Below, piece by piece: positions 1 through 64,000 of a DNA stretch of 64,000 bases. The notes beneath the pieces are model-generated. The model was not told where the DNA came from and did not search any database. It was given only the letters and a program-made list of their open reading frames with translations. This DNA comes from an uncultured Candidatus Binatia bacterium. Lineage in GTDB: Bacteria; Desulfobacterota; Binatia; UBA9968; JAJDTQ01. Both the position numbers and the translations under genes were made by a program. How positions within the stretch are numbered: position 1 is the stretch's first letter; the number at the start of each line of letters is the position of its first letter. The stretch is from contig OZ244070.1 of NCBI GenBank assembly GCA_965215605.1, positions 1,088,001 to 1,152,000 on the forward strand. The letters are read 5' to 3'.

Positions 1-230
1 CGTTCGTCGAGGCGCTCCAGGAAATGCGTCGGCACGCCGTTGTCCTCCAGGTGCTTGAACAGCACCTCGGAGATGGCGTTGTTGACGATCCCCTTGGACA
101 TGACGGTGCCGAGCTTCTTCTTGTTGAAGGCGCTGGCGTCGTCCTTGAAGAACTGGATCATCTTGGCGGGATCGTCGGTGGCGTAGAGCTTCTTCGCCTT
201 GCCCTCGTACATGAACTCGCGCTTTTCCAT
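1..230 (-). CDS. purC: SAICAR synthase, 5' part (runs off window edge)
   Basis: Manual minus-strand translation MEKREFMYEGKAKKLYATDDP...FKDDASAFNKKK...KGIVNN matches the PurC N-terminus (YEGKAK, FKDDA); GAGGAG RBS; lies downstream of purB. Confidence 0.93.
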   Translation of the reverse strand, partial: MEKREFMYEGKAKKLYATDDPAKMIQFFKDDASAFNKKKLGTVMSKGIVNNAISEVLFKHLEDNGVPTHFLERLDE

Positions 231-287
231 CTTTCTCCTCGTGCGCGTGCGGCCCGGTATTGAATCCGTTCCGGCGAAGCTGCCGCT

Positions 288-1586
288 TCACGCTTCGCCG
301 AACACCCTGTCGAAAATCGTCTCCACGTGCTTGAGACAGTCCTTGAGGTCCCAGATGTCGTCGATCTCTTTCGCCGTCATGTGCTCCATCACCGTCGGGT
401 CTTCCAGCAGCTGCTGCTTGAGGTCCTTCCCCTCCTTGGCGGCCACCAGGCCGTGCCGCTGGACGATCTTGTAGGCCTCGTCCCGGGCCAGCCCCTTCTC
501 CACCAGGCGCAGGAGCACGCCCTGCGAGAACACCGCCCCGCCGCTCAACGCGAGGTTGCGCTCCATGTTCTCGGGATAGACGCAGAGGTTCCGGATCACG
601 TGGGTCATCCGGTGGAGCATGAAATGCACCAGGATGGTGGCGTCCGGACCGATGACCCGTTCCACCGACGAGTGGCTGATGTCCCGCTCGTGCCAGAGGG
701 CCACGTTCTCCAGGGCCGAAATCGAGTAGGAGCGCACCAGCCGCGCCAGTCCGCAGACATTCTCCGTGAGGATCGGGTTGCGCTTGTGCGGCATGGCGGA
801 CGAGCCCATCTGCGTCGCCGCGAACGGCTCCTCGGCTTCGAGCACCTCGGTGCGCTGGAGGTGGCGGATCTCCACCGCGAACTTCTCGATGGAGCTGGCC
901 AGCACGGCCAGGACGCTGAAGAAGTAGGCGTGGCGGTCGCGTTGCACGATCTGGTTCGACACCGGATCCGGGGCGATGCCGGCGGCCTTGCACACGTAGG
1001 CCTCCACCTCCGGCGGAACCTGCGCGTAGGTGCCCACCGCGCCCGAGATGATGCCGCAGCCGACTTCGTCGGCGGCGCCCTCCAGCCGCGCCAGGTTCCG
1101 GCGCATCTCCTCGTGCCACAACGCCATCTTGAGGCCGAAGGTGATGGGCTCCGCGTGGATTCCGTGGGTACGGCCCATCATCGGCGTGTCCTTGTAGCGG
1201 AACGCCTGCTCCCGCAACACCGAGAGAAACTCCCGCGCCGAGTTCAGCAGAAGCTCGCTGGCGTCCTTGAGCTGCAGCGAGAACCCGGTGTCCATGACGT
1301 CCGAGGAGGTCATGCCGACGTGCACGAAACGGGCGTCATCGCCGATGGACTCGGCCAGGCAGCGCAGGAACGCGATCACCTCGTGGTGGACCTCCCGCTC
1401 GATCTCGCGGATCCGGGACACGTCGATGCGGGCGTTTTGCCGGATGCGGGCGGGCGCGTCCTCCGGCACCTTGCCCATGCCGGCAAGGGCTTCCGTGGCG
1501 AGGATCTCGATCTCCAGCCACTTGTCGAAGCGGTTCTCCTCGGACCAGATCCGCGCCATCTCCGGGCGTGTGTAGCGATCGATCAT
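288..1586 (-). CDS. purB: Adenylosuccinate lyase
   Basis: MIDRY start, GMTSSD, GRTHG, GSSAMPHKRNP fumarate-lyase signature, WHERDISHSS. Confidence 0.97.
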   Translation of the reverse strand: MIDRYTRPEMARIWSEENRFDKWLEIEILATEALAGMGKVPEDAPARIRQNARIDVSRIREIEREVHHEVIAFLRCLAESIGDDARFVHVGMTSSDVMDTGFSLQLKDASELLLNSAREFLSVLREQAFRYKDTPMMGRTHGIHAEPITFGLKMALWHEEMRRNLARLEGAADEVGCGIISGAVGTYAQVPPEVEAYVCKAAGIAPDPVSNQIVQRDRHAYFFSVLAVLASSIEKFAVEIRHLQRTEVLEAEEPFAATQMGSSAMPHKRNPILTENVCGLARLVRSYSISALENVALWHERDISHSSVERVIGPDATILVHFMLHRMTHVIRNLCVYPENMERNLALSGGAVFSQGVLLRLVEKGLARDEAYKIVQRHGLVAAKEGKDLKQQLLEDPTVMEHMTAKEIDDIWDLKDCLKHVETIFDRVFGEA

Positions 1587-1604
1587 CTCACGCGTTTTCC
1601 CGTA

Positions 1605-2090
1605 TCATGACGCCGCCGAGTCATCGTCGCCGGCAGCGCCCTTTGCCTGTGCCGCGCCCGTGTGCCCGAAGCCCCCGGCTTCCCGCGCCGAGGCCGGAAG
1701 CTCATCCACTTCGTCCCAGCGCACCCGGGGGACGCGCTGTACCACCATCTGGGCGATCCGGTCGCCGTGACGGATGGTCACGGGCTCCGAGCCCAAGTTG
1801 ATCATAGCCAGTTGCACCTCGCCGCGGTAGTCCGAGTCGATGGTGCCGGGGCTGTTCACCAAGGTCACGCCCTGCTTGAGCGCGAGGCCGCTTCGGGGCC
1901 GGATCTGGGCCTCATAGCCCGCGGGCAACTCCAGCGCGAAACCCGCGGGTATGAGCGTCCGTTCCAGCGGCGCCAGCACCACCGGGTCTTCCACCGCGGC
2001 GGCCAGATCCATGCCCGCCGACCCCTGGGTCATGTAACGGGGCAAGGGGACCTGGCGCACCCGCTTGATCTGGATCTTGACTTCGGCCAT
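1605..2090 (-). CDS. dut: dUTP diphosphatase
   Basis: Motifs AGMDL, RPRSGLA, GTIDSDYRGE, RIAQ, GGFGHTG. Confidence 0.96.
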   Translation of the reverse strand: MAEVKIQIKRVRQVPLPRYMTQGSAGMDLAAAVEDPVVLAPLERTLIPAGFALELPAGYEAQIRPRSGLALKQGVTLVNSPGTIDSDYRGEVQLAMINLGSEPVTIRHGDRIAQMVVQRVPRVRWDEVDELPASAREAGGFGHTGAAQAKGAAGDDDSAAS

Positions 2091-2119
2091 GGGCTCAGAC
2101 AGGCCGCGGCATGGAGTTG

Positions 2120-2160
2120 CCCCATCCGGCCTTCGGGCGCCCTCTCCCGACAGGAGAGGG
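2120..2160. repeat. REP-like intergenic palindromic element (CCCCATCCGGCCTTCGG...CCCTCTCC..GGAGAGGG)
   Basis: CCCTCTCC/GGAGAGGG hairpin preceded by CATCCGGCCTTCGG, a pattern common in GC-rich proteobacteria; single copy in this window. Confidence 0.45.
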
Positions 2161-2166
2161 GTTGTT

Positions 2167-3453
2167 TCAGTGGTTGACGCCGGCAGCCGCCGGAACGGCC
2201 GTGCCCAACGATAGCCCGTCGACGCTGTGCCCCTCGAGGTCGCCCAGCAAGGTGGCGGTCATGGTTTCGGGCAGGAAGAACTCGCGCGCAAGGGCGGTGA
2301 CGGCGTCAAGGGTGACGTCACGGACGCCTTGGGCGATCTCCTCCACCGGGACCTGCCGGCCGTAGTGCATCTCGCCGCGGGTCATGTGGCTCATCCACGA
2401 ATCCGCGGACTCCAGGCCCAGCAGGGTATTTCCCACGAGCTGGCTCCGGGCCCGGTCGAGCTCTTCCCCGGTCACCTTCCCCTCGGCGATCTTGGACATT
2501 TCCTCGACGGCGACCTCGATGACCTCCCGGGTCCATTCCGCCTTGGTGCCGACGTAGACGCCCAGATAGCCCGCCTCGCGGTACGCCGACAGAAAAGAAT
2601 AGACCGAGTAGGCCTTGCCGCGCCGCTCGCGTATTTCCTGGAAGAGCCGCGAACTCATGCCCCCGCCCAGAACCGTGTTGAGCACGTGCGCCACGTAGTG
2701 CCTTGGGTCGCCGTGGGCCAGCGCCGGCGCGCCCAGACAGACGTGCACCTGCCCGAGCTCCCGGTGGTGGACGGACACGCCGCGGCCGATCTCCGGAGGC
2801 GCGCCGGTATTCTCCAACCGCCGGCGAGGCAGAGCGCCGAACTCTCCGGCCACCGCGTCCACCAACCTGGCATGGGTCAGATTGCCCGCGCCGGCGATGA
2901 TGACACGGCCCGGAAGATAGCGGTCGGCCACGAACCCCATCAAGTCGTCCCGGGCGAACCCGGAGACCGTATCCGCCTCGCCGCAGACCGGCCGGCCCAG
3001 CGGATGATCGCCGAAGTAGTCGCGGCTGAAAAGGTCGTGGACGAAGTCCTCGGGATTCTCGTCCGCCGAGGCGATCTCCTGCAGGATCACGTTGCGCTCG
3101 CGCTCGATCTCGTCCGGGTCGAATACGGAGTTGAGGAAGATGTCCTTGAGGACATCAACGGCCAGCGGCAGGTGCTCGTCCAGCACCTTGGCGTAGTAGC
3201 AGGTGGACTCCTTGCCGGTGAAGGCGTTGATCACGCCGCCGACGGAGTCCATCTCCTCCGCGATCCGTTGCGCGCTGCGCGTCCCGGTTCCCTTGAAGAG
3301 GAGGTGCTCGACGAAGTGGGAGATTCCTCCCTGCCGGCGCTCCTCGTGACGGGACCCGTTCTCCACCCAGATGCCGAGGCTCACGGCGCGGGTGCCGGGC
3401 CGCTGTTCCGTCAGGATTCGGGTGCCGTTGTCCAGCAGAGTCTTTTCGAACAT
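2167..3453 (-). CDS. M16 family (pitrilysin-like) zinc peptidase
   Basis: HFVEHLLFKGT inverted zincin motif, NAFT, GGGMSSRLFQEIRE; conserved position downstream of pnp. Confidence 0.93.
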   Translation of the reverse strand: MFEKTLLDNGTRILTEQRPGTRAVSLGIWVENGSRHEERRQGGISHFVEHLLFKGTGTRSAQRIAEEMDSVGGVINAFTGKESTCYYAKVLDEHLPLAVDVLKDIFLNSVFDPDEIERERNVILQEIASADENPEDFVHDLFSRDYFGDHPLGRPVCGEADTVSGFARDDLMGFVADRYLPGRVIIAGAGNLTHARLVDAVAGEFGALPRRRLENTGAPPEIGRGVSVHHRELGQVHVCLGAPALAHGDPRHYVAHVLNTVLGGGMSSRLFQEIRERRGKAYSVYSFLSAYREAGYLGVYVGTKAEWTREVIEVAVEEMSKIAEGKVTGEELDRARSQLVGNTLLGLESADSWMSHMTRGEMHYGRQVPVEEIAQGVRDVTLDAVTALAREFFLPETMTATLLGDLEGHSVDGLSLGTAVPAAAGVNH

Positions 3454-3472
3454 CGTGGAGAATATGGACCTG

Positions 3473-5563
3473 TCAGGATGCCTGTTCTTCCTTGAGGGCC
3501 TCTTTGCGGCTGAGCCTGATCTTTCCCTGCCGGTCCACGTCCAGGACCTTCACCATCAACTCGTCGCCCTCGTTGAGCACGTCCCTGACTTGGCGGACGT
3601 GGTCGTCGGCGATCTGCGAAATGTGCACCAGTCCGTCCGTGCCCGGGAGGATCTCGACGAACGCGCCGAAGTCCATCACGCGCCGGACCGTTCCCTTGTA
3701 GATCCTGCCGATCTCCACCTCGGCCACGATGCCCTCGATCATGTCGAGGGCTTGGCGGCTGCCCGCCTCGTCGACGGACGCCACCGTGACGGTGCCGTCG
3801 TCCTGCACGTCGATCTTGGTGCCGGTGGCTTCGACGATGCCGCGGATGACCTTGCCTCCCGGTCCGATGATGTCGCGGATCTTTTCCGGCCGGACCTTGA
3901 TGGTGGTGATCCGCGGCGCGTGCTGTGAGACCTCCTCGCGGTTCTCCGCCAAGGTGCCGTCCATGATCTCCAGGATATGCAGGCGGCCTTCCCGGGCCTG
4001 ATACAGGGCCTCCGTCATGATCTCGCGGGTAACGCCGCCAATCTTGATGTCCATCTGCAGCGCGGTGATCCCGTCGCGGGTTCCGGCCACCTTGAAGTCC
4101 ATGTCGCCCAGATGATCCTCATCGCCGAGGATGTCGGTCAGCACCCGCACCTCGTCGCCGTCCATGATCAGGCCCATGGCGATGCCCGCCACCGGGGCCT
4201 TGATGGGCACGCCGGCATCCATCAGCGACAGGGAGCCGCCGCAGACGCTGGCCATGGACGATGATCCGTTGGATGCCAGGATCTCCGAAACCACGCGCAG
4301 GGTGTAAGGGAAATCATCCGCCGCGGGCAGCACCGCCGCCAGCGCCCGCTCAGCCAGGGCCCCGTGGCCGATCTCCCGCCGGCCCGGGCTGCGGAGGAAC
4401 TTGACCTCGCCGGTGCTGAAGGGAGGGAAGTTGTAGTGCAGCATGAACTTCTTGAACTGCTCGCCGGTGAGCGCGTCGACGCGCTGGGCGTCCGCGGCCG
4501 TGCCGAGAGTCGCCACCACCAGCGCCTGGGTCTCGCCTCGGGTGAAAAGCGCCGACCCGTGGGTCCGCGGCAGCAGGCCCACCTCACAGGTGATGGGGCG
4601 GACATCCTTGAGCCCGCGTCCGTCGATGCGCTTGCGCTGCTGCAGCACCAAGTCCCGGAGCTGGAACTTCTCCAGGTCGCGGAACGCGCCCTTGAGCTCC
4701 TTCTCGCGTCCGGGGAACTCTTCCGAACCCGTGGTCATGACCTCGTTTCCCACCTCGTCGAGGCCGGCGTTGCGCTGCTTCTTGTCGGCGATGCACACCG
4801 CCTCCTTGACCTTCTCCTCGGCGAGGTTCTTCACCCAGGCGGTCAGCGCCTCGTCCTTCCGCTCCGGAGGCGGCACCCGCTTGGGCTTGCCGAGCTGCTC
4901 CTGGAGTTTCTGCTGCAGGTCGATGAGCGGCTGGATCGCCTGGTGCCCCTGGAAAAGCGCGTCGAGCACGTCCTCTTCGGGGGCCATCGATGCGCCGCCT
5001 TCCACCATGACGATGCCGTCCCGGGTGCCCGAGAGGAAGATGTTGACATCGCACCGCGCAATCTCGCTCACGAGCGGATTCATGACCCACTCGCCGTTGA
5101 TCCTGCCCACGCGAATCCCCGCCAGCGGCCCCTGGAAGGGGATGTCGGATATCTGCAGCGCTACCGAGGCGGCGAGCATGGACACGGCGTCGGTGTCGTT
5201 CTCGCCATCCGCGGAGAGCACGGTGATGATGACCTGCGTCTCGGCCTTGAGCCCGCCCGCGAACAGCGGACGGATGGAGCGGTCGATCAGCCGGCAGTTG
5301 AGGATCTCCTTCTCCGAAGGGCGGCCTTCACGCTTGAAGAACCCGCCGGGAATGCGGCCGGCGGCGAACGTCTTTTCCTGGTAGTCGACGGTCAGCGGAA
5401 AGAAGTCGATGTCTTCCCGGACGTCCTTGGAAGCCACGGCGGTCGCCAGGACCACGGTCTCGCCGAAGCCCACCAGCGCGGCGCCGTCAGCCTGCGCGGC
5501 GGCCTTGCCCAGGTCGATGCATAGAGCTCGGCCGCAATAATCCAACTCGATCTTTGTGTGCAT
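3473..5563 (-). CDS. pnp: Polyribonucleotide nucleotidyltransferase (PNPase)
   Basis: [48 protein letters not shown] and S1 domains; start placed at MHTKIEL (GAGGGG RBS). Confidence 0.97.
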
Positions 5564-5631
5564 ATGTATCCCCTCAAGGGTAGTGGGGGCTGAAGAGAAG
5601 AACGCGGGAAGGGCAACCAACGGCCGGGTAT

Positions 5632-5901
5632 CTATCGGCGGATACCCAACCGCTGGATCAAGGTCTGATACCTTCGAACATCCGTCTTCTTGAGGTAGTC
5701 CAGAAGCCGCCGCCTCTTGCCGACGAGCCTGAGCAGGCCCATCCGCGTGTGATGGTCCTTCTTGTGAGTCCTCAGATGCTCTGTCAGGTAAACGATGCGG
5801 TGGCTGTGAATCGCGACCTGCACCTCAGGCGAACCGGTGTCGGTGTCGTGGAGTCTGAAATTCCTGATCGTCTCGCTGGTCTGCTCCCTAGCTGATTCCA
5901 T
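5632..5901 (-). CDS. rpsO: 30S ribosomal protein S15
   Basis: [28 protein letters not shown]. Confidence 0.97.
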
Positions 5902-5996
5902 CTGTACCCTTTTCTTTCTCCTGTTTTCTTTTATTTCAAATGGTTTCTAGCATACCTGCCGCGTCCCTGTAAACCTGCCGGCACGGCCCATCGGGG

Positions 5997-6893
5997 TCAC
6001 CGCGAAGGGTTCAGGACCCGAAGGAGCTGCCAGGCCCTTACGACCTTCTCCCAGCCTATGAGCGCCACCAGCTCCCCGTCCCGGTCCACCACCCGCCGGG
6101 TGGTCTCGCCGGCAACGGGCTCGGCGACGCCGGCCAGGGCGTCCTGGATGCCCCGGCGCAGCCGCTCCACCGCCTCGGGGCCGAAGACCGCGCCCTGGAG
6201 ATGTCCCAGCGCCCGGTTCAACGACACCAGCGGCAGATCCGGAGCCTCCCGAAGGTCTTCGAGGGTCACGGCGCCGGCGATCCCGAAGGGTCCCGACGCC
6301 ACCCTGCGAAGCCGGCTCAGGTGCGCCCCGCAGCCCAGGAACGCGCCGATGTCCGCCGCCAGGGTCCTCACGTAGGTCCCCTTGGAACAAGTCATCTCGA
6401 ACTCCAACTCGCCGCGGCCAACCTGCTCCAGCCGGATCAGGTCCACCCGAATGGCGCGGGACTCCCGGCCCACCTCCATCCCCTTGCGGGCCAGTTCGTA
6501 GAGCCGGGTCCCCGCCTGCTTCAGCGCCGAGTACATGGGCGGCACCTGATTCAGGCTACCGCTGAACTCCCGGCGCAGGGCGTCGAGCTCCGCCGCGCCG
6601 AGGAGGGGCGCATCGCGCCGGCACAGCACCGTCCCGGTGCGATCCTGCGTGTCGGTCTCCGTTCCCAGCGCGATCGCGCCGGTGTATCCCTTGTCGGCGT
6701 CCAGGAAGTGTTGCGCGACCTTGGTGCCCTCGTTCACCGCCAGCGGCAGGAGACCCGAGGCGAACGGGTCCAGGGTGCCGAGGTGGCCGACCTTCGGGGC
6801 TCCGATGATCCGCTTCACGGCGGCGACCACCCGCGCCGAGGACGGACCCTCGGGCTTGTCCACCAGCAGGATGCCGCTCCTTGAAGAGTGCAT
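5997..6893 (-). CDS. truB: tRNA pseudouridine(55) synthase
   Basis: KVGHLGTLDPFASG, QVPPMYSALK, CSKGTYVRTL; start uncertain (6893 or 6905). Confidence 0.95.
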   Translation of the reverse strand: MHSSRSGILLVDKPEGPSSARVVAAVKRIIGAPKVGHLGTLDPFASGLLPLAVNEGTKVAQHFLDADKGYTGAIALGTETDTQDRTGTVLCRRDAPLLGAAELDALRREFSGSLNQVPPMYSALKQAGTRLYELARKGMEVGRESRAIRVDLIRLEQVGRGELEFEMTCSKGTYVRTLAADIGAFLGCGAHLSRLRRVASGPFGIAGAVTLEDLREAPDLPLVSLNRALGHLQGAVFGPEAVERLRRGIQDALAGVAEPVAGETTRRVVDRDGELVALIGWEKVVRAWQLLRVLNPSR

Positions 6894-6901
6894 GACCCGC
6901 C

Positions 6902-7276
6902 TCACACCTTCGGCCGGACCGACCTGAGGAGGTCCTCGATGCGCCGGGCCTGGTCGGGAGCCTCGTCGTGGACGAACTCGAGGGCGGGGACGAAGCGCAG
7001 CTTGAGCTCCGCGGCGATGCGGCCGCGGATGAAGCCCGTGGCGCCGCGCAGGCCCGACAGCGCGTCGTCCTTGGCGGATACGCCGTCCCTCACGGTGAAG
7101 TAGATGCTGGCATGCTTGAGGTCGGGCCTGACGTCCACTCCCGTCAGCGTCACCGAACGAAGGCGCGGATCATTGAGCGAACGCGCCAGCAGACGGGAGA
7201 CGAACTCGATCAACAAGTCGCCGACCCGTTGCGAGCGCGAGATGTCCGTTTTTTGCCGATTCCTCATGTATTCCAA
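6902..7276 (-). CDS. rbfA: Ribosome-binding factor A
   Basis: RSQRV, DPRL, DLKHA, LRFVPALEF; operon position. Confidence 0.93.
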   Translation of the reverse strand: MEYMRNRQKTDISRSQRVGDLLIEFVSRLLARSLNDPRLRSVTLTGVDVRPDLKHASIYFTVRDGVSAKDDALSGLRGATGFIRGRIAAELKLRFVPALEFVHDEAPDQARRIEDLLRSVRPKV

Positions 7277-7298
7277 TGTCCCGCCGACCGCTCAAAAC

Positions 7299-7364
7299 GT
7301 CATTCCCGCGGAAGCAGGAATGACTGAAGGAGGTGCGGGAATGACGGATAGACGCGGGAATGAC
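7299..7364. repeat. GTCATTCCCGC-family REP-like palindrome followed by two tandem GCGGGAATGAC half-sites
   Basis: GTCATTCCCGCGGAAGCAGGAATGAC (7299-7324), then GCGGGAATGAC at 7335 and 7354; related copies at 28477, 39249 and 57687. Confidence 0.8.
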
Positions 7365-7382
7365 ATCGTCAGGCGCCGGAGC

Positions 7383-7670
7383 CTACTCGTGCAGGATCCG
7401 GATGTCCGACTCGCCGAGCTCGGCCAGGCCCATCCGGTCCACGAATTCGACCACCTGCCGAAGCGTGGCTTCGACGATCCTGGCGTTGCTGCCGACGACG
7501 CCGAACCCCAACAGCGCCCGCTGCCAGAGTTCCTGGTCGCCGCACTCCGTTACCGAGATGTTGAACTTGCCGGAAACCCGGGACTGGATCCTGCGCAGGA
7601 CCGATCTTTTCCCCTTGAGGGAGTGATTCTCCGGCAGGATCAAGGCGATCTTGAGAACGCCGACCACCAT
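7383..7670 (-). CDS. DUF503 (YlxP) family protein
   Basis: HSLKGKRSV, FNISVTE, DQELWQ; conserved position between infB and rbfA. Confidence 0.9.
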   Translation of the reverse strand: MVVGVLKIALILPENHSLKGKRSVLRRIQSRVSGKFNISVTECGDQELWQRALLGFGVVGSNARIVEATLRQVVEFVDRMGLAELGESDIRILHE

Positions 7671-7681
7671 GTGGGTACCGT

Positions 7682-7720
7682 CCTTCGACTTCGCCCCGCT
7701 CCACCAGCGAAGTCAAAGGG
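7682..7720. repeat. Intergenic hairpin (REP-like)
   Basis: CCTTCGACTTCGC ... GCGAAGTCAAAGG inverted repeat between infB and DUF503. Confidence 0.45.
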
Positions 7721-7731
7721 AGCCTGAAGGG

Positions 7732-10542
7732 CTACCGGTCCGCCGAGAGCTGCGCCCCGCCGCCGTCCATGCGCGCCTGGGCACGGGTGATGGGGACCTT
7801 CTCGAAACCCTCGATGACGTCGCCCACCTTGACGTCCTGATACCCGTCGATGGCGATGCCGCACTCGTAGCCCGTGCCCACCTCGCGCACGTCGTCCTTG
7901 AACCGCTTCAGGCTGGCGAGCTTGCCCTCGTGCACCACCACCTGATCCCGCAAGAGGCGTACCATGCTCGAACGCAGTATCTTGCCGTCGGTGACCGAGC
8001 AGCCTGCGATGGTGCCCACGCCGCGGATGTTGAAGACCTCGCGGACCTGAATCCGGGCGTGGAACTCCTCGCGGAAAACGGGATCGAGCATCCCCTCCAT
8101 GGCGGAGCGGATGTCATCGATCACCTCGTAGATGATGGTGTAGAGGCGCACGTCCACGCCCTGCTGCGCCGACAGGCTCATGGCCTTGGGCTCGGGACGG
8201 ACGTTGAAGCCGATGACGATGGCGTTGGACGCGCTCGCCAGCAGCACGTCGCTCTCGGTAATGCCGCCCACCGAGCCGTGGATCACACGGATCTTCACCT
8301 CCTCGGTGGAAATTCGGGTCACGGCCTCGCCCAGGGCCTCCACGGAGCCGTGCACGTCGCCCTTGACGACCACACGCAACTCCTTGACTTCGTTGGCCTT
8401 GATCTGGTCGTAGAACTCTTCCAGGGAGACCTTGCTGGTCTTCGCCAGCTCCGCCTCGCGCTGCTGGGTCTCGCGGTACTCGGCGAAATGCCTTGCCGTC
8501 CCCTCATCGGTCAGCGCGGAGAACGCTTCACCGGCCTGCGGCGCCCCCTGCAGCCCGAGGATCTCCACGGGTATGGACGGCGTCGCCTGGTCGACCTTGC
8601 GGCCCTGATCGTCGATCATCGCCCTTACGCGGCCGTGATAAGGGCCGGCAAACAACGGATCGCCCACCTTCAACGTGCCCTCCTGCACGAGCACGGTGGA
8701 AACCGGACCGCGGCCCCGCTCCAGCTTGGCCTCCACCACCACGCCGCGGGCCAGTTTATTGGGGTTGGCCTTGAACTCCAGCAGGTCCGCCTGAAGCAAC
8801 AGCATCTCCATCAGGTTGGGCAGCCCCTCGCGGGTCACGGCCGACACCGGAACGAAGATCGTGTCGCCGCCCCACGCCTCGGGCACCAGACCGTGGTCGG
8901 CCAGGCCGCGCTGGACCCGGTCCGGATCCGCGTCGGGGCGGTCGATCTTGTTCACGGCCACGATGATGGGGACCTCCGCCGCCCGGGCGTGGTCCACGGC
9001 CTCGATGGTCTGCGGCATCACGCCGTCATCCGCCGCCACCACCAGCACCACGATATCGGTGACCTTCGCGCCCCGGGCGCGCATGGCGGTGAAGGCCTCA
9101 TGACCGGGGGTATCGAGAAAGGTCACACCCCGCCCGTCCAGCCCGACGTGGTAGGCGCCGATGTGCTGGGTAATGCCGCCCGCCTCCGCGTCGGTGACGT
9201 GGGTGCTGCGGATGGCGTCCAGCAGCGACGTCTTGCCGTGGTCCACATGGCCCATGATGGTGACCACCGGGGGCCTCGGCTCCAGGGCCTCCTTCGGATC
9301 GATGACCTCGTGCTGATCCTGGAGCGCGGTTTCGACGTCGAAGGCCACGTTCTCCACCTGGTAGTCGAACTCGTTGGCCACCAGGGTCGCGGTGTCGTAG
9401 TCCAGTACCTGGTTGATGGTGGCCATCATGCCGAGGCCCATGAGCTTCTTGATGACCTCGCCCGCCTTGATGCCCATGGACTTGGCCATGTCGCCCACGG
9501 TGATGACCTCTGCCATCCGCACCATCCGCTTGCTGGCCTTGGGCACCGTGATCTCGGTCTTCTTCTGTTCCTTGCCGGGCAAGGCGCGCTTTTTCCGCAG
9601 CACCCGGCCGCGCGGAGAACGGAACTCGCGCTCCTTGAGCTCGATGACCTCCTGCTTCCGGATGACCCGCTTCTTCCCCTTGCCCCCCTTGCCTGTCTTG
9701 TCCTGTCCGTCGGCTACGGCCGGCTGCCCGCCGGGGCGCGCCGCCCGTTCTCCGGCGGCCGCGGCCGTCTTTGCCGGCGCGGGTGTCTTTGCCGGCGCGG
9801 GTGTCGCCTTCCGGTTCAGATCGATGCGGCCGAGGATTCGCGGACCGGCGGGCCGGGGCGCCGGGTCGGCGGCCGCGCCATTGGCCGCGTCCGCGGCGGG
9901 CTGTGCCGGCTCGGCCCCTTCCGCCGGTAGCGGGGCCACGGCGTCATCCGCGCGGAGTCCCGCCGCTTCCTCCAGAGGACTGCCCGCGTCCGGCTCCGCC
10001 GGCGGGGTGTCCACCGGCTCGAACTCGGGGCTCTCGGGCGCGGACGCGCCGCCTTCGGCTTCCTGCGCGGCGGCTTCCTCCGCCGGGGTTTCCTGTCCCG
10101 GCGTCTCCGCGGGCGCACCTTCCTGGAGCGCGGTTTCGCGGGCCGCGGCCTCCTGGGCCTCCAACTCCTCGGCCTCCGGTTCCGGCTCCTCCGGCGCCAC
10201 GGGGTGAATGGGCTTGCGGGTGAGCAACTCGACCGTGCTCCGGCGGCGCCGGATGACGTTGGCCTGGACGCGCCGTTCCACCACCTTCTCGTGCGCCTGC
10301 ACCTCGCCCATTTCCTCGTCTTCGGCGGTGATCGTGCGATCGACGACGACCCGTTCTTCGCCAACCGTGACCTTCGGCTTCTCCATGGCGGCAATCGCCG
10401 CCTTGACCGCCTCGATTTCGGACTCGTCGAGGGAGCTCTGCGGCTTCTTGCCACGGACCCGGATCTTCTCGAGTTGGGCGATGAGATCCTTGGGCTCGAT
10501 GTCGAGCTGTTTGGCCAGTTGATGCACTCTCACTTTGGTCAT
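7732..10542 (-). CDS. infB: Translation initiation factor IF-2
   Basis: Start [11 protein letters not shown] (IF2_N), [33 protein letters not shown]. Confidence 0.97.
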
Positions 10543-10802
10543 TTCCCACTCCGTTGAGCGCCAAGCTTTGCCAACAGGCCCTCGCGATCCTTGCGGGGCA
10601 GATCGCGGCGAAAGGCCCGGTACAGGCTCTTCCTCTTCAGGAAAGCTCGCCGGCAATCCTCGCTGTCATGCAGATAGCCTCCTCGTCCGCTGTGCTCTTC
10701 GGGCTGCAAGCCTTCCTCCGTGATCGCCACTCGCCGCAGAACGGACTTCAGGTCACGCTGACCGCAACCCATGCAGGTCCGTAAGGGCGAACGGCCGCTC
10801 AT
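10539..10802 (-). CDS. ylxR: YlxR/DUF448 RNA-binding protein
   Basis: [16 protein letters not shown]...C; lies between nusA and infB. Confidence 0.88.
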
Positions 10803-10811
10803 TCCGCCGCT

Positions 10812-12320
10812 TTACGCCCCTTGCCAAGGGGTCGGCTCCACTTCCTCCTCACCCTCCGCGGGGGCGGGCTCCTCGGCGACTTCGCCGGCCGCCGGCTCCG
10901 GCTCGGACGCCGTATCCTCACCCTCGGACGCCGCATCCGCGGCCTCACTGACGGTTTCGCCGGCGTCGCTCGCGCCTTCCTCGGCCCCGGCGGCCGCCGA
11001 CTCCTCCGCTTCGGCCGCTGCTTCCGCGGCCGCTCGTTCCGCTTCGGCCGCCTGTTCCGCCTCGAGCGCCAATCGTTCGCGCTCTTCCTCCACGTGCCTG
11101 GCGCTCGCGTCCAGAATGACGAGGGCCTTCTCGAGCTCGATCCCGGTGATCTCGTTGATGGTCGCCGCCTCGGCCTCGGACAGATCTTCGGCCGACTTGA
11201 ACCCCGACTGATAGAGCAACTCGGCCATCACCTCGCTGACACCCGGGACCGCCGCCAACGACTGCCTCGCCTGCCGGCTTTCCTCTTCGGCCTCGGACTC
11301 GCTGCGGGCGTCGATGCCCCAGCCGGTGAGGCGCGACGCCAGCCTGACGTTCTGTCCCTTGCGTCCGATGGCCAGCGAGAGCTGCTCGTCCGGCACGATC
11401 ACCTCCATGCTGTGGGCGTCGTCGTCCAGCAGGATCTTCGTGACCTTGGCCGGCGCCAGCGCGCGGCAGACGTACTCGGCCTGCTCCGGTATCCAGTGGA
11501 CGATGTCGATCTTCTCGCCGCGCAACTCCTGCACCACGGACTGGACCCGGGTCCCCTTCATGCCCACGCACGCGCCCACCGGATCCACATCGGCGTCGTG
11601 GGAGGTCACGGCGATCTTGGCCCGGCCGCCGGGCTCCCGGGCGGCGCCCTTGACCTCGACGATCCCTTCGTAGATCTCGGGGACCTCCTGCTCGAACAGC
11701 TTGATCAGCATCCCCGGATGGGTCCGGGAAAGCACGATCTGGGGTCCCCGGCTGGTCATCTCCACGCTCACGATGTAGGCACGGATCCGGTCGCTCTGCC
11801 GGTACCGTTCCCGCGGCACCTGCTCCTTCTCCGGAAGGATCGCGTTGGTCCGTCCCAGGTTCACGATGATGTTGTTCTTCTCGAAACGCTGCACGATGCC
11901 GTGCACCAGCTCGCCCTGACGGTCCTTGAACTCGTTGAAGATGATCTCGCGCTCGACGTCCCGCACCCGCTGCACGATGTTCTGCTTGGCCGCCTGCGCC
12001 GCGATCCGGCCGAACACCGAGGAGTCCATCTTCATGAGCAGTTCGTCGCCCAGCTCCACATCCGGGTCCAGGGTCTCCCGCGCGTCCTCCAGATCGATCT
12101 CGGTGTCGGGGTCCGCGACGTCGTCCACCACCACCTTGGCCTCGAACAGCTCGATCTCGCCGATTTCGGGATTGTACTGCGCCTCGAAGCTCCTCTCCGC
12201 GCCGAACGTCTTCTTGGCCGCCGACACCATGGCGGACTCGATGGCCTCGACCAGGATCTCCCTGTCGATGCCCTTTTCCTTGGTCACCTGCTCGATGACC
12301 CGATTAAGATCCTGTTGCAT
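10812..12320 (-). CDS. nusA: Transcription termination/antitermination factor NusA with acidic C-terminal extension
   Basis: FGRIAAQAAKQ, AREPGGRAKIAV, ACVGMKGTRV, SLAIGRKGQNVRLA. Confidence 0.97.
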   Translation of the reverse strand: MQQDLNRVIEQVTKEKGIDREILVEAIESAMVSAAKKTFGAERSFEAQYNPEIGEIELFEAKVVVDDVADPDTEIDLEDARETLDPDVELGDELLMKMDSSVFGRIAAQAAKQNIVQRVRDVEREIIFNEFKDRQGELVHGIVQRFEKNNIIVNLGRTNAILPEKEQVPRERYRQSDRIRAYIVSVEMTSRGPQIVLSRTHPGMLIKLFEQEVPEIYEGIVEVKGAAREPGGRAKIAVTSHDADVDPVGACVGMKGTRVQSVVQELRGEKIDIVHWIPEQAEYVCRALAPAKVTKILLDDDAHSMEVIVPDEQLSLAIGRKGQNVRLASRLTGWGIDARSESEAEEESRQARQSLAAVPGVSEVMAELLYQSGFKSAEDLSEAEAATINEITGIELEKALVILDASARHVEEERERLALEAEQAAEAERAAAEAAAEAEESAAAGAEEGASDAGETVSEAADAASEGEDTASEPEPAAGEVAEEPAPAEGEEEVEPTPWQGA

Positions 12321-12341
12321 CTTTCTCCCCCAACTCCGGCA

Positions 12342-12833
12342 TCAGGGTGACACCCACTCGTACTCGACGTTGGCCTTGACGATGACACCGAACGGGATGA
12401 ACACTTCACAACCGTCCTGCACCACCACGACGCCGTCGCCGGCTGCGCCGTGGAGAGGTCCCAGGAAGTTCTTCCGGCCGTTGATCAACTCGCCGGTACG
12501 AACCCGTACCGTTCGACCGACGCACCGGGCGAAGTGCTCCGGTTTCCTGAGCGGACGATTGACACCCGGAGAGGACACCTCCAGGGTATAGGCGCCGTCA
12601 ACGACATCGTGGACATCCAGAATGTCGCTCAACTCCCGGCTGACCCGGCTCAGCTCGGCAAGGCCCGGGGCGTCGAGATCTTCCTGTTTCTCGACCTTGT
12701 CCAGATAAACGCGCAACACGCGGCCCGATCTTCCCTCGTGCCGGAGCTCGATGTCCACCACCTCCAACTCCTCACCGGCGGCCAACGGATCAACGATCTC
12801 CCAGAGACGATCCAGTGTCTCGCTTGTCGCCAT
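12342..12833 (-). CDS. rimP: Ribosome maturation factor RimP
   Basis: LRVYLDK, YTLEVSSPGVNRPL; start MATSETL with GAGG RBS. Confidence 0.94.
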   Translation of the reverse strand: MATSETLDRLWEIVDPLAAGEELEVVDIELRHEGRSGRVLRVYLDKVEKQEDLDAPGLAELSRVSRELSDILDVHDVVDGAYTLEVSSPGVNRPLRKPEHFARCVGRTVRVRTGELINGRKNFLGPLHGAAGDGVVVVQDGCEVFIPFGVIVKANVEYEWVSP

Positions 12834-12843
12834 CGGCACCTCA

Positions 12844-12870
12844 AATAAAAAAGCGGGCAAGCTGCCCACC
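12844..12870 (-). promoter_or_regulatory. rimP leader terminator-like hairpin
   Basis: Minus strand GTGGGCAGCTTGCCCGCTTTTTTATTT: stem-loop plus U-tract just upstream of the rimP RBS, as seen in leaders of rimP-nusA-infB operons. Confidence 0.6.
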
Positions 12871-13003
12871 GATGATTATCCTTTTACACATTGACGCCCC
12901 CGAATGCAAGTTCGATGCCGGCGTCGAAACGTCCCGCCAGGGGGCCGGCCGCCGGTTGCCCCCCAAGGGCGAACTCGCTATCATCTCGTCTGTGTAACCG
13001 TCC

Positions 13004-14125
13004 ATGTTCAACCCGCAACCCATGCTCACCACACCGCATCCAGGCGGTGTTCCCGCGACAGCCTCCTGGCAGGACGTTCTCACCAGCCTGGAGGACGCCG
13101 TCATGGTGGTGGATACCTCACGCGGCGTCGCTTTCGTGAATCAGGCCGCCGAGACCCTTACCGGGCTGTCCGCGCAGACCATGCTGAAGCGCGATTCCGG
13201 CGACCTCTTTCACGCCAACGGCTGGCTGCTGGCGCTGATCGACAAGAGTCTCGGGCCGGACGAGAGCACCAGCCACGCGGAGAACAACTTCGTCCGGCGG
13301 CGGGGGCGGCGCGTGCCCGTGAGCGCCCTCGTTTCGCCCCTCCGGGACCAGGACGGAGGGGTCGCGGGGAGCGTCCTGCTGCTGCGGGACCGGACCCTGC
13401 GGCAGGCCATGGAGGAAGACCTGCGGCGGTCCGACCGGCTGGCGCTTCTGGGCAAGCTGGCAGCGGGGCTCGCCCACGAGATCAAGAACCCCCTGGGCGG
13501 CATCAAGGGAGCGGCCCAGCTCATTCGCGCCGAGGTGGGCCACGACCCCTCGCTGCTGGAAAACACCGACATCATGATCCGCGAAGTGGACCGCGTGAAT
13601 CAACTGCTCGACCAGCTTCTGGACCTAGCCCGTCCGGCGGGGCTCCAGGTGGAGCCGTTGAACGTGCACGAGTTGCTGGAGCACGTCCTGGGCCTCGAGG
13701 TCCATACGGCCGCCGCCGCCAAGGTGCGCATCCGGCGCTCCTTCGACCCCAGCCTGCCCTCCATCATGGGCGACCGCGGCCGGCTGATCCAGGTGTTCCT
13801 CAACCTGGTGGAGAACGCGCTGCAGGCCCGCCCCACCTGCATGACCGTGGCCACACGCATCGAGACGGACTTCTCCTTGCGCACGGACCGCTCCAATACC
13901 ACCAGGTTCGTCACGGTGGACATCCGTGACGACGGCACGGGGATCGACGAGGGGGACTTACCCGACATCTTCGCGCCCTTCTTCACCAGGAAACGCCGCG
14001 GGACCGGTCTCGGGCTCGCCATTTGCGACCGCAACGTCAAGGAACACGGCGGCCGGCTGGGAGTGGAAAGCCGCCTGGGCGAGGGGTCGGTGTTCAAGGT
14101 CTCCCTGCCCGCCCAACAGAGTTAG
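13004..14125 (+). CDS. PAS-domain sensor histidine kinase, NtrB-like
   Basis: PAS region, AHEIKNPLGGIKGAAQL H-box (NtrB type), NLVENA, DDGTGI, GTGLGL; no TM segments. Confidence 0.88.
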   Translation: MFNPQPMLTTPHPGGVPATASWQDVLTSLEDAVMVVDTSRGVAFVNQAAETLTGLSAQTMLKRDSGDLFHANGWLLALIDKSLGPDESTSHAENNFVRRRGRRVPVSALVSPLRDQDGGVAGSVLLLRDRTLRQAMEEDLRRSDRLALLGKLAAGLAHEIKNPLGGIKGAAQLIRAEVGHDPSLLENTDIMIREVDRVNQLLDQLLDLARPAGLQVEPLNVHELLEHVLGLEVHTAAAAKVRIRRSFDPSLPSIMGDRGRLIQVFLNLVENALQARPTCMTVATRIETDFSLRTDRSNTTRFVTVDIRDDGTGIDEGDLPDIFAPFFTRKRRGTGLGLAICDRNVKEHGGRLGVESRLGEGSVFKVSLPAQQS

Positions 14126-14130
14126 CCGTC

Positions 14131-15603
14131 ATGGAACAAGGCCGTATCCTGCTGGTGGAAGACGATGAGTCCCTGAGCCGGGTGCTGCGGAAGGCGCTGG
14201 AGGGCCAGGGATACTGGGTGGCCGCCTCCGCCACGGGAGCGGAGGCGCGGCAGCTCCTGGAGGAGTCCGGGACCACCGCCACCGCCGGGCCGCGTCCGGG
14301 CTTCGACGCCGTGCTGCTGGACATCGGCCTCCCGGATATCGAGGGGCTGGCGCTCCTCGACTTCGCCAAGGAGTCCGGCCTGCAAACGCCATTCATCGTC
14401 ATGACCGCGCAGAACACCATGCGCAACGCCATCGACGCCATGAAGACCGGCGCCTTCGACTATCTCACCAAGCCCTTCGACCTCGACGTCCTGATGGTGG
14501 TGGTGGAACGGGCGCTGGACCGGCGCCAGCTCATCCGGGAGCTCAGCGACCTCAAGAAGGAGGTCAAGAAGAAGTACGAGCCCGGGGTCGACATGATCGG
14601 CACCAGCGCGGCCATGCAGCAGGTCTTCAAGACCATCGGCCAGGTGGCGGGAACCGACACCACCATCCTGATCCAGGGAGAGAGCGGAACCGGCAAGGAG
14701 CTGGTGGCCAAGACCCTTCACTACAACTCCGCCCGCTGGGACAAACCCTTCCTGCCGCTAAACTGCGCTGCCATTCCCAGGGACCTGCTCGAGTCCGAGC
14801 TGTTCGGCCACGAGAAGGGCGCGTTCACCGGCGCCCTGGAACGGCATCTCGGCACCTTCGAGCTGGCCCAGGGGGGGACCTTGTTCCTCGACGAGATCGG
14901 CGAGCTGCCGCCGGAGCTTCAGAGCAAGCTGCTGCGGGTGCTGCAGGACGGCTCCTACCGGCGGGTGGGCGGCAAGGACATGCTCCGGTCGGATGCCCGC
15001 CTGCTGGCGGCGACCAACCAGGATCTGGAAAAGGCGGTCCAGGAGAACCGGTTCCGGGACGATCTCTACTTCCGCATCAATGTCATACCGCTGCGGATCC
15101 CTCCCCTGCGGGACCGCCGTTCCGACCTGCCGGCCTTGATCGACTTCTTCGTCGCCAAGGTCAACAACGACATGGGGACGCAGGTGTCGGGCGTCTCACC
15201 GGATGCATTGAAGGACCTCCAGGAATACGACTGGCCCGGCAACGTGCGGGAGCTGGAGAACGCCATCATCCGCGCGGCGGTACTGTCCCCGGGGCCGATC
15301 CTGTCGTCCAGGGACTTCGTCCTGTCGACCTCCGAGCCGCCGCCGTCCAACGACTATGACAGCCTGTCGCTGGAGGATGTGGTGCGGGGGAAGCTCGAGG
15401 ACTATTTCCGGCGCACCCGTGGAGTCCAGGTGGAGAATCTCCATTCCGTGATCATGGAACGGGTGGAACGGCCCCTCATCGAGTTGAGCCTGCAGGCCAC
15501 CCGCGGCAACCAGATCCGCGCCGCTCAACTTCTCGGCATCAATCGCAACACGTTGCGCAAGAAGATCACCGACCTCCGCATCACCGTCAAGCGGGAGCCA
15601 TGA
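14131..15603 (+). CDS. Sigma-54-dependent response regulator, NtrC-like
   Basis: Receiver domain, [33 protein letters not shown], Fis-type [23 protein letters not shown]. Confidence 0.92.
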
Positions 15604-16220
15604 GCTGTCTGCCGTCACGGTTGTACGCCATCGTGGACAGCGCTCAGACCGGAGGACGTCCGTTGGCCCCGGTGATCGACGCCATGCTGGCCGGAGGCGT
15701 CTCGGTGCTCCAGTTGAGGGTGAAGGACCGGCCGGCGGACGAGTTCCTGCGCATGGCCCTGACGGCGCGGGAGCAAACCGCCCGCGCGGGTTGTCTCTTC
15801 ATCGTCAACGACCGGGTGGACATCGCCCTGGCCGTCCAGGCCGACGGCGTGCACCTGGGACAGGAGGACCTGCCGCTGGATGCGGCGCGGCCCCTGGTGG
15901 GCGACAAGCTCATCGGCATCTCCACCCACAGCCTGGAACAGGCGGAAGCGGCGGAGCGGGGCGGAGCGGACTACATCGGTTTCGGCCCGATGTTCCCCAC
16001 CCGCACCAAGGAAACCGGCTACGCGTCCCGGGGACCCTCGATGCTCGAGTCCGTGCGCGCGCGGGTGGGGATCCCCATCGTCGCCATCGGCGGCATCACC
16101 GCGGAAAACGTCGCGCAGACATGGAAGAGCGGAGCCGACGCCGCCGCCATGATCAGCTACCTGACACGGGACGGCGACGTGGAGGCGCGGGTGCGGAGCG
16201 TTCTCGATCGACGGTCCTAG
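15600..16220 (+). CDS. thiE: Thiamine phosphate synthase
   Basis: QLRVK, FIVNDRVD, GVHLGQED, GISTH, FPTRTK, VAIGGI. Confidence 0.93.
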   Translation: MSCLPSRLYAIVDSAQTGGRPLAPVIDAMLAGGVSVLQLRVKDRPADEFLRMALTAREQTARAGCLFIVNDRVDIALAVQADGVHLGQEDLPLDAARPLVGDKLIGISTHSLEQAEAAERGGADYIGFGPMFPTRTKETGYASRGPSMLESVRARVGIPIVAIGGITAENVAQTWKSGADAAAMISYLTRDGDVEARVRSVLDRRS

Positions 16221-16235
16221 TGTCCTGTCCGGAAA

Positions 16236-17615
16236 CTAGGCGCCCTCGTACTCCTCCGAGCCCGGGTAGCCCTCGTCGTCCCGTCCGGTGTAGTCCTCGA
16301 ACCGGGTGTATTCCTTCAGGAAGGTCAGCTTGACCGTATCCACGGGTCCGTTGCGCTGTTTGGCGATGTTGATCTCGGCGACGCCCGGGTTCTTGCTGGC
16401 GTCGTAGGCCTCGTCCCTGTACACGAACATGATCACGTCGGCGTCCTGCTCGATGGCGCCGGACTCACGCAGGTCCGCCATCTGCGGATGTTTGTCGCCC
16501 CGTTCCTCCACTCGCCGGTTGAGCTGCGACAGCGCAACCACCGGAACCCGCAGTTCCTTGGCGAGGGCCTTGAGGGAGCGTGAGATCTCGGAGATCTCCT
16601 GCTCCCGGTTCGGCGAGTCCCGGTGCCCGCGCATGAGCTGCAGATAGTCGATGATCACCAGCCCGATCTTCCGGCTCCGGTCACGCAGCAGCCGCCGGGT
16701 CTTGGCGCGCACCTCCAGCACGGTGATGGCGGGGGTGTCGTCGATGTAGACCGGGGCGTCCCCCAACTGCCCGGCCGTCTTCACCAGCGCGGGGAACTCG
16801 TGCTCCCGGAGATAGCCGGTGCGGAGCCGGGAGTGGTCCACGCGGGCCTCCGAACACAACATCCGCAGGACAAGCTGCTCCATCGCCATCTCGAGGGAAA
16901 AGATCGCCACGCCGATGCCCTGCAAGGCCGCGTTGACCGCGATGTTGAGCGCGAACGCGGTCTTCCCCATGGCCGGCCGCCCGGCGACGATGAGCAGGTC
17001 CGAGGGTTGGAACCCCGCGGTGAGGCGATCGAGGTCGCGATAGCCCGTGGGCACGCCGGTGACCATCTCCTTGCGGTGGTAGAGCTCGTCGACCTTCTTG
17101 ATGGTCTCGGTCATGACGTCGCCGACCCGCACGAAAGACGCGCGGATGCGGTCCTCCGAGATGTCGAAGATGGCGCGCTCGGCGTCGTCGAGGAAGCCGT
17201 CCACGTCGCCCCGCTCCTCCATCCCCCGGGTGACGATGTCGGTGGATGTCCGGATCAGGTGACGGAGAATGGCCTTCTCCCTGACGATGCGCGCGTAGTG
17301 GGCGATGTTGGCGGCGGTGGGGACCTGGCTCGCGAGCTCCGCCAGATAGGCGGAGCCGCCCACGTCCTCCAGCTCTCCCTTGGCCTTGAGATGGTCGCTC
17401 AGGGTGATGAGGTCCACCGGCTCGTTGCGGTCCCAGAGGTCCACCATGGCCCGGTAGATCTTGCGGTGCGACTCCCGGTAGAGGTCGTCGGACTTGACCA
17501 GCTCGATGACCGTGTTGATGGCCTCGTTGTCCAGCAGCACGCCGCCGAGGATCGATGCCTCCGCTTCCAGGTTCTGGGGCGGGATCTTGTGAATGCCGTC
17601 CGCCACGTCCGCCAT
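16236..17615 (-). CDS. dnaB: Replicative DNA helicase
   Basis: PPQNLEAE, GRPAMGKT, IDYLQL, SQLNR, DLRESGAIEQDAD, KQRNGP. Confidence 0.97.
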   Translation of the reverse strand: MADVADGIHKIPPQNLEAEASILGGVLLDNEAINTVIELVKSDDLYRESHRKIYRAMVDLWDRNEPVDLITLSDHLKAKGELEDVGGSAYLAELASQVPTAANIAHYARIVREKAILRHLIRTSTDIVTRGMEERGDVDGFLDDAERAIFDISEDRIRASFVRVGDVMTETIKKVDELYHRKEMVTGVPTGYRDLDRLTAGFQPSDLLIVAGRPAMGKTAFALNIAVNAALQGIGVAIFSLEMAMEQLVLRMLCSEARVDHSRLRTGYLREHEFPALVKTAGQLGDAPVYIDDTPAITVLEVRAKTRRLLRDRSRKIGLVIIDYLQLMRGHRDSPNREQEISEISRSLKALAKELRVPVVALSQLNRRVEERGDKHPQMADLRESGAIEQDADVIMFVYRDEAYDASKNPGVAEINIAKQRNGPVDTVKLTFLKEYTRFEDYTGRDDEGYPGSEEYEGA

Positions 17616-17618
17616 GGA

Positions 17619-17999
17619 TCACCCCTCGCCGACGGCTCCGGCGGGCGCCGTGCCGTGCTCCGCGGTCACCACCGTGTGGATGCCGCCGCGGACGTTGAAG
17701 TCGCCCATGATCCTCATGTACTTGGGCGAACAGGCCGCCACCAGGTCGTCGAGGATCCGGTTGACCACGTCCTCGTGAAAGGCGCCTTCGTCGCGGAACG
17801 ACCAGAGATAGAGCTTGAGGGACAGGAGCTCGATGCACCGTGGACCGGGAACGTAGCGGATCCGGATGGCGGCGAAGTCCGGTTGTCCGGTCTTGGGGCA
17901 CACGCAGGTGAACTCCGGGCATTCCATGGCCACTTCATAGTCCCGGTCCTGCCGTGGATTGGGAATGGTTTCGATCTGTCTGCTGGGTTGCGTCGGCAA
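17619..17999 (-). CDS. queF: preQ0 reductase (type I QueF)
   Basis: [34 protein letters not shown]. Confidence 0.93.
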
Positions 18000-18067
18000 G
18001 TTGCCTACCTCTCTCTCAGCCGCGGGCGCCTTGACTTGACGCCCCCTGGACGCCAGACTGACGCCGC

Positions 18068-18316
18068 ATGAAGCTCGACATCCACGTTCCTTCCATCGAC
18101 GGCGCCGTCAGGGCCGAGATCCGATCAATCGAAGACGGCAGCTCATGGTCGGCCTACCTCGTCGTCATCGGCGGCGTCGCGCTGGCGGATGCCTGTCTGG
18201 TGCTGGCGCGCTCGGGCGCGCCGCTCCGTTTCAGCGGCGAGACGGCCGAGGCCGCCGAAACCCGGGCCAAGGAATACGTCCAGGCCCACTACCGGGTCGC
18301 GCGCATGATCTGGTGA
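18068..18316 (+). CDS. Hypothetical protein
   Basis: 82-aa ORF with genome-typical codon usage filling an intergenic gap. Confidence 0.55.
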
Positions 18317-18347
18317 ACCCGGGTGCCCGCCTGCCGCGGCGGCCCTG

Positions 18348-18560
18348 TCAGGTCAGCCGCAAGCTGTACTCCAGGACCTCGCTGAGCCTTCGTATCTTGG
18401 TGGCCCGGTCCAGGCGCTCCTCGCGGGGCGCGAGGAAATAGCGATCCAGGCTGTTCCGGAGATTCCACTCCAGCACCTCGATGCATTGCTCGGTGACGTC
18501 CCGCTCGAGCCGCCGGCGTCGCTGCTGGCGGACCTTGCCGATCTCTACGACGCGCGCCAT
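18348..18560 (-). CDS. Hypothetical small helical protein
   Basis: 70-aa ORF, protein-like composition, downstream of aguA. Confidence 0.55.
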   Translation of the reverse strand: MARVVEIGKVRQQRRRRLERDVTEQCIEVLEWNLRNSLDRYFLAPREERLDRATKIRRLSEVLEYSLRLT

Positions 18561-18600
18561 GACACAAGGGTCCCCACACTAGAAACAGAAGTGCGGCCTG

Positions 18601-19647
18601 TCAAGTCGCGGGCTGCTGCTGGGTGACGCAGTGGATGCCCCCGAGCCCGAGGATCAGCGCCCGCGCGTCGATCCCGGCCACCCGGCGGCCCGGGAACAGC
18701 GGCGCGAGCGTGTCCAGGGCGGCCCGATCTCTGGGCCCGCCGTAGAGCGGCACCAGCACCACTCCGTTGGCGACATAGAAGTTCGCGTAGCTGGCGGGAA
18801 GCCGGGCGCCGTCCGCCGTCACGGGATCGGGCTGCGGCAGCGGGACCACCCGGAGCGGACGGCCGCGCAAGTCCTCGGCGGACGCCAAACAGCGGAAATT
18901 CTCCTGGAGCGCCCGGTGGTTCGCGTCCCGGGGATCCTCTTCCACCACGCACACGACGGTATCCGTGCTCACGAAACGCGCCAGGTTGTCGATGTGTCCG
19001 TCGGTGTCGTCCCCTACCATGCCGGCAGGGAGCCACAGGACGCGCCGGAGCCCGAGGGCGGACCGCAACACCGCCTCGATGTCCTCCCGTGTCCGGCCGG
19101 GGTTGCGGTTCGGGTTCAGAAGGCACTCCTCGGTGACGAGGCAGAGGCCGGCGCCGTCGACGTCGATGGAGCCTCCCTCCAGCACGATTTCCGGAGCGAA
19201 CACCCGCAGACCCAGGGCCTCGTTGATCCGCTGCGGCACGGCGTCGTCCGCCACGTAGTCCGGGTACTTCAACCCCCAGGCGTTGAACCGCCATTCGACC
19301 AGGGCCTCGGACCCGCCCGCGGCGGTGACGAAGGTCGGCCCGTAGTCCCGGATCCACACATCGACGGTGGGGATGCGATGGAAGAGGACCCGGCGCGTAT
19401 CGACGCCGGCGCGCCCGAGACGCGCCGCCGCCGAGGTTTCGGAAGCCGCGTCGTCGACCAGCAGACGGACCCGCTCGCCGGCGGTGAGCGCCCGGATCAT
19501 CTCGATCCAGGTCTGCCGCACCCGCTCGAGGTCGTGGGGCCAGGTGTCCTGGTTGTGGGGCCACGCGAGCCACGTGGCGGCATGGGGCTCCCACTCCGCC
19601 GGCATCCGGCAACCCGCCGTCCGGGGATCCGCCAGATCGTGCCTCAC
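18601..19647 (-). CDS. aguA: Agmatine deiminase
   Basis: RMPAEWEPH, WIRDYGP, FNAWG, LEGGSI, DDTDGHID, ASYANF, GGIHCVTQQ. Confidence 0.93.
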   Translation of the reverse strand: MRHDLADPRTAGCRMPAEWEPHAATWLAWPHNQDTWPHDLERVRQTWIEMIRALTAGERVRLLVDDAASETSAAARLGRAGVDTRRVLFHRIPTVDVWIRDYGPTFVTAAGGSEALVEWRFNAWGLKYPDYVADDAVPQRINEALGLRVFAPEIVLEGGSIDVDGAGLCLVTEECLLNPNRNPGRTREDIEAVLRSALGLRRVLWLPAGMVGDDTDGHIDNLARFVSTDTVVCVVEEDPRDANHRALQENFRCLASAEDLRGRPLRVVPLPQPDPVTADGARLPASYANFYVANGVVLVPLYGGPRDRAALDTLAPLFPGRRVAGIDARALILGLGGIHCVTQQQPAT

Positions 19648-19650
19648 GAA

Positions 19651-20520
19651 TCAGTCCAGCAGTTGCCGGGTCAGGCCGCCGTAGGCGTCGACGCGCCGGT
19701 CCCGGAGAAACGGCCAGTTGTGGCGGGCTTCCGCCACGGCGTCGAGGTCGCAATCCACCAGCAGGGTTTCGGGCCGGTTCCTGCCTGCCCGGGCCAGCAC
19801 CCGGCCGGAAGGGTCGGCGGCAAAGGAGCTGCCCCAGAAGGCGATCCGTTCCTCGCGCCCCACCCGGTTGACCGCGGCCACGTAGACGCCGTTGGTCACC
19901 GCGTGGGAGCGCTGCACCAGCTCCCACGCTTCGAGCTGGGCCTGACGCGCGGCCCGGGTCTCGCCGGCGCCCCAGCCGATGGCGGTGGGGTAGAAAATGA
20001 TCTCGGCCCCGCCCAGGGCGGCCAACCGCGCCGCTTCCGGAAACCACTGGTCCCAGCAGATAAGCACGCCCACATGGGCGTAGCGGGTGCGGAAGGTCCG
20101 GAAACCCAGGTCGCCGGGGGTGAAATAGAACTTCTCGTGGAAACCCGGATCATCCGGTATGTGCATCTTGCGGTACTTGCCCAGGATCGCTCCGTCCGCG
20201 TCGATGACCACCGCGGTGTTGTGATAGACGCCCGGCGCCCGGGCCTCGAACACGGAGGCCACGATGACGACCTCCAGTTCCCGCGCCAGGGGACAGAAAC
20301 GCTCGGTGGTGGGTCCGGGGACGGATTCCGCCAGGGAAAAGGCCTCCGTCTCCTCGGACTGCGGGAAATACCGGGAACGGAACAGCTCCTGGACGCAGAC
20401 GATCCTGGCGCCGGCCTGGGCGGCGAGCCGGATACGCCGCGCGGCGGCGGCGAGGTTGCGGTCCGGGGCCGGAGCCGCCCTGGACTGCAGTAGACCCAGG
20501 GTGACGTGGCGGTTGGTCAT
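19651..20520 (-). CDS. aguB: N-carbamoylputrescine amidase (carbon-nitrogen hydrolase)
   Basis: QELF, YRKMHIPDDP, EKFYF, ICWDQWFPEAAR, YPTAIG; adjacent to aguA; start MTNRHV. Confidence 0.9.
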   Translation of the reverse strand: MTNRHVTLGLLQSRAAPAPDRNLAAAARRIRLAAQAGARIVCVQELFRSRYFPQSEETEAFSLAESVPGPTTERFCPLARELEVVIVASVFEARAPGVYHNTAVVIDADGAILGKYRKMHIPDDPGFHEKFYFTPGDLGFRTFRTRYAHVGVLICWDQWFPEAARLAALGGAEIIFYPTAIGWGAGETRAARQAQLEAWELVQRSHAVTNGVYVAAVNRVGREERIAFWGSSFAADPSGRVLARAGRNRPETLLVDCDLDAVAEARHNWPFLRDRRVDAYGGLTRQLLD

Positions 20521-20582
20521 GGGGATCACGGCGCCGGCGCTCCGCTCGCGAAGTTTCGCGGGAGTTGCGGGGCCGGGGCCGC

Positions 20583-21878
20583 CTACGCCGCCTGGCGGCG
20601 GTTCATGGGCACGTAGTCGCGGACGTCGGAGCCGAGGTAGAGCTGGCGCGGGCGCGCGAGCTTCTGTTCGGGGTCCTCCAGCATCTCGATCCACTGGGCG
20701 AGCCAGCCGGAGGCCCTGGCGATGGCGAAGAGCACCGGGAACATGCTCACGGGCAGTCCCATGGACTGGTAGATGAGCCCGGAGTAGAAGTCGACGTTGG
20801 GGTAGAGCTTCCGCTGGATGAAGTAGTCGTCCTCCAGGGCGATGCGTTCGAGCTCCAGGGCGATATCCAGCAACGGATTGCGCCCGGTCACCTCGAACAC
20901 CTCGTCCGCCACCCGCTTGATGACCTTCGCCCGGGGGTCGTAGTTCTTGTAGACCCGGTGCCCGAAGCCCATGAGGCGCCCTTCACCCGCCTTCACTCCC
21001 TTGATGAACTCCGGAACCTTGTCCTTGGAGCCGATCTCCGCCAGCATTCGCAGCACCATCTCGTTGGCGCCGCCGTGAAGCGGCCCGTACAGCGCGGAGG
21101 CGGCGCCTGCCAGGGCGGAGTAAGGATCGGCCTGGGAGCTGCTGATGCTCCGCATGGCGTTGGTGCTGCAGTTCTGCTCGTGGTCCGCGTGCAGGATGAA
21201 GAGCACGTCCAGTGCCTTTTCCAGCACCGGGTCCGGCGAATACTTGAGCTCCGTCATCTTGTAGAGCATGTTGAGGAAGTTGCCGGTGTAGCTCAAGTCG
21301 TTGTCCGGATAGGCGTAGGGAAGCCCCATGCTGTGGCGATAGACGAACGCCGCCAAGGTGGGGATCTTGCCCATCAAGCGGAAAATCTGCCTGCGCCGGG
21401 ACTCCGGATCGAACATCTGCTTGGCGTCCGGATAGAAGGTCGACAACGCCGCGATGGAGCTGATCAACATTCCCATGGGGTGCGCGTCGTACTTGAAGCC
21501 GTCGATGAACTTCTTGATGTTCTCGTGGAGCAGCGTGTGGTGGTTGATGCTCCAGCTCCAGTCGTCCAACTCGGCGGTTGTGGGCAGCTCGCCGTGGAAG
21601 ATCAGGTAGGTGGTCTCCAGGTAGGTGCTATCCTCCGCCAACTGCTCGATGGGGTAGCCGCGGTAGCGCAGGATGCCCACGTCGCCGTCGATGAACGTGA
21701 TGCGGCTGTGGCATGAGGCCGTGTTCAGAAAGCCCGGGTCGTAGCTCATCAGGCCGAAATCGCCCTCCGAAGCCTTGATCTGTCGAAGGTGGGCAGCATT
21801 GATGGCGCCGTTCTCGATGGGGATCTCGTAGGATGTCCCAGTCCGGTTATCCGTCACGGTCAAGGTGTCTGCCGTCAT
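20583..21878 (-). CDS. gltA: Citrate synthase
   Basis: DPGFLNTASC, LHADHEQNCST, GPLHGGAN, GFGHRVYK, YPNVDFYSG. Confidence 0.97.
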   Translation of the reverse strand: MTADTLTVTDNRTGTSYEIPIENGAINAAHLRQIKASEGDFGLMSYDPGFLNTASCHSRITFIDGDVGILRYRGYPIEQLAEDSTYLETTYLIFHGELPTTAELDDWSWSINHHTLLHENIKKFIDGFKYDAHPMGMLISSIAALSTFYPDAKQMFDPESRRRQIFRLMGKIPTLAAFVYRHSMGLPYAYPDNDLSYTGNFLNMLYKMTELKYSPDPVLEKALDVLFILHADHEQNCSTNAMRSISSSQADPYSALAGAASALYGPLHGGANEMVLRMLAEIGSKDKVPEFIKGVKAGEGRLMGFGHRVYKNYDPRAKVIKRVADEVFEVTGRNPLLDIALELERIALEDDYFIQRKLYPNVDFYSGLIYQSMGLPVSMFPVLFAIARASGWLAQWIEMLEDPEQKLARPRQLYLGSDVRDYVPMNRRQAA

Positions 21879-22030
21879 ACGTCGTTCCTCTTCCTGTGCA
21901 TTTTGCGAAGTAGCTTCTTAGAACATCCCCGGTGAGGGGTCAACCCATAATTCGGGCCGTTTCGCTTGACAGATCGGCCGGTGTCCGTTCTCGAAAAACG
22001 GCCTCTGAACGGGTGTTGGGGCACCCGGAT

Positions 22031-22140
22031 TCACGCTCCGGCAAGCCGCATGCCGCCGTCCACCGGAAGGATCGCGGCGGTGACGTGGGAGGCCGCCTCC
22101 GACGCCAGATACAGCGCCGCCCGTGCCGCGGAGACGTCAT
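22031..22140 (-). pseudogene. C-terminal remnant of a short-chain dehydrogenase/reductase
   Basis: Manual translation ...AARAALYLASEAASHVTAAILPVDGGMRLAGA* matches an SDR C-terminus; no N-terminal Rossmann or YxxxK part. Confidence 0.7.
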
Positions 22141-22149
22141 TCCGGGCGT

Positions 22150-23274
22150 TCAGCTCCGGGCGTATTCCCGCACCGCGTCGTCGTCCAGGACCATCCCGTG
22201 CCCGGGGGTCTCCGGCAGCGTCACCCAGCCGTCCTCGGGCTCGGGCGGGTCCTTGTAGATGGCCCTGGCCATGTGCCAGTCGTTCACGTGGAACTCGGTG
22301 CGCCAGCCGTTGGGCACGGCGGCGTGCAGGTTCATGTCGTAGTAAGCGCCGTTGCCGATGGGCAGGTCGAAGGCCTGGGCCACCGCCGCCGCCTTCATGC
22401 CCATGGTGAAGCCGCCGACGGAGCCCACCTGCATGTTGAGAAAATCAACGGCGCCGGCCCGCGCCAGCCCCGCCAGCCCGTAGAAGTCCTCCCATTGGCC
22501 GGCGGCGATGGGAATCGAGGTATGGCGCCGCAGCGCCGCCAGCCGGGCCGGGTCGTTGCGAAGGATGGGCTCCTCGAACCACATGAGGTTGTAGGGCTCC
22601 AGCCGCTTGCACCAGCGCAGCGCCGCGTCGTAGCGCAGCAGGCAGGCGGCGTCCACCATGAGTTCCACCTCGCCCCCCACGGCTTCCCGCACCGCCCGGA
22701 CCCGGCGCTCGTCCTCCGACGGATCGTCCTCGCGGTGCGCCCCGCTGGCGCCGCGCATGTCGATCTCGCCGTGGATGTTGACCCGGCCGACCATCAGCTT
22801 GAGGCGCTTGTGGCCGCGCTCCACCCAGTGCCGCGCCGCTTCCACCAGGGCGTCCCGGCCGTAGCTCCGGACCCCGAACGTGAAATAGCAGGGCACGGAC
22901 TGCTGTGCCCCTCCCAGGAGGCGCCACACCGGCAACTCGTAGAGCTTGCCCCTGATGTCCCACAGCGCGATGTCGATGGCGCTCACGGCGGCGTTCCACA
23001 CGCCGGGCTCGGCCCGCGGGTTGAAACGCCAACGCATCTCGTGCATCAGGCGCTCGTTCTCCAGGGGGTCCCGGCCCAGCAGGAAGGGCGTCAGATCCGA
23101 CTCGATAAACCGCAGGATGGCGGAACCCGGGCCGTGGCCGATTTCGGCCGTCCCGGTCAGCCCCTGGTCGGTCTCCACCCATACCAAGTCCACGGAGGCG
23201 CTTCGGCGTTCGTGGAACGGCAACTCCAGGGGAATGTTCGAGAGCCGCCGGGTCTTGATGGCGCTGATCTTCAT
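22150..23274 (-). CDS. Mandelate racemase/muconate lactonizing enzyme family protein
   Basis: SAIDIALWDIRGK...PVWRLLGG, KRLKL, MVDA, WFEEP. Confidence 0.9.
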   Translation of the reverse strand: MKISAIKTRRLSNIPLELPFHERRSASVDLVWVETDQGLTGTAEIGHGPGSAILRFIESDLTPFLLGRDPLENERLMHEMRWRFNPRAEPGVWNAAVSAIDIALWDIRGKLYELPVWRLLGGAQQSVPCYFTFGVRSYGRDALVEAARHWVERGHKRLKLMVGRVNIHGEIDMRGASGAHREDDPSEDERRVRAVREAVGGEVELMVDAACLLRYDAALRWCKRLEPYNLMWFEEPILRNDPARLAALRRHTSIPIAAGQWEDFYGLAGLARAGAVDFLNMQVGSVGGFTMGMKAAAVAQAFDLPIGNGAYYDMNLHAAVPNGWRTEFHVNDWHMARAIYKDPPEPEDGWVTLPETPGHGMVLDDDAVREYARS

Positions 23275-23350
23275 GACGTCGGGTCTCCTTCGGTGTGCTG
23301 GTGGCCTGTGTCGAAAGCCTGGTGCGTGCCGTTGGCGGCGTTGACCACGT

Positions 23351-24496
23351 CTACCCCCACACCTGCCGCGCCGTCTCCACCACCCGCTCGAGCTTCCGTT
23401 TCTGGTCGTCCGGGGTCACGAGATTGCCCACCACGTCCGAAGAGAAGCCGCACTGCGGGCTGATGGCCAACTGCTCCAGCGGCAGGAAGCGGGAGGCGTC
23501 CTCGACGCGCCGGCTCAGGTCGTCCACGCTCTCGAGCTCGGGGACCTTGGTGCTCACCAGCCCCAGCACCACCACCGTGCCCTTGCGGACGAACCGCAGC
23601 GGCTCGAATCCGCCGGCCCGCCCGGTGTCGTACTCCAGCAGCAGCCGGCGGTGCTTGAGTCCTGCGAACAACCGTTCCGCCACCGCGTCGTAGGAGCCCT
23701 CCCGGTGCCACATGCTGCGCTGGTTGCCCCGGCAGAGATGGATCCCGGAGACGGCCTCGCCGAAGGCTTCGAGGATCCGGTTGTCGGCGGCGATGGATCG
23801 CTCCAGGTTGGCGTCCGGGTCTTCCCCCCGCTGCCGCATGGCCTCCAGCGACGGCTCGTCGACATAGGCCGTGTAGCCCGGCGCGTCGATCTGGATGTAG
23901 CGGCAGCCGGCCTCCGCCAAGCCCGCCACCATAGCCTTCTCGATGGCCACGACGTCGTCAAGAAACTCCTCGACGGTGGGATAGATGTCGCGCGAGTTCT
24001 CGTGGTCGAAGCGCTGGCTGATGCGGTCGGGGCCCACCAGCGCCACCTTGGCGGGGGTGTGGGCCACGGTGCCGAGGTAGCGGTATTCTTCCAGCGGCAG
24101 GTTCCGCGCCAAGCGCAAGCGATCCACCGCCGGCAGCCGGTGCCAGACCGGCACCTGGGGGTTCACGTCGCGCTGAACGTCCCAGCGCCGCAGCGCCGTG
24201 CCGCCATGGGACTGGCGTTCCAGGATCTCCATGCGGGCCGACCCCGAACGAAACCCTTCCACGCAGGCGCCGAAGCTGTCCTGAAAATTAAGCCTGCGGA
24301 ACTCGCCGTCGGTCACCACCCCCAAGCCCAGGCCCTCCTGCAGCGCCACGGCCGCGCGGATTTCCTCGTCCTCCACCTCCCGCAATCCGTCCGCATCCAG
24401 CTCGCCCGCCTCGAAACGGCGCCGCGCCTGCTTGAGCCGCTCAGGCCGTAGCAGGCTTCCCACCACATCGGTCCTCATGGTCGCCAGTTCGCTCAT
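23351..24496 (-). CDS. Cobalamin-independent methionine synthase II family protein (catalytic domain only)
   Basis: VGSLLRP, TDGEFRR, YIQID, HLCRGN, LLLEYD, SPQCGF zinc ligands; start MSELAT with GAGGAGGG RBS. Confidence 0.88.
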   Translation of the reverse strand: MSELATMRTDVVGSLLRPERLKQARRRFEAGELDADGLREVEDEEIRAAVALQEGLGLGVVTDGEFRRLNFQDSFGACVEGFRSGSARMEILERQSHGGTALRRWDVQRDVNPQVPVWHRLPAVDRLRLARNLPLEEYRYLGTVAHTPAKVALVGPDRISQRFDHENSRDIYPTVEEFLDDVVAIEKAMVAGLAEAGCRYIQIDAPGYTAYVDEPSLEAMRQRGEDPDANLERSIAADNRILEAFGEAVSGIHLCRGNQRSMWHREGSYDAVAERLFAGLKHRRLLLEYDTGRAGGFEPLRFVRKGTVVVLGLVSTKVPELESVDDLSRRVEDASRFLPLEQLAISPQCGFSSDVVGNLVTPDDQKRKLERVVETARQVWG

Positions 24497-24741
24497 CTCC
24501 ACCCTCCTCGACGGACCCTGTCCGGCGTTCGGCTCCGGGCGTCCTCCAACCCGGTGCAACCACACCGTCTGCTCCATGAGCATGGCGTCTGTCAAGCCCT
24601 TGAAGTGCTTGCCCGGCTGCCTCGCGCCTCCGATGCCGCGGCGCTCGCGACAGGAAGGTGCCGGAGAGCGACCGCGGGTGCGGGCTCGCCGGCGACAGGC
24701 AGGAGGGCGCCTCGATGAGCGGTGCCTGAGTCTGGCTTCCT

Positions 24742-27700
24742 CTATCCCGTCTTGGACTCGGACGATCTTCCGGCCCACGCATACCAACGCCTCAGGCAGT
24801 CATTGGCGATGCCCACCGGCAGGCGTCCGGCCGCGGGAGTGATCTGCGCGCGGAGCCGCAGGTCGTCCTCGTCGAGAACCGGGCGGTCGTCGAGATAGCC
24901 GGTCTCGGCCAGATAGAGCTGGAGTCTTTCCACGTTGCTCTTCCGAAAACCCCGCAGGCGCGGGTCCTGGTTCCCGTCGAGCGCGGCGACGAGCCTCTTG
25001 GCGTCGCCTTCCAGGTCCCGCGCAATGGCGACCACGTCATCGAGATAGCGGTCGGTCAGGGCCTCGCTCTCCTCCAGGACTTCACGACCGACGGTCCGGC
25101 CCCTGCCCTGCAGCCACAGCTCGCAGAACGCCTTCAGGAGGTCCAACCGGGCCGTGATGTCCGCGGGAGAGATGGACAGGGAGCCCAGCCTCTCGGCCAG
25201 CGACGTGCCTGCAACCGTCCTCCACTGTCCCGCTCGCTCGATGCCGTTCAGGAGACAGTCGTACAACAGATCCGGATCGTCCCACAGGACGTAAAAGAAA
25301 TGCTGCGCCGCGTAACCGAGTTCCGGACGGAACGCGGGCACGTCGAGCGCCGCGCCATATTCCTCGGGCGACCGTCCATCGGGCGCCGGAACCGTGGGGC
25401 CGGGGTCGACCCGGAGCGCCTGAGGCCCTCCGACGCTGACCGCCTTCGTTCGTATCAGGCCCAGATCGATCTCGGCGGCGATGTCGCAACCTTCCTTGCC
25501 GAGCGCGTCCCGGATACGGTCGATGTCAAGAGGATCGCTGGTCAGATAGAATATCTGGCGGCCCTGGTCCCTTGCCACGCGCCCAAGGCTCCGCACCATG
25601 GCCTCGAATCGCCGGGGGTCGCTCTGGTCCAGCGCTTCATCGAGAAACAGCGGCAGGATCTTGCCCTGTTCCACTTCTTCGGCGAACGCAAGGCGCGCCG
25701 CGAGCAACAACTGGACCCGGGTCCCGTCCGACAGTTCATCGAGATCCTGCGCCTCTCCGCCGCGCGATTCGCGGGCGAACAGCCGGGGGGCGTCGCCGTC
25801 CTTGCCCAGCTCCAGCTTGTAGTTGTGGTGGGTGAACTCGAAGAAATGATCCCGTGCGCGTTCGAACACACGGGGCATCCGGGTATGTTCATATTCCTCT
25901 TCGACCGAGTCCATAAGGAATCCGCCGGCCTTCGCGTACAGCGCATCGTTCCGGAGCTCGCTCAATTTCACGCGGGCGGCTTCACGGACGGCGATGAGAT
26001 CCTGCATGCCCTTGCCGCTCCTTGCCTCCTCCATCCCCGCGGTGATCTCGGCGACCTCGTTCCTCAATTCGCCGGCTCTCGTCTCCAGGTCCGAAAACTC
26101 ATCCTTGAGCCGCTCGAGGGACGGGACGTCGGATTCGGTCCATTCACCGGCCCCGGCCTGGGCAAGCTCCGCGCGGTCGAGGTCGATCTGCCCTTCCAGG
26201 CGCGTCTTTTCCCCGATCAGCTCGCGATAGCCCTCCAGTGAGCCCGCCAACGACCGGAGGCCGTTCAGGTCGCCTTCGCCGAGGCCCGCCTCCGCATAGA
26301 TTCGCCGGATGGAGTGGAGCGCCGCCTCCCGGTCCGCGGCATTCTCTTCGATCTGGGCCGTCATGGTCCGTTCGTCGTGGAGCGCCTGCTCCAGCCGCGA
26401 GTTCCGATCCGCGAGGTGATGGATTCGCGCCTTGGCGATTGCGCCATCTTCCAGCTCCGGTTCGCCACTCGCTTCGAGCACGCCGGCCAGACCGGACAGC
26501 AACCCGCCATGCCTTTGCTCAAGGGCTTCCAACTTGCCCGCCGCGGCTTCGTCATCGCGACGGGCCAGGCGCAGTTGGTCGAGAGCGCGCGCGTAGTCGA
26601 CCAGCTCCGCGTCCGGCGGGAGCGTATTCAAGCCGAGTTCTTCCTTGATCTCCTGCCTGCGGGCATCGAGCGCCGCTTCCGGTTCGGACAGACCCTCCAG
26701 CTCGGTCTCAAGCCGCTGCCGTTCCAGTTCGCGGTCGCGCGCCTGCCCCATGGAGACCTCGATGTCCGCGGTCTCGCGCTTCAGGCTGCTCAGGCGCGAC
26801 TCCACGGACGGGAGATTCCACTCGCTCGGTTCTTCCAGGCCCAGTAGGTCGTATGCCGCCCGGGCGGCCCGTCTGGCGTCTTGGGAACGGCGCCGATCGC
26901 CCAGAAGCAATACCGCCATGGTGGTCCCCATGCCGGCTCCGATACCCATGCCCGCGAGCAGTTGCGCGAGCACACGGAGCCGGGGCGCAGGGTTCGACGC
27001 CAGGGAGCCTTCCAGGCCCGGAACTTCAAGCAGCCCCGGGGGCGGAGCGACGAAAACCAACCCGGCGCCGGCCAACATCAACGCGATGGCGAGCAGGAGC
27101 CAGGGCCACCGGCTACGGACCCTGACAGCGGCGTCTTCGGGTTCCGGCACGCGCAGCCAAGCGTGCAGGGTCTCCACTCCGCCGCGGAATCTTTCAAGCT
27201 CGCGCTCGTGGTCCTGGGCCGGACCGAAGCGATCGAGCTGACGCAGCCGTTCCCGGATGGCGGCGGCCCGGGCCGAATGCTCCTGGCTCGAACGGAGAAA
27301 GGCGAACAAGTCTCTATGCTCGGAGAGGGTGAACGCGGGCGCGCTGACGCCGCCGCCGACGGCGGAGAGGGCCGCGGCCAGCGCTCTACGGGTGGCGTTC
27401 CGCTCGGTGGTTGCGGCATCGAGCTCCAGTTCGATGCGGCTCAACTCGTCGGCGTTCTCGCGCCAGGCCGCAAGGTCGGTCTGGTTCATGGGGCTGTCAA
27501 GCCCGGTTTGCCGGCGGGCCTCGCGCGTCCTGCCCAATTCCTGTTCCAGGAAACGCATCCGTTCCGCCAGCATGTCCGCCTGCTGCTGGTATCGTTCGAC
27601 CTCCTCGACCTCCTTGCCGGTCAGCTTCGCCAGCACCCGGGGCAAAGCCTCGATCCGCCCGATGATCCCGGCCAGTTCTTCGCGCCGGCGCGCAAGGCCG

Positions 27701-28320
27701 ATGGCGCGCTCCACGAAAACCACCCGGCGCGCGGCGTCCTCGGCCTCATGGAGCTGACGCCGCAAGCTGGCCAACTCATCCGCCCGGCGCTGGAGATTGG
27801 CGTGCCTGACGGCGGCTTTCTGCACCTCGTCGGACGCGCTGCCGAAATCACGGCGCTGGCGGCGGCGAAGGTGGACGGACACGCCGGAGAACAGGTCGGA
27901 CGCGATCTTGTGCAGATCGAATCCGCCGGATGTCTGCCGGCGGATCTCCGCGGCGACGTCGGCGGCGCCGTCCCGAGACGGCTCGATGAGATCCCGAAGG
28001 CGCAGAAAGAAACAGCGGTGGTTGTGGGACGGGGGAAGGTTTGGAGAAACGTTGCGCTCGACGCCGCGTTGCCAGGTTGCGCGCCGCCCGTTGCGCTGCC
28101 CCCACCATGACTCGCCGTCCCATTCGAACTCGGCGGCCACCGACGTCAGCGGAGAAGGATGGAGGTCTTCCCAGTACAGTCCCTCAAGGGCGCGGCAGAC
28201 GCTCGACTTGCCGATCCCGTTGGGTCCGAACACGACGTGAAGACCCGCTCCCGCCGCTTCAATCTCGTAGGGCTGGCTGATGCCCGGCAGCCGGTTGATG
28301 GCAAGGCGCTTCAGCTTCAC
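24742..28320 (-). CDS. YhaN-like SMC/Rad50-type AAA ATPase
   Basis: Walker A GPNGIGKSS, long coiled coil interrupted by a hydrophobic segment, signature LSDGT, Walker B LFLDEALD; probable GTG start at VKLKRL. Confidence 0.8.
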   Translation of the reverse strand: MKLKRLAINRLPGISQPYEIEAAGAGLHVVFGPNGIGKSSVCRALEGLYWEDLHPSPLTSVAAEFEWDGESWWGQRNGRRATWQRGVERNVSPNLPPSHNHRCFFLRLRDLIEPSRDGAADVAAEIRRQTSGGFDLHKIASDLFSGVSVHLRRRQRRDFGSASDEVQKAAVRHANLQRRADELASLRRQLHEAEDAARRVVFVERAIGLARRREELAGIIGRIEALPRVLAKLTGKEVEEVERYQQQADMLAERMRFLEQELGRTREARRQTGLDSPMNQTDLAAWRENADELSRIELELDAATTERNATRRALAAALSAVGGGVSAPAFTLSEHRDLFAFLRSSQEHSARAAAIRERLRQLDRFGPAQDHERELERFRGGVETLHAWLRVPEPEDAAVRVRSRWPWLLLAIALMLAGAGLVFVAPPPGLLEVPGLEGSLASNPAPRLRVLAQLLAGMGIGAGMGTTMAVLLLGDRRRSQDARRAARAAYDLLGLEEPSEWNLPSVESRLSSLKRETADIEVSMGQARDRELERQRLETELEGLSEPEAALDARRQEIKEELGLNTLPPDAELVDYARALDQLRLARRDDEAAAGKLEALEQRHGGLLSGLAGVLEASGEPELEDGAIAKARIHHLADRNSRLEQALHDERTMTAQIEENAADREAALHSIRRIYAEAGLGEGDLNGLRSLAGSLEGYRELIGEKTRLEGQIDLDRAELAQAGAGEWTESDVPSLERLKDEFSDLETRAGELRNEVAEITAGMEEARSGKGMQDLIAVREAARVKLSELRNDALYAKAGGFLMDSVEEEYEHTRMPRVFERARDHFFEFTHHNYKLELGKDGDAPRLFARESRGGEAQDLDELSDGTRVQLLLAARLAFAEEVEQGKILPLFLDEALDQSDPRRFEAMVRSLGRVARDQGRQIFYLTSDPLDIDRIRDALGKEGCDIAAEIDLGLIRTKAVSVGGPQALRVDPGPTVPAPDGRSPEEYGAALDVPAFRPELGYAAQHFFYVLWDDPDLLYDCLLNGIERAGQWRTVAGTSLAERLGSLSISPADITARLDLLKAFCELWLQGRGRTVGREVLEESEALTDRYLDDVVAIARDLEGDAKRLVAALDGNQDPRLRGFRKSNVERLQLYLAETGYLDDRPVLDEDDLRLRAQITPAAGRLPVGIANDCLRRWYAWAGRSSESKTG

Positions 28321-28476
28321 GTCGGATCGCCGCGCGCGCCTCGTCGAGGAGCGCCTTCGATGGGTCATCGTCGCGCTGGAGCATCCGCAGCCGCTGGCCT
28401 GGGGACATCGTGCAGGAAACCACGCCGCTCCTCCGCCTTCTTGTCACCGTCACGGGTGAAGGTCAAGGGCGAGTCC

Positions 28477-28503
28477 GCCATTCCCGCGAAAGCGGGAATC
28501 CAG
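28477..28503. repeat. GTCATTCCCGC-family REP-like palindrome
   Basis: GCCATTCCCGCGAAAGCGGGAATCCAG. Confidence 0.8.
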
Positions 28504-28529
28504 GGGGGCACGTCGATGGTCGACTCGCT

Positions 28530-29753
28530 TCAGAAGCGCAGGGCGTAGAGGGGCACATGCACTTCATCGGACGAGAGTCCGCCATGGTTGCCCTTGTGAA
28601 CCCGGGCCTTGGTCAACGAAGCTGTCACGCGGAAGGCGTAGTCGTCCCGGGCCAACAGAACGTAGTCGCCGACCCGGCCGCGCAAGGCGGGATGGGGGCG
28701 GCCGGGCCCCAGGAGCCCGCTTTCCAGAAGCTCCTCTCCCGAAATGCAGACACACGCGGCCGCCAAGTGCCGCGCCACCACCTCGTGGAAACGCTTCTCT
28801 CGCCCCGCGCGAACGAAGCAGGAGACCTGCCGGCCATCCCCCGAGGGCAACAGGGCGAGGCAGTCCAGCAAACCCGGCACCGCGGCCAACTCCACGCGGT
28901 TGGGCGGCGGCGCGTCCACGACCCCGTGGTCCGCGGTCGCCAGCAGCAGGGTCCCGGTTCCGGCCAGCCCCGCCGCGAGGCGTCCGAGGGACACGTCGAT
29001 CTCGGCCAGGTGGCGCCGCGTCTCCGTGGCCTGGACGCCCTTGCGGTGACAAAGGGTATCGTACAGGGGCCAGTACACGTAGGCGACGCCGCGTCGGCCC
29101 TGCCGGGCGAAGCGCACGATCTGCCGCTCCATGCCCGCCAAGGTCCTGTAGGCTCCGTATCCGTTCCAGCGGGTGCCCGCGTTGGAGTAGGAACTGCGCC
29201 CCAGAGCGCCGAAAGACAGAAGCCGCTTGTGGCTGCGCACCGAGGACAGGTAGGACGGCAGCCCGAGATAACGCTTGAGGTTGAAATCGTCACCCGCCAT
29301 CGGGGTTCCCGTAAGAGTCGTCCCCGGCAACACCGCGCCCACGAGGCCCAGGTCATGGAGGTGCAGATGCCAGCTCAGCACCCCGTGCTCGGCGGGAGTG
29401 GCTCCGGTCGAAAGCGTGGTTATCGCCGCCGCCGTGGTGCTGGGGAAAACCGTGGTGATGCGTTCGAACGGTTGCCTGGAGAAAAAATGCTCTCCCCCGC
29501 CCCGTGCCATGAAACGGCTCAACTGATTGAAGCCCACGCCGTCGAGGACCAGATAGACAATCCGGGAAGCGCCGCCGAATACGCCGGGATCCAGGTTCTT
29601 GAGCCCGGAATGCGGGGATGCGCCGCCCAGCGCATGGATGATGGACGAGAGCAGGTTTACGATGGAGCCGCCTTCGTAGTCGGGGAAACGAAACCCGCCG
29701 GCCGTTTGCAGACGATGAAGGATGCGGGCACTGCCATGCTGGGGCTGGGTCAC
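28530..29753 (-). CDS. Alkaline phosphatase superfamily (nucleotide pyrophosphatase/phosphodiesterase) protein
   Basis: PDYEGGSIVNL, VLDGVG, FPSTTAAA, D..CH, TADHG, GNHGGLS; start uncertain. Confidence 0.85.
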   Translation of the reverse strand: MTQPQHGSARILHRLQTAGGFRFPDYEGGSIVNLLSSIIHALGGASPHSGLKNLDPGVFGGASRIVYLVLDGVGFNQLSRFMARGGGEHFFSRQPFERITTVFPSTTAAAITTLSTGATPAEHGVLSWHLHLHDLGLVGAVLPGTTLTGTPMAGDDFNLKRYLGLPSYLSSVRSHKRLLSFGALGRSSYSNAGTRWNGYGAYRTLAGMERQIVRFARQGRRGVAYVYWPLYDTLCHRKGVQATETRRHLAEIDVSLGRLAAGLAGTGTLLLATADHGVVDAPPPNRVELAAVPGLLDCLALLPSGDGRQVSCFVRAGREKRFHEVVARHLAAACVCISGEELLESGLLGPGRPHPALRGRVGDYVLLARDDYAFRVTASLTKARVHKGNHGGLSSDEVHVPLYALRF

Positions 29754-29859
29754 AACCGGAGAAGATAGAATAGGGTGAGCTCCGGGACAACCGCTCTTGA
29801 CGCACGGAGAAGGAATTTGAGATGAGAAGAGACATTCCGCAGGCAAGGGAGGAGCGGCG

Positions 29860-30678
29860 ATGGTCATACGGGAAGTCGGTGACGGTTCCACGTACGTGAG
29901 CACACAGGAAGAGCACGCTGAACTGTCGGCGCAGTTCGCCGCCCATTGGGGCAACGACCGGTTCGCGCAACTCCGGCCCTACGACACCCTGGTGTTCGCC
30001 ACCACCTACCACGACAGCGGCTATCGCGAATGGGAAGGTTTGCCACGGATGGACGTCGAGAAAGGCCGGCCCTACGGTCACCGGGAGAGAATACCGGGGT
30101 TCGAGGCGACAGAACTCACGGCCTACCGGCGAAACGTGGACTGGGTCCGCGGCCATGACATCTACGCCGGGCTGCTCGTCTCCATGCATCGCACCGGCCT
30201 GTGGCGCGGCCGCTACGACGTCCTGACCCGTCCGAAGCCGAGAGTCCGCGACCTCGGCAACAGCGTCCGGACCGTGCTCCGCGAACTCGAAGACCAACAA
30301 CAACAGGACAAGGCCGCGCTCGCCGCCGGAAACGCCGGATTCGAAGACGAGCTGTGGATCAATTACCGCATGCTCCAGCTCTTCGACCTGCTGTCACTGT
30401 ATTTCTGTTGTGACGGCTACGGTGACGACGGTTTCAGGGAAGAATGCCTGGCGCCCATCCCTGCCGGCTACTCGCCCGACGGCGGAGTCGAACTGCGCAT
30501 CACGCCGAATCCCGACGGGTCCGTGAAGATGGCTCCCTACCCCTTCGATGTCGCGCCGCTCCGGGTCGCCGTGCGCGCGCGGCGGATGCGGTCGGGCTCG
30601 TACTCGTCCGAGGCGGACTGCCGGGAAGCCTACTACAAGACCGCTGCCACGCTGCTCCACTTCGACATCACCGCCTGA
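29860..30678 (+). CDS. DUF3891 family protein (HD-like)
   Basis: QEEHAELSAQFAAHWGN, HDSGY, LLVSMH, LQLFDLLSLYFC, PYPF. Confidence 0.75.
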   Translation: MVIREVGDGSTYVSTQEEHAELSAQFAAHWGNDRFAQLRPYDTLVFATTYHDSGYREWEGLPRMDVEKGRPYGHRERIPGFEATELTAYRRNVDWVRGHDIYAGLLVSMHRTGLWRGRYDVLTRPKPRVRDLGNSVRTVLRELEDQQQQDKAALAAGNAGFEDELWINYRMLQLFDLLSLYFCCDGYGDDGFREECLAPIPAGYSPDGGVELRITPNPDGSVKMAPYPFDVAPLRVAVRARRMRSGSYSSEADCREAYYKTAATLLHFDITA

Positions 30679-30794
30679 AGCCCCACGGCTGAACGCAGCC
30701 GCTGCCCAGGTCCATTCGGGTGGGGTGTCGCCGCCGGGATGGCCGTTCAACGCCACGCCGAACCCTGCCGCGCCACTTCCAGCAGGTTGTGAGC

Positions 30795-32495
30795 TCACAG
30801 CCGTTTTGCTTGCGACAGCCGGTCCACCTTCACCGTCTCCTTCCGCCGGGGCTCCGGGAACACGTCCGGCGTGCACAGGACATCCACCAGGACGGGTCGG
30901 GTCTGGCCCAGGCGCAGGGCTTCCGCGAAGGCGTCCTCGAGATCGGACGGTTCGGTGACCCGGATGCCGCCGGCGCCGAAGAGACGGGCATACTCATCGA
31001 ACGGCGGATTACCGATGGCGTCCCCGATATAGCGCTCGTCGTAGTAGAACTTCTGGTAAGCGCGTTCGGAGCCGTAGTTGAAGTTGTTGAGGATGAAGCA
31101 GGTGGTGGGGATGCCTTCGCGCACCGCGGTCTCCAGCTCGGCGCCGTTGTAGAGAAAGGAGCCGTCGCCGCTGATGGTGACGACCGGACGTTCCGGCGCG
31201 GCGAGCTTGGCGCCCAGGCCCACGGGATAACCGATGCCGATGGCGGCGAGTCCCTGGGGGGCCAACAGGCTCCGGGGACGTTCGAAGGTCTGGTACTCGT
31301 ACAGGTAGCCGGGGCCGACGCCGGCGTCGAGGGTGATGATGGCGTCCCTTGGCAGCACCTTGCGCAGGGCGGCGTGGACCCGCCGAGGGTCCAGCGGGCG
31401 GCCATTGTAGCCTGCGGCCTCGTTCCGGTGCCGCTCCTGCGCAGACCGCACCCTGGCGGCCTTCTTCACCCAGCCCGGGCGGCCGGCTCCTTTCCTCTTG
31501 ATCGACCGCAGCAGAGCCTTCAGGGCGGTCCGGGCGTCCGCCTGGATGCCCACCTGCGCCGGGTAGACCCGGCCGATGTTGTTCCGGTCCTGGGCGATGT
31601 GAATCAGCTTCGTGCCGGGCGCGAAGAACTCCGGATGCCAGAACGTGGTGGTGTGGCCCAGGCTGGTGCCCACCGCCAGCACCAGGTCGGCCTCCTTGAA
31701 GAAGGCCTGGGCCTCGGGCAGCGCGCCACGGCCGATGGTGCCGAGGTAAAGGGGATGCGAGTGCGGCGCCACGTCATCCCTGCCGGTGGAGGACATGACC
31801 GGGGCCTCGAGGCGTTTCGATAACGCGACGATCTCGTCGCTGGCCTCGGACCACAGGACCCCGCCGCCGGCCAGCAGCAGCGGGCGGCGCGCCTTCTCCA
31901 GGAGGCTCACGGCCGCGGCCACGGCCGCGGACTCGGGGGCGGGTGCGGCCACCTCCCCGTGAATCAGCCCGCCCATGTCCGCCAGCTCCACGGTCTCGTT
32001 CAGGACATCCCGGGGAAGATCCAGATGCACGGGTCCGGGCACCCCGGCCATGGTGCGCTGGTAGGCTTCCCGGGTAAACGCCGCCGCCAGCTCGGGCTTG
32101 CGCACCTGCGCCGACCACTTGACCACGGGCCGGAACATGGCTTGCTGATCGATCTCCTGGCTCGAATCCCGGAACATGTCCTTCAGCATCGGCGCGCCGG
32201 TGATGACCAGCATCGGGCTCTGGGCGTGGAAGGCGTTGGCCACCCCGGTCAAGAGGTTGGTGGCGCCGGGGCCGTTGGTGGCGATGCACACCCCGGGCCG
32301 TCCGGCGATGCGGCCGTAGCCGTCGGCCATCAGGGCGGCGGCCTGCTCGTGGCGGGTGGACAGGAACTGGATGTCGTCCCTACCGTATATGCCGTCGAGA
32401 ATCTCGAGCATGCACGATCCCACGACGCCAATCACCTTGCGCACGCCGAGCTGCGCCAGAACTTCCGCGACTGCATGCCCCGCGGTCATTTGCAT
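30795..32495 (-). CDS. Thiamine pyrophosphate-binding enzyme (acetolactate synthase / Xsc-like)
   Basis: RHEQAAA, GPGATN, GDGSF...NN TPP motif; start MQMTAGH with GGAGG RBS. Confidence 0.88.
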   Translation of the reverse strand: MQMTAGHAVAEVLAQLGVRKVIGVVGSCMLEILDGIYGRDDIQFLSTRHEQAAALMADGYGRIAGRPGVCIATNGPGATNLLTGVANAFHAQSPMLVITGAPMLKDMFRDSSQEIDQQAMFRPVVKWSAQVRKPELAAAFTREAYQRTMAGVPGPVHLDLPRDVLNETVELADMGGLIHGEVAAPAPESAAVAAAVSLLEKARRPLLLAGGGVLWSEASDEIVALSKRLEAPVMSSTGRDDVAPHSHPLYLGTIGRGALPEAQAFFKEADLVLAVGTSLGHTTTFWHPEFFAPGTKLIHIAQDRNNIGRVYPAQVGIQADARTALKALLRSIKRKGAGRPGWVKKAARVRSAQERHRNEAAGYNGRPLDPRRVHAALRKVLPRDAIITLDAGVGPGYLYEYQTFERPRSLLAPQGLAAIGIGYPVGLGAKLAAPERPVVTISGDGSFLYNGAELETAVREGIPTTCFILNNFNYGSERAYQKFYYDERYIGDAIGNPPFDEYARLFGAGGIRVTEPSDLEDAFAEALRLGQTRPVLVDVLCTPDVFPEPRRKETVKVDRLSQAKRL

Positions 32496-32714
32496 GATGT
32501 GTTTCCTCCGGTCGTTCCGAGCGCCAGGCGGTACGGACGATGCTGTTTCGAAACCGTAAAGGAGGCGGCCGGGCAACACAAGAGCAGCGTTCCGGCTGCC
32601 CGGGGGAGAAGTTTGGCGTGGAATCCGCTGGGCGCGTCTGGTAAGATCCGTGCTGTCGCGGACCGGGGTCCCTTCCGGTTTCGTGCGAGCCTCCCCGCAG
32701 AGAGGAGAGAACAC

Positions 32715-33725
32715 ATGGAGCCCAGCGGCATCCTATTCACCGAGCGCCGGGAGCAGCCCGTCAAGCAGTGGCCGTTCCCGAGCAAGAAGGTGGGCGCGAC
32801 CACCAAGGCGAAGCGCCATCCGCAGACCCGGCGGTTCATGTTCATGCGGGAAGACCACGACCGCCGCAACCTGCACGACGGTCCGGTCAATCCCGACCGC
32901 CTGGAGACCAGGGACTGGGCCGGGGTGACCCGCACGATGAAGAAGGTGGCGCTGGACATGGGGGCCGAAATCGTCGGCGTGGCGCCCATCGACGAGTTCG
33001 ACTACGTGCGCGGCACCAAGCCGCCGGAAGGTCACAAGGTGGCCATCTCCTTCGCCATTCACATGGACTTCGAGGAGATGAAGCGGCTGGGTCCCTTGGC
33101 GCAGATGGAGGTGCACAAGGTCTACTACCTGCTGTCGGACGTCTCCGTCCGGTTGGCCCAGTACATCCGCTCCTACGGTTACCACGCGGTGGGATACCCC
33201 AACGAGGGCGACATCCTCTTCATTCCGGTGGCCTGGAAGGCCGGCCTCGGCGAGTTGGGACGGCACGGTTCCCTCATCACCAAGAAGTTCGGCCCGAGCG
33301 TGCGGCTGGGCGCGGTGACCACCGAGATGCCGCTGATTCCCGAGGCGCAGCCGGCCAACTACGGCTTTGATGACTTCTGCCTGCGCTGCAACGCGTGCAC
33401 GAACCTGTGCCCCGGCGATGCCATCGTGCCCAAGAAGCAGGACATCTTCGGCATCCTGCGCTGGCACGTGGACACGCCGCAGTGCCGGCCCTTCTTCGAG
33501 CAGTACGAGGGCTGCAAGATCTGCCTGACGGTCTGCCCCATCAACGCCCGGACCCATGTGGCACCCATGTACAAGGACCTGATGAAGGGACTCATGCGGC
33601 GCAAGATCCCCATCCGGCAACTCATCGACGAGTGGCGGACCGAAGGCTTTCAGGAGGCCGAGGAGTTCGGCGAGGGTTGGGTCCCGGAGCTCGAGGACGA
33701 CGAATCGGACAACGGCCGGGAGTAG
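32715..33725 (+). CDS. Reductive dehalogenase / QueG-like cobalamin and 2x[4Fe-4S] protein
   Basis: GAEIVGVA, AGLGELGRHGSLIT, FGPSVRL, FCLRCNACTNLCP, W....PQC...CKICLTVCP; AGGAG RBS; no Tat signal. Confidence 0.8.
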   Translation: MEPSGILFTERREQPVKQWPFPSKKVGATTKAKRHPQTRRFMFMREDHDRRNLHDGPVNPDRLETRDWAGVTRTMKKVALDMGAEIVGVAPIDEFDYVRGTKPPEGHKVAISFAIHMDFEEMKRLGPLAQMEVHKVYYLLSDVSVRLAQYIRSYGYHAVGYPNEGDILFIPVAWKAGLGELGRHGSLITKKFGPSVRLGAVTTEMPLIPEAQPANYGFDDFCLRCNACTNLCPGDAIVPKKQDIFGILRWHVDTPQCRPFFEQYEGCKICLTVCPINARTHVAPMYKDLMKGLMRRKIPIRQLIDEWRTEGFQEAEEFGEGWVPELEDDESDNGRE

Positions 33726-33766
33726 CGCCCGCCGGACCCGCCACCGCCCGCGCGAAAGGAGATTTC

Positions 33767-34087
33767 ATGTTTTTTGAACTGCGCCAGTACAAGACCAGGC
33801 CCGGCCAACGCGACGCCTGGGTCAAGACCATGGAAGAGAAGATCCTTCCGTTCCACGCCTCCAACGGAGTCGTGGTTTCCGGCAGCTTCACCGGTCGGGA
33901 CGATGACGACACCTACGTCTGGCTGCGCCGCTTCGACAGCCAGGAGCAGAAAGAAGCCTTCGCGAAGCTCATCGCGGAGAGCGACTACTGGAAGAACGAG
34001 GTGGTTCCCGACATCCAGGCCATGCTGGACCGGGAGGCCATGGTGGTCACGGCGCTCGAAGCGACCGCGCTGTCGGTCATCAACTGA
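33767..34087 (+). CDS. NIPSNAP family protein
   Basis: MFFELRQY..RPG, YVWLRRF; AAGGAG RBS. Confidence 0.85.
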   Translation: MFFELRQYKTRPGQRDAWVKTMEEKILPFHASNGVVVSGSFTGRDDDDTYVWLRRFDSQEQKEAFAKLIAESDYWKNEVVPDIQAMLDREAMVVTALEATALSVIN

Positions 34088-34102
34088 GCGGCTCCCGGCC
34101 GG

Positions 34103-35461
34103 TCACTTCGACCCGCCCAACAGCTCGCAAAGCCCGCCGATGCTCTCTACGCCCTCCAGGCCGTCGATGAGGTCGGCAACTCGCCCGACCCGCTCAGGTT
34201 CCAGCACCCTGCCCGCGCAGGTGTCGAACTTGTGCCGCAACTCCGCCGGGGTCAGGGGCTTTTCGGGCCTGCCCCGTGAGTGGTCCACCCGCCGGCGCAA
34301 CTCGCCGCCGTCCTTGAGACGGACCGTGACGTCGGCGGGACGGGCGCCGTCCGCGGTTTCCACGAGGCCATTGTCCAGCTCCATGACGATGCTTCCCGCG
34401 ACGCCCCGGACCGCCGGGTCCGCCGCGGCTTCGTCCGTGAACGTATCCAGCACCAGCGCCCCGTCCACCAGCGCCCTCGCCAGAATGTAGGGCATGCTGA
34501 ACTTGGACTCGATGCCGTTGGCCGGCAACGCGTTCATGATCCGGTCGAAGACCTGGGACGTCACGCCCACCCGCATGGAATCCACCTGGTCCGGCCGAAG
34601 ACCTTCCTGCCGCAGCTCCAGCACGGCGTCCACGGCGGAATGAGTCAGGCCGCCGCAGGGATACGGCTTGACGCTGACGCCGATGCCGGCGAGGTCGAAG
34701 CCGCGGCCGAGAGTCTCGAACGGGCCAGGGTCACACTCAAGCCCGCGGCCAAAGCAGTCGAACACCCCCTTGCCCTCCTCGAGCGCCGCCGGGCTGGAAG
34801 TGAGACCTTGCCCGGCGAGACGCGCGGCCATCACGCCATTCTGGGCCGCCAGGCCCGAGTGCAGCGGCTTGGTCATGGTGGCGAAGTTCCACACCATTCC
34901 CGACGCCATGGAAGCGGCAATACCCAAGGCATTGCGCATGGCGCCCGCGTCCAGGCCCGCCAGCCGTGCGCAGCAGGCCGCGGCCCCTACCGTTCCAAAG
35001 CTCGATGTCGCGTGCCAGTGGCCGTGCGTGGAGAGTTGCGGCATGGAACGGGCCAGCCGGGACACCACCTCGAAACCGGCCACGTAGGCGGCGAGGACGT
35101 CCCTGCCGCTGGCCGCCGTCGCCTCCCCCATGGTCAGCACCGCCGGGATCAGGCCGGCGGTGGGTTGACCCATGAGATAGCTGTGATCGAAGTCCAGGGC
35201 GTGCGCCGAGGTGCCGTTGCACAGCGCGGCCAAGGAGGCCGAGGTCTGGAAACCCTGGCCGATGACCGTTGCCTCGGCGGCCCCGGATTCCTGCCGCGCC
35301 AGCGTGCCGCAGATGCACGCGCTCTCCTCCTCGGAGCCCGCCAGCGCAACGCCGACGCAGTCGAGGACCGCTGCCTTCGCCGCATCGACGACGTCTGGCG
35401 GCAGCTTGTCGAAATCATTGTCGACGACGAATGCCGCGATCCTGTCTGCAAGCCCGTCCAT
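34103..35461 (-). CDS. MmgE/PrpD family protein
   Basis: LDCVGVALAG, NGTSAHALDFD, HWHAT, TKPLHSG, KPYPCG..TH, KFSMPY, RGRPEKPL. Confidence 0.9.
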   Translation of the reverse strand: MDGLADRIAAFVVDNDFDKLPPDVVDAAKAAVLDCVGVALAGSEEESACICGTLARQESGAAEATVIGQGFQTSASLAALCNGTSAHALDFDHSYLMGQPTAGLIPAVLTMGEATAASGRDVLAAYVAGFEVVSRLARSMPQLSTHGHWHATSSFGTVGAAACCARLAGLDAGAMRNALGIAASMASGMVWNFATMTKPLHSGLAAQNGVMAARLAGQGLTSSPAALEEGKGVFDCFGRGLECDPGPFETLGRGFDLAGIGVSVKPYPCGGLTHSAVDAVLELRQEGLRPDQVDSMRVGVTSQVFDRIMNALPANGIESKFSMPYILARALVDGALVLDTFTDEAAADPAVRGVAGSIVMELDNGLVETADGARPADVTVRLKDGGELRRRVDHSRGRPEKPLTPAELRHKFDTCAGRVLEPERVGRVADLIDGLEGVESIGGLCELLGGSK

Positions 35462-35492
35462 GGTGTATTCCTTTCAAACGGAGCGGACGCCG

Positions 35493-35786
35493 TCACAGCC
35501 ATCCGAGAAACCGGAACAGCCCCGGCCGGTCGGTGAATTCGTTGATGGGGAGACGCTCCAGAAACAGAATTCCCTTGGGCGTCACGGGCGGCACCTGCGA
35601 ACGCACCGTGTAGGACCCGCCGGTTTCGGTCAGGCGAAAACCGTCGTTGGAGAGGTCCACGAAACCCTTGCGGCAGAGCAGGTCGAGGGCCGCGCGTTGC
35701 CTTTCGTCGAAGCGCATCTCGATGTCTCCCGCCCTGAAAGTACGCACCAAGCCCGCGAGCAATGCTACAGCCTTTGAATCCTTCAT
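35493..35786 (-). CDS. Hypothetical protein (possible winged-helix)
   Basis: 97-aa ORF with L..KGFV...FRLTETG pattern. Confidence 0.45.
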   Translation of the reverse strand: MKDSKAVALLAGLVRTFRAGDIEMRFDERQRAALDLLCRKGFVDLSNDGFRLTETGGSYTVRSQVPPVTPKGILFLERLPINEFTDRPGLFRFLGWL

Positions 35787-35837
35787 CGAGGCCCCATTCG
35801 TTCACGCTCGCGCGTTGGACACCGGCTCCTTCCGAGG

Positions 35838-36560
35838 TCAAGACTCTTCTTGGAAACGTTCGTACACATCGAGATCGAACAACCGCGCCGACACGATTTC
35901 CGACATGGGGACAACGATCCGAAAATCGTTCAAATCATCAAGTCGCTCCTCCGACACTTCCCGCTCCTCGTTCCATTCCCCAGACTCATCCAACTCATCA
36001 AGCCATTCCCCAATGATGTCGGAATAGTAGGTCGTGATTCTCAATTCTTGACTGCCAGGTTCTCGATATCCACTGGCCAGCGGGACAAGGGCGATGTCAG
36101 ATTCCCCGTGGGCCTGGAGTCCGCTATTGAGGGCCAATCCTATGTAGGACTTCCCCGTACGTAGTGAAAGCTCGACAAATAACTGCCGTTCTGTCGATTC
36201 CGCGAGAAGTAGTTCTATCAGGTCGCCCTTGTCCCGTGCCGCCTGTCTGGTGGCCGTTCCTTTGCCATGGAAGCGATTCAAGATCAGTGGCGACGCGACC
36301 CCCAACATCGCACTCAATACAGCGGTGCCAGAGTAGGAGAAAGGTACGAAGGACTGCCACAATGCACCGCCATACGGACACACATGGAATCCTAGTGAAG
36401 CGATGACGTATGCAACGACAACCAGGACCGCACCGGCGATCGCGGCCTGAAAGAAGAGATGATAACCGGACGCGCGTGCTGCGTTGAAACGCGTCCAGTT
36501 GCAATGCGTGAGGAACCAATAACCCCCGAGTGCGGGAATCAGCAGCCAACCCAAGGCCAA
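35838..36560 (-). CDS. Hypothetical membrane protein
   Basis: About 3 N-terminal TM segments plus a soluble Sm-like region (VELSLRTGKSYIG); visibly more AT-rich than flanks. Confidence 0.7.
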   Translation of the reverse strand: MALGWLLIPALGGYWFLTHCNWTRFNAARASGYHLFFQAAIAGAVLVVVAYVIASLGFHVCPYGGALWQSFVPFSYSGTAVLSAMLGVASPLILNRFHGKGTATRQAARDKGDLIELLLAESTERQLFVELSLRTGKSYIGLALNSGLQAHGESDIALVPLASGYREPGSQELRITTYYSDIIGEWLDELDESGEWNEEREVSEERLDDLNDFRIVVPMSEIVSARLFDLDVYERFQEES

Positions 36561-36612
36561 GGTGCTTGCTCGATGGAGGAGCTAGATCGCGCCCGCAATT
36601 GCGTACGCGAGG

Positions 36613-36792
36613 CTAGTCTGAGGTATTTTCCGAGGCCTTCCGTTCACGCTGCCTGTTGGCGAAGTCCGCCATCTTCTTGACTGCGTCCCGCCCGCGTGTA
36701 CTCCGCAGGAGTTCGTCAGCCTGGACGTAACGCTCGCCCCGAGATGTGTAGTAGACTCTCGGACGGTCTGCCTCTGGTTCCTTTTTCCCCAT
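36613..36792 (-). CDS. Hypothetical small protein
   Basis: MGKKEPEADRPRVYYTSRGERYVQADELL...; GGAGG RBS upstream of ATG at 36792. Confidence 0.5.
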   Translation of the reverse strand: MGKKEPEADRPRVYYTSRGERYVQADELLRSTRGRDAVKKMADFANRQRERKASENTSD

Positions 36793-36870
36793 GATCGGAA
36801 TCCTCCGTACACCACCGTCTATATACTCATCCCCTCGGCTTATCAATCAGCGCTCAGAAGCCGAGTTTCA

Positions 36871-37824
36871 CTACGCGCCCTGTTCAGGCTCCCGGTTCCC
36901 CCGCCCCGAGGTGGCGCCGAGGACCGTAGTGGCGGCGCTGATCATGGACGTGATGTCGCTCAGATTCGCCGGAACGATGAGGGTGTTGCCTTCCTTGGCG
37001 AGGTTGCCGAACCGCTCCAGGTAGTTCTCGGCGACCCGGAGCTGCATGGCCTTGTCGCCGCCCTCCGTGTCCAGGGCTTCCGCGACCTTCTTGAGCCCTT
37101 CGGCGGTGGCGCCGGCCACCGCCAGGATGGCCGAGGCCTCACCTTCAGCCTCGTTGATCTGCCGCTGCTTGGCCGCTTCCGAAGCCTTGATGACCTGCTG
37201 CTTCTCGCCTTCGGCCTCGTTGATCTTGGCGTCCCGTTCGCCCTCCGACGACAGCACGGTGGCGCGCTTCTCGCGCTCCGCCCGCATCTGCTTCTCCATG
37301 GCGGAGAGCACGTCCGACGGCGGGTTGATGTTCTTGATCTCGTAACGGAGGACCTTCACGCCCCAGGGATCGGACGCATGGTCGAGCTCCTCGACCACCC
37401 TCAGATTGATGTGCCCCCGCTCCTCGAAGGTCTTGTCCAGCTCGATCTTGCCGATCTCGCTGCGCAGCGTGGTCTGGGCGAGCTGGGAGATGGCGAAGAC
37501 GTAGTTGCCGATGCCGTAGGACGCTCTTGCCGGATCTACCACCTGCATGTAGAGAACGCCGTCCACCCCCACCTGGACGTTGTCCGAGGTGATGCAGATC
37601 TGCTCCTCGATATCCAGCGCGTGCTCCTTGAGGCTGTGGCGGTAGGCGACACGCTCCAGGAACGGCACCAGGATGTTGAACCCCGGGCCGAGTGTGCGCG
37701 AGAACTTCCCGAGATTCTCGACGACGTACGCGTTCTGCTGAGGCACCACCACCGCCGTCTTGATCAGCACTATCAGCACCACGAGGACGATAACGCCCGT
37801 GGTGATCAGAAAACCCATATCCAT
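36871..37824 (-). CDS. SPFH/band 7 (QmcA/paraslipin-like) protein
   Basis: VVPQQNAYVVE.LGKF, LAQTTLRSEIG, WGVKVLRYEIK, QMRAEREKRA. Confidence 0.93.
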   Translation of the reverse strand: MDMGFLITTGVIVLVVLIVLIKTAVVVPQQNAYVVENLGKFSRTLGPGFNILVPFLERVAYRHSLKEHALDIEEQICITSDNVQVGVDGVLYMQVVDPARASYGIGNYVFAISQLAQTTLRSEIGKIELDKTFEERGHINLRVVEELDHASDPWGVKVLRYEIKNINPPSDVLSAMEKQMRAEREKRATVLSSEGERDAKINEAEGEKQQVIKASEAAKQRQINEAEGEASAILAVAGATAEGLKKVAEALDTEGGDKAMQLRVAENYLERFGNLAKEGNTLIVPANLSDITSMISAATTVLGATSGRGNREPEQGA

Positions 37825-38292
37825 CTACTTTCCTTCCTCGGGTTCGTTCACCCTGTCGCCCGGCAACCCCTCGATGGACAGATTCAGGCTGTCTCTGCCC
37901 ACAACCCGCGCCTGGGCGCCTGCCATGATCGGCGCCGGGCCCACGTTGACCGCGGTCCACTGCGTGCCCTGGAAGCTGACCCGGGTCTGTGCGCCGAGAG
38001 GCACGTCTTCACCCACGGATACGATCCGGCCGGCCACCGTGTACTCGAAACCCGGCAGACCGCCGCGGATCCGGTCGTAGAGCTTCCCCCGGAACCACAC
38101 CATGGACACCACCGCCAGGATCGCGAATGCCAACAATTGACCCCAAACGGGAAACTCCACTCCCGCCAGGCCGATGAGCCCGACCAGGACCGCGGCGGCC
38201 CCGACGAAGATGAGGTAGAACGCGGCGTCGACGGCCGTCAACTCCACACCCATCAAAAGGATTCCAAGACTCAACCAGCCCCACCAAGGCAT
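37825..38292 (-). CDS. NfeD family protein
   Basis: TM helices plus C-terminal OB fold (GTQWTA); adjacent to the SPFH gene. Confidence 0.85.
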   Translation of the reverse strand: MPWWGWLSLGILLMGVELTAVDAAFYLIFVGAAAVLVGLIGLAGVEFPVWGQLLAFAILAVVSMVWFRGKLYDRIRGGLPGFEYTVAGRIVSVGEDVPLGAQTRVSFQGTQWTAVNVGPAPIMAGAQARVVGRDSLNLSIEGLPGDRVNEPEEGK

Positions 38293-38445
38293 GTCCCTGC
38301 TCCCGCGCGTTGGGCCGTCTTCGGCTTCTTCGGCAGCGACCATCCTCCGTCCACGGCGACGGTCGCTGCCGGTATTGGTTTGGCCCCCTGATACGAGTAT
38401 GCTCGTTTACATGGGTCGGATCAATCCCGCCAAGGAGGTGCTGTC

Positions 38446-39225
38446 GTGACGTCACCGGATCAGTTCATCGACGAGTTGTGGGATTACGCAAACCAGGTGC
38501 CAATGGTGGAGCACCCTTGGTTCAAGGGTATCGTCGACCACCGGTGGAGCCGCGAACAGATCGTCCTGGGGGAGGTGCAGCACTATCTCCGGGTCCGCAC
38601 CAACCCCATCTACTTCGGCTACATGGCAGTCAACGCGGTGGCGAACCGGGAACAGGGGTTGGCGGACGTGGTGCTCGAGAACTTCATGGAAGAGCTGTCG
38701 GGCGACCGCAGCCACGTGGACATCATGTACCAGTTCCTGGAGGAAGCCGGGATCTCGCGCGACGAAGCCGACAACGCCGAGCCCACGCCCGGCACGCTGG
38801 CGGCCATCGAGATGATCATCGGCTGCTGCCAGCGAAGGTCCGCGCTGGAGGGCGTGGCCATGCTTGCGTTCGTCGAAAGCCAGCACGGCGGCCCCGACGG
38901 CGCGGCCGCCCGGGTCTACAAGGAGTTGGCGGGATACTACGGCTTTTCGGAACGGCAAGTGGAGACGTACCGCATCCATGCGGAACAGGACGTGGGGCAC
39001 GGCTCCCGGCAGATCGATACCCTTTGCCAAGCCGCCGCCGATCCGGAGGTCCGGGAACGGATCCGGCGCGCCGTGAAGCTCGGCATCACCGCGTTCACGC
39101 TGGAGTGGGACGGCCACGTCCAGGCCATGACCGGGCGGCGGGACTTCTGGCCCGGCGTCCGGCCCTTCGACCCACGTCAGGCGGAGAACAGCCTGCCGCG
39201 GGCACGGCAAGCGCAAGCGCGGTAG
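38446..39225 (+). CDS. Heme-oxygenase-like diiron oxidase (CADD/PqqC/TenA fold)
   Basis: HPWF, ENFMEE...SH, FVE, IHAEQDVGHG metal-ligand pattern; AGGAGG RBS. Confidence 0.82.
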   Translation: MTSPDQFIDELWDYANQVPMVEHPWFKGIVDHRWSREQIVLGEVQHYLRVRTNPIYFGYMAVNAVANREQGLADVVLENFMEELSGDRSHVDIMYQFLEEAGISRDEADNAEPTPGTLAAIEMIIGCCQRRSALEGVAMLAFVESQHGGPDGAAARVYKELAGYYGFSERQVETYRIHAEQDVGHGSRQIDTLCQAAADPEVRERIRRAVKLGITAFTLEWDGHVQAMTGRRDFWPGVRPFDPRQAENSLPRARQAQAR

Positions 39226-39248
39226 AGCACGAACTACCCCACCCTGCG

Positions 39249-39299
39249 TGGATTCCCGCCCCCCGATGGGGTCGAGGGCATGCTTTCGCGGGAACGACG
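39249..39299. repeat. REP-like palindrome with internal insert
   Basis: TGGATTCCCGC-[CCCCCGATGGGGTCGAGGGCAT]-GCTTTCGCGGGAACGACG; same family as 57687. Confidence 0.7.
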
Positions 39300-39325
39300 T
39301 ACCGGGACAGGCGAGGCGGGCCGCC

Positions 39326-39541
39326 TTAGAGCGGCCAGTCGTCCGGCAGCGGCGCGCGCAGCTTCTGGTACTCGGGGTCGTCGCCGCAGGTCTCACCCAC
39401 GCCTTTCAGCGTCGCGACGAGGTCGTCGAGTTCCATGCCCAATGTGTTGGAGACCATACCCGCGGTCTCTTCGAAGCCGAGGCCTCAATTCCCGTATCAG
39501 CCGCCCATGCGCTTGAAGATGTATATCTCCCGTTCGGTCAT
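39326..39541 (-). CDS. Putative 71-aa selenoprotein with two in-frame UGA codons (GG-U-YGN-U-G)
   Basis: Manual translation MTEREIYIFKRMGG*YGN*GLGFEETAGMVSNTLGMELDDLVATLKGVGETCGDDPEYQKLRAPLPDDWPL(TAA); GGAGGGG RBS; TGA at 39497-39499 and 39485-39487; downstream hairpin. Confidence 0.7.
39450..39469 (-). promoter_or_regulatory. Candidate bacterial SECIS hairpin
   Basis: GAGACCG-CGGGUA-UGGUCUC stem-loop with G-rich loop, separated from the second UGA by 15 nt. Confidence 0.55.
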
Positions 39542-39594
39542 GCTTTCCCCTCCAAACCGCTAATCCACGTCTTCAGTCCCATCCATGTCAACCG

Positions 39595-40038
39595 TCAGAC
39601 ATTCACGGCATTCGGTTGACGTTCCGGCTCGGAAAAACCGACTCGTTGAACCGTCACCAGATCGGTCTCGGCCGCGGGCGCCCCATCCCTTGCGAAGCGC
39701 ACGGTCATGCGCGCCAGTATCCGCCAACGCGCCCCTTGCCATTCTACCGTAGTGATCAGGAACGCATTCTCCACCACGTCCCTACCGTTGCAAGCTACCA
39801 CGGCCTCCAGATGCGTGCTGCCCGACGGCGCCACGCGGACAGGGTCCAGCTCCATGAGGCCGCTGAGAAACTTCCCGTGCGGGAAGCGGGCGTCCAGCAA
39901 CCGCGTCTCGGAAGAGGTCAGGTTGTCGATGCGCCAGACGATGCGCCAATCCCGGCCGCTCCGGGCGCAGGACGTCTGTGTGACCCGGACCCGCGGTTCG
40001 CCGGCTTCCTGCCCTGCACGCGGTCGCGCACCGCTCAT
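39595..40038 (-). CDS. Hypothetical beta-rich protein coupled to UbiD gene
   Basis: MSGARP...FPHGKF...VVENAFLI...; ATGA overlap with the UbiD-family stop codon. Confidence 0.65.
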   Translation of the reverse strand: MSGARPRAGQEAGEPRVRVTQTSCARSGRDWRIVWRIDNLTSSETRLLDARFPHGKFLSGLMELDPVRVAPSGSTHLEAVVACNGRDVVENAFLITTVEWQGARWRILARMTVRFARDGAPAAETDLVTVQRVGFSEPERQPNAVNV

Positions 40039-41411
40039 GAACCGTTCCCCCTGCGAGGCTGCCCGGGCCGGTACTCCGCGGCGGCGATGCGGTCGGGGAA
40101 CTCGATGTCCGCGTTGCGGCAGGCGTCGACGATGAGCTTCGAGCCCCAATCCTGACCCGGGTGCACGGGATCCAGGCGGCTGCCCTTGACCCGGTCGATG
40201 ATGGAGATGTCGGTTGCGGCATCCACCCGGGTGGCCACGGCCCACAACACCTCCTCCTCGTCGTACACGTCGATGTCCGCGTCCACGACGATGACGTGCT
40301 TCAGCAGCTCCGTTCCCGTAAACGCGGCCATGGCCGCGAGCTTGGCCTCGCCCTCGCAGCGCTTGTCGATGCTGATGTAGCAGTGGAACCGGCCGGCGCC
40401 GCTCAGCGGCAGACAGACCGACTGGACCGTGGGCACCACCGCCTGGACCTTGCGGTAGATGCTGCCCTCCTTGGGAACCGCCCCCAGCAGGCGGTGGTCC
40501 CGGTGTCCCGCCAGAATATCCATGCACCAGGCGCCCCGGCGATGGGTGATGGCGGTGACCTCCACCACCGGTGACTCCCCCGCGCCGCCGTACAAGCCGG
40601 TAAAGTCTCCGAAGGGCCCTTCCATCTCCCGCTGGTGCGGGAGTACCCGGCCCTCGACGACCATCTCCGCGTCCGCGGGCACCAGCAGCTCGTCGCCGAA
40701 GGTTTCCGACGGCACCAGCCGCAGCGGCTCGCCCATGAGCCCGCCGATGCTCTCGTATTCGTCCTCGGCGATGCCGTTCAAGATGCAGTTGCCGAGGTAG
40801 TAGGCCGGATGGTGCCCGATGACGCAGGCCACCGGCAGCGCTTCGTTGCGTTCCTCCGCGCGCACGAAGTAGTCCCAGAGATGGCGCCGCTCGAAGAACA
40901 TGACCAAGTGGTTCGGGTCGCGCACGTAGCAGCGGTGGAAGGACGAGTTGTAGACGCCGGTGTCCGGATCCCTGGCGCACCAGGTCATGGTCAGATAAGG
41001 GCCGAGGTCCGCGACGTGGTGGGTCAGCACCGGCAGGAAGTGGAGGTTGGGGTCCATCGTGACCTGCTTCACCGGCGCGTCGGCGGCACCCACGACGACG
41101 GGTTTCTCCCGCCTCGCTTCACGGGCCTGGAACTCGATCATCAGCTCCCGGCCGGCCTGCTCGGGCGGCAGGCCCAGGGCCACGGCGCAGGCGGCGCGGG
41201 ACGCGAACACGTTCATCAGGAGCGGGAACTCCGAGGGCTCGCCGCTCAGGTTGTCGATGTTGGAGAAGAGCACCAGCGGCTCCTGCTTCCGCTTCTCCAG
41301 ATCCGCGATCATGGCACAGACTTCCAGGTTGATGTCGTGCTTGCCGGTGACCTCCATCAGCCGCTCGGGGGCGAGGCGCTTGACGGAGTCGATGTAGGTT
41401 CGCAGGTCCAT
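40035..41411 (-). CDS. UbiD family (prFMN-dependent) decarboxylase
   Basis: MDLRTYI, RDPDTGVYN, VPADAEMVVEG, EGPFGDFTG, IVVDADID, WAVATR, SKLIVDA. Confidence 0.9.
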   Translation of the reverse strand: MDLRTYIDSVKRLAPERLMEVTGKHDINLEVCAMIADLEKRKQEPLVLFSNIDNLSGEPSEFPLLMNVFASRAACAVALGLPPEQAGRELMIEFQAREARREKPVVVGAADAPVKQVTMDPNLHFLPVLTHHVADLGPYLTMTWCARDPDTGVYNSSFHRCYVRDPNHLVMFFERRHLWDYFVRAEERNEALPVACVIGHHPAYYLGNCILNGIAEDEYESIGGLMGEPLRLVPSETFGDELLVPADAEMVVEGRVLPHQREMEGPFGDFTGLYGGAGESPVVEVTAITHRRGAWCMDILAGHRDHRLLGAVPKEGSIYRKVQAVVPTVQSVCLPLSGAGRFHCYISIDKRCEGEAKLAAMAAFTGTELLKHVIVVDADIDVYDEEEVLWAVATRVDAATDISIIDRVKGSRLDPVHPGQDWGSKLIVDACRNADIEFPDRIAAAEYRPGQPRRGNGS

Positions 41412-41559
41412 CGCCAGAGTCTACGGCCCGGCCGCGCGGCCGTCAATGTCGGGGCGGCGTGGGACAGGGAACGTGATCCGTTGCAATCGCCCAGCGAAAG
41501 GAACAAGCTTTGAACTCGGTCCGGCCGCCTTCGACGGATCGGCTACCGCCCTCGGTCCA

Positions 41560-42534
41560 ATGAACATGCCGACTCAAGACCCGGTCTCCGGGACCGTCCG
41601 TCTGACCGTTCCCCAAACGCTCCAAGGCAGACGGGTGGATGCGGCCCTGGCGGCGCTCTTGCCGGACCACTCGCGCTCTCGCCTCCAGCGGCTCGTCCGG
41701 GACGGACACGTCCGCCTCGACGACCGCGTCCCGGAGTGCTCCGACAAGGTCGCGGCCGGCGCCCGCATCGAGATGGAGCTGACGCAACCCGTGGAGGTTT
41801 CCTGGAAGCCTCAACCCATTCCCCTGGAGATCGTCCACGAGGACAACGCGTTGCTTGTGATCAACAAGCCGCCCGGGATGGTGGTTCACCCCGGGGCGGG
41901 CAATTTCGAGAACACGCTGCTCAACGCCGTGATGCACCACGCCCCCACCCTCGAGACCGTTCCACGCGCCGGCATCGTGCACCGGCTCGACAAGGACACG
42001 TCGGGCCTGCTGGTGGTGGCCAAGACCGATACGGTGCGCCTGCGCCTGGTGCGGGAACTGCAGGCGCGGCGCGTCAGGCGGGAATACCTGGCGCTGGTGA
42101 GCGGGGTGGTCCGCACCGGCGGCTCCATCGCGGCGCCCATCGGCCGGCACCCGGTACACCGCACCCGCATGTCGGTACAACAGCGCGGCCGGGAGGCCAC
42201 CAGCCATTACAGCGTGAAAGCATCCTACCCGAGCCACACCCTGTTGGAGGTGCAGCTTGAGTCCGGCCGAACCCACCAGATCCGCGTGCACATGGCCCAC
42301 ATCGGACACCCCGTGGTCGGCGACCCGATGTACGGCGGACGCAGCGGCGCCGTCGCCAAGGCTCGCGGGCCGGAGCTGACGGAGTTGATGCGAGGCTTCC
42401 GGCGGCAGGCCCTTCACGCGGAACGGCTCGGACTGAGCCACCCGGAAACGGGCGAGCCTCTGGAATGGACAGCGCCCATGCCCGCGGACATGCGGGCGCT
42501 CGTGGAGGCGCTGGAGGCGGACGCACGCCGGTGA
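41560..42534 (+). CDS. rluD: RluA/RluD family 23S rRNA pseudouridine synthase
   Basis: S4-like domain, NKPPGMVVHP, GIVHRLDKDTSGL, GRTHQIRVHM, RQALHA. Confidence 0.92.
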   Translation: MNMPTQDPVSGTVRLTVPQTLQGRRVDAALAALLPDHSRSRLQRLVRDGHVRLDDRVPECSDKVAAGARIEMELTQPVEVSWKPQPIPLEIVHEDNALLVINKPPGMVVHPGAGNFENTLLNAVMHHAPTLETVPRAGIVHRLDKDTSGLLVVAKTDTVRLRLVRELQARRVRREYLALVSGVVRTGGSIAAPIGRHPVHRTRMSVQQRGREATSHYSVKASYPSHTLLEVQLESGRTHQIRVHMAHIGHPVVGDPMYGGRSGAVAKARGPELTELMRGFRRQALHAERLGLSHPETGEPLEWTAPMPADMRALVEALEADARR

Positions 42535-42559
42535 CGCCGGCGTGTTTCCGTTTTCTCTT
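42524..42559 (+). terminator. Probable intrinsic terminator of rluD
   Basis: CACGCCGG-TGACG-CCGGCGTG followed by TTTCCGTTTTCTCTT. Confidence 0.5.
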
Positions 42560-42626
42560 GGTTCGGTAGTAGAATCGTGGCAATTCGGCACTGCACACAG
42601 CCCCACAAAGGCAAAGGAGTCGGCAG

Positions 42627-43331
42627 ATGAGTCAATCGGTCAGCGCCTACAACTACGAGACATTCAACCGCTCGGAAAGCTCGGCCAAGGCCGGCGAGTT
42701 CACCGCCCGCCTGCGGGCCGGAGAGGAAGCCCCCGACTTCGCCCTCCCGACCCTCGACGGCGATACGGTCAGGCTTTCCGGGTTCAAGGGCAGCAAGCAC
42801 GTGCTGCTGGAGTTCGGCAGCATCACCTGACCGCCCTTCGTGGGCGAGGTCTCGCCCCTCAACGAAATGTACCGGAACTACCGCGGCAAGGGCTTCGAAT
42901 TCCTCACCATCTACGTACGTGAGCCCCATCCGGGGGAGCATTACGGTCCGCACAAGGACTTCGAGCAGAAACTGGAATACGCGCGCCAGTGCAGGGACCA
43001 GGACGGCATCGAAAACCCTCTGCTGGTGGATGACCTGGAGGGTACCGTCCATCAACTCTACGGCGTCCTCCCCAACATGATCTACATCGTCAGCAAGGAA
43101 GGTCGCATCGTCTACAAAGCCATGTGGACCGACCACGAAGAGATCCGGGTGGTCCTGGACAACCTGGTCATGGCCGACGAACTGCGCGCCCAGGGCGTGC
43201 GCCTGAAGCCCTCCCTCACCGAGAAGATCAACTTCATCCCCGCCCAGTACGCCGGCGGCCTCCGCGAAAAGGTCTTCGACCGGGCCGGCCCGAAGGCGTG
43301 GGAAGACTACCGGGGGACGTTCGGGGGGTAG
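42627..43331 (+). CDS. Iodothyronine deiodinase-like / peroxiredoxin-fold selenoprotein (Sec at UGA 42828-42830), 234 aa
   Basis: Track ORFs 42627-42830 and 42840-43331 are in the same frame and join as FGSIT-U-PPF (deiodinase FGSCTUPPF); also IYVREPHP, VDDLEG, YGVLPN.IYIV..GRIVYK; SECIS present; AAGGAG RBS. Confidence 0.9.
42842..42857 (+). promoter_or_regulatory. Bacterial SECIS element
   Basis: GGGCGA-GGUC-UCGCCC hairpin separated from the UGA by 11 nt, with an AGGUCU apex like the E. coli fdhF SECIS. Confidence 0.8.
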
Positions 43332-43409
43332 CGCAGAGCTCCGCCGGAGCGTGAGCGTGCGCCTGGACCGACGGAAGGCATCACAATCCATGAACGAAAG
43401 GAGTGGACC

Positions 43410-43844
43410 ATGACATCCAAACGGTATCCGAAGTCTGCGAAGTCCGTCGTGGCGGCGGCCGGACTTCTGGCGTTCGCCGTACTCGGGCTGCTCGGGGGTA
43501 CGTCGCAAGTCCAGGGCCAGGAGGCGATGGAGGGCCGGTATCCCGTCAAGTACGTCGTTTCGGTGGACTATCCCCTGGACGGCAAGGACAAGTATATTGC
43601 CTGGGTCAACAGCGTCGCCGAAGACCTCAAGGCTCCTGCCGAGGTACGGCGCATAACCTCCTACGACGACTACTACGGCGCATCCCCGCACCGCATGGTG
43701 GAGTTCGAGTTCGACAGCATCGAAGATGCGGGGAAGTATTTCGGCAACGAGAAGGTCAGCGCCGTCTTCGAGGACCTGACCCGCTACGGCCTCAACGCGA
43801 AAGTGCAGATGTTGATGCTGCGGAGCGACTACGCCCCGAAGTGA
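43410..43844 (+). CDS. Exported protein, dimeric alpha/beta-barrel-like
   Basis: N-terminal signal peptide; RMVEFEFDSIEDA resembles EthD/DUF1330-type barrels. Confidence 0.6.
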   Translation: MTSKRYPKSAKSVVAAAGLLAFAVLGLLGGTSQVQGQEAMEGRYPVKYVVSVDYPLDGKDKYIAWVNSVAEDLKAPAEVRRITSYDDYYGASPHRMVEFEFDSIEDAGKYFGNEKVSAVFEDLTRYGLNAKVQMLMLRSDYAPK

Positions 43845-43863
43845 TTCGTAAAACAGACGCGGA

Positions 43864-44136
43864 TCAGAACGGCAGGCTGTGCTTCCTGGTGGTGTTGCAG
43901 GGCTTGCAACTGGGGACCACGTTACCCTTGGTGCTCTTGCCGCCGCGGATGACGGGAACGAGGTGATCCATGGTCAGCTCCCGCGGCGGGAACCGGCCGC
44001 CGCAGTGAACGCACAACCCCTTGCCGGCGCGGTTCTTCCACCACTGGCTGTCCCGCAGCTCCCGCGCCTTGCGCCGCTCTCGGCGGATCTCGTCCTCGGT
44101 AACCGGAACGAGGAAGCCATCGGCGTCCGCGGTCAT
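43864..44136 (-). CDS. Small stand-alone HNH endonuclease
   Basis: CVHC...LTMDHLVPVIRGGKSTKGNVVPSCKPCN. Confidence 0.88.
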   Translation of the reverse strand: MTADADGFLVPVTEDEIRRERRKARELRDSQWWKNRAGKGLCVHCGGRFPPRELTMDHLVPVIRGGKSTKGNVVPSCKPCNTTRKHSLPF

Positions 44137-44137
44137 C

Positions 44138-44329
44138 TCACAGCACCTTGTTCTTCAGGGTCCTGAAGTAGACGGCGAAGCCTGCGGCAACGCCGATGTA
44201 CAGCACGCTCCGCGCCAGCGCCCAGCCCTCGCCCGCGCCGAAGTAGTTCGTCAGCTCCCACCCGCTGAAGAAGATGAAGAAGACGACGGACGTCCCGATG
44301 AGTATCTTGTGGGCGGTGATCAAGCGCAT
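44138..44329 (-). CDS. Small two-TM membrane protein
   Basis: 63-aa hydrophobic ORF abutting the HNH gene. Confidence 0.6.
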   Translation of the reverse strand: MRLITAHKILIGTSVVFFIFFSGWELTNYFGAGEGWALARSVLYIGVAAGFAVYFRTLKNKVL

Positions 44330-44412
44330 GACTCAAACATCCCGATGGAGGCCTAACGTCATCCGTCTATTTCTAGTAGATTTTCGGGATTTCCAACAGA
44401 CAAGGAGAACCC

Positions 44413-44793
44413 ATGTCCATGGAAGTAGTCCATACCGACAAGGCGCCCGCGGCCATCGGCCCGTACGAGCAGGCCGTCAAGGCCAACGGTTTCGTGTACA
44501 CGGCGGGGCAGATCGCGCTGGTGCCCGAGTCCGGCGAGCTCGTGACGGGCGGCGTGGAGGAGCAGGCGCGCCGGGTGCTCGACAACGTGACGGCGGTCCT
44601 TGAGGCGGCCGGCAGCTCCTGGAGCCAAGTGGTCAAGACGACCATCTACCTCACCGACATGGCCGACTTCGGCGCGGTCAACGCCGTCTACGAAAGCTAC
44701 CTGGGCTCCGCCAGGCCCGCCCGCACCACGGTGGCGGTGGCAGGGCTCCCCAAGGGAGCGCTGGTGGAAGTGGACACGGTGGCGCTGGCCTGA
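44413..44793 (+). CDS. ridA: RidA family enamine/imine deaminase
   Basis: APAAIGPYEQAV, AGQI, VVKTTIYL, PARTTVAVAGLPKGALVE. Confidence 0.9.
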   Translation: MSMEVVHTDKAPAAIGPYEQAVKANGFVYTAGQIALVPESGELVTGGVEEQARRVLDNVTAVLEAAGSSWSQVVKTTIYLTDMADFGAVNAVYESYLGSARPARTTVAVAGLPKGALVEVDTVALA

Positions 44794-44795
44794 AA

Positions 44796-45659
44796 TCACG
44801 TTTTCGGGGAACCGTCCGGGTTGAGGTAGTCCCGCCAGACGTGAGCGGCCGTGAAACCGAGGACCTTCCCCGCCTTGGTGACGTCGAGGCCCCCCCAATG
44901 GCCTGAATAACCTTCCTTTATTCGGGAGCCGGGGATGTATCTCCGGACCAACTCTTCCGTGGGATCCGGATAACGGCTCGTGGGCGCGGCGATGTTGAAG
45001 ACCTGGTGTCCTGAAAGAGGCGCCTCCAACGCCAGCCGACAAGCCACGGCGGCGTCGCGCGCGTCCACGTAGCTCCAGAAGGTTCCCATCCTCACCGCCG
45101 GGTCGGCCCAGCGCTCCGGCAGCGTGCCGTAGGTCGGGTCGAAGTTCACGCCGCTGAACCGGAGGCTGACCACGGTGACGTCGCTGTACTGCGTGCAGGA
45201 GCCGGCAAGCTGCTCCCCGAACACCTTGGACAGGGCGTACGGGTCCTGGGGCCGGCAGGGATAGTCCTCGTCGAGGGGCAGGTAGTCGGGTTCCCAGATC
45301 CTGGGGGCGTAGAGGAAGCCGTAGGCGGCGATGCTCGAAGCGCACACCACGCGCGGCACGCCCAGGTCCACGGCGGCCTTGAGCACGTTGTAGGTGGCGG
45401 TGACGTTGTTGCCGAAGGTCTCGCAGTCGGGCGCCAGGTTGGGGGCTTGGTAGGCGCCCAGGTGGATCACGGCATCGGCGCCCCTGAAGGCTTGGTAGAG
45501 ATCGCCCGAGCGGCGCAGGTCGCAGAGCCAGGAGTCGCACAGCTTCGCCGGCGGCGGCACGACGTCCAGGCTCAACACCTCGTAACCGTGCTCGAGAAGG
45601 TGGCCGATGGTATGCTGTCCGAGGCGGCCGCTGCCGCCGGTGACTACGATCCTGGGCAT
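44796..45659 (-). CDS. NAD-dependent epimerase/dehydratase
   Basis: VTGGSGRLG, ASSIAAYG, YALSK. Confidence 0.88.
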   Translation of the reverse strand: MPRIVVTGGSGRLGQHTIGHLLEHGYEVLSLDVVPPPAKLCDSWLCDLRRSGDLYQAFRGADAVIHLGAYQAPNLAPDCETFGNNVTATYNVLKAAVDLGVPRVVCASSIAAYGFLYAPRIWEPDYLPLDEDYPCRPQDPYALSKVFGEQLAGSCTQYSDVTVVSLRFSGVNFDPTYGTLPERWADPAVRMGTFWSYVDARDAAVACRLALEAPLSGHQVFNIAAPTSRYPDPTEELVRRYIPGSRIKEGYSGHWGGLDVTKAGKVLGFTAAHVWRDYLNPDGSPKT

Positions 45660-46906
45660 CTAGTGTCGCGTACCCCCACGAACGAGTCCAGCTTCACCAG
45701 ACCCTCGGCGTTTCCCTCGAGCCTCAACGCCTTGGGCTCCCGGCCCGCGGCCACGTCGTCGATGGCCTCGCGGACCATGCGCCGCAGCATGATGATGCCG
45801 CGGTCGGAGCTGCCGAGCCGTTCTTCGCGCTCGCCCAGCAGCCGTTGGGTGCCCTGCGTGACGATGTCCTCCTGCCGGATGTTGCCGCGGAAGGGCATGA
45901 GCGGCCGCGTGTCGTGGGGCTTGACCTCACCCTTGGGGGCTTCCCGCTTCCGCATCCGCGCCAGCCGCTCGAAGATGTCCGGGTCCGGGCCGGTGTAGTA
46001 GTCCACCGTGAACAGCATGAAGTGGTCGTCGTCGTTGGGGGTGAGGAACATGAAGTGCTCGTAGTTGGAGCCTACCTTCTCCAGCACCTCCGGCTCCACC
46101 CGCGCGTGCACGAACTCGGTGTCGCCCACCTGCAGGATGCTCGGCAGCCCCAGGCTCATCTCGTCCACGAACTCGGTGCCTTCCACCCGGCCGGGCTTGG
46201 ACATGACCATCTTCATGCCGTAGGGGGTTTCCACCGGCTCGTAGGCCGGCGGGCTCTTGGCGCTGAAAAACGAACCGCCCCAGGTCTGCTCGCCGTAGGC
46301 GCTGCGGCTGTGGAGGATCCACACGTGGCAGGGGTCGGCGCTGTTCTCGTAGAAATTGAACCAGTTGTAGTCGAAGTACCGGGTGCTCTCCACCAGCCGC
46401 TGACCGCCGTGGTCCACCAGCGGGGAATAGTTGGGCAGGGGCGGCGGATCGGCGGGGTCGGGACCCATGTAGGCGAAGATCAGCCCTCCCAGGCTCCTCA
46501 CCGGGTAGGCCGGATGCTTCACCTTGGCGCAGAACTCGGTCTCCGGCGGCTCGGACGGCTGCTCCAGGCAGTTGCCTGTAACGTCATAGAGCCAGCCGTG
46601 GTAGGGGCAACGGATGCCGCGCTCCTCGATGTCGCCGTACTCCAGGGACGAGCCGCGGTGGGAGCAGCTTTGGCCGATGAGGCCCAACCGGCCCTGGCCG
46701 TCGCGGAGGAGCACCAGGTCCTCGCCCAGGATGCGCACCGCCTGCGGAACGTCGTGAAGCTCCGCCTCGGTGCCCACGGCGAGCCAGTAGCGCCGCAGCC
46801 ACTCTCCGCCCGGCGTGCCGCGCCCCACGCGCGGGATGTCCTTGTTGGTGCTTCTGAAGGTTTCCACGGGGCGACCTCGGACCGGCTCGAATACGGACGC
46901 GGGCAT
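45644..46906 (-). CDS. Rieske non-heme iron oxygenase alpha subunit (phthalate 4,5-dioxygenase-like)
   Basis: GTPGGEWLRRYW, CSHRG...CPYHGW, ENSADPCH..LH, QED..TQG, SDRGIIMLRR. Confidence 0.88.
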   Translation of the reverse strand: MPASVFEPVRGRPVETFRSTNKDIPRVGRGTPGGEWLRRYWLAVGTEAELHDVPQAVRILGEDLVLLRDGQGRLGLIGQSCSHRGSSLEYGDIEERGIRCPYHGWLYDVTGNCLEQPSEPPETEFCAKVKHPAYPVRSLGGLIFAYMGPDPADPPPLPNYSPLVDHGGQRLVESTRYFDYNWFNFYENSADPCHVWILHSRSAYGEQTWGGSFFSAKSPPAYEPVETPYGMKMVMSKPGRVEGTEFVDEMSLGLPSILQVGDTEFVHARVEPEVLEKVGSNYEHFMFLTPNDDDHFMLFTVDYYTGPDPDIFERLARMRKREAPKGEVKPHDTRPLMPFRGNIRQEDIVTQGTQRLLGEREERLGSSDRGIIMLRRMVREAIDDVAAGREPKALRLEGNAEGLVKLDSFVGVRDTRCPGS

Positions 46907-47796
46907 CAATCCAGGAGGCCGCCGCGGCTCAGCTCCCGGTGCACCGAGTCCCGCGCCTCCGGCGGCAACGGTTTGGTCTCCCACTTGGGGAAGCGCTTGA
47001 TGTCGAACCCGCGCATCCGGTACATCTCGGCCACCACGGCCCGGCCGTGGCGCTTGATCTGTCCGATGATGACCGCGGTGACATCGTTGACCCGGCGCTG
47101 CAGTTGCACCGCCTGCCCGTAGTCCTCCCGTTCCAGCGCGCGCCACAGTTCCACGCACAATTCGGGAAGGCAACTCGTGGGCGGATTGATCATGCCGGCC
47201 ACCCCGAACGGCACCAGCCCGAAGATATCCGCGTTGCCGGTGAACACCGACACGTCCGGCGGGAACAGCCGCACGTAGTCCAGCATGGCGCCGGCGCCGT
47301 AAGCCACCTTGATGCCGCGGATGGTGGGGATCTCCTCCTTCAGACGCTGGGCGAAAGGCGGCGCGATGGAGATGCCCGAGTACTTGGGGTTCTCGTAAAT
47401 GAAGATGGGCAGCGGCACGGCGCCGGCCACCGCCCGGAAATGGGCCATGATCTCGTACTCCGAGTGGTCGGAGTAGTAGTACGGCGGGATCACGCCGATG
47501 CCGTCGGCGCCTTGCTCCTCGGCGTGGCGCGCCAGCTCCACCGTGCTCTCGGCATCCGCCGTCCCCACGTGCACGATGAGGGGCGCGCGCCCGGCGTTCT
47601 GCTCGATGGCGACCTCGGCGGTCCGTTTGCGCTGGGCCATGGACATGGCCGGCCCCTGCCCCGAGGAACCCAGCATGAAGAGACCCTGGACCTCGGCGCC
47701 GACGTAAAAGTCCACCAGCTTCCGGAGCATCGGCTCGTCCACCGTTCCGTCGTGCTCGAACGGCGTGATCACCGGAATGACGATGCCCTTGATCAT
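46906..47796 (-). CDS. Dihydrodipicolinate synthase family aldolase
   Basis: ITPF, GSSGQG, PPYY, IYENP, GIK Schiff-base Lys. Confidence 0.87.
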   Translation of the reverse strand: MIKGIVIPVITPFEHDGTVDEPMLRKLVDFYVGAEVQGLFMLGSSGQGPAMSMAQRKRTAEVAIEQNAGRAPLIVHVGTADAESTVELARHAEEQGADGIGVIPPYYYSDHSEYEIMAHFRAVAGAVPLPIFIYENPKYSGISIAPPFAQRLKEEIPTIRGIKVAYGAGAMLDYVRLFPPDVSVFTGNADIFGLVPFGVAGMINPPTSCLPELCVELWRALEREDYGQAVQLQRRVNDVTAVIIGQIKRHGRAVVAEMYRMRGFDIKRFPKWETKPLPPEARDSVHRELSRGGLLD

Positions 47797-47896
47797 GGTC
47801 TCAACCCTCCATGGTCATCAGATACCGCCTGGAAATTGCCGGCGTCAAGCCGGGCGGGAATCACGGTCTTGCCTCGCATGAGGCGGGACCCGTCAC

Positions 47897-49414
47897 TCAA
47901 CCGGCGTCGTTGAACTTGTAGAACGGCTCCGGCGGATGCTCTTCCCGGGATTCGAGGAAATCCCTCACCCGCGGAAGCAGCCGCGCGTCGACCCCGCCGT
48001 CCCGCTTTCGGGACGGCGGCGCGACCTTCTCCTTCACCGCCTTCAACAGAGCCTTTTCGTCGAGGCGCACGTGCTTGCCGCCGCGGTAGAGGATCTCGCC
48101 GTCCACCATCACGGTGTCCACGGCGCCTGCCCCGCCGCGGTAGATCAGCGCGTCCACCGGCGTTTGATGCCTCGCGAGATACGGCTCCGACATGGGCCGC
48201 GAGTCCACCAGCACCAGGTCCGCGCGCCTGCCCGGCTCCAGGGTGCCGCAACTCGCGCCCCAGCCCAGGATGTCGGCGCCGCCCGCGGTTGCGGCCCGGA
48301 AGATCTCGGCCAGCGGCATCAGCCCCGGGCCCACGCCGGGAACCCGCTGGAGGTTGGCGGCCAGGCGCATTTCCTGAAGCATGTCCGGCCGGTCGTTCAG
48401 CGGGCTGCTGTCGAGCCCCATGCCCAGCCTCACTCCGCCGGCATGGAAGTGCATCAGCGGGGCGATGCCGCTGCGCAGGCGCAGGTTGGAACTCGGGTTG
48501 TGCACCACCGCAGCGCCCTTCGCGGCGGTGGTCTCGATGTCCTTGCGGTTGAGCCACACGCCGTGGGCCAGACTCACGTCCGGCGCCAGAAAATCCAGCC
48601 CCGCCAGCCACTGCACCGCGCTCTTGCCGTACTCCCGCAGGAAATACGACCGCTGGTACCTGGTCTCCAGCACATGGATCTGGATCCCCAGGCCGTGCTC
48701 GGTGGCCTCCCGGCGGATGGCGCGCAACAACTCCTCCGTGCACCATTGGGGCCCGGCCGGGGTGAGGAACAGCCGCGCCCGGCCGTCGCCGATTTCGCCG
48801 GCGAACCGGCGCGCCGCCCGGAAATAGTCGTCGGGCGCCGCGGTCCGGGACTTGCCGTAGCGCGCCACCGCCTGTTCCCGCAGCGACGGCGGCAGCGACG
48901 CCAGGAACTCGTCGTCGCCGTACACGATATGATTGCGGTTGCGGATGTCGAGGCCGAAGGACACCCGCATGCCGGAATCGCGGTAGGCGCGGAGCCGTTC
49001 GTCGACGTGGGCCTCGTACGTGTCCGGGGAGCTGCTGGAGTTGTAGTGCAGGCACGTGGTGATGCCCGACTCGATCATGGTCTTGCAGGCGTAGAGCACG
49101 TCCAGGTAGGGGTCCAGACCGGCCCGGGCATCGCCCGCGAACCGCGAGATCTCGAAGCAGTCGTCCAAGCCCCCGAGCTGAAAGTCCGTAAGCCCCTTGC
49201 CGTGCTGGTGCGCGTTGACGAAACCCGGAACCACCCAGTACCGTGACGATCCCACCACGGTGGCGTTGGGGTACGCCGGCTTGAGGTCGCGGTACGGCCC
49301 CACCTCGACCACATCGCGCCCCGACACCACCACCGCCCCGTTGCGGATCACCCCTTGGGTCCCGTACCGGGGTTGCATGGTGACGATGAATTTGCCTCGA
49401 ACGAGATAGTCCAT
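47897..49414 (-). CDS. Metal-dependent amidohydrolase (deaminase/chlorohydrolase-like)
   Basis: PGFVNAHQH, IHVLET, LAHGVW, HNPSSNLRL, GLDS, GRRADLV. Confidence 0.87.
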   Translation of the reverse strand: MDYLVRGKFIVTMQPRYGTQGVIRNGAVVVSGRDVVEVGPYRDLKPAYPNATVVGSSRYWVVPGFVNAHQHGKGLTDFQLGGLDDCFEISRFAGDARAGLDPYLDVLYACKTMIESGITTCLHYNSSSSPDTYEAHVDERLRAYRDSGMRVSFGLDIRNRNHIVYGDDEFLASLPPSLREQAVARYGKSRTAAPDDYFRAARRFAGEIGDGRARLFLTPAGPQWCTEELLRAIRREATEHGLGIQIHVLETRYQRSYFLREYGKSAVQWLAGLDFLAPDVSLAHGVWLNRKDIETTAAKGAAVVHNPSSNLRLRSGIAPLMHFHAGGVRLGMGLDSSPLNDRPDMLQEMRLAANLQRVPGVGPGLMPLAEIFRAATAGGADILGWGASCGTLEPGRRADLVLVDSRPMSEPYLARHQTPVDALIYRGGAGAVDTVMVDGEILYRGGKHVRLDEKALLKAVKEKVAPPSRKRDGGVDARLLPRVRDFLESREEHPPEPFYKFNDAG

Positions 49415-49444
49415 CTCAGCCCCCTGTGACCGGGACGCAGGACA

Positions 49445-50437
49445 CTAAAGCCCCAGGAAACGCAGGCAGTTGGCGGACGACACCCACTCGCGCTCCTCGG
49501 CGGTGAGGTTCAACTCGTTGAACTCGTCGTCCGGCGACTGTTCCCGGAACATGAACGGATAGTCCGAGCCGATGACCACCTGGCTCGCGCCGACCGTGTC
49601 GATGAGATAACGGACCGTGCGATTGTCGAAGAACACGTCGTCGTAGAAGAACATGCGGGCGTAATCCGAGGGCTTCCGGGGCATGAGCGCGTGGAATCGG
49701 GGATTGTTGTGCCACGCGTTCTCCAGGCGCGGCAGGAGCTGGGTGAAGGTGCCGCCGCCGTGGCTGAAACAGAGCCGCAGCCCAGGACAGGCTTCCATGA
49801 GGCCGCCGGTGACCATGCTGGCGATGCCCAGGGCGCCTTCCAGCGGGAACGCCACGATGTTCTCGATGAACGGCGGCCCGGTCACCCGGTCCATGAAGGT
49901 GACGTGCTGGGCGTGGACGAAGATGGGCACGTCCAACTCCTCGGCGGCCTTGAAGAAGGGCAGGAACTCGGGCTCGCCGAGGCTCTTGCCGTTGACGTTG
50001 CTCAGCAACTCGACGCCGTGGAGTCCCAGGGACTTGACCCGCCGCAGCTCCGCGGCGGCGAGGTCCACGTCTTGCAGCGGCACCGAGCCCAGAGCGTAGA
50101 AGCGTTCCGGCGCCTGGTCCACCATGCGCATCTCCACCTCGTTCAGGTAACGCGCGAGGTCGAGTCCGTCCCGAGGATCCAGACGGTAGGCCAGAAGTTC
50201 CGGCATTGGCGACAGCACCTGGCGGTCCACCGCGTAGTCCGCCTCGGCCATCTCCCGCAGACGCCGGGGCACGGACCAGCAGCGGTCCAGCACGGTGCGG
50301 AAGTTCCGGCCCGCGATCATGACGTTGGCGGTTTCCGGCCCGGTGTGGTCCATGGAAGGCCAGCGGTTGCCGGCGGCGCGATTCCCCACCGGAGGGAAGT
50401 GTTCGGGCACGATGTGGGTGTGAACGTCGATGACCAT
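49445..50437 (-). CDS. Amidohydrolase 2 family (ACMSD-like decarboxylase)
   Basis: IDVHTH, VPLQD, IFVH, SHGGG, GSDYPF. Confidence 0.87.
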   Translation of the reverse strand: MVIDVHTHIVPEHFPPVGNRAAGNRWPSMDHTGPETANVMIAGRNFRTVLDRCWSVPRRLREMAEADYAVDRQVLSPMPELLAYRLDPRDGLDLARYLNEVEMRMVDQAPERFYALGSVPLQDVDLAAAELRRVKSLGLHGVELLSNVNGKSLGEPEFLPFFKAAEELDVPIFVHAQHVTFMDRVTGPPFIENIVAFPLEGALGIASMVTGGLMEACPGLRLCFSHGGGTFTQLLPRLENAWHNNPRFHALMPRKPSDYARMFFYDDVFFDNRTVRYLIDTVGASQVVIGSDYPFMFREQSPDDEFNELNLTAEEREWVSSANCLRFLGL

Positions 50438-50497
50438 TAACGAAACTCCCGATGGGTAATTGAACGGCGATCCACTATTTCGAAATTCAGGGTCCGG

Positions 50498-51787
50498 TTA
50501 CGCGGCATCGGGCTGGGGCGGGGCGATGATGAACAGACTCAGGAACCCGGATATCACCAGCGTCACGGCAAAGAGCGCGAAGGAAACCGTATAGCTGCCC
50601 AGCCAGTCGAAGAGAAAGCCGAAGAACGGCGGCCCCAGCGCCGCGAACCCGTGGATCAACAGGAAACCGAGGCCGCGGATGCTGCCCATGGACAGCCGTC
50701 CGAAGAACCGCGCCCACATCAGATCGGGCAGCACCATGTTACCACCGAGCCCGACCCCGTAAAAGAAGAAGCCGGCGTACACCAGAGCCAGCGAGTCGGA
50801 CGTGATGGCCAGGGTCAGGCCGGCCGCCTGGATCAGGAACTTGACCAGGGTGGCCCGGCGCACGTCCGCGCGCTCGGCGATCAGGCCCCAGACCAGCGGT
50901 GAGGCGAGCTGGGTCAATGCGATGATTCCCATGATCCCGGCGGCACCGTGAGGCGAGTAACCGAGGTCCGTGACATAGGGGAACACGTGCAGGTTGAGGC
51001 CGGTGACGCCGACGGACGACACGCCGAAAACCGCGACGATGAGCCAGAAGGCGCGGGTTCGCAGCCCGGCCTTCCGGCTCCAGATCCGGTCCTCGGCAGC
51101 GGCCCGCGCAAGCGGCCGCGCCGCCTCACGCTGGGCCACGACCTCGGGATGCAATCCGTCGGGATGGAGTCCCATGTCCTCGGGCGAGCGCCGGATGTAG
51201 ATCAGCGCCGGAGCCACGAGTAGCACGGTCAACCCACCGAACAGCGCCCAGGTGTGGCGCCAGCCCAGCGACACCAGCAGCGACGCCACCAGGAACGGCA
51301 TGACGATCTTGGCGAACCCGATCCCCATGCTGGAGAACGCGATGGCGCGGCCGCGCTTCTGGATGAACCACCGGCAGATCATGACGTTGATCACCATGTA
51401 ACCGAGCAAGGCATCGCCCACGGTCACAAAGGTCCAGCGCACCAGCACGAAGTGCCAGAAGACCTCGGCCTGGCTCAGCAGAAGATAGCCCACCGCCGCC
51501 ACCAACGCTCCCACGGTCACGAGCCATCGGCTGCCGTGCCGGTCCACCAGCGTCCCCACGACAGGCGCCATGGACGCGCTGATGATCCCCTCGCCCGAGC
51601 GTAGCAGGGAGAAGACACCGCGGGACACGCCCAGATCCGCGGCAAGGGGCTTGAGAAAGATGCTCAGGGTGCTGGCCAGGGCGAAGGAGGAGGTGACGTT
51701 GGCGATGAACCCGACGGCGACGATGTACCAGCCGTAGTAGATCCGGCCCGGTGCATGTGCGCGGTGTGTTGAACCGCCTGTGATCAC
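50498..51787 (-). CDS. MFS transporter
   Basis: YYGWYIV, GTLVDRHGSR, WF..KRGRA, about 12 TM segments. Confidence 0.9.
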   Translation of the reverse strand: MITGGSTHRAHAPGRIYYGWYIVAVGFIANVTSSFALASTLSIFLKPLAADLGVSRGVFSLLRSGEGIISASMAPVVGTLVDRHGSRWLVTVGALVAAVGYLLLSQAEVFWHFVLVRWTFVTVGDALLGYMVINVMICRWFIQKRGRAIAFSSMGIGFAKIVMPFLVASLLVSLGWRHTWALFGGLTVLLVAPALIYIRRSPEDMGLHPDGLHPEVVAQREAARPLARAAAEDRIWSRKAGLRTRAFWLIVAVFGVSSVGVTGLNLHVFPYVTDLGYSPHGAAGIMGIIALTQLASPLVWGLIAERADVRRATLVKFLIQAAGLTLAITSDSLALVYAGFFFYGVGLGGNMVLPDLMWARFFGRLSMGSIRGLGFLLIHGFAALGPPFFGFLFDWLGSYTVSFALFAVTLVISGFLSLFIIAPPQPDAA

Positions 51788-51918
51788 CTGTCACGGGTAG
51801 CAGGGTTTGCAGGTGATAGGAAGCGCGGCGGCGGCAACTGGACCGGGGCAAAATGGACCCGACGGCCGGTTTGGTGTAGATTCCCGGCACGTCCGCAAAC
51901 ATGGAAAGGGAGACCCAC

Positions 51919-52830
51919 ATGCGTGTATTGATTACCGGGGCCGGGTTGATCGGCTCCCACGTGGCCGCGGAACTGGTTTCACGCGGCGATGAGGTGACGT
52001 TTTTCGACGTGGTGGCCAAGCCCGACTACGTCCGGCACGTCACCGGCAAGGACCTGCCGCTGATTCGGGGCGACATTTGCGATCTGGCGGCGTTGATGGA
52101 CGCCTTTCTGACGGTCAAGCCCGAGTGCGTCATCCACCTAGCCGCCTCTGTCGGAGAGTCCAACATCCCCAACCTCTATGCCGGGTTCCAGGTCAACCTG
52201 GTGGCCACCCTCAACGTGGCGGAAGCCCTCCGGCTCGCCGGCGTAGGGCGGCTGGTGCATGCCAGCACCCAGGCCGTGTATCGGGACGCCGACGCCGGAG
52301 AGTTGCTGCGGGAAGACTCGCCCCAGGACGGCCGCGGCCGGGTGTACAACTCCTCGAAGGTGGCGTGCGAGCACGTGCTCAGGACCTTTGCGGCCCGACA
52401 GGCCTTCGAGCTGGTCATGTTGCGCTTCGCTGGCGTGTACGGGTACCGGGCGGTAGCCGGAGGCCCGGGGGTAGCCGTGCAGCAGGCCGTCTGGGCTGCC
52501 ATGGCCGGCGAGGACGCGGTGCTCAACGCCTACGAGACCGTGGACTTCGTCTACGTCAAGGACCTCGCCGACGGCATCGCTCGAGCGGTGCACGCCACGC
52601 CGCTCTCCCACGACGTCTACAACCTGGGCAGCGGCACGCTTACCACCGCGGAGGACGTGGAGGCGGCGCTCCACGCGATCTTCCCGGACATCCGCCTCAG
52701 CCGGGGGACGCTTACGCCGGCGCGGCCCCGGATGGACATCACCCGGGCCGGGAACGAGCTGGGCTACGCGCCCGAGTACAAGCTCGAGGCGGGCCTGCGG
52801 GACTACATCGCGGAGTTGAACCGGGAGTGA
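51919..52830 (+). CDS. NAD-dependent epimerase/dehydratase
   Basis: [26 protein letters not shown]. Confidence 0.88.
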
Positions 52831-52884
52831 CGGCGTAGGATCGGCACCTCCTCACCCCGGCGGACCGTCACCCCCGGCGCCCCG

Positions 52885-54564
52885 TTACGCGACGCTCCGC
52901 GTGGCGGCGGCCTCGGTCAGGGTCGTGGTGGGGGAGACGTACTCCAGATCCGTCAGCACCTCGATGAGGGCGGGGCCGGGGGCGGCCAGGGCCTGCTTCA
53001 ACGCTGGCAGGAACTCTTCATCGCGGCTGACCTTGATCCCCAGGGCGCCGTAGCCGTTTGCCAGGGCGGCGAAGTCGGGGTTCACGAGGTCCGTGCCGTA
53101 GTTCCGGCCCGGGTACTGGGCCTCCTGGTCCATGCGGATGGTGCCGTAGGAGCCGTTGGCGTACACCATCACGATGATCTTCACGCCGTACTGGCGGGCG
53201 GTGGCGATCTCCTGTCCGGTCATCAGAAAGCCGCCGTCGCCCACGTGGGCGATGACGGTCCGTTCCGGATGGGCCAGCTTGGCGGCCACCGCGCCGGGGA
53301 CCCCCGTGCCCATGCTGCCCAGGCTGGGGACGATGTAGGAATCGGCGTGGTCGAACTCGAGGTAGCGCTGCACCCAGCCGCCGAAGCTCCCGGCGTCGTG
53401 GGTGTGGATGGTATCCGGCGGCACGGTGGCCTTGATGTCCGCCATGACCCGCTCCATGGAGACCGCGCCGGTGGGGCGCTCGGGTGGCGTCGCGTAGCGC
53501 CGCTGCCGGGCGTGGTAGTCGGCGATCCAGGCGGCTCGGGCCTCGTTGGGGCCGAGGGCCTCGTATGCCAGCGCCGCGGCCAGCGTTTGTGCCGGGTCCG
53601 CGTTCAAGGCCAGGTCCGGACGGAAGTTCTGCCCGATATTGCCGGCGTCGGCGTCAATCTGAATGGTCGCCAGCCCGGAATGGGGCAAAGTGTAACCGCC
53701 GGAAACCTGCTGGTTGAACCGGCACCCCACGATCAGCAGGAGGTCGGCTTCGTCCCGCACGATCTGCTTTGCGTGGTTGTTGCGGCTTCCGAGATTGCCC
53801 ACGTAGTGAGGATGCGTGTTGGGAAACACGTCCTGGCGCTTGAACGCGCTCAGCACCGGCATCTGGAACTTCTCGGCAAAGGCCACCAGTCCGTCGCGGG
53901 CGCGGGCGTACTGGGCGCCCGAGCCCGCCAGCAACACCGGCTTCTCCGCGCGGTTGACCCGTTCCACCATTTCCCGGACCAGCTCCGGATCGGGGCTGGG
54001 ACGCACCGCGGGGTAGGACTCCACCATGGTGATGTCCGCCTCCTCCTCCAGCATGTCCCTGGGGAGCGAGACCACCACCGGCCCCGGGCGGCCCGACCGC
54101 GCCACGTGGAACGCCCGGGCCATGATGCGCGGCACTTCCCGCGGGTCGTTGATCTCGATGACCCACTTGGCGATGCTGCCGAAGAAATGCGTGTAGTCGA
54201 TCTCCTGGCCGGACTCCTTGCCCCGGTGCGCCCGCGCCACCTGCCCGATGAGCAGGATCAACGGGGTCGAGTCGTACTTGGCCAGGTGCACCCCGATGCT
54301 GGCGTTGGTGGCGCCGGGGCCGCGAGTGACCATGCACACGCCCGGCGCGCGGGTGGTCTTGCCGTAGGCCTCGGCCATGAGGCAGGCGCTGCCCTCGTGC
54401 CGGTTGGTGACGAGAGTGATCTCGGGTACATCCCTCAACCCGTCCAGCAGGGCGATGTAGCTCTCGCCCGGCACGGAAAAGGCGTGGCGCACCCCTTCGT
54501 TGCGTAGCGACCACGCCACCGCGTGGCCACCCGACATCCTGCGGCTCTCTTGATCGACGCTCAC
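52885..54564 (-). CDS. Thiamine pyrophosphate-binding enzyme
   Basis: VPGESY, RHEGSA, TRGPGATNA, GDGGFLMTGQE...NGSYGTIR. Confidence 0.9.
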   Translation of the reverse strand: MSVDQESRRMSGGHAVAWSLRNEGVRHAFSVPGESYIALLDGLRDVPEITLVTNRHEGSACLMAEAYGKTTRAPGVCMVTRGPGATNASIGVHLAKYDSTPLILLIGQVARAHRGKESGQEIDYTHFFGSIAKWVIEINDPREVPRIMARAFHVARSGRPGPVVVSLPRDMLEEEADITMVESYPAVRPSPDPELVREMVERVNRAEKPVLLAGSGAQYARARDGLVAFAEKFQMPVLSAFKRQDVFPNTHPHYVGNLGSRNNHAKQIVRDEADLLLIVGCRFNQQVSGGYTLPHSGLATIQIDADAGNIGQNFRPDLALNADPAQTLAAALAYEALGPNEARAAWIADYHARQRRYATPPERPTGAVSMERVMADIKATVPPDTIHTHDAGSFGGWVQRYLEFDHADSYIVPSLGSMGTGVPGAVAAKLAHPERTVIAHVGDGGFLMTGQEIATARQYGVKIIVMVYANGSYGTIRMDQEAQYPGRNYGTDLVNPDFAALANGYGALGIKVSRDEEFLPALKQALAAPGPALIEVLTDLEYVSPTTTLTEAAATRSVA

Positions 54565-54783
54565 CGGTTCACCCCCGACCTTTCTCGGACTTCACGGTTT
54601 GGTGCATTCGAGGCCGAGCTTTCGGTGTGCTGGAATTCATGGCCGTCCTCCTGATCGTGCGGCACGCGTTGAATCCCCTAACGCATTTGTTGCCGTGGGG
54701 CAAGGAACGAAAACCGGTTTTGCGGCCGGCCAGCCCTCTTCCGTTGACTCCGGCAAGGGTTCCCAACTATTGAATCGACCAGC

Positions 54784-55209
54784 ATGCACTCTGCCTTTCT
54801 GGACCGCTACATCGAGTTCACGTTGCGCCGCCGATGGCTGGTCCTCGCGTCGTCCGCGGCGGTCATGCTGATTCTGACGGCCGGCCTCCAGTTCATCAAC
54901 ATCTCCAACGACTGGCGCGACATGCTGGACGAGGACAATCCTCAACTGGTTGCGTACGACGCCCTGGAGGATACCTATACGGCGACCAATGCGGCGGTGA
55001 TCGCGTTGGCGCCCAAGGGGGGCTCGGTCTTCACCCGGGAGGCCCTCGGCGCCATCGAGGAGCTGACCGAGGCCGCGTGGCAGGTGCCCTGGTCCAGCCG
55101 GGTGGACTCCCTCACCAACTACAACCACAGCGAGTCGGTCGACGACGACCTGAACGTCGAGCGGCTCGTGGACGGCGCCGAATCGCTCAGCGATGAAGAC
55201 CTCGCGCGA
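54784..55209 (+). pseudogene. Truncated MMPL/RND transporter (first TM and start of periplasmic loop only)
   Basis: RRRWLVL-TM...DNPQLVAYDALEDTY...RVDSLTNY; after about 142 aa the frame runs into the antisense of the methyltransferase fragment. Confidence 0.75.
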
Positions 55210-55671
55210 GCTGCACGTCACGTAATCGACCATGCCGTCGAGCCCCGCCTCGCGGTTCAACGTTCTCGCCTTCTCCAACTGGATCGCATTGTTGTTGATC
55301 CCCACAACCCTGGCGCCGGACTCATTGACGACCCGGCGCATCGGGCCGCCGATCCCGCAACCGACGTCGACCACGGTCATGCTCTCTCGCAACTCCAGCT
55401 TGGCGATCATCAACCGTTGATGCCGGACAATGGAGTCCTCCAGGCTCTCCTGCGGTGTCAGCGGCGCAAAGTGCAGGGATTCGCTCCAACCCCACACCAT
55501 GAACTCGCTGCAGAGGTCATAGTAGTCCTTCACCGTTTCGGTATGGTCGTACCCCCTCGCGGACTCCGGCGTCGCCCGGTCGATCCAGCCGTCGAAGTGT
55601 TGCACGCGACGGCTCACGTTCGACCCGTGGTACGCCTGCTTGAGCGCGTTTGACAGTTTGCCGAATTGCAT
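55208..55671 (-). pseudogene. Truncated sterol 24-C-methyltransferase-like gene
   Basis: YYDLCSEFMVWGWSESLHFA, SIVRHQ, VDVGCGIGGPMR, VGINNN match the Erg6/SMT N-terminal half; the C-terminal half is absent. Confidence 0.8.
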
Positions 55672-55862
55672 ACGGTTTGCCCTCCCCCACCTCGGATTCC
55701 TGGTTTCTCGGACAGGCTCCCACGCGGGCCTTAGCCCAACTCGTCGGTCTGGGGGTTGAGTGAATTCGTACCACCGGCCCGACGGCTGTGCTAGATTGAT
55801 GGCAAATTTGATAAGCAACATTCTCGTCAGGAGGGGAGACAAAGGCTCTCTCGACAGACGGC

Positions 55863-56918
55863 ATGGCGACCCGGCAACTCAGTCTGCCGGAAGAGCTTCT
55901 GTTGATGCTCTTCAACGGAGAGTCCGGCTACTTTCACCAGGTGCCCGGGTGGGACCTGAACTGCGCCGCCGTCGGCGCGATGCTCGCGGAGTTGTCGCTG
56001 GTATCCCGCATCGACACCGACATGGAGTCCATGATCCTCCTGGACCGGACAGAGGTGGGCGACCCCGTCCTCGACCCCATTCTCAAGGAGATCGCCGAAG
56101 ATCCCGTCCAACGGAACGCCCGGTACTGGATCGAACGGCTCGCTCCACGGGCGGAGTCCATCGTGGACATGACGTTGAACCGTCTTGTCCGCATGAAAAT
56201 CCTGGAGCACCACCAGGGCGACTTCTGGACGTTTTCTCGACCGGCCGGCCAAGCCGCCGCGGCCGCCGGAAACGACGAGGGCACGGCGGTGAAATTCGTG
56301 ACGTCGCGCATCACGAACGTGATCCTCCATAATGAGACTCCCACCCCGAGAGACATCATCATCGTCGGCCTCCTTAATACGTGCGACGTCCTGCGCTTCA
56401 TGTTCCAGCTCGATGACGCATCCGAGGCGCGTATCAAGGTCATCTGCCAGTTGGAACTGATCGGCCGTTCCATCGCCGAGGCGGTGGCTCACAACCTTGC
56501 CGGGCCGCTGCTTCGCCATTCCGCCCTGACCAAGAAGATTCCGGCCGTCCCTTTGCGTAAAGTGCTGCTCAATCCACATGTTCGCAAGGGCAACATCTTC
56601 ATCGCGCAGACCGCCACGCATTACATGAGCGACGTTTTCCCGGAACCTTTCAAATTCGACATCGACCGTTATCTGCCTTCGCGCAACGAGCACCATAGTG
56701 CCGGGTACGCCCCTTACGGGCTGGGCACGCACACCTGTCTCGGCTCCTGGTGGTTGGAACTGCAATTGGCCATCAACGTGCTGATGGTCGCGCATTACTT
56801 CACGATCGAGGTGGCCCCCGCGGACTTCAAGTTGCGGTTCAATCCCCTTCCGTCGATGAAGCCCAGCAAGAAGCTGCAATTCCGCGTGTCCGAACAGAGG
56901 CGTGAAATTCGCGCCTGA
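55863..56918 (+). pseudogene. GPP34(GOLPH3-like)-cytochrome P450 fusion with large in-frame internal deletion
   Basis: LSLPEELLL...GAMLAEL...RI GPP34 domain, then near 56596 directly FPEPFKFDIDRY...PYGLGTHTCLG (P450 heme Cys); I-helix and ExxR absent. Confidence 0.72.
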
Positions 56919-56981
56919 CGCGTCATCGCCGCTCCCCCGCACCTGGATCCTGCGACGTTCGCCTAATCGAAAGGAAGCAAC

Positions 56982-57665
56982 ATGCCGGATGGAATCGAAC
57001 AGCTCAACGAGGACATCATCGCGGCCGCCAGGATCCTGAGCCGTGAGGGGCTGGTGCAGGGATTCGGACACGTGAGCGCGCGGATTCCGGACTCGGACCT
57101 GTTCGTGATCACGCCGCGGGTCGCCCTGGAACTGGTGGAGCCCGGACAACTGGTGGTGATGAATCTCCAGGGCCAGGTGCTGGAGGCGCCGGTGCCGCCG
57201 TCCTTCGAGACCGCGCTCCACACGGCCATCTTCAACGCCCGGCCCGACGTCAACGCCATCGCGCGGATCCACGCGAGGACCGCCAACATGTTCTCGGTGA
57301 CGGACACCCCCCTGGAAGCGGTGCACAACCACGGCAGCTTCTTCAGCGGCGGCGTGCCGGTATTCAGGACCATCGACCTCATCTCCACCCGTGAACTGGG
57401 CGAAGGCGCGGCCGCGGCGCTGGGGGATGCGGCCGCGGTGCTGTTGCAGGGGAACGGCCAGGTGACGGTGGGGAGGACCATGCCGGAAGCGGTGATGATG
57501 GCCATCTACCTGGAGGAAGCGGCGCACGTGCTCTATGGCGCCATGCAGATAGGCACGCCGCGTTTCCTCCCCCGGGAAGCCGCCGGCTCCCGGCAGAAGG
57601 AGGCCCTGCCGCCGCCGGACATGGAACGCGCCTGGAACTTCTTCAAGAGCCGGGTGGGGATGTAG
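56982..57665 (+). CDS. Class II aldolase/adducin family protein
   Basis: GFGHVSARIP, ETALHTAIFNARPDVNAI. Confidence 0.85.
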   Translation: MPDGIEQLNEDIIAAARILSREGLVQGFGHVSARIPDSDLFVITPRVALELVEPGQLVVMNLQGQVLEAPVPPSFETALHTAIFNARPDVNAIARIHARTANMFSVTDTPLEAVHNHGSFFSGGVPVFRTIDLISTRELGEGAAAALGDAAAVLLQGNGQVTVGRTMPEAVMMAIYLEEAAHVLYGAMQIGTPRFLPREAAGSRQKEALPPPDMERAWNFFKSRVGM

Positions 57666-57686
57666 CCACTCTCCTTCTCCCCGCCC

Positions 57687-57714
57687 CTGGATTCCCGCTT
57701 TCGCGGGAATGACG
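57687..57714. repeat. GTCATTCCCGC-family REP-like palindrome (reverse orientation)
   Basis: CTGGATTCCCGCTTTCGCGGGAATGACG. Confidence 0.8.
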
Positions 57715-57727
57715 TTTCCGAAACAAG

Positions 57728-57763
57728 AACGCCATGCCGGCGACAACGTCGGCATGGCGTTTT
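57728..57763. terminator. Probable bidirectional terminator between convergent genes
   Basis: AACGCCATGCCGGCG-ACAA-CGTCGGCATGGCGTT stem with T-rich flanks on both strands. Confidence 0.6.
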
Positions 57764-57784
57764 GACTTCAAACGGCTCCGGAGA

Positions 57785-58492
57785 TCAGCCGGCGAACTCG
57801 ACGTCGAGCTTGGCGGTCTCCCCGTCCTTGACCTCGACTTCCTTGGTCTGCGTGCCGAGCTTCTCGTGCCAGATCTGTACCTGGTATTTGCCGGCGGGCA
57901 CGTCGGTGAGGCTGAAGGCGCCGTCCTCGCCGGTGACGCTGTAGTAGGGATTGCCGGCCACGAAGATCCAGCCGCTCATCCAGCCGTGGACGTCGCACTT
58001 GACTTCCATGATCTCCGGCTTGTCGAACTTCACCTTCAGCTTTTTCTTGAACTTGGGCTGCGCCCGGTTCATGGGCTTGTTGGTCTTGCTGTAGGTGTGG
58101 ATGTTGTGCAGCACCTTGTCCGGATTGAGGATGGTGACGTCGGCGCCGGCGGCGACGGCCAGGACGTGCGGTTGATACACACAACCGTTCTGGTCCAGGG
58201 TGACCCCTTTCTTCTCCAGCTTCTGGCCGCCCTTGACCTCGGCGATGTACACCACCACGTTCTTCAGCTTACCGTCCTTGACCACCAGCGACTCGTCGAA
58301 CTTGGGCGACTTGTCACAGCGCTTCTTGTCCTTGGTGACCTTGAGCTTCTTCGGCTCCGGGGCGGTGCCCTTGAAGAGCACGGCGCCGGAGATGGTGCCG
58401 CCGGCGGCGAAGGCGCTCTGGTAGGCGCCCAAGGTCAGCGTGACGGTCATCACGAGTGCCGATGCGGCGAGCAATGAAAACCTGCGGTTCAT
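57785..58492 (-). CDS. Exported carboxypeptidase-regulatory-like / cupredoxin-like protein
   Basis: Signal peptide; LDQNGCVYQPHV, LHNIH, KCDVHGWM, WHEKLG. Confidence 0.8.
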   Translation of the reverse strand: MNRRFSLLAASALVMTVTLTLGAYQSAFAAGGTISGAVLFKGTAPEPKKLKVTKDKKRCDKSPKFDESLVVKDGKLKNVVVYIAEVKGGQKLEKKGVTLDQNGCVYQPHVLAVAAGADVTILNPDKVLHNIHTYSKTNKPMNRAQPKFKKKLKVKFDKPEIMEVKCDVHGWMSGWIFVAGNPYYSVTGEDGAFSLTDVPAGKYQVQIWHEKLGTQTKEVEVKDGETAKLDVEFAG

Positions 58493-58531
58493 ATCAGTCT
58501 CTCCTCTTGCCGAATTGTCCATGGTTTCAGG

Positions 58532-61261
58532 TTAACCCTGTTTGTCGGCTTCCTCAACACCCGTCTGCCCGGATTCCATCGCCTTTCCGCTTTCGGCCTT
58601 GGCCGTGGCGGGCGGCTTCAAACCGAGCGTCATGATGTAGTCGGTCAGCGCCTCGATCTGTTTCTTTTCGTCGCCGCCGAGGATGTCCTCGGGGCCGCCC
58701 GGATAGAAGGACGGCATCCTGGTTCCCGGCTGGAGCTTCTGCGGGTCCAGTATCCACTTCTCGATCCAGTCCGGATTCAACCGCTGGCGGGCCAGGTTCA
58801 GGTCCGGCGCCCAGTCTTCCACCGGCCCCTCGGGCTTTTTGTCGCCCTGCACGTGGCAGCTCCCGCATTCGAAGTAGTCGTCGGAGAACAACGTCGCGCC
58901 GGCCTTCAGATAACCCGCCGGCACCTGCTTTTCATCGACGTGGACGTAGGGGATCTCCACCTCGGAAAGCCCCACGAAATAGTTCACGAAGGTGTCCGCG
59001 TGGGGCCCATCGAAGCCGAAGGTGGGCATGCGGACCTTGAGCCACGGCCGGATGGGAGTCTCCGGGTTCTGCAGGAAGCCGAACATCCAGTTGGCCTGGA
59101 CCTTCTCGCCCTGGCCGTTCAGCGGCGGCGGCGCCAGGGTGGGGTTCTCCTCGTAGTACTTGCGGATGTGGCCACCCTCGCCCGCGATGACGTGGCAGCC
59201 GACGCAGTTGTACTCCTGGACCATGCGACGGCCCGAGGAGATGTGTTGGGCCAGATTCGAGTGATCCGCCTTGAAGGCCACGGGCACTTTCCGCTCCACG
59301 AAACCGTGCAACAGCACCCGCAGAGCCTTGATGTCTTCCTCGGGCAGGTCGAAGTGGGGCATCAACTGCTCGACCCGCTCGGTGGCGTACACCCGCGGAT
59401 TGTGGATCTTGTTGAAGGTCCAGTCCTTCCAGGTGTGCTTGATGCGGGTGTCGTTGCCGAAGAACAGCTCCTCCAGCGGCTTGGAGCCGAAAGTCGTCAA
59501 CTCGACGCCGATCCGGGATTCCTTCTCCATCCCGGGGATGTCGTGGCAGCCGGCACAGCCGTACTTCCGCACCAGCTTCTCGCCCCTGGCGATGTTGGCG
59601 GGCTGCTCCAGGCGGGCGGCCACCTCGGGGTTGGGCTCGGGCTTCGTGCCCAGGGTCATCAGGTAGGCGGTGAGCGCCAGCGCCTCGTCTTCGGTCAACC
59701 TCAGGCTCGGCATACGGGTATCCGGGTTGTAGCCCTTGGGATTCCGCAGCCAGTTGTAGGTCCAGCGGGGGTTCGCCTTGGCGGCGATGTCCTTCAGGTT
59801 CGGCACCAGATCCTTGCCCGCGACGCGGGTTGTGAACTCACCCTCGGCCAGTCCGTGACATCCGAGGCACCCCACCGAGCGGGCCAGTTCCTTGCCCTTC
59901 TCCACCATGGCCGCGTCGCCCGGCCGGTACCCTTCGGGCATGGGCGACTGCTTGAGCCACTCGTCGGCTTCCTTCTTGGACGCCGCCCACAGGTAGGATG
60001 CCGCCGCCAGCGCTTCGTCTTCCTTGAAATAGAAGTGCGGCATGCGGGTATCGGGCCGGAACTCGCGCGGGTTCAGGATCCACTGCACCATCCAGGCGGG
60101 ATCCACCTTGGCGCGGACCTTTCTGAGGCTGGGGCCGACCTTGGGAATGTCGCCATAACCTTCCACCAGGTGGCAGCCGGTGCACCCAACCTGCTCGAAG
60201 ATCCGCTGCCCCCGTGCCACCACGTCGGCGCCCTCCAGGCCGGCGACGTTGAGATGGCAGGTAACGCAGTTGGCCTGCACGTCGTTGTCCTCGAGCAGCG
60301 GATGCTCCCAGAACTTCACGTTGCCGTGGGCCTGGGCCAGACTGTTGACCGCCTCTCCCTGTCCTTCGTGGCAAGTGGTGCAGCCGAAAAAGCGCGGCGG
60401 ATGGGCGGTATCGCTGAGAAACACCGTACGTTTCGGATGGGTGGTGAGGGGCTGCGGCAGGTCATCGAAGCCGGCCCGGTTGATGCCGATGTGACACGAC
60501 TGGCAGCGGTCCACCCGGTCCACCTGCTGGTCGAAATTGTTGCGGTCGAAGTCCTTGAGCACCACCTGCTGGATCTTGGGGATCTTGTAGAGGGTGAACT
60601 GCGGGAAGCCCTCGGGGCCGACGGTGACGGTGGCGTTGTCCATCTGCCGCTGCCACTTCCGCTTGTCGCCCTCCAGTTCGTAGAGCTGGTCGTCGATCTT
60701 CTTGACGCCGCCCTGGACTTCCCTTATCTCGGCCTTGACGTCGGCGCGTTTCTTCCGCGCCGCTTCCAGGGCCGGCTCGAGCGCGCGTTGCTGGGCGTGC
60801 AGCTCCTGGATGTGCCTGCGGTACGGACCCGCGTCCTGTCCCAACTGGACGGCGTGGTCGAACTCGTACCAGGCCTCGTCCAGCTCGCTCTTGACGAACT
60901 TGACCTCCTGGTCCGCGTCGAAGTACTCCACCTCGACCCGCTGCTGCAGCTCCCGGAGCTCGGCGAGCCGGGCGCCCTTCTCGCCCCTCTCGAGGCTCTC
61001 CACCTCGGCGGCTCGTTGCTTCACCAACTCCGCGTACTTCGGATCCGCGTTCAGCCGCTCCTGCTCCTTGGCCAACGCCGCCGCGGCGCTCTCGTAGTCG
61101 GTCTGGATGAACTCCGCCTGATGGACCTTCCACACCCGCCTGGTGATGTTGTCGTCGAACACCGCCCACAAGGACACCACCACCAACAGGATGGAGCCTA
61201 CGAAAAAGACCGTCCCGTAGGATTTCTTTTCTTCGTTGGGATCTACGCCGCGAACCGCCAT
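58532..61261 (-). CDS. Membrane-anchored octaheme cytochrome c of Rieske/cytochrome b complex
   Basis: N-terminal TM, coiled coil, 8 CxxCH motifs (CQSCH, CTTCH, CVTCH, CTGCH, CLGCH, CAGCH, CVGCH, CGSCH) and repeated RMP/LMP Met-ligand motifs. Confidence 0.88.
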   Translation of the reverse strand: MAVRGVDPNEEKKSYGTVFFVGSILLVVVSLWAVFDDNITRRVWKVHQAEFIQTDYESAAAALAKEQERLNADPKYAELVKQRAAEVESLERGEKGARLAELRELQQRVEVEYFDADQEVKFVKSELDEAWYEFDHAVQLGQDAGPYRRHIQELHAQQRALEPALEAARKKRADVKAEIREVQGGVKKIDDQLYELEGDKRKWQRQMDNATVTVGPEGFPQFTLYKIPKIQQVVLKDFDRNNFDQQVDRVDRCQSCHIGINRAGFDDLPQPLTTHPKRTVFLSDTAHPPRFFGCTTCHEGQGEAVNSLAQAHGNVKFWEHPLLEDNDVQANCVTCHLNVAGLEGADVVARGQRIFEQVGCTGCHLVEGYGDIPKVGPSLRKVRAKVDPAWMVQWILNPREFRPDTRMPHFYFKEDEALAAASYLWAASKKEADEWLKQSPMPEGYRPGDAAMVEKGKELARSVGCLGCHGLAEGEFTTRVAGKDLVPNLKDIAAKANPRWTYNWLRNPKGYNPDTRMPSLRLTEDEALALTAYLMTLGTKPEPNPEVAARLEQPANIARGEKLVRKYGCAGCHDIPGMEKESRIGVELTTFGSKPLEELFFGNDTRIKHTWKDWTFNKIHNPRVYATERVEQLMPHFDLPEEDIKALRVLLHGFVERKVPVAFKADHSNLAQHISSGRRMVQEYNCVGCHVIAGEGGHIRKYYEENPTLAPPPLNGQGEKVQANWMFGFLQNPETPIRPWLKVRMPTFGFDGPHADTFVNYFVGLSEVEIPYVHVDEKQVPAGYLKAGATLFSDDYFECGSCHVQGDKKPEGPVEDWAPDLNLARQRLNPDWIEKWILDPQKLQPGTRMPSFYPGGPEDILGGDEKKQIEALTDYIMTLGLKPPATAKAESGKAMESGQTGVEEADKQG

Positions 61262-61307
61262 TCATGCTCCCTTACAGCACGCAGAGAATCTCTACCCTAC
61301 CGTCGCG

Positions 61308-61475
61308 TCAAGCCGCCTTGCTCTCCAACAGACGCCCGAGCGAGAACACCGCCACGCCGATGAGCGTCATGATGATCTCCTCAGCCATGGCTATGCCCTG
61401 GAAGATGCCCACGAACAACGTGAAACCCACGGCGGCAAGGCCCAAGGCCTGAACGAGCTTAGCTACATAGAACAT
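61308..61475 (-). CDS. 55-aa two-TM membrane protein (not in ORF track)
   Basis: MFYVAKLVQALGLAAVGFTLFVGIFQGIAMAEEIIMTLIGVAVFSLGRLLESKAA*; TGATG overlap with the subunit IV stop. Confidence 0.7.
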   Translation of the reverse strand: MFYVAKLVQALGLAAVGFTLFVGIFQGIAMAEEIIMTLIGVAVFSLGRLLESKAA

Positions 61476-62245
61476 CAGATATTAAGCCACGGGGTGACCA
61501 TGATGTACTTGATGTTGAACACCAGCCGCAGGAACATCTTGACCGGAAGCGCCATCATGGTGATGAACAGAAAGGATGTGATGGCGAAGCGGACGGCGCC
61601 CCACCGGACCATGAACTCCTTGCCCTTGATCCAGATGACCCACTTGTAGAACAGCCACGTCGAGAACACGAAGTAGAGCAGCACCAGGAAGAGTCCGAAG
61701 CCCGCCTGGACCCAGTAGTCCCGCAGCCCCACCAGGTAGGGCAGATCCACGTTGGTGAGGGCCACCACCTTGTGGGGATCCCACCGCTGCCAGGGCCAGA
61801 ACAGGTTCCAACCCGGCCCGCGGAAGAACGTCCCGATGATGATCGTGACCACCCAGAGGACGTGGAAGCCGATGAAGAAGGTCAGGATCTCCCACTTGCG
61901 TTCCTTGAACGTGTAGTAGCCGTTGCCCTTGACGTTGATGTCGATGAAGGGGATCACCATGAGGCCGATGATGATGAAGGTCGGCAGCACCACCCCGGCG
62001 TACCACGGATCGAAGTAGACCAGCATCTCCTGCAACCCGAGGAAATACCACGGCGCCTTGGATGGGTTGGGGGTGCGGGCCGGGTTGGCGGGCTCCTCCA
62101 GTGGCGCGTCCACCAGCAGCGACCACAGCGTCATGGCCACCATCACGAAGATGGTCACCAGGAACTCGCCACGCACCAGATGCGGCCACGTGTGAATCTT
62201 GTCGTCGACGACGATCATCCGGCTTCTTTCCTCGGCCTCAGCCAT
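61475..62245 (-). CDS. Cytochrome b6/f subunit IV-like (split cytochrome b C-terminal part)
   Basis: TWPHL, APLEEPANP..TPNPSKAPWYF (PEWY-equivalent). Confidence 0.87.
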   Translation of the reverse strand: MAEAEERSRMIVVDDKIHTWPHLVRGEFLVTIFVMVAMTLWSLLVDAPLEEPANPARTPNPSKAPWYFLGLQEMLVYFDPWYAGVVLPTFIIIGLMVIPFIDINVKGNGYYTFKERKWEILTFFIGFHVLWVVTIIIGTFFRGPGWNLFWPWQRWDPHKVVALTNVDLPYLVGLRDYWVQAGFGLFLVLLYFVFSTWLFYKWVIWIKGKEFMVRWGAVRFAITSFLFITMMALPVKMFLRLVFNIKYIMVTPWLNI

Positions 62246-62295
62246 ACGATGGCACCCCTTCCCTTAGCGATGCAATGAAACCCGTGCCGACGCAC

Positions 62296-63066
62296 CTAGA
62301 GCGGAGGGCCGGAGAAGCCGTCCCGGCGGATGCGCCAGAAGTGCACGGCCATGAGCAGGCTGGCCACCAGCGGGATGAAGATGCAGTGGAGAATGTAGAA
62401 CCGCAGCAGCGTGTGCGGACCGATGTCGCCGCCGCCGAACAGGAAGGCTCGCGCATCGTATATCGGATTGGCGCCGACGAACTCCGCGAAGGGTCCCTCA
62501 TGCCCCAACAGGGGCGTGGCCCGGGCCATGTTGGCGCCCACGGTGACGGCCCAGATGGCGAGTTGGTCCCACGGCAGCAGGTAGCCGGTAAAGCTCAGCA
62601 GCAGGGTCAGCACCAGCAGCAACACGCCGACGATCCAGTTGAACTCCCGCGGCGGCTTGTAGGAACCGGTCAGGAACACCCGGAACATGTGCAGCCACAC
62701 GAAGATGACCATGGCATGGGCCGCCCAGCGGTGCATGTTCCGCATCAGCATGCCGAAGGGCATATCGAACTCCAGGTACTTCATGTCCGCGTAGGCATAT
62801 TGCGGCACCGGCCGGTAGTAGAACATGAGATAGATGCCGGTGACCACCGTGAGCAGGAACATGAGGAAGGTCAGCCCTCCCATGCACCAGGTGAACCGCA
62901 TACGCACGGCGTGCCTGCGGACCTTGGCGGGATGCAGGTGCATCCACACGTTGCCCGTGACCATCAGCACGCGGTTGCGCGGCGTGTCTTCGTAGCCGTG
63001 ACGGAAGATCGACTTCCAGACCTGACTCTCGACGATATCCTTCTTGATCTGTTCCAGGTTGATCAT
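62296..63066 (-). CDS. Cytochrome b6-like (split cytochrome b N-terminal part)
   Basis: WCMGG (heme ci Cys), RNMHRWAAH, LHMFRVF, TGYLLPWDQ, RFYILH; start MINLEQ. Confidence 0.9.
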   Translation of the reverse strand: MINLEQIKKDIVESQVWKSIFRHGYEDTPRNRVLMVTGNVWMHLHPAKVRRHAVRMRFTWCMGGLTFLMFLLTVVTGIYLMFYYRPVPQYAYADMKYLEFDMPFGMLMRNMHRWAAHAMVIFVWLHMFRVFLTGSYKPPREFNWIVGVLLLVLTLLLSFTGYLLPWDQLAIWAVTVGANMARATPLLGHEGPFAEFVGANPIYDARAFLFGGGDIGPHTLLRFYILHCIFIPLVASLLMAVHFWRIRRDGFSGPPL

Positions 63067-63074
63067 GATCCGTC

Positions 63075-63599
63075 TCAAACCTTCAGGATGCTGTTGGGAT
63101 GCTGCTCGTCCGGTTCTCCACCCGGCGCCATGCGGAACTTCCTGGCCTTGTCCACCACGAGTTGGCCGTCTTCCGCCACGGCAATCTCGAAGCGGTCCAG
63201 CGGCCGCGGCGCCGGCCCCTCGAAGTTCAGCCCCGACTTGAAGAAGCCGCTGCCGTGGCAGGGGCACTTGAACTTGCTCTCGGCGGAGAGCCAGCGGGGC
63301 GTGCACCCGAGGTGGGTGCACTCGGAGGAGACCGCGTAGAAACCCGCCTCCTCGCGCACGATCCAAACGCGGAAGTCCTTCTTGAACTTCTCACTCACCT
63401 CGCCGATGGCGTAGTCGGACGGAAGGCCGGCCTTGAACGTGGAAGGCGGCTTGAAGAGCACCCGCGGAAATGCCGACCGCATGAAGCCAAATAGGGAGAC
63501 CACGGAGAACACCCCGAACCCCAGCCAGCCAAGGCGGCCGAAGAAGTCCCGGCGGCTCCAGATGCCTCGCTTTATTTCCCGTTTCTCGTTGGTAGCCAT
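63075..63599 (-). CDS. Rieske [2Fe-2S] subunit
   Basis: Tat motif SRRDFF, CTHLGC, CPCHGS, GPAPRPL. Confidence 0.93.
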   Translation of the reverse strand: MATNEKREIKRGIWSRRDFFGRLGWLGFGVFSVVSLFGFMRSAFPRVLFKPPSTFKAGLPSDYAIGEVSEKFKKDFRVWIVREEAGFYAVSSECTHLGCTPRWLSAESKFKCPCHGSGFFKSGLNFEGPAPRPLDRFEIAVAEDGQLVVDKARKFRMAPGGEPDEQHPNSILKV

Positions 63600-63606
63600 A
63601 GCATCC

Positions 63607-63954
63607 CTACTTCTTGAACCAGCTTATCACCGCGCCCCAGACAATGAAGAACAGGCCGCCTGCCATCAACGCCAGACCCACCGGCCCGAACACGAATGAA
63701 AGGCCTGCCCCCAACAAGAAAAACAGCACACCGGAGCCCAATGGGTTCATCGGCGCCGGGGTGGACCCGCTCGGTGCCTGCTGTGGTTCCTCGCCCCGGA
63801 TCAACTCCTCACGCACCAACGAAAAGGCGAGTTCCTTCAAATCCTCCCGCTTATCGGGCTCGACGGAACGGATCAACCGGCCGATACGCTCGGCCAGCCG
63901 TTCGACTTCCGCTTCCGTCGACTCAGAGTCGGATTTTGGAGATTCTGAAGCCAC
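63607..63954 (-). CDS. Hypothetical membrane protein at head of Rieske/cytochrome b operon
   Basis: 115-aa ORF with two C-terminal TM helices, 7 nt upstream of the Rieske gene. Confidence 0.6.
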   Translation of the reverse strand: MASESPKSDSESTEAEVERLAERIGRLIRSVEPDKREDLKELAFSLVREELIRGEEPQQAPSGSTPAPMNPLGSGVLFFLLGAGLSFVFGPVGLALMAGGLFFIVWGAVISWFKK

Positions 63955-64000
63955 TGAGAATAAAAAATGTGATTAATATAAGCAGTTCCGGATGTCAACA

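What the first reader, a model, noticed from the sequence alone, without database searches (positions are those of the whole stretch)
39326..39591. Hidden microprotein with two in-frame UGA codons: candidate new di-selenocysteine (U-x-x-x-U) protein
Seen directly: on the minus strand a GGAGGGG RBS precedes ATG (39541) and a 71-codon frame MTEREIYIFKRMGG-TGA-YGN-TGA-GLGFEETAGMVSNTLGMELDDLVATLKGVGETCGDDPEYQKLRAPLPDDWPL-TAA. Both interruptions are TGA, four codons apart, and the true stop is TAA. A hairpin with a G-rich loop (GAGACCG-CGGGUA-UGGUCUC) lies 15 nt after the second UGA, and a weaker hairpin (UUGAGGC-CUCG-GCUUCGA) follows the first. A TTGACA lies at 39586-39591. A second, textbook Sec gene 3 kb away indicates the organism recodes UGA. 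Established: bacterial Sec insertion needs a SECIS just 3' of the UGA, and proteins with two closely spaced Sec are rare. Inference: a small redox or metal-binding selenoprotein (diselenide-capable) of no family I recognise. Gene callers would miss it or call only the MVSNTLG... tail.
Basis: partly seen in the sequence, partly recalled or inferred. Interest (0 to 1): 0.9.

Follow-up and report, generated by a model that had tools for sequence, protein, structure and literature searches.

The report
New two-selenocysteine small protein family
A 71-residue gene that gene callers truncate is very probably a real protein with two selenocysteines one helical turn apart, conserved across Binatia and always encoded beside a di-metal oxidase, which points to an undescribed selenium-dependent helper of that enzyme class.

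Summary
Window 39541..39326 (-) is an ATG-to-TAA frame of 71 codons with TGA at codons 15 and 19.

The gene is real and conserved:
- 99 of 123 genomes of the same order keep both in-frame TGAs. So do 9 of 301 sampled genomes of a second phylum.
- Codons before the first TGA evolve like the tail (pN/pS 0.46 against 0.50).
- Twenty-one full-length homologs, mostly archaeal, carry Cys at both positions (C-x3-C).
- The genome has selA, selB, a Sec-containing selD and tRNA-Sec.
- Two nearly invariant hairpins follow the UGAs, and the second UGA lies in the stem of the first.

The family matches no Pfam or NCBIfam model. No U-x3-U family appears among 119 selenoprotein families in a 2026 review.

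Both Sec and Cys forms sit beside a heme-oxygenase-like di-metal oxidase (73/80 and 74/80 loci). I infer a dedicated redox or metal-handling partner of that enzyme. This role is not shown. Selenium insertion itself is also untested.

The parts
39326..39541 (-). Coding sequence of the 71-residue U-x3-U protein (ATG 39541, TAA 39328-39326)
   Evidence: Full-length conservation. pN/pS of the codons before UGA1 equals that of the tail. RNA-library contigs of relatives match 39327..39558 and stop matching at the ORF ends.
39497..39499 (-). First in-frame UGA (codon 15), read as Sec
   Evidence: TGA in 79 of 80 genome-contig loci and TGC in one, L085, which matches L113 (TGA) in the 72 nt printed. 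Aligns with an invariant Cys in 21 Cys homologs.
39485..39487 (-). Second in-frame UGA (codon 19), read as Sec. It forms the 5' end of the hairpin 1 stem.
   Evidence: TGA in 80 of 80 loci. Aligns with an invariant Cys. Its position in the stem is shown.
39472..39487 (-). Hairpin 1 (UGAGGC / CUCG / GCUUCG), which starts 9 nt after UGA1. Candidate SECIS for UGA1.
   Evidence: RNAalifold consensus. All 6 pairs form in 78 of 78 distinct sequences. Two pairs vary on one side only: G.U, A-U and G-C at one, G-C and G-U at the other. The 3rd codon positions inside the stem are invariant or 77/78.
39450..39469 (-). Hairpin 2 (GAGACCG / CGGGUA / UGGUCUC), which starts 15 nt after UGA2 and 27 nt after UGA1. 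Candidate SECIS with a G-rich loop.
   Evidence: All 7 pairs form in 78 of 78 sequences. Loop bases CGGG are invariant, while the unpaired 3rd positions (alignment columns 42, 54, 63) vary freely. Synonymous divergence is 0.19 here against 0.60-0.63 elsewhere.
39547..39553 (-). Shine-Dalgarno-like GGAGGGG, 5 nt before the ATG
   Evidence: GAGG or GGAGG stands at the same place in most same-genus orthologs (L010-L033).
38446..39225 (+). Convergent neighbour: a 259-aa heme-oxygenase-like di-metal oxidase (HDO), distantly CADD-like
   Evidence: PF14518 1.1e-17 and PF03070 1.7e-8. PDB 1rcw (CT610) 2.6e-12 and 8va9 (4-aminobenzoate synthase) 3e-12. Next to the small gene in 73 of 80 loci. Co-occurs with it across 123 genomes.
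39595..40038 (-). Upstream same-strand gene for an 8-strand beta-sandwich protein of unknown function. The start is either GTG 39990 or ATG 40038, and the ATG overlaps the UbiD stop as ATGA.
   Evidence: GC3 frame. Ortholog directly upstream in 79 of 80 Sec-form loci. No Pfam, NCBIfam or PDB sequence match. AF2 pLDDT 91.5. Only generic Ig-like or ASF1-like fold hits, TM about 0.35. The upstream ATG was read.

Best explanation
The frame 39541..39326 (-) encodes a real 71-residue, four-helix protein. Both UGA codons (15 and 19) are decoded as selenocysteine by the organism's SelB system. They give a U-x3-U pair at the C-terminal end of helix 1.

Two adjacent, almost invariant hairpins in codons 19-32 of the mRNA direct the recoding. 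Hairpin 1 begins 9 nt after UGA1 and holds UGA2 in its stem. Hairpin 2 begins 15 nt after UGA2 and has a G-rich loop. Two arrangements remain possible. Either each UGA uses the hairpin that follows it, so hairpin 1 must melt before UGA2 is read. Or hairpin 2 serves both UGAs.

The protein is the Sec form of an undescribed C-x3-C family. I infer that it works with the heme-oxygenase-like di-metal oxidase always encoded next to it. The two selenolates, or thiolates, would sit on one face of a helix and act as a redox-active or metal/Fe-S-binding site that supplies electrons or metal to the enzyme's di-metal centre.

Shown: the gene, its conservation, the Sec/Cys pairing, the hairpins, the machinery and the gene linkage.
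Inferred: Sec insertion itself, which hairpin serves which UGA, and the partner role. I put the partner role at about 0.5 and its chemistry lower.
For: (1) Conservation of the whole frame with both TGAs.
- 49 of 61 relatives.
- 102 of 104 match rows, in 99 of 123 genomes of the order. The other two rows are partial matches that do not reach codons 15 and 19.
- 9 of 9 matches among 301 sampled genomes of a second phylum.
- 80 of 80 genome-contig loci.

(2) Protein-type evolution before the first TGA.
- Codons 5-14 give pS 0.60 and pN 0.28, ratio 0.46. The tail gives 0.50.
- Codons 2-14 show synonymous codon variation.
- The ATG is kept in 29 of 30 orthologs. A GAGG-type RBS precedes it in most same-genus orthologs (L010-L033) but is not evident in the other-family loci L034-L039.

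(3) Sec/Cys pairing.
- 21 full-length homologs, from Thermoplasmata, Asgard, Marsarchaeota, Sulfolobaceae and one Chloroflexi MAG, have Cys at both positions.
- C15 and C19 are invariant in a 26-sequence alignment.
- One natural TGC variant occurs at position 15.

(4) Machinery. The genome has selA, selB, selD (itself with one TGA) and two ARAGORN tRNA-SeC predictions. At least 8 other genes carry one in-frame TGA: SelD, 2 CMD and 5 AhpC/TSA.

(5) RNA constraint.
- All 1014 of 1014 pair cells form.
- Third codon positions inside the stems are invariant or nearly so: columns 30, 36, 45, 48 and 60 invariant, column 39 at 77/78. Unpaired third positions vary.
- pS falls to 0.19 in codons 20-32.
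- The offsets from UGA to hairpin start are 9, 15 and 27 nt. The genome's 8 other Sec genes range over about 8-26 nt, and SelD is at 26.

(6) Linkage to an HDO in both forms.
- Convergent in 73 of 80 Sec-form loci.
- Immediately downstream on the same strand in 74 of 80 Cys-form loci.
- Presence and absence across 123 genomes nearly coincide (100 against 101). The same complete genomes lack both, although 5 of 5 tested have SelA.

(7) RNA-library contigs from 4 runs in 2 studies cover the whole ORF, including both TGA positions.
Against: - No direct evidence of selenium in the protein. There is no proteomic or labelling data.
- The hairpins show no compensatory double changes: 0 pairs, and the shuffle control is uninformative. 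Their support rests on invariance, and the same codons also encode highly conserved residues (GLGFEETxGMVSN).
- The hairpin 1 loop (CUCG and variants) lacks the 5' G of typical bacterial SECIS loops. That criterion is recalled, not taken from a call.
- Two UGAs 12 nt apart demand two rare recoding events in quick succession, so yield may be low.
- The functional link to the HDO rests on gene neighbourhood and co-occurrence only. The complex prediction could not be run.
- A 2026 review states that HDOs studied so far need no protein effector.
- The RNA-library contigs may derive from DNA in those libraries (caveat printed).
- The AF2 model used Cys in place of Sec.
Confidence: 0.85

Rival explanations
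1. The small protein is a real di-Sec protein, but it is a stand-alone helix-turn-helix regulator. In this reading it is a redox- or metal-sensing GerE/LuxR-like factor that controls the neighbouring oxidase gene, not a physical partner of the enzyme.
For: - The AF2 model has four helices of GerE-like size. The best Foldseek PDB hits are LuxR/GerE-type DNA-binding domains such as ComA, RhlR, NarL and LiaR, with TMq 0.55-0.60.
- A regulator would also sit next to its target gene.
Against: - None of the 272 Foldseek matches reaches E <= 0.001; the best is 0.9.
- No GerE, sigma-70 region 4 or other HTH Pfam model is reached. P0001 has none at E <= 0.01, and the 10 Cys homologs have none at E <= 1.
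- The window protein has net charge -7. The family median is about 0, range -7 to +6, so it is not consistently basic.
- The invariant residues are C15, C19, F23, T26, M29, R62, P66 and P70, not a recognition-helix pattern.
- In the presumed archaeal loci the gene lies roughly 10-25 nt upstream of the oxidase in the same operon-like unit.
Confidence: 0.12
2. Only the 43-residue tail (start at Met29, 39457) or nothing is translated. In this reading the upstream conserved block with the two TGAs is a cis-regulatory leader RNA or a decaying pseudogene.
For: - Public gene calls give only the 43-aa or 51-aa product (26 of 26 hits; most of the 122 hits).
- GC3 periodicity is weaker over the first ~20 codons.
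- The most conserved nucleotides form two hairpins, which could be a regulatory element.
Against: - Codons 5-14 change like coding sequence, and synonymous change is as high as in the tail.
- The frame, length, ATG and both TGAs are kept over sequence identities down to 41%, with no frameshifts and no other stops.
- Full-length Cys homologs have the same N-terminal helix and C-x3-C.
- AF2 folds residues 1-28 as part of one confident domain, pLDDT 88-91.
- A pseudogene would not persist unchanged in 99 genomes.
Confidence: 0.03
3. The UGAs are read through, but not as Sec. Near-cognate Trp, Cys or Arg would be inserted, or a local stop-codon reassignment would apply.
For: This was not directly excluded, because no protein data exist.
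Against: - TGA serves as an ordinary stop in this lineage. It ends the upstream gene at 39597-39595 and ends the small gene itself in many orthologs.
- The genome carries a complete Sec system and other single-TGA selenoprotein genes.
- Both positions align with Cys, the usual Sec counterpart.
- Hairpins lie at SECIS-like distances.
Confidence: 0.03

Closest known systems
Two-Sec bacterial selenoproteins with closely spaced Sec: UxxU metal-binding protein NF041115, FmdB-family UxxU, TsoB UxxxxU (review PMC13188914, Table 1, read)
   Same: - Small or modular bacterial proteins with two Sec a few residues apart.
- Predicted by Sec/Cys homology and SECIS-like hairpins.
- Presumed redox or metal-binding.
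   Different: - The spacing is U-x3-U on an alpha-helix.
- No sequence match to any NCBIfam model, these included (0 families at E <= 0.1).
- All-helical fold.
- Constant linkage to an HDO enzyme.
MboB, the dedicated redox partner of the HDO MboA (PMC13185094, passages read)
   Same: A separate protein, encoded beside an HDO, that is needed for repeated turnover of the di-iron centre. The paper calls it possibly the first dedicated HDO-redox partner pair.
   Different: MboB is an NAD(P)H-, flavin- and Fe2S2-containing reductase. The protein here has 71 residues, only two Sec or Cys, and no cofactor domain. Its partner role is inferred from gene linkage only.
CADD / NePabS self-sacrificing p-aminobenzoate synthases (closest solved relatives of the neighbouring oxidase; PDB 1rcw, 8va9, 9pj4)
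   Same: Heme-oxygenase-like fold. The six residues I recall as the CADD 3-His/3-carboxylate ligands align with identical residues in the printed pairwise alignment. Which residues are ligands is recalled, not taken from a call.
   Different: - The substrate Tyr27 of CADD aligns with an invariant Phe26 (70 of 70 orthologs).
- Lys152 aligns with Val in the printed pairwise alignment, in a gapped stretch.
- The TIGR04305 score is 59.3, against a cut-off of 200.
The neighbour is therefore not a CADD-type self-sacrificing enzyme as defined.
GerE/LuxR-type four-helix HTH domains
   Same: Similar size and four-helix topology. These are the top Foldseek hits, with TMq 0.55-0.60.
   Different: The fold match is not significant (best E 0.9). 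No Pfam match. The charge is acidic to neutral.

Membership tests
Bacterial selenoprotein (SelB/SECIS-dependent UGA recoding) | In-frame UGA conserved among orthologs, with coding sequence on both sides | tested here: met
   Both TGAs are kept in 49 of 61 genomes, 102 of 104 match rows, 80 of 80 loci and 9 of 9 matches. pN/pS before UGA1 is 0.46, against 0.50 in the tail.
Bacterial selenoprotein (SelB/SECIS-dependent UGA recoding) | Homologs with Cys aligned to the UGA positions | tested here: met
   21 full-length Cys homologs. C15 and C19 are invariant in alignment A2. One TGC variant occurs at position 15.
Bacterial selenoprotein (SelB/SECIS-dependent UGA recoding) | Stem-loop shortly downstream of each UGA (SECIS) | tested here: met
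   Two hairpins, at 9 nt after UGA1 and 15 nt after UGA2. These lie within the range of about 8-26 nt seen in 8 other Sec genes of this genome.
Bacterial selenoprotein (SelB/SECIS-dependent UGA recoding) | Structure supported by compensatory base changes | tested here: inconclusive
   100% of cells pair, but 0 pairs change on both sides and 10 of 13 pairs never vary. Support comes only from the invariance of synonymous sites in the stems.
Bacterial selenoprotein (SelB/SECIS-dependent UGA recoding) | selA, selB, selD and tRNA-Sec in the genome | tested here: met
   SelA 512 bits. SelB 380 bits, over the cut-off. SelD 374 bits, with 1 TGA. Two ARAGORN tRNA-SeC predictions.
Bacterial selenoprotein (SelB/SECIS-dependent UGA recoding) | Selenium shown in the protein | not testable with these tools
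   Needs 75Se labelling or mass spectrometry.
Any of the 119 listed prokaryotic selenoprotein families (PMC13188914, Table 1) | Match to the family's Pfam, NCBIfam or TIGR model, or to its Sec motif | tested here: not met
   0 Pfam and 0 NCBIfam families for P0001, and only chance-level hits for 10 Cys homologs. No UxxxU motif in Table 1. cd and PTHR models, and the papers' supplements, could not be checked.
CADD-type self-sacrificing pABA synthase (for the neighbouring oxidase) | Six di-metal ligands | tested here: met
   The residues I recall as the CADD ligands (E81, H88, E142, H174, D178, H181) align with identical residues in the printed phmmer alignment. The numbering was counted by me from the alignment. 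Which residues are ligands is recalled.
CADD-type self-sacrificing pABA synthase (for the neighbouring oxidase) | Substrate Tyr27 (Y27F abolishes pABA formation; PMC9522330, passages read) | tested here: not met
   It aligns with Phe26, which is invariant in 70 of 70 orthologs.
CADD-type self-sacrificing pABA synthase (for the neighbouring oxidase) | Score over the TIGR04305 cut-off | tested here: not met
   59.3 bits against 200.
GerE/LuxR helix-turn-helix | Significant sequence or fold match to the HTH domain | tested here: not met
   No Pfam match. Best Foldseek E is 0.9, with 0 matches at E <= 0.001.
Thioredoxin-fold CxxC/UxxC redox proteins | Thioredoxin fold with the redox motif at a helix N-terminus | tested here: not met
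   The AF2 model is all-alpha (helices 3-19, 23-34, 38-52, 56-62). The motif sits at the C-terminal end of helix 1 with x3 spacing.

The most novel reading that the evidence does not exclude
The U-x3-U protein is the first selenium-dependent accessory protein of a heme-oxygenase-like di-metal oxidase. It would be a minimal, 71-residue diselenol or metal/Fe-S carrier that re-reduces or metallates the enzyme's di-metal centre. A thiol version would do the same in archaea. It would be made by an unusual overlapping tandem SECIS in which the second Sec codon is part of the first SECIS stem, so that two SelB-dependent insertions occur 12 nt apart.
Probability: 0.35. Interest if true: 0.85.

Novelty: new variant of a known kind. 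Interest (0 to 1): 0.72.

Why it matters
- It adds an apparently undescribed family to the prokaryotic selenoproteome. The family is invisible to standard annotation: the databases hold only a 43-residue stump.
- It is one of the few bacterial proteins with two Sec, and the spacing (one helical turn) is not listed in the 2026 inventory.
- The mRNA is a compact natural test case for decoding two UGAs 12 nt apart, with one UGA buried in the other's hairpin.
- The strict linkage to a heme-oxygenase-like di-metal oxidase holds in bacteria (Sec) and, by the labels of the named Cys-form clusters, in archaea (Cys). This gives a testable lead to a dedicated small partner protein for an enzyme class that, according to a 2026 review, has so far needed no protein effector. 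Only one dedicated redox partner, MboB, has been reported.
- It also marks an unexplored oxidase clade, CADD-like but without the sacrificial Tyr, that is widespread in Binatia from sponge and soil metagenomes.

Tried and rejected
- Rfam at gathering thresholds found nothing in the window, and ARAGORN found no tRNA there.
- Pfam and NCBIfam gave nothing for the small protein or the upstream beta-sandwich protein. PDB sequence searches gave nothing significant for either.
- Foldseek was not informative. It gave only non-significant HTH look-alikes for the small protein and generic Ig/ASF1-like sandwiches, TM about 0.35, for the upstream protein.
- The ESM Atlas search with Cys homolog P0052 gave only 'hypothetical protein' clusters at 0.76, below the level the tool calls meaningful.
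- Phylum-wide sample of the window's own phylum: of 401 genomes, only the window's own matched, plus one weak, TGA-free hit (E 0.002) that I take as chance.
- pABA idea. The neighbour might replace PabB, so I searched for PabB. No genome of 123 has a hit over the cut-off. Each has a single hit of about 300 bits (presumably TrpE, not tested), whether or not it carries the module. This does not discriminate, and the neighbour lacks the CADD Tyr, so I dropped it as the main reading.
- Promoter: the TTGACA has no -10 partner by the scan.
- RNA libraries: no contig covered 39597-39995 in the four runs laid. By the tool's own caution, this says nothing about expression of the upstream gene.
- Literature. 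'Binatia' with 'selenocysteine': 0 papers. UxxxU, UX3U and similar: 6 papers by title and abstract start, none on selenoproteins. HDO with small protein and CxxxC: 0 papers. Ta0938: 1 phylogenomic paper, seen in the listing only.
- Supplements of papers are closed, so Table S2 of the deep-Sep paper and the lists behind the review's Table 1 could hold this family unseen.
- Complex prediction gave no result.
Full report
**Observation.** On the minus strand the window reads GGAGGGG-aaagc-ATG (ATG at 39541), then 14 sense codons, TGA (39499-39497), TAC GGG AAT, TGA (39487-39485), 52 further sense codons and TAA (39328-39326). A GC3 frame plot puts the highest third-position G+C (0.72-0.90) in this frame and strand for 39320-39480, with the second position lowest. 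The signal fades over the first ~20 codons. The real neighbouring genes are:
- A 259-aa gene at 38446..39225 (+), convergent.
- A gene of about 130 aa at 39595..39990/40038 (-), directly upstream.
- UbiD at 40035..41411 (-).

**Is it a gene?** A read-through search of 61 related genomes found the full 71 residues in 49, every one with exactly two in-frame TGAs, at identities from 97% down to 41%. Across all 123 held genomes of the order:
- 100 genomes match.
- 102 of 104 match rows carry both TGAs.
- The remaining two rows are fragments covering residues 20-71 and 42-71.

Record titles name the carriers mostly 'Candidatus Binatia'. An even sample of 401 genomes of the window's own phylum gave only the window's own genome. 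The genome-contig scan, however, found the gene on contigs labelled Chloroflexota or Limnocylindria, up to 148 kb long. A sample of 301 genomes of that phylum then gave 9 carriers, all with two TGAs. Five such genomes all have SelA (one of them, G526, is unpublished). I did not check the binning of those contigs.

The codon table and uncorrected Nei-Gojobori proportions over 86 distinct sequences show that the part before the first TGA evolves like the tail:

| Region | pS | pN |
|---|---|---|
| Codons 5-14 (before UGA1) | 0.60 | 0.28 |
| Codons 33-70 (tail) | 0.63 | 0.31 |

The N-terminus is therefore under protein-level selection. The start codon is kept in 29 of 30 fetched orthologs. A GAGG-type RBS precedes it in most same-genus loci (L010-L033) but is not evident in L034-L039.

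**Sec or not?**
- The word-indexed protein search returned only truncated calls: 23 of 43 aa and 3 of 51 aa.
- The exhaustive profile search returned 122 hits. Most were again the 43-aa tail, but 21 were full-length proteins that I fetched.
- All 21 have C-x3-C exactly where the window has U-x3-U. In the joint alignment C15, C19, F23, T26, M29, R62/63, P66/67 and P70/71 are invariant.
- All are annotated 'hypothetical protein'. They come from Thermoplasmata, Heimdall- and Hodarchaeales, Marsarchaeota and Sulfolobaceae MAGs and one Chloroflexi MAG.
- One contig (L085) has TGC at the first position and matches its TGA twin L113 in the 72 nt printed.
- The genome has selA, selB (over the cut-off), selD with its own in-frame TGA, and two ARAGORN tRNA-SeC predictions.
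- At least eight other genes have a single in-frame TGA in known selenoprotein families. One is the AhpC/TSA-like gene 3 kb away, at window 42627..43331.
- TGA is also used as an ordinary stop here. It ends the upstream gene and ends many orthologs of the small gene itself.

**RNA signals.** RNAalifold on 79 distinct sequences gives two adjacent hairpins.
- Hairpin 1: UGAGGC/CUCG/GCUUCG, window 39487-39472. Its first three bases are the second UGA.
- Hairpin 2: GAGACCG/CGGGUA/UGGUCUC, window 39469-39450.

In 78 distinct sequences all 1014 pair cells form. Three pairs vary, always on one side and always keeping a pair (G.U, A-U, G-C). No pair changes on both sides, so there is no covariation proof. 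The stronger argument is the pattern of synonymous sites:
- Inside the stems, third codon positions are fixed or nearly so: columns 30, 36, 45, 48 and 60 invariant, column 39 at 77/78.
- Unpaired third positions (columns 42, 54 and 63) take two to four bases.
- The loop bases CGGG are invariant.
- Synonymous divergence falls to 0.19 in codons 20-32.

In the genome's eight other Sec genes the hairpin starts about 8-26 nt after the UGA, and SelD is at 26 nt. Here the offsets are 9 nt (UGA1 to hairpin 1), 15 nt (UGA2 to hairpin 2) and 27 nt (UGA1 to hairpin 2). The data therefore allow two arrangements: one hairpin per UGA, or hairpin 2 for both.

**Structure.** AF2, run on a 68-sequence alignment with Cys for Sec, gives a confident four-helix domain (pLDDT 89.9). 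The two Sec lie at i and i+4 at the end of helix 1. Foldseek finds no significant relative. The best matches are LuxR/GerE HTH domains at E about 1. From general knowledge, i,i+4 pairs on a helix (as in the HxxxH of zinc fingers) suit joint metal ligation. An intrahelical diselenide would need local unwinding. This is inference.

**Context.** In 80 Sec-form loci:
- The beta-sandwich gene lies directly upstream in 79.
- The 259-aa oxidase lies convergent downstream in 73.
- UbiD, NfeD, band-7 and RluD are kept only within the genus (17-18 loci).

The oxidase is a heme-oxygenase-like di-metal enzyme (PF14518, PF03070). Its nearest solved relatives are CADD and 4-aminobenzoate synthase. The six residues I recall as the CADD metal ligands align with identical residues. 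CADD's substrate Tyr27 aligns with an invariant Phe (70 of 70), and TIGR04305 is far below its cut-off. It is therefore a different HDO.

In 80 metagenome loci of the Cys form:
- 74 have an HDO (PF03070 1.9e-27 and PF14518, with an N-terminal zf-C2H2_9) immediately downstream on the same strand.
- 57 then have a Ta0938-family gene.

Across the 123 genomes, the small gene (100) and the oxidase (101) are present or absent together. Six to seven exceptions are all in fragmented assemblies, several of them at contig ends. Complete genomes that lack both still have SelA, in 5 of 5 tested. This linkage, kept across two bacterial phyla and the presumed archaeal Cys-form loci despite a changed gene order, is the basis for proposing a functional partnership.

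**Expression hint.** Contigs from four RNA libraries (two studies, one labelled sponge metagenome), 88-99% alike, cover 39327/39333 to 39517-39558. That is the whole ORF with both TGA positions. They diverge from the window at or within a few bases of its start and stop. The tool warns that such libraries can hold DNA.

**Known or new?** A 2026 review tabulates 119 prokaryotic selenoprotein families. Its two-Sec entries with closely spaced Sec are UxxU, CU or UxxxxU types, and 'UxxxU' occurs nowhere in the text. The deep-Sep paper lists nine further families, none resembling this one in the passages read. Literature searches for the motif, and for Binatia with selenocysteine, found nothing relevant. 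Supplements were closed. An HDO review says that HDOs so far need no protein effector. One dedicated redox partner, MboB (a flavin/Fe2S2 reductase), was reported in 2026.

**Verdict.** This is a genuine, conserved and mis-annotated gene. It is very probably a di-selenocysteine protein of a new family with an unusual overlapping double hairpin. Its role as a redox or metal partner of the adjacent HDO is a reasoned inference, at about 0.5. A small redox-sensing regulator is the main functional rival.

Noticed in passing
window 42627..43331 (+): A 234-aa thioredoxin-fold gene with one in-frame TGA (...FGSITUPPF...). It matches PF00578, and a GGGCGA-GGUC-UCGCCC hairpin lies about 10 nt after the UGA. 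This is an ordinary Prx- or deiodinase-like selenoprotein.
   Followed up: partly
G000 C1:259405-259499 and C1:2086515-2086611: ARAGORN calls two tRNA-SeC genes (95 and 97 nt) in one genome. I did not check whether both are genuine.
   Followed up: no
G000 C1:1984272-1988341: selD (with its own in-frame TGA), selB and selA lie next to each other on the minus strand.
   Followed up: partly
window 40035-40038: A possible ATG start of the beta-sandwich gene overlaps the UbiD stop as ATGA. This suggests translational coupling of UbiD and the upstream gene in this genus (read).
   Followed up: no
L020 (G025:C3) 1501-1713: The ortholog has CCC where the ATG should be, and unrelated sequence lies upstream. 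This may be an insertion or rearrangement at the start of the gene.
   Followed up: no
order-wide, 123 genomes: No genome has a PabB hit over the TIGR00553 cut-off. Each has one hit of about 300 bits that is probably TrpE. The route to p-aminobenzoate in this order is therefore open.
   Followed up: partly
G000 C1:962382-962576 and C2:5825-6019: Two CMD/AhpD-like genes with one TGA encode the same peptide around the Sec, on the main contig and on a 50-kb contig. This may be a duplication or a redundant contig.
   Followed up: no
proteins P0029, P0040, P0122: Very long repetitive proteins hit profile positions 6-36 in several stretches. One is 1081 aa, built of a unit of roughly 60 residues. 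They look like chance or low-complexity matches.
   Followed up: no
L121-L200, e.g. L127 6121-6426: In the Cys-form loci the third gene of the unit is a Ta0938-family (PF11494) Cys-rich protein of unknown function. The oxidase there carries an N-terminal C2H2 zinc finger that the Binatia enzyme lacks.
   Followed up: partly
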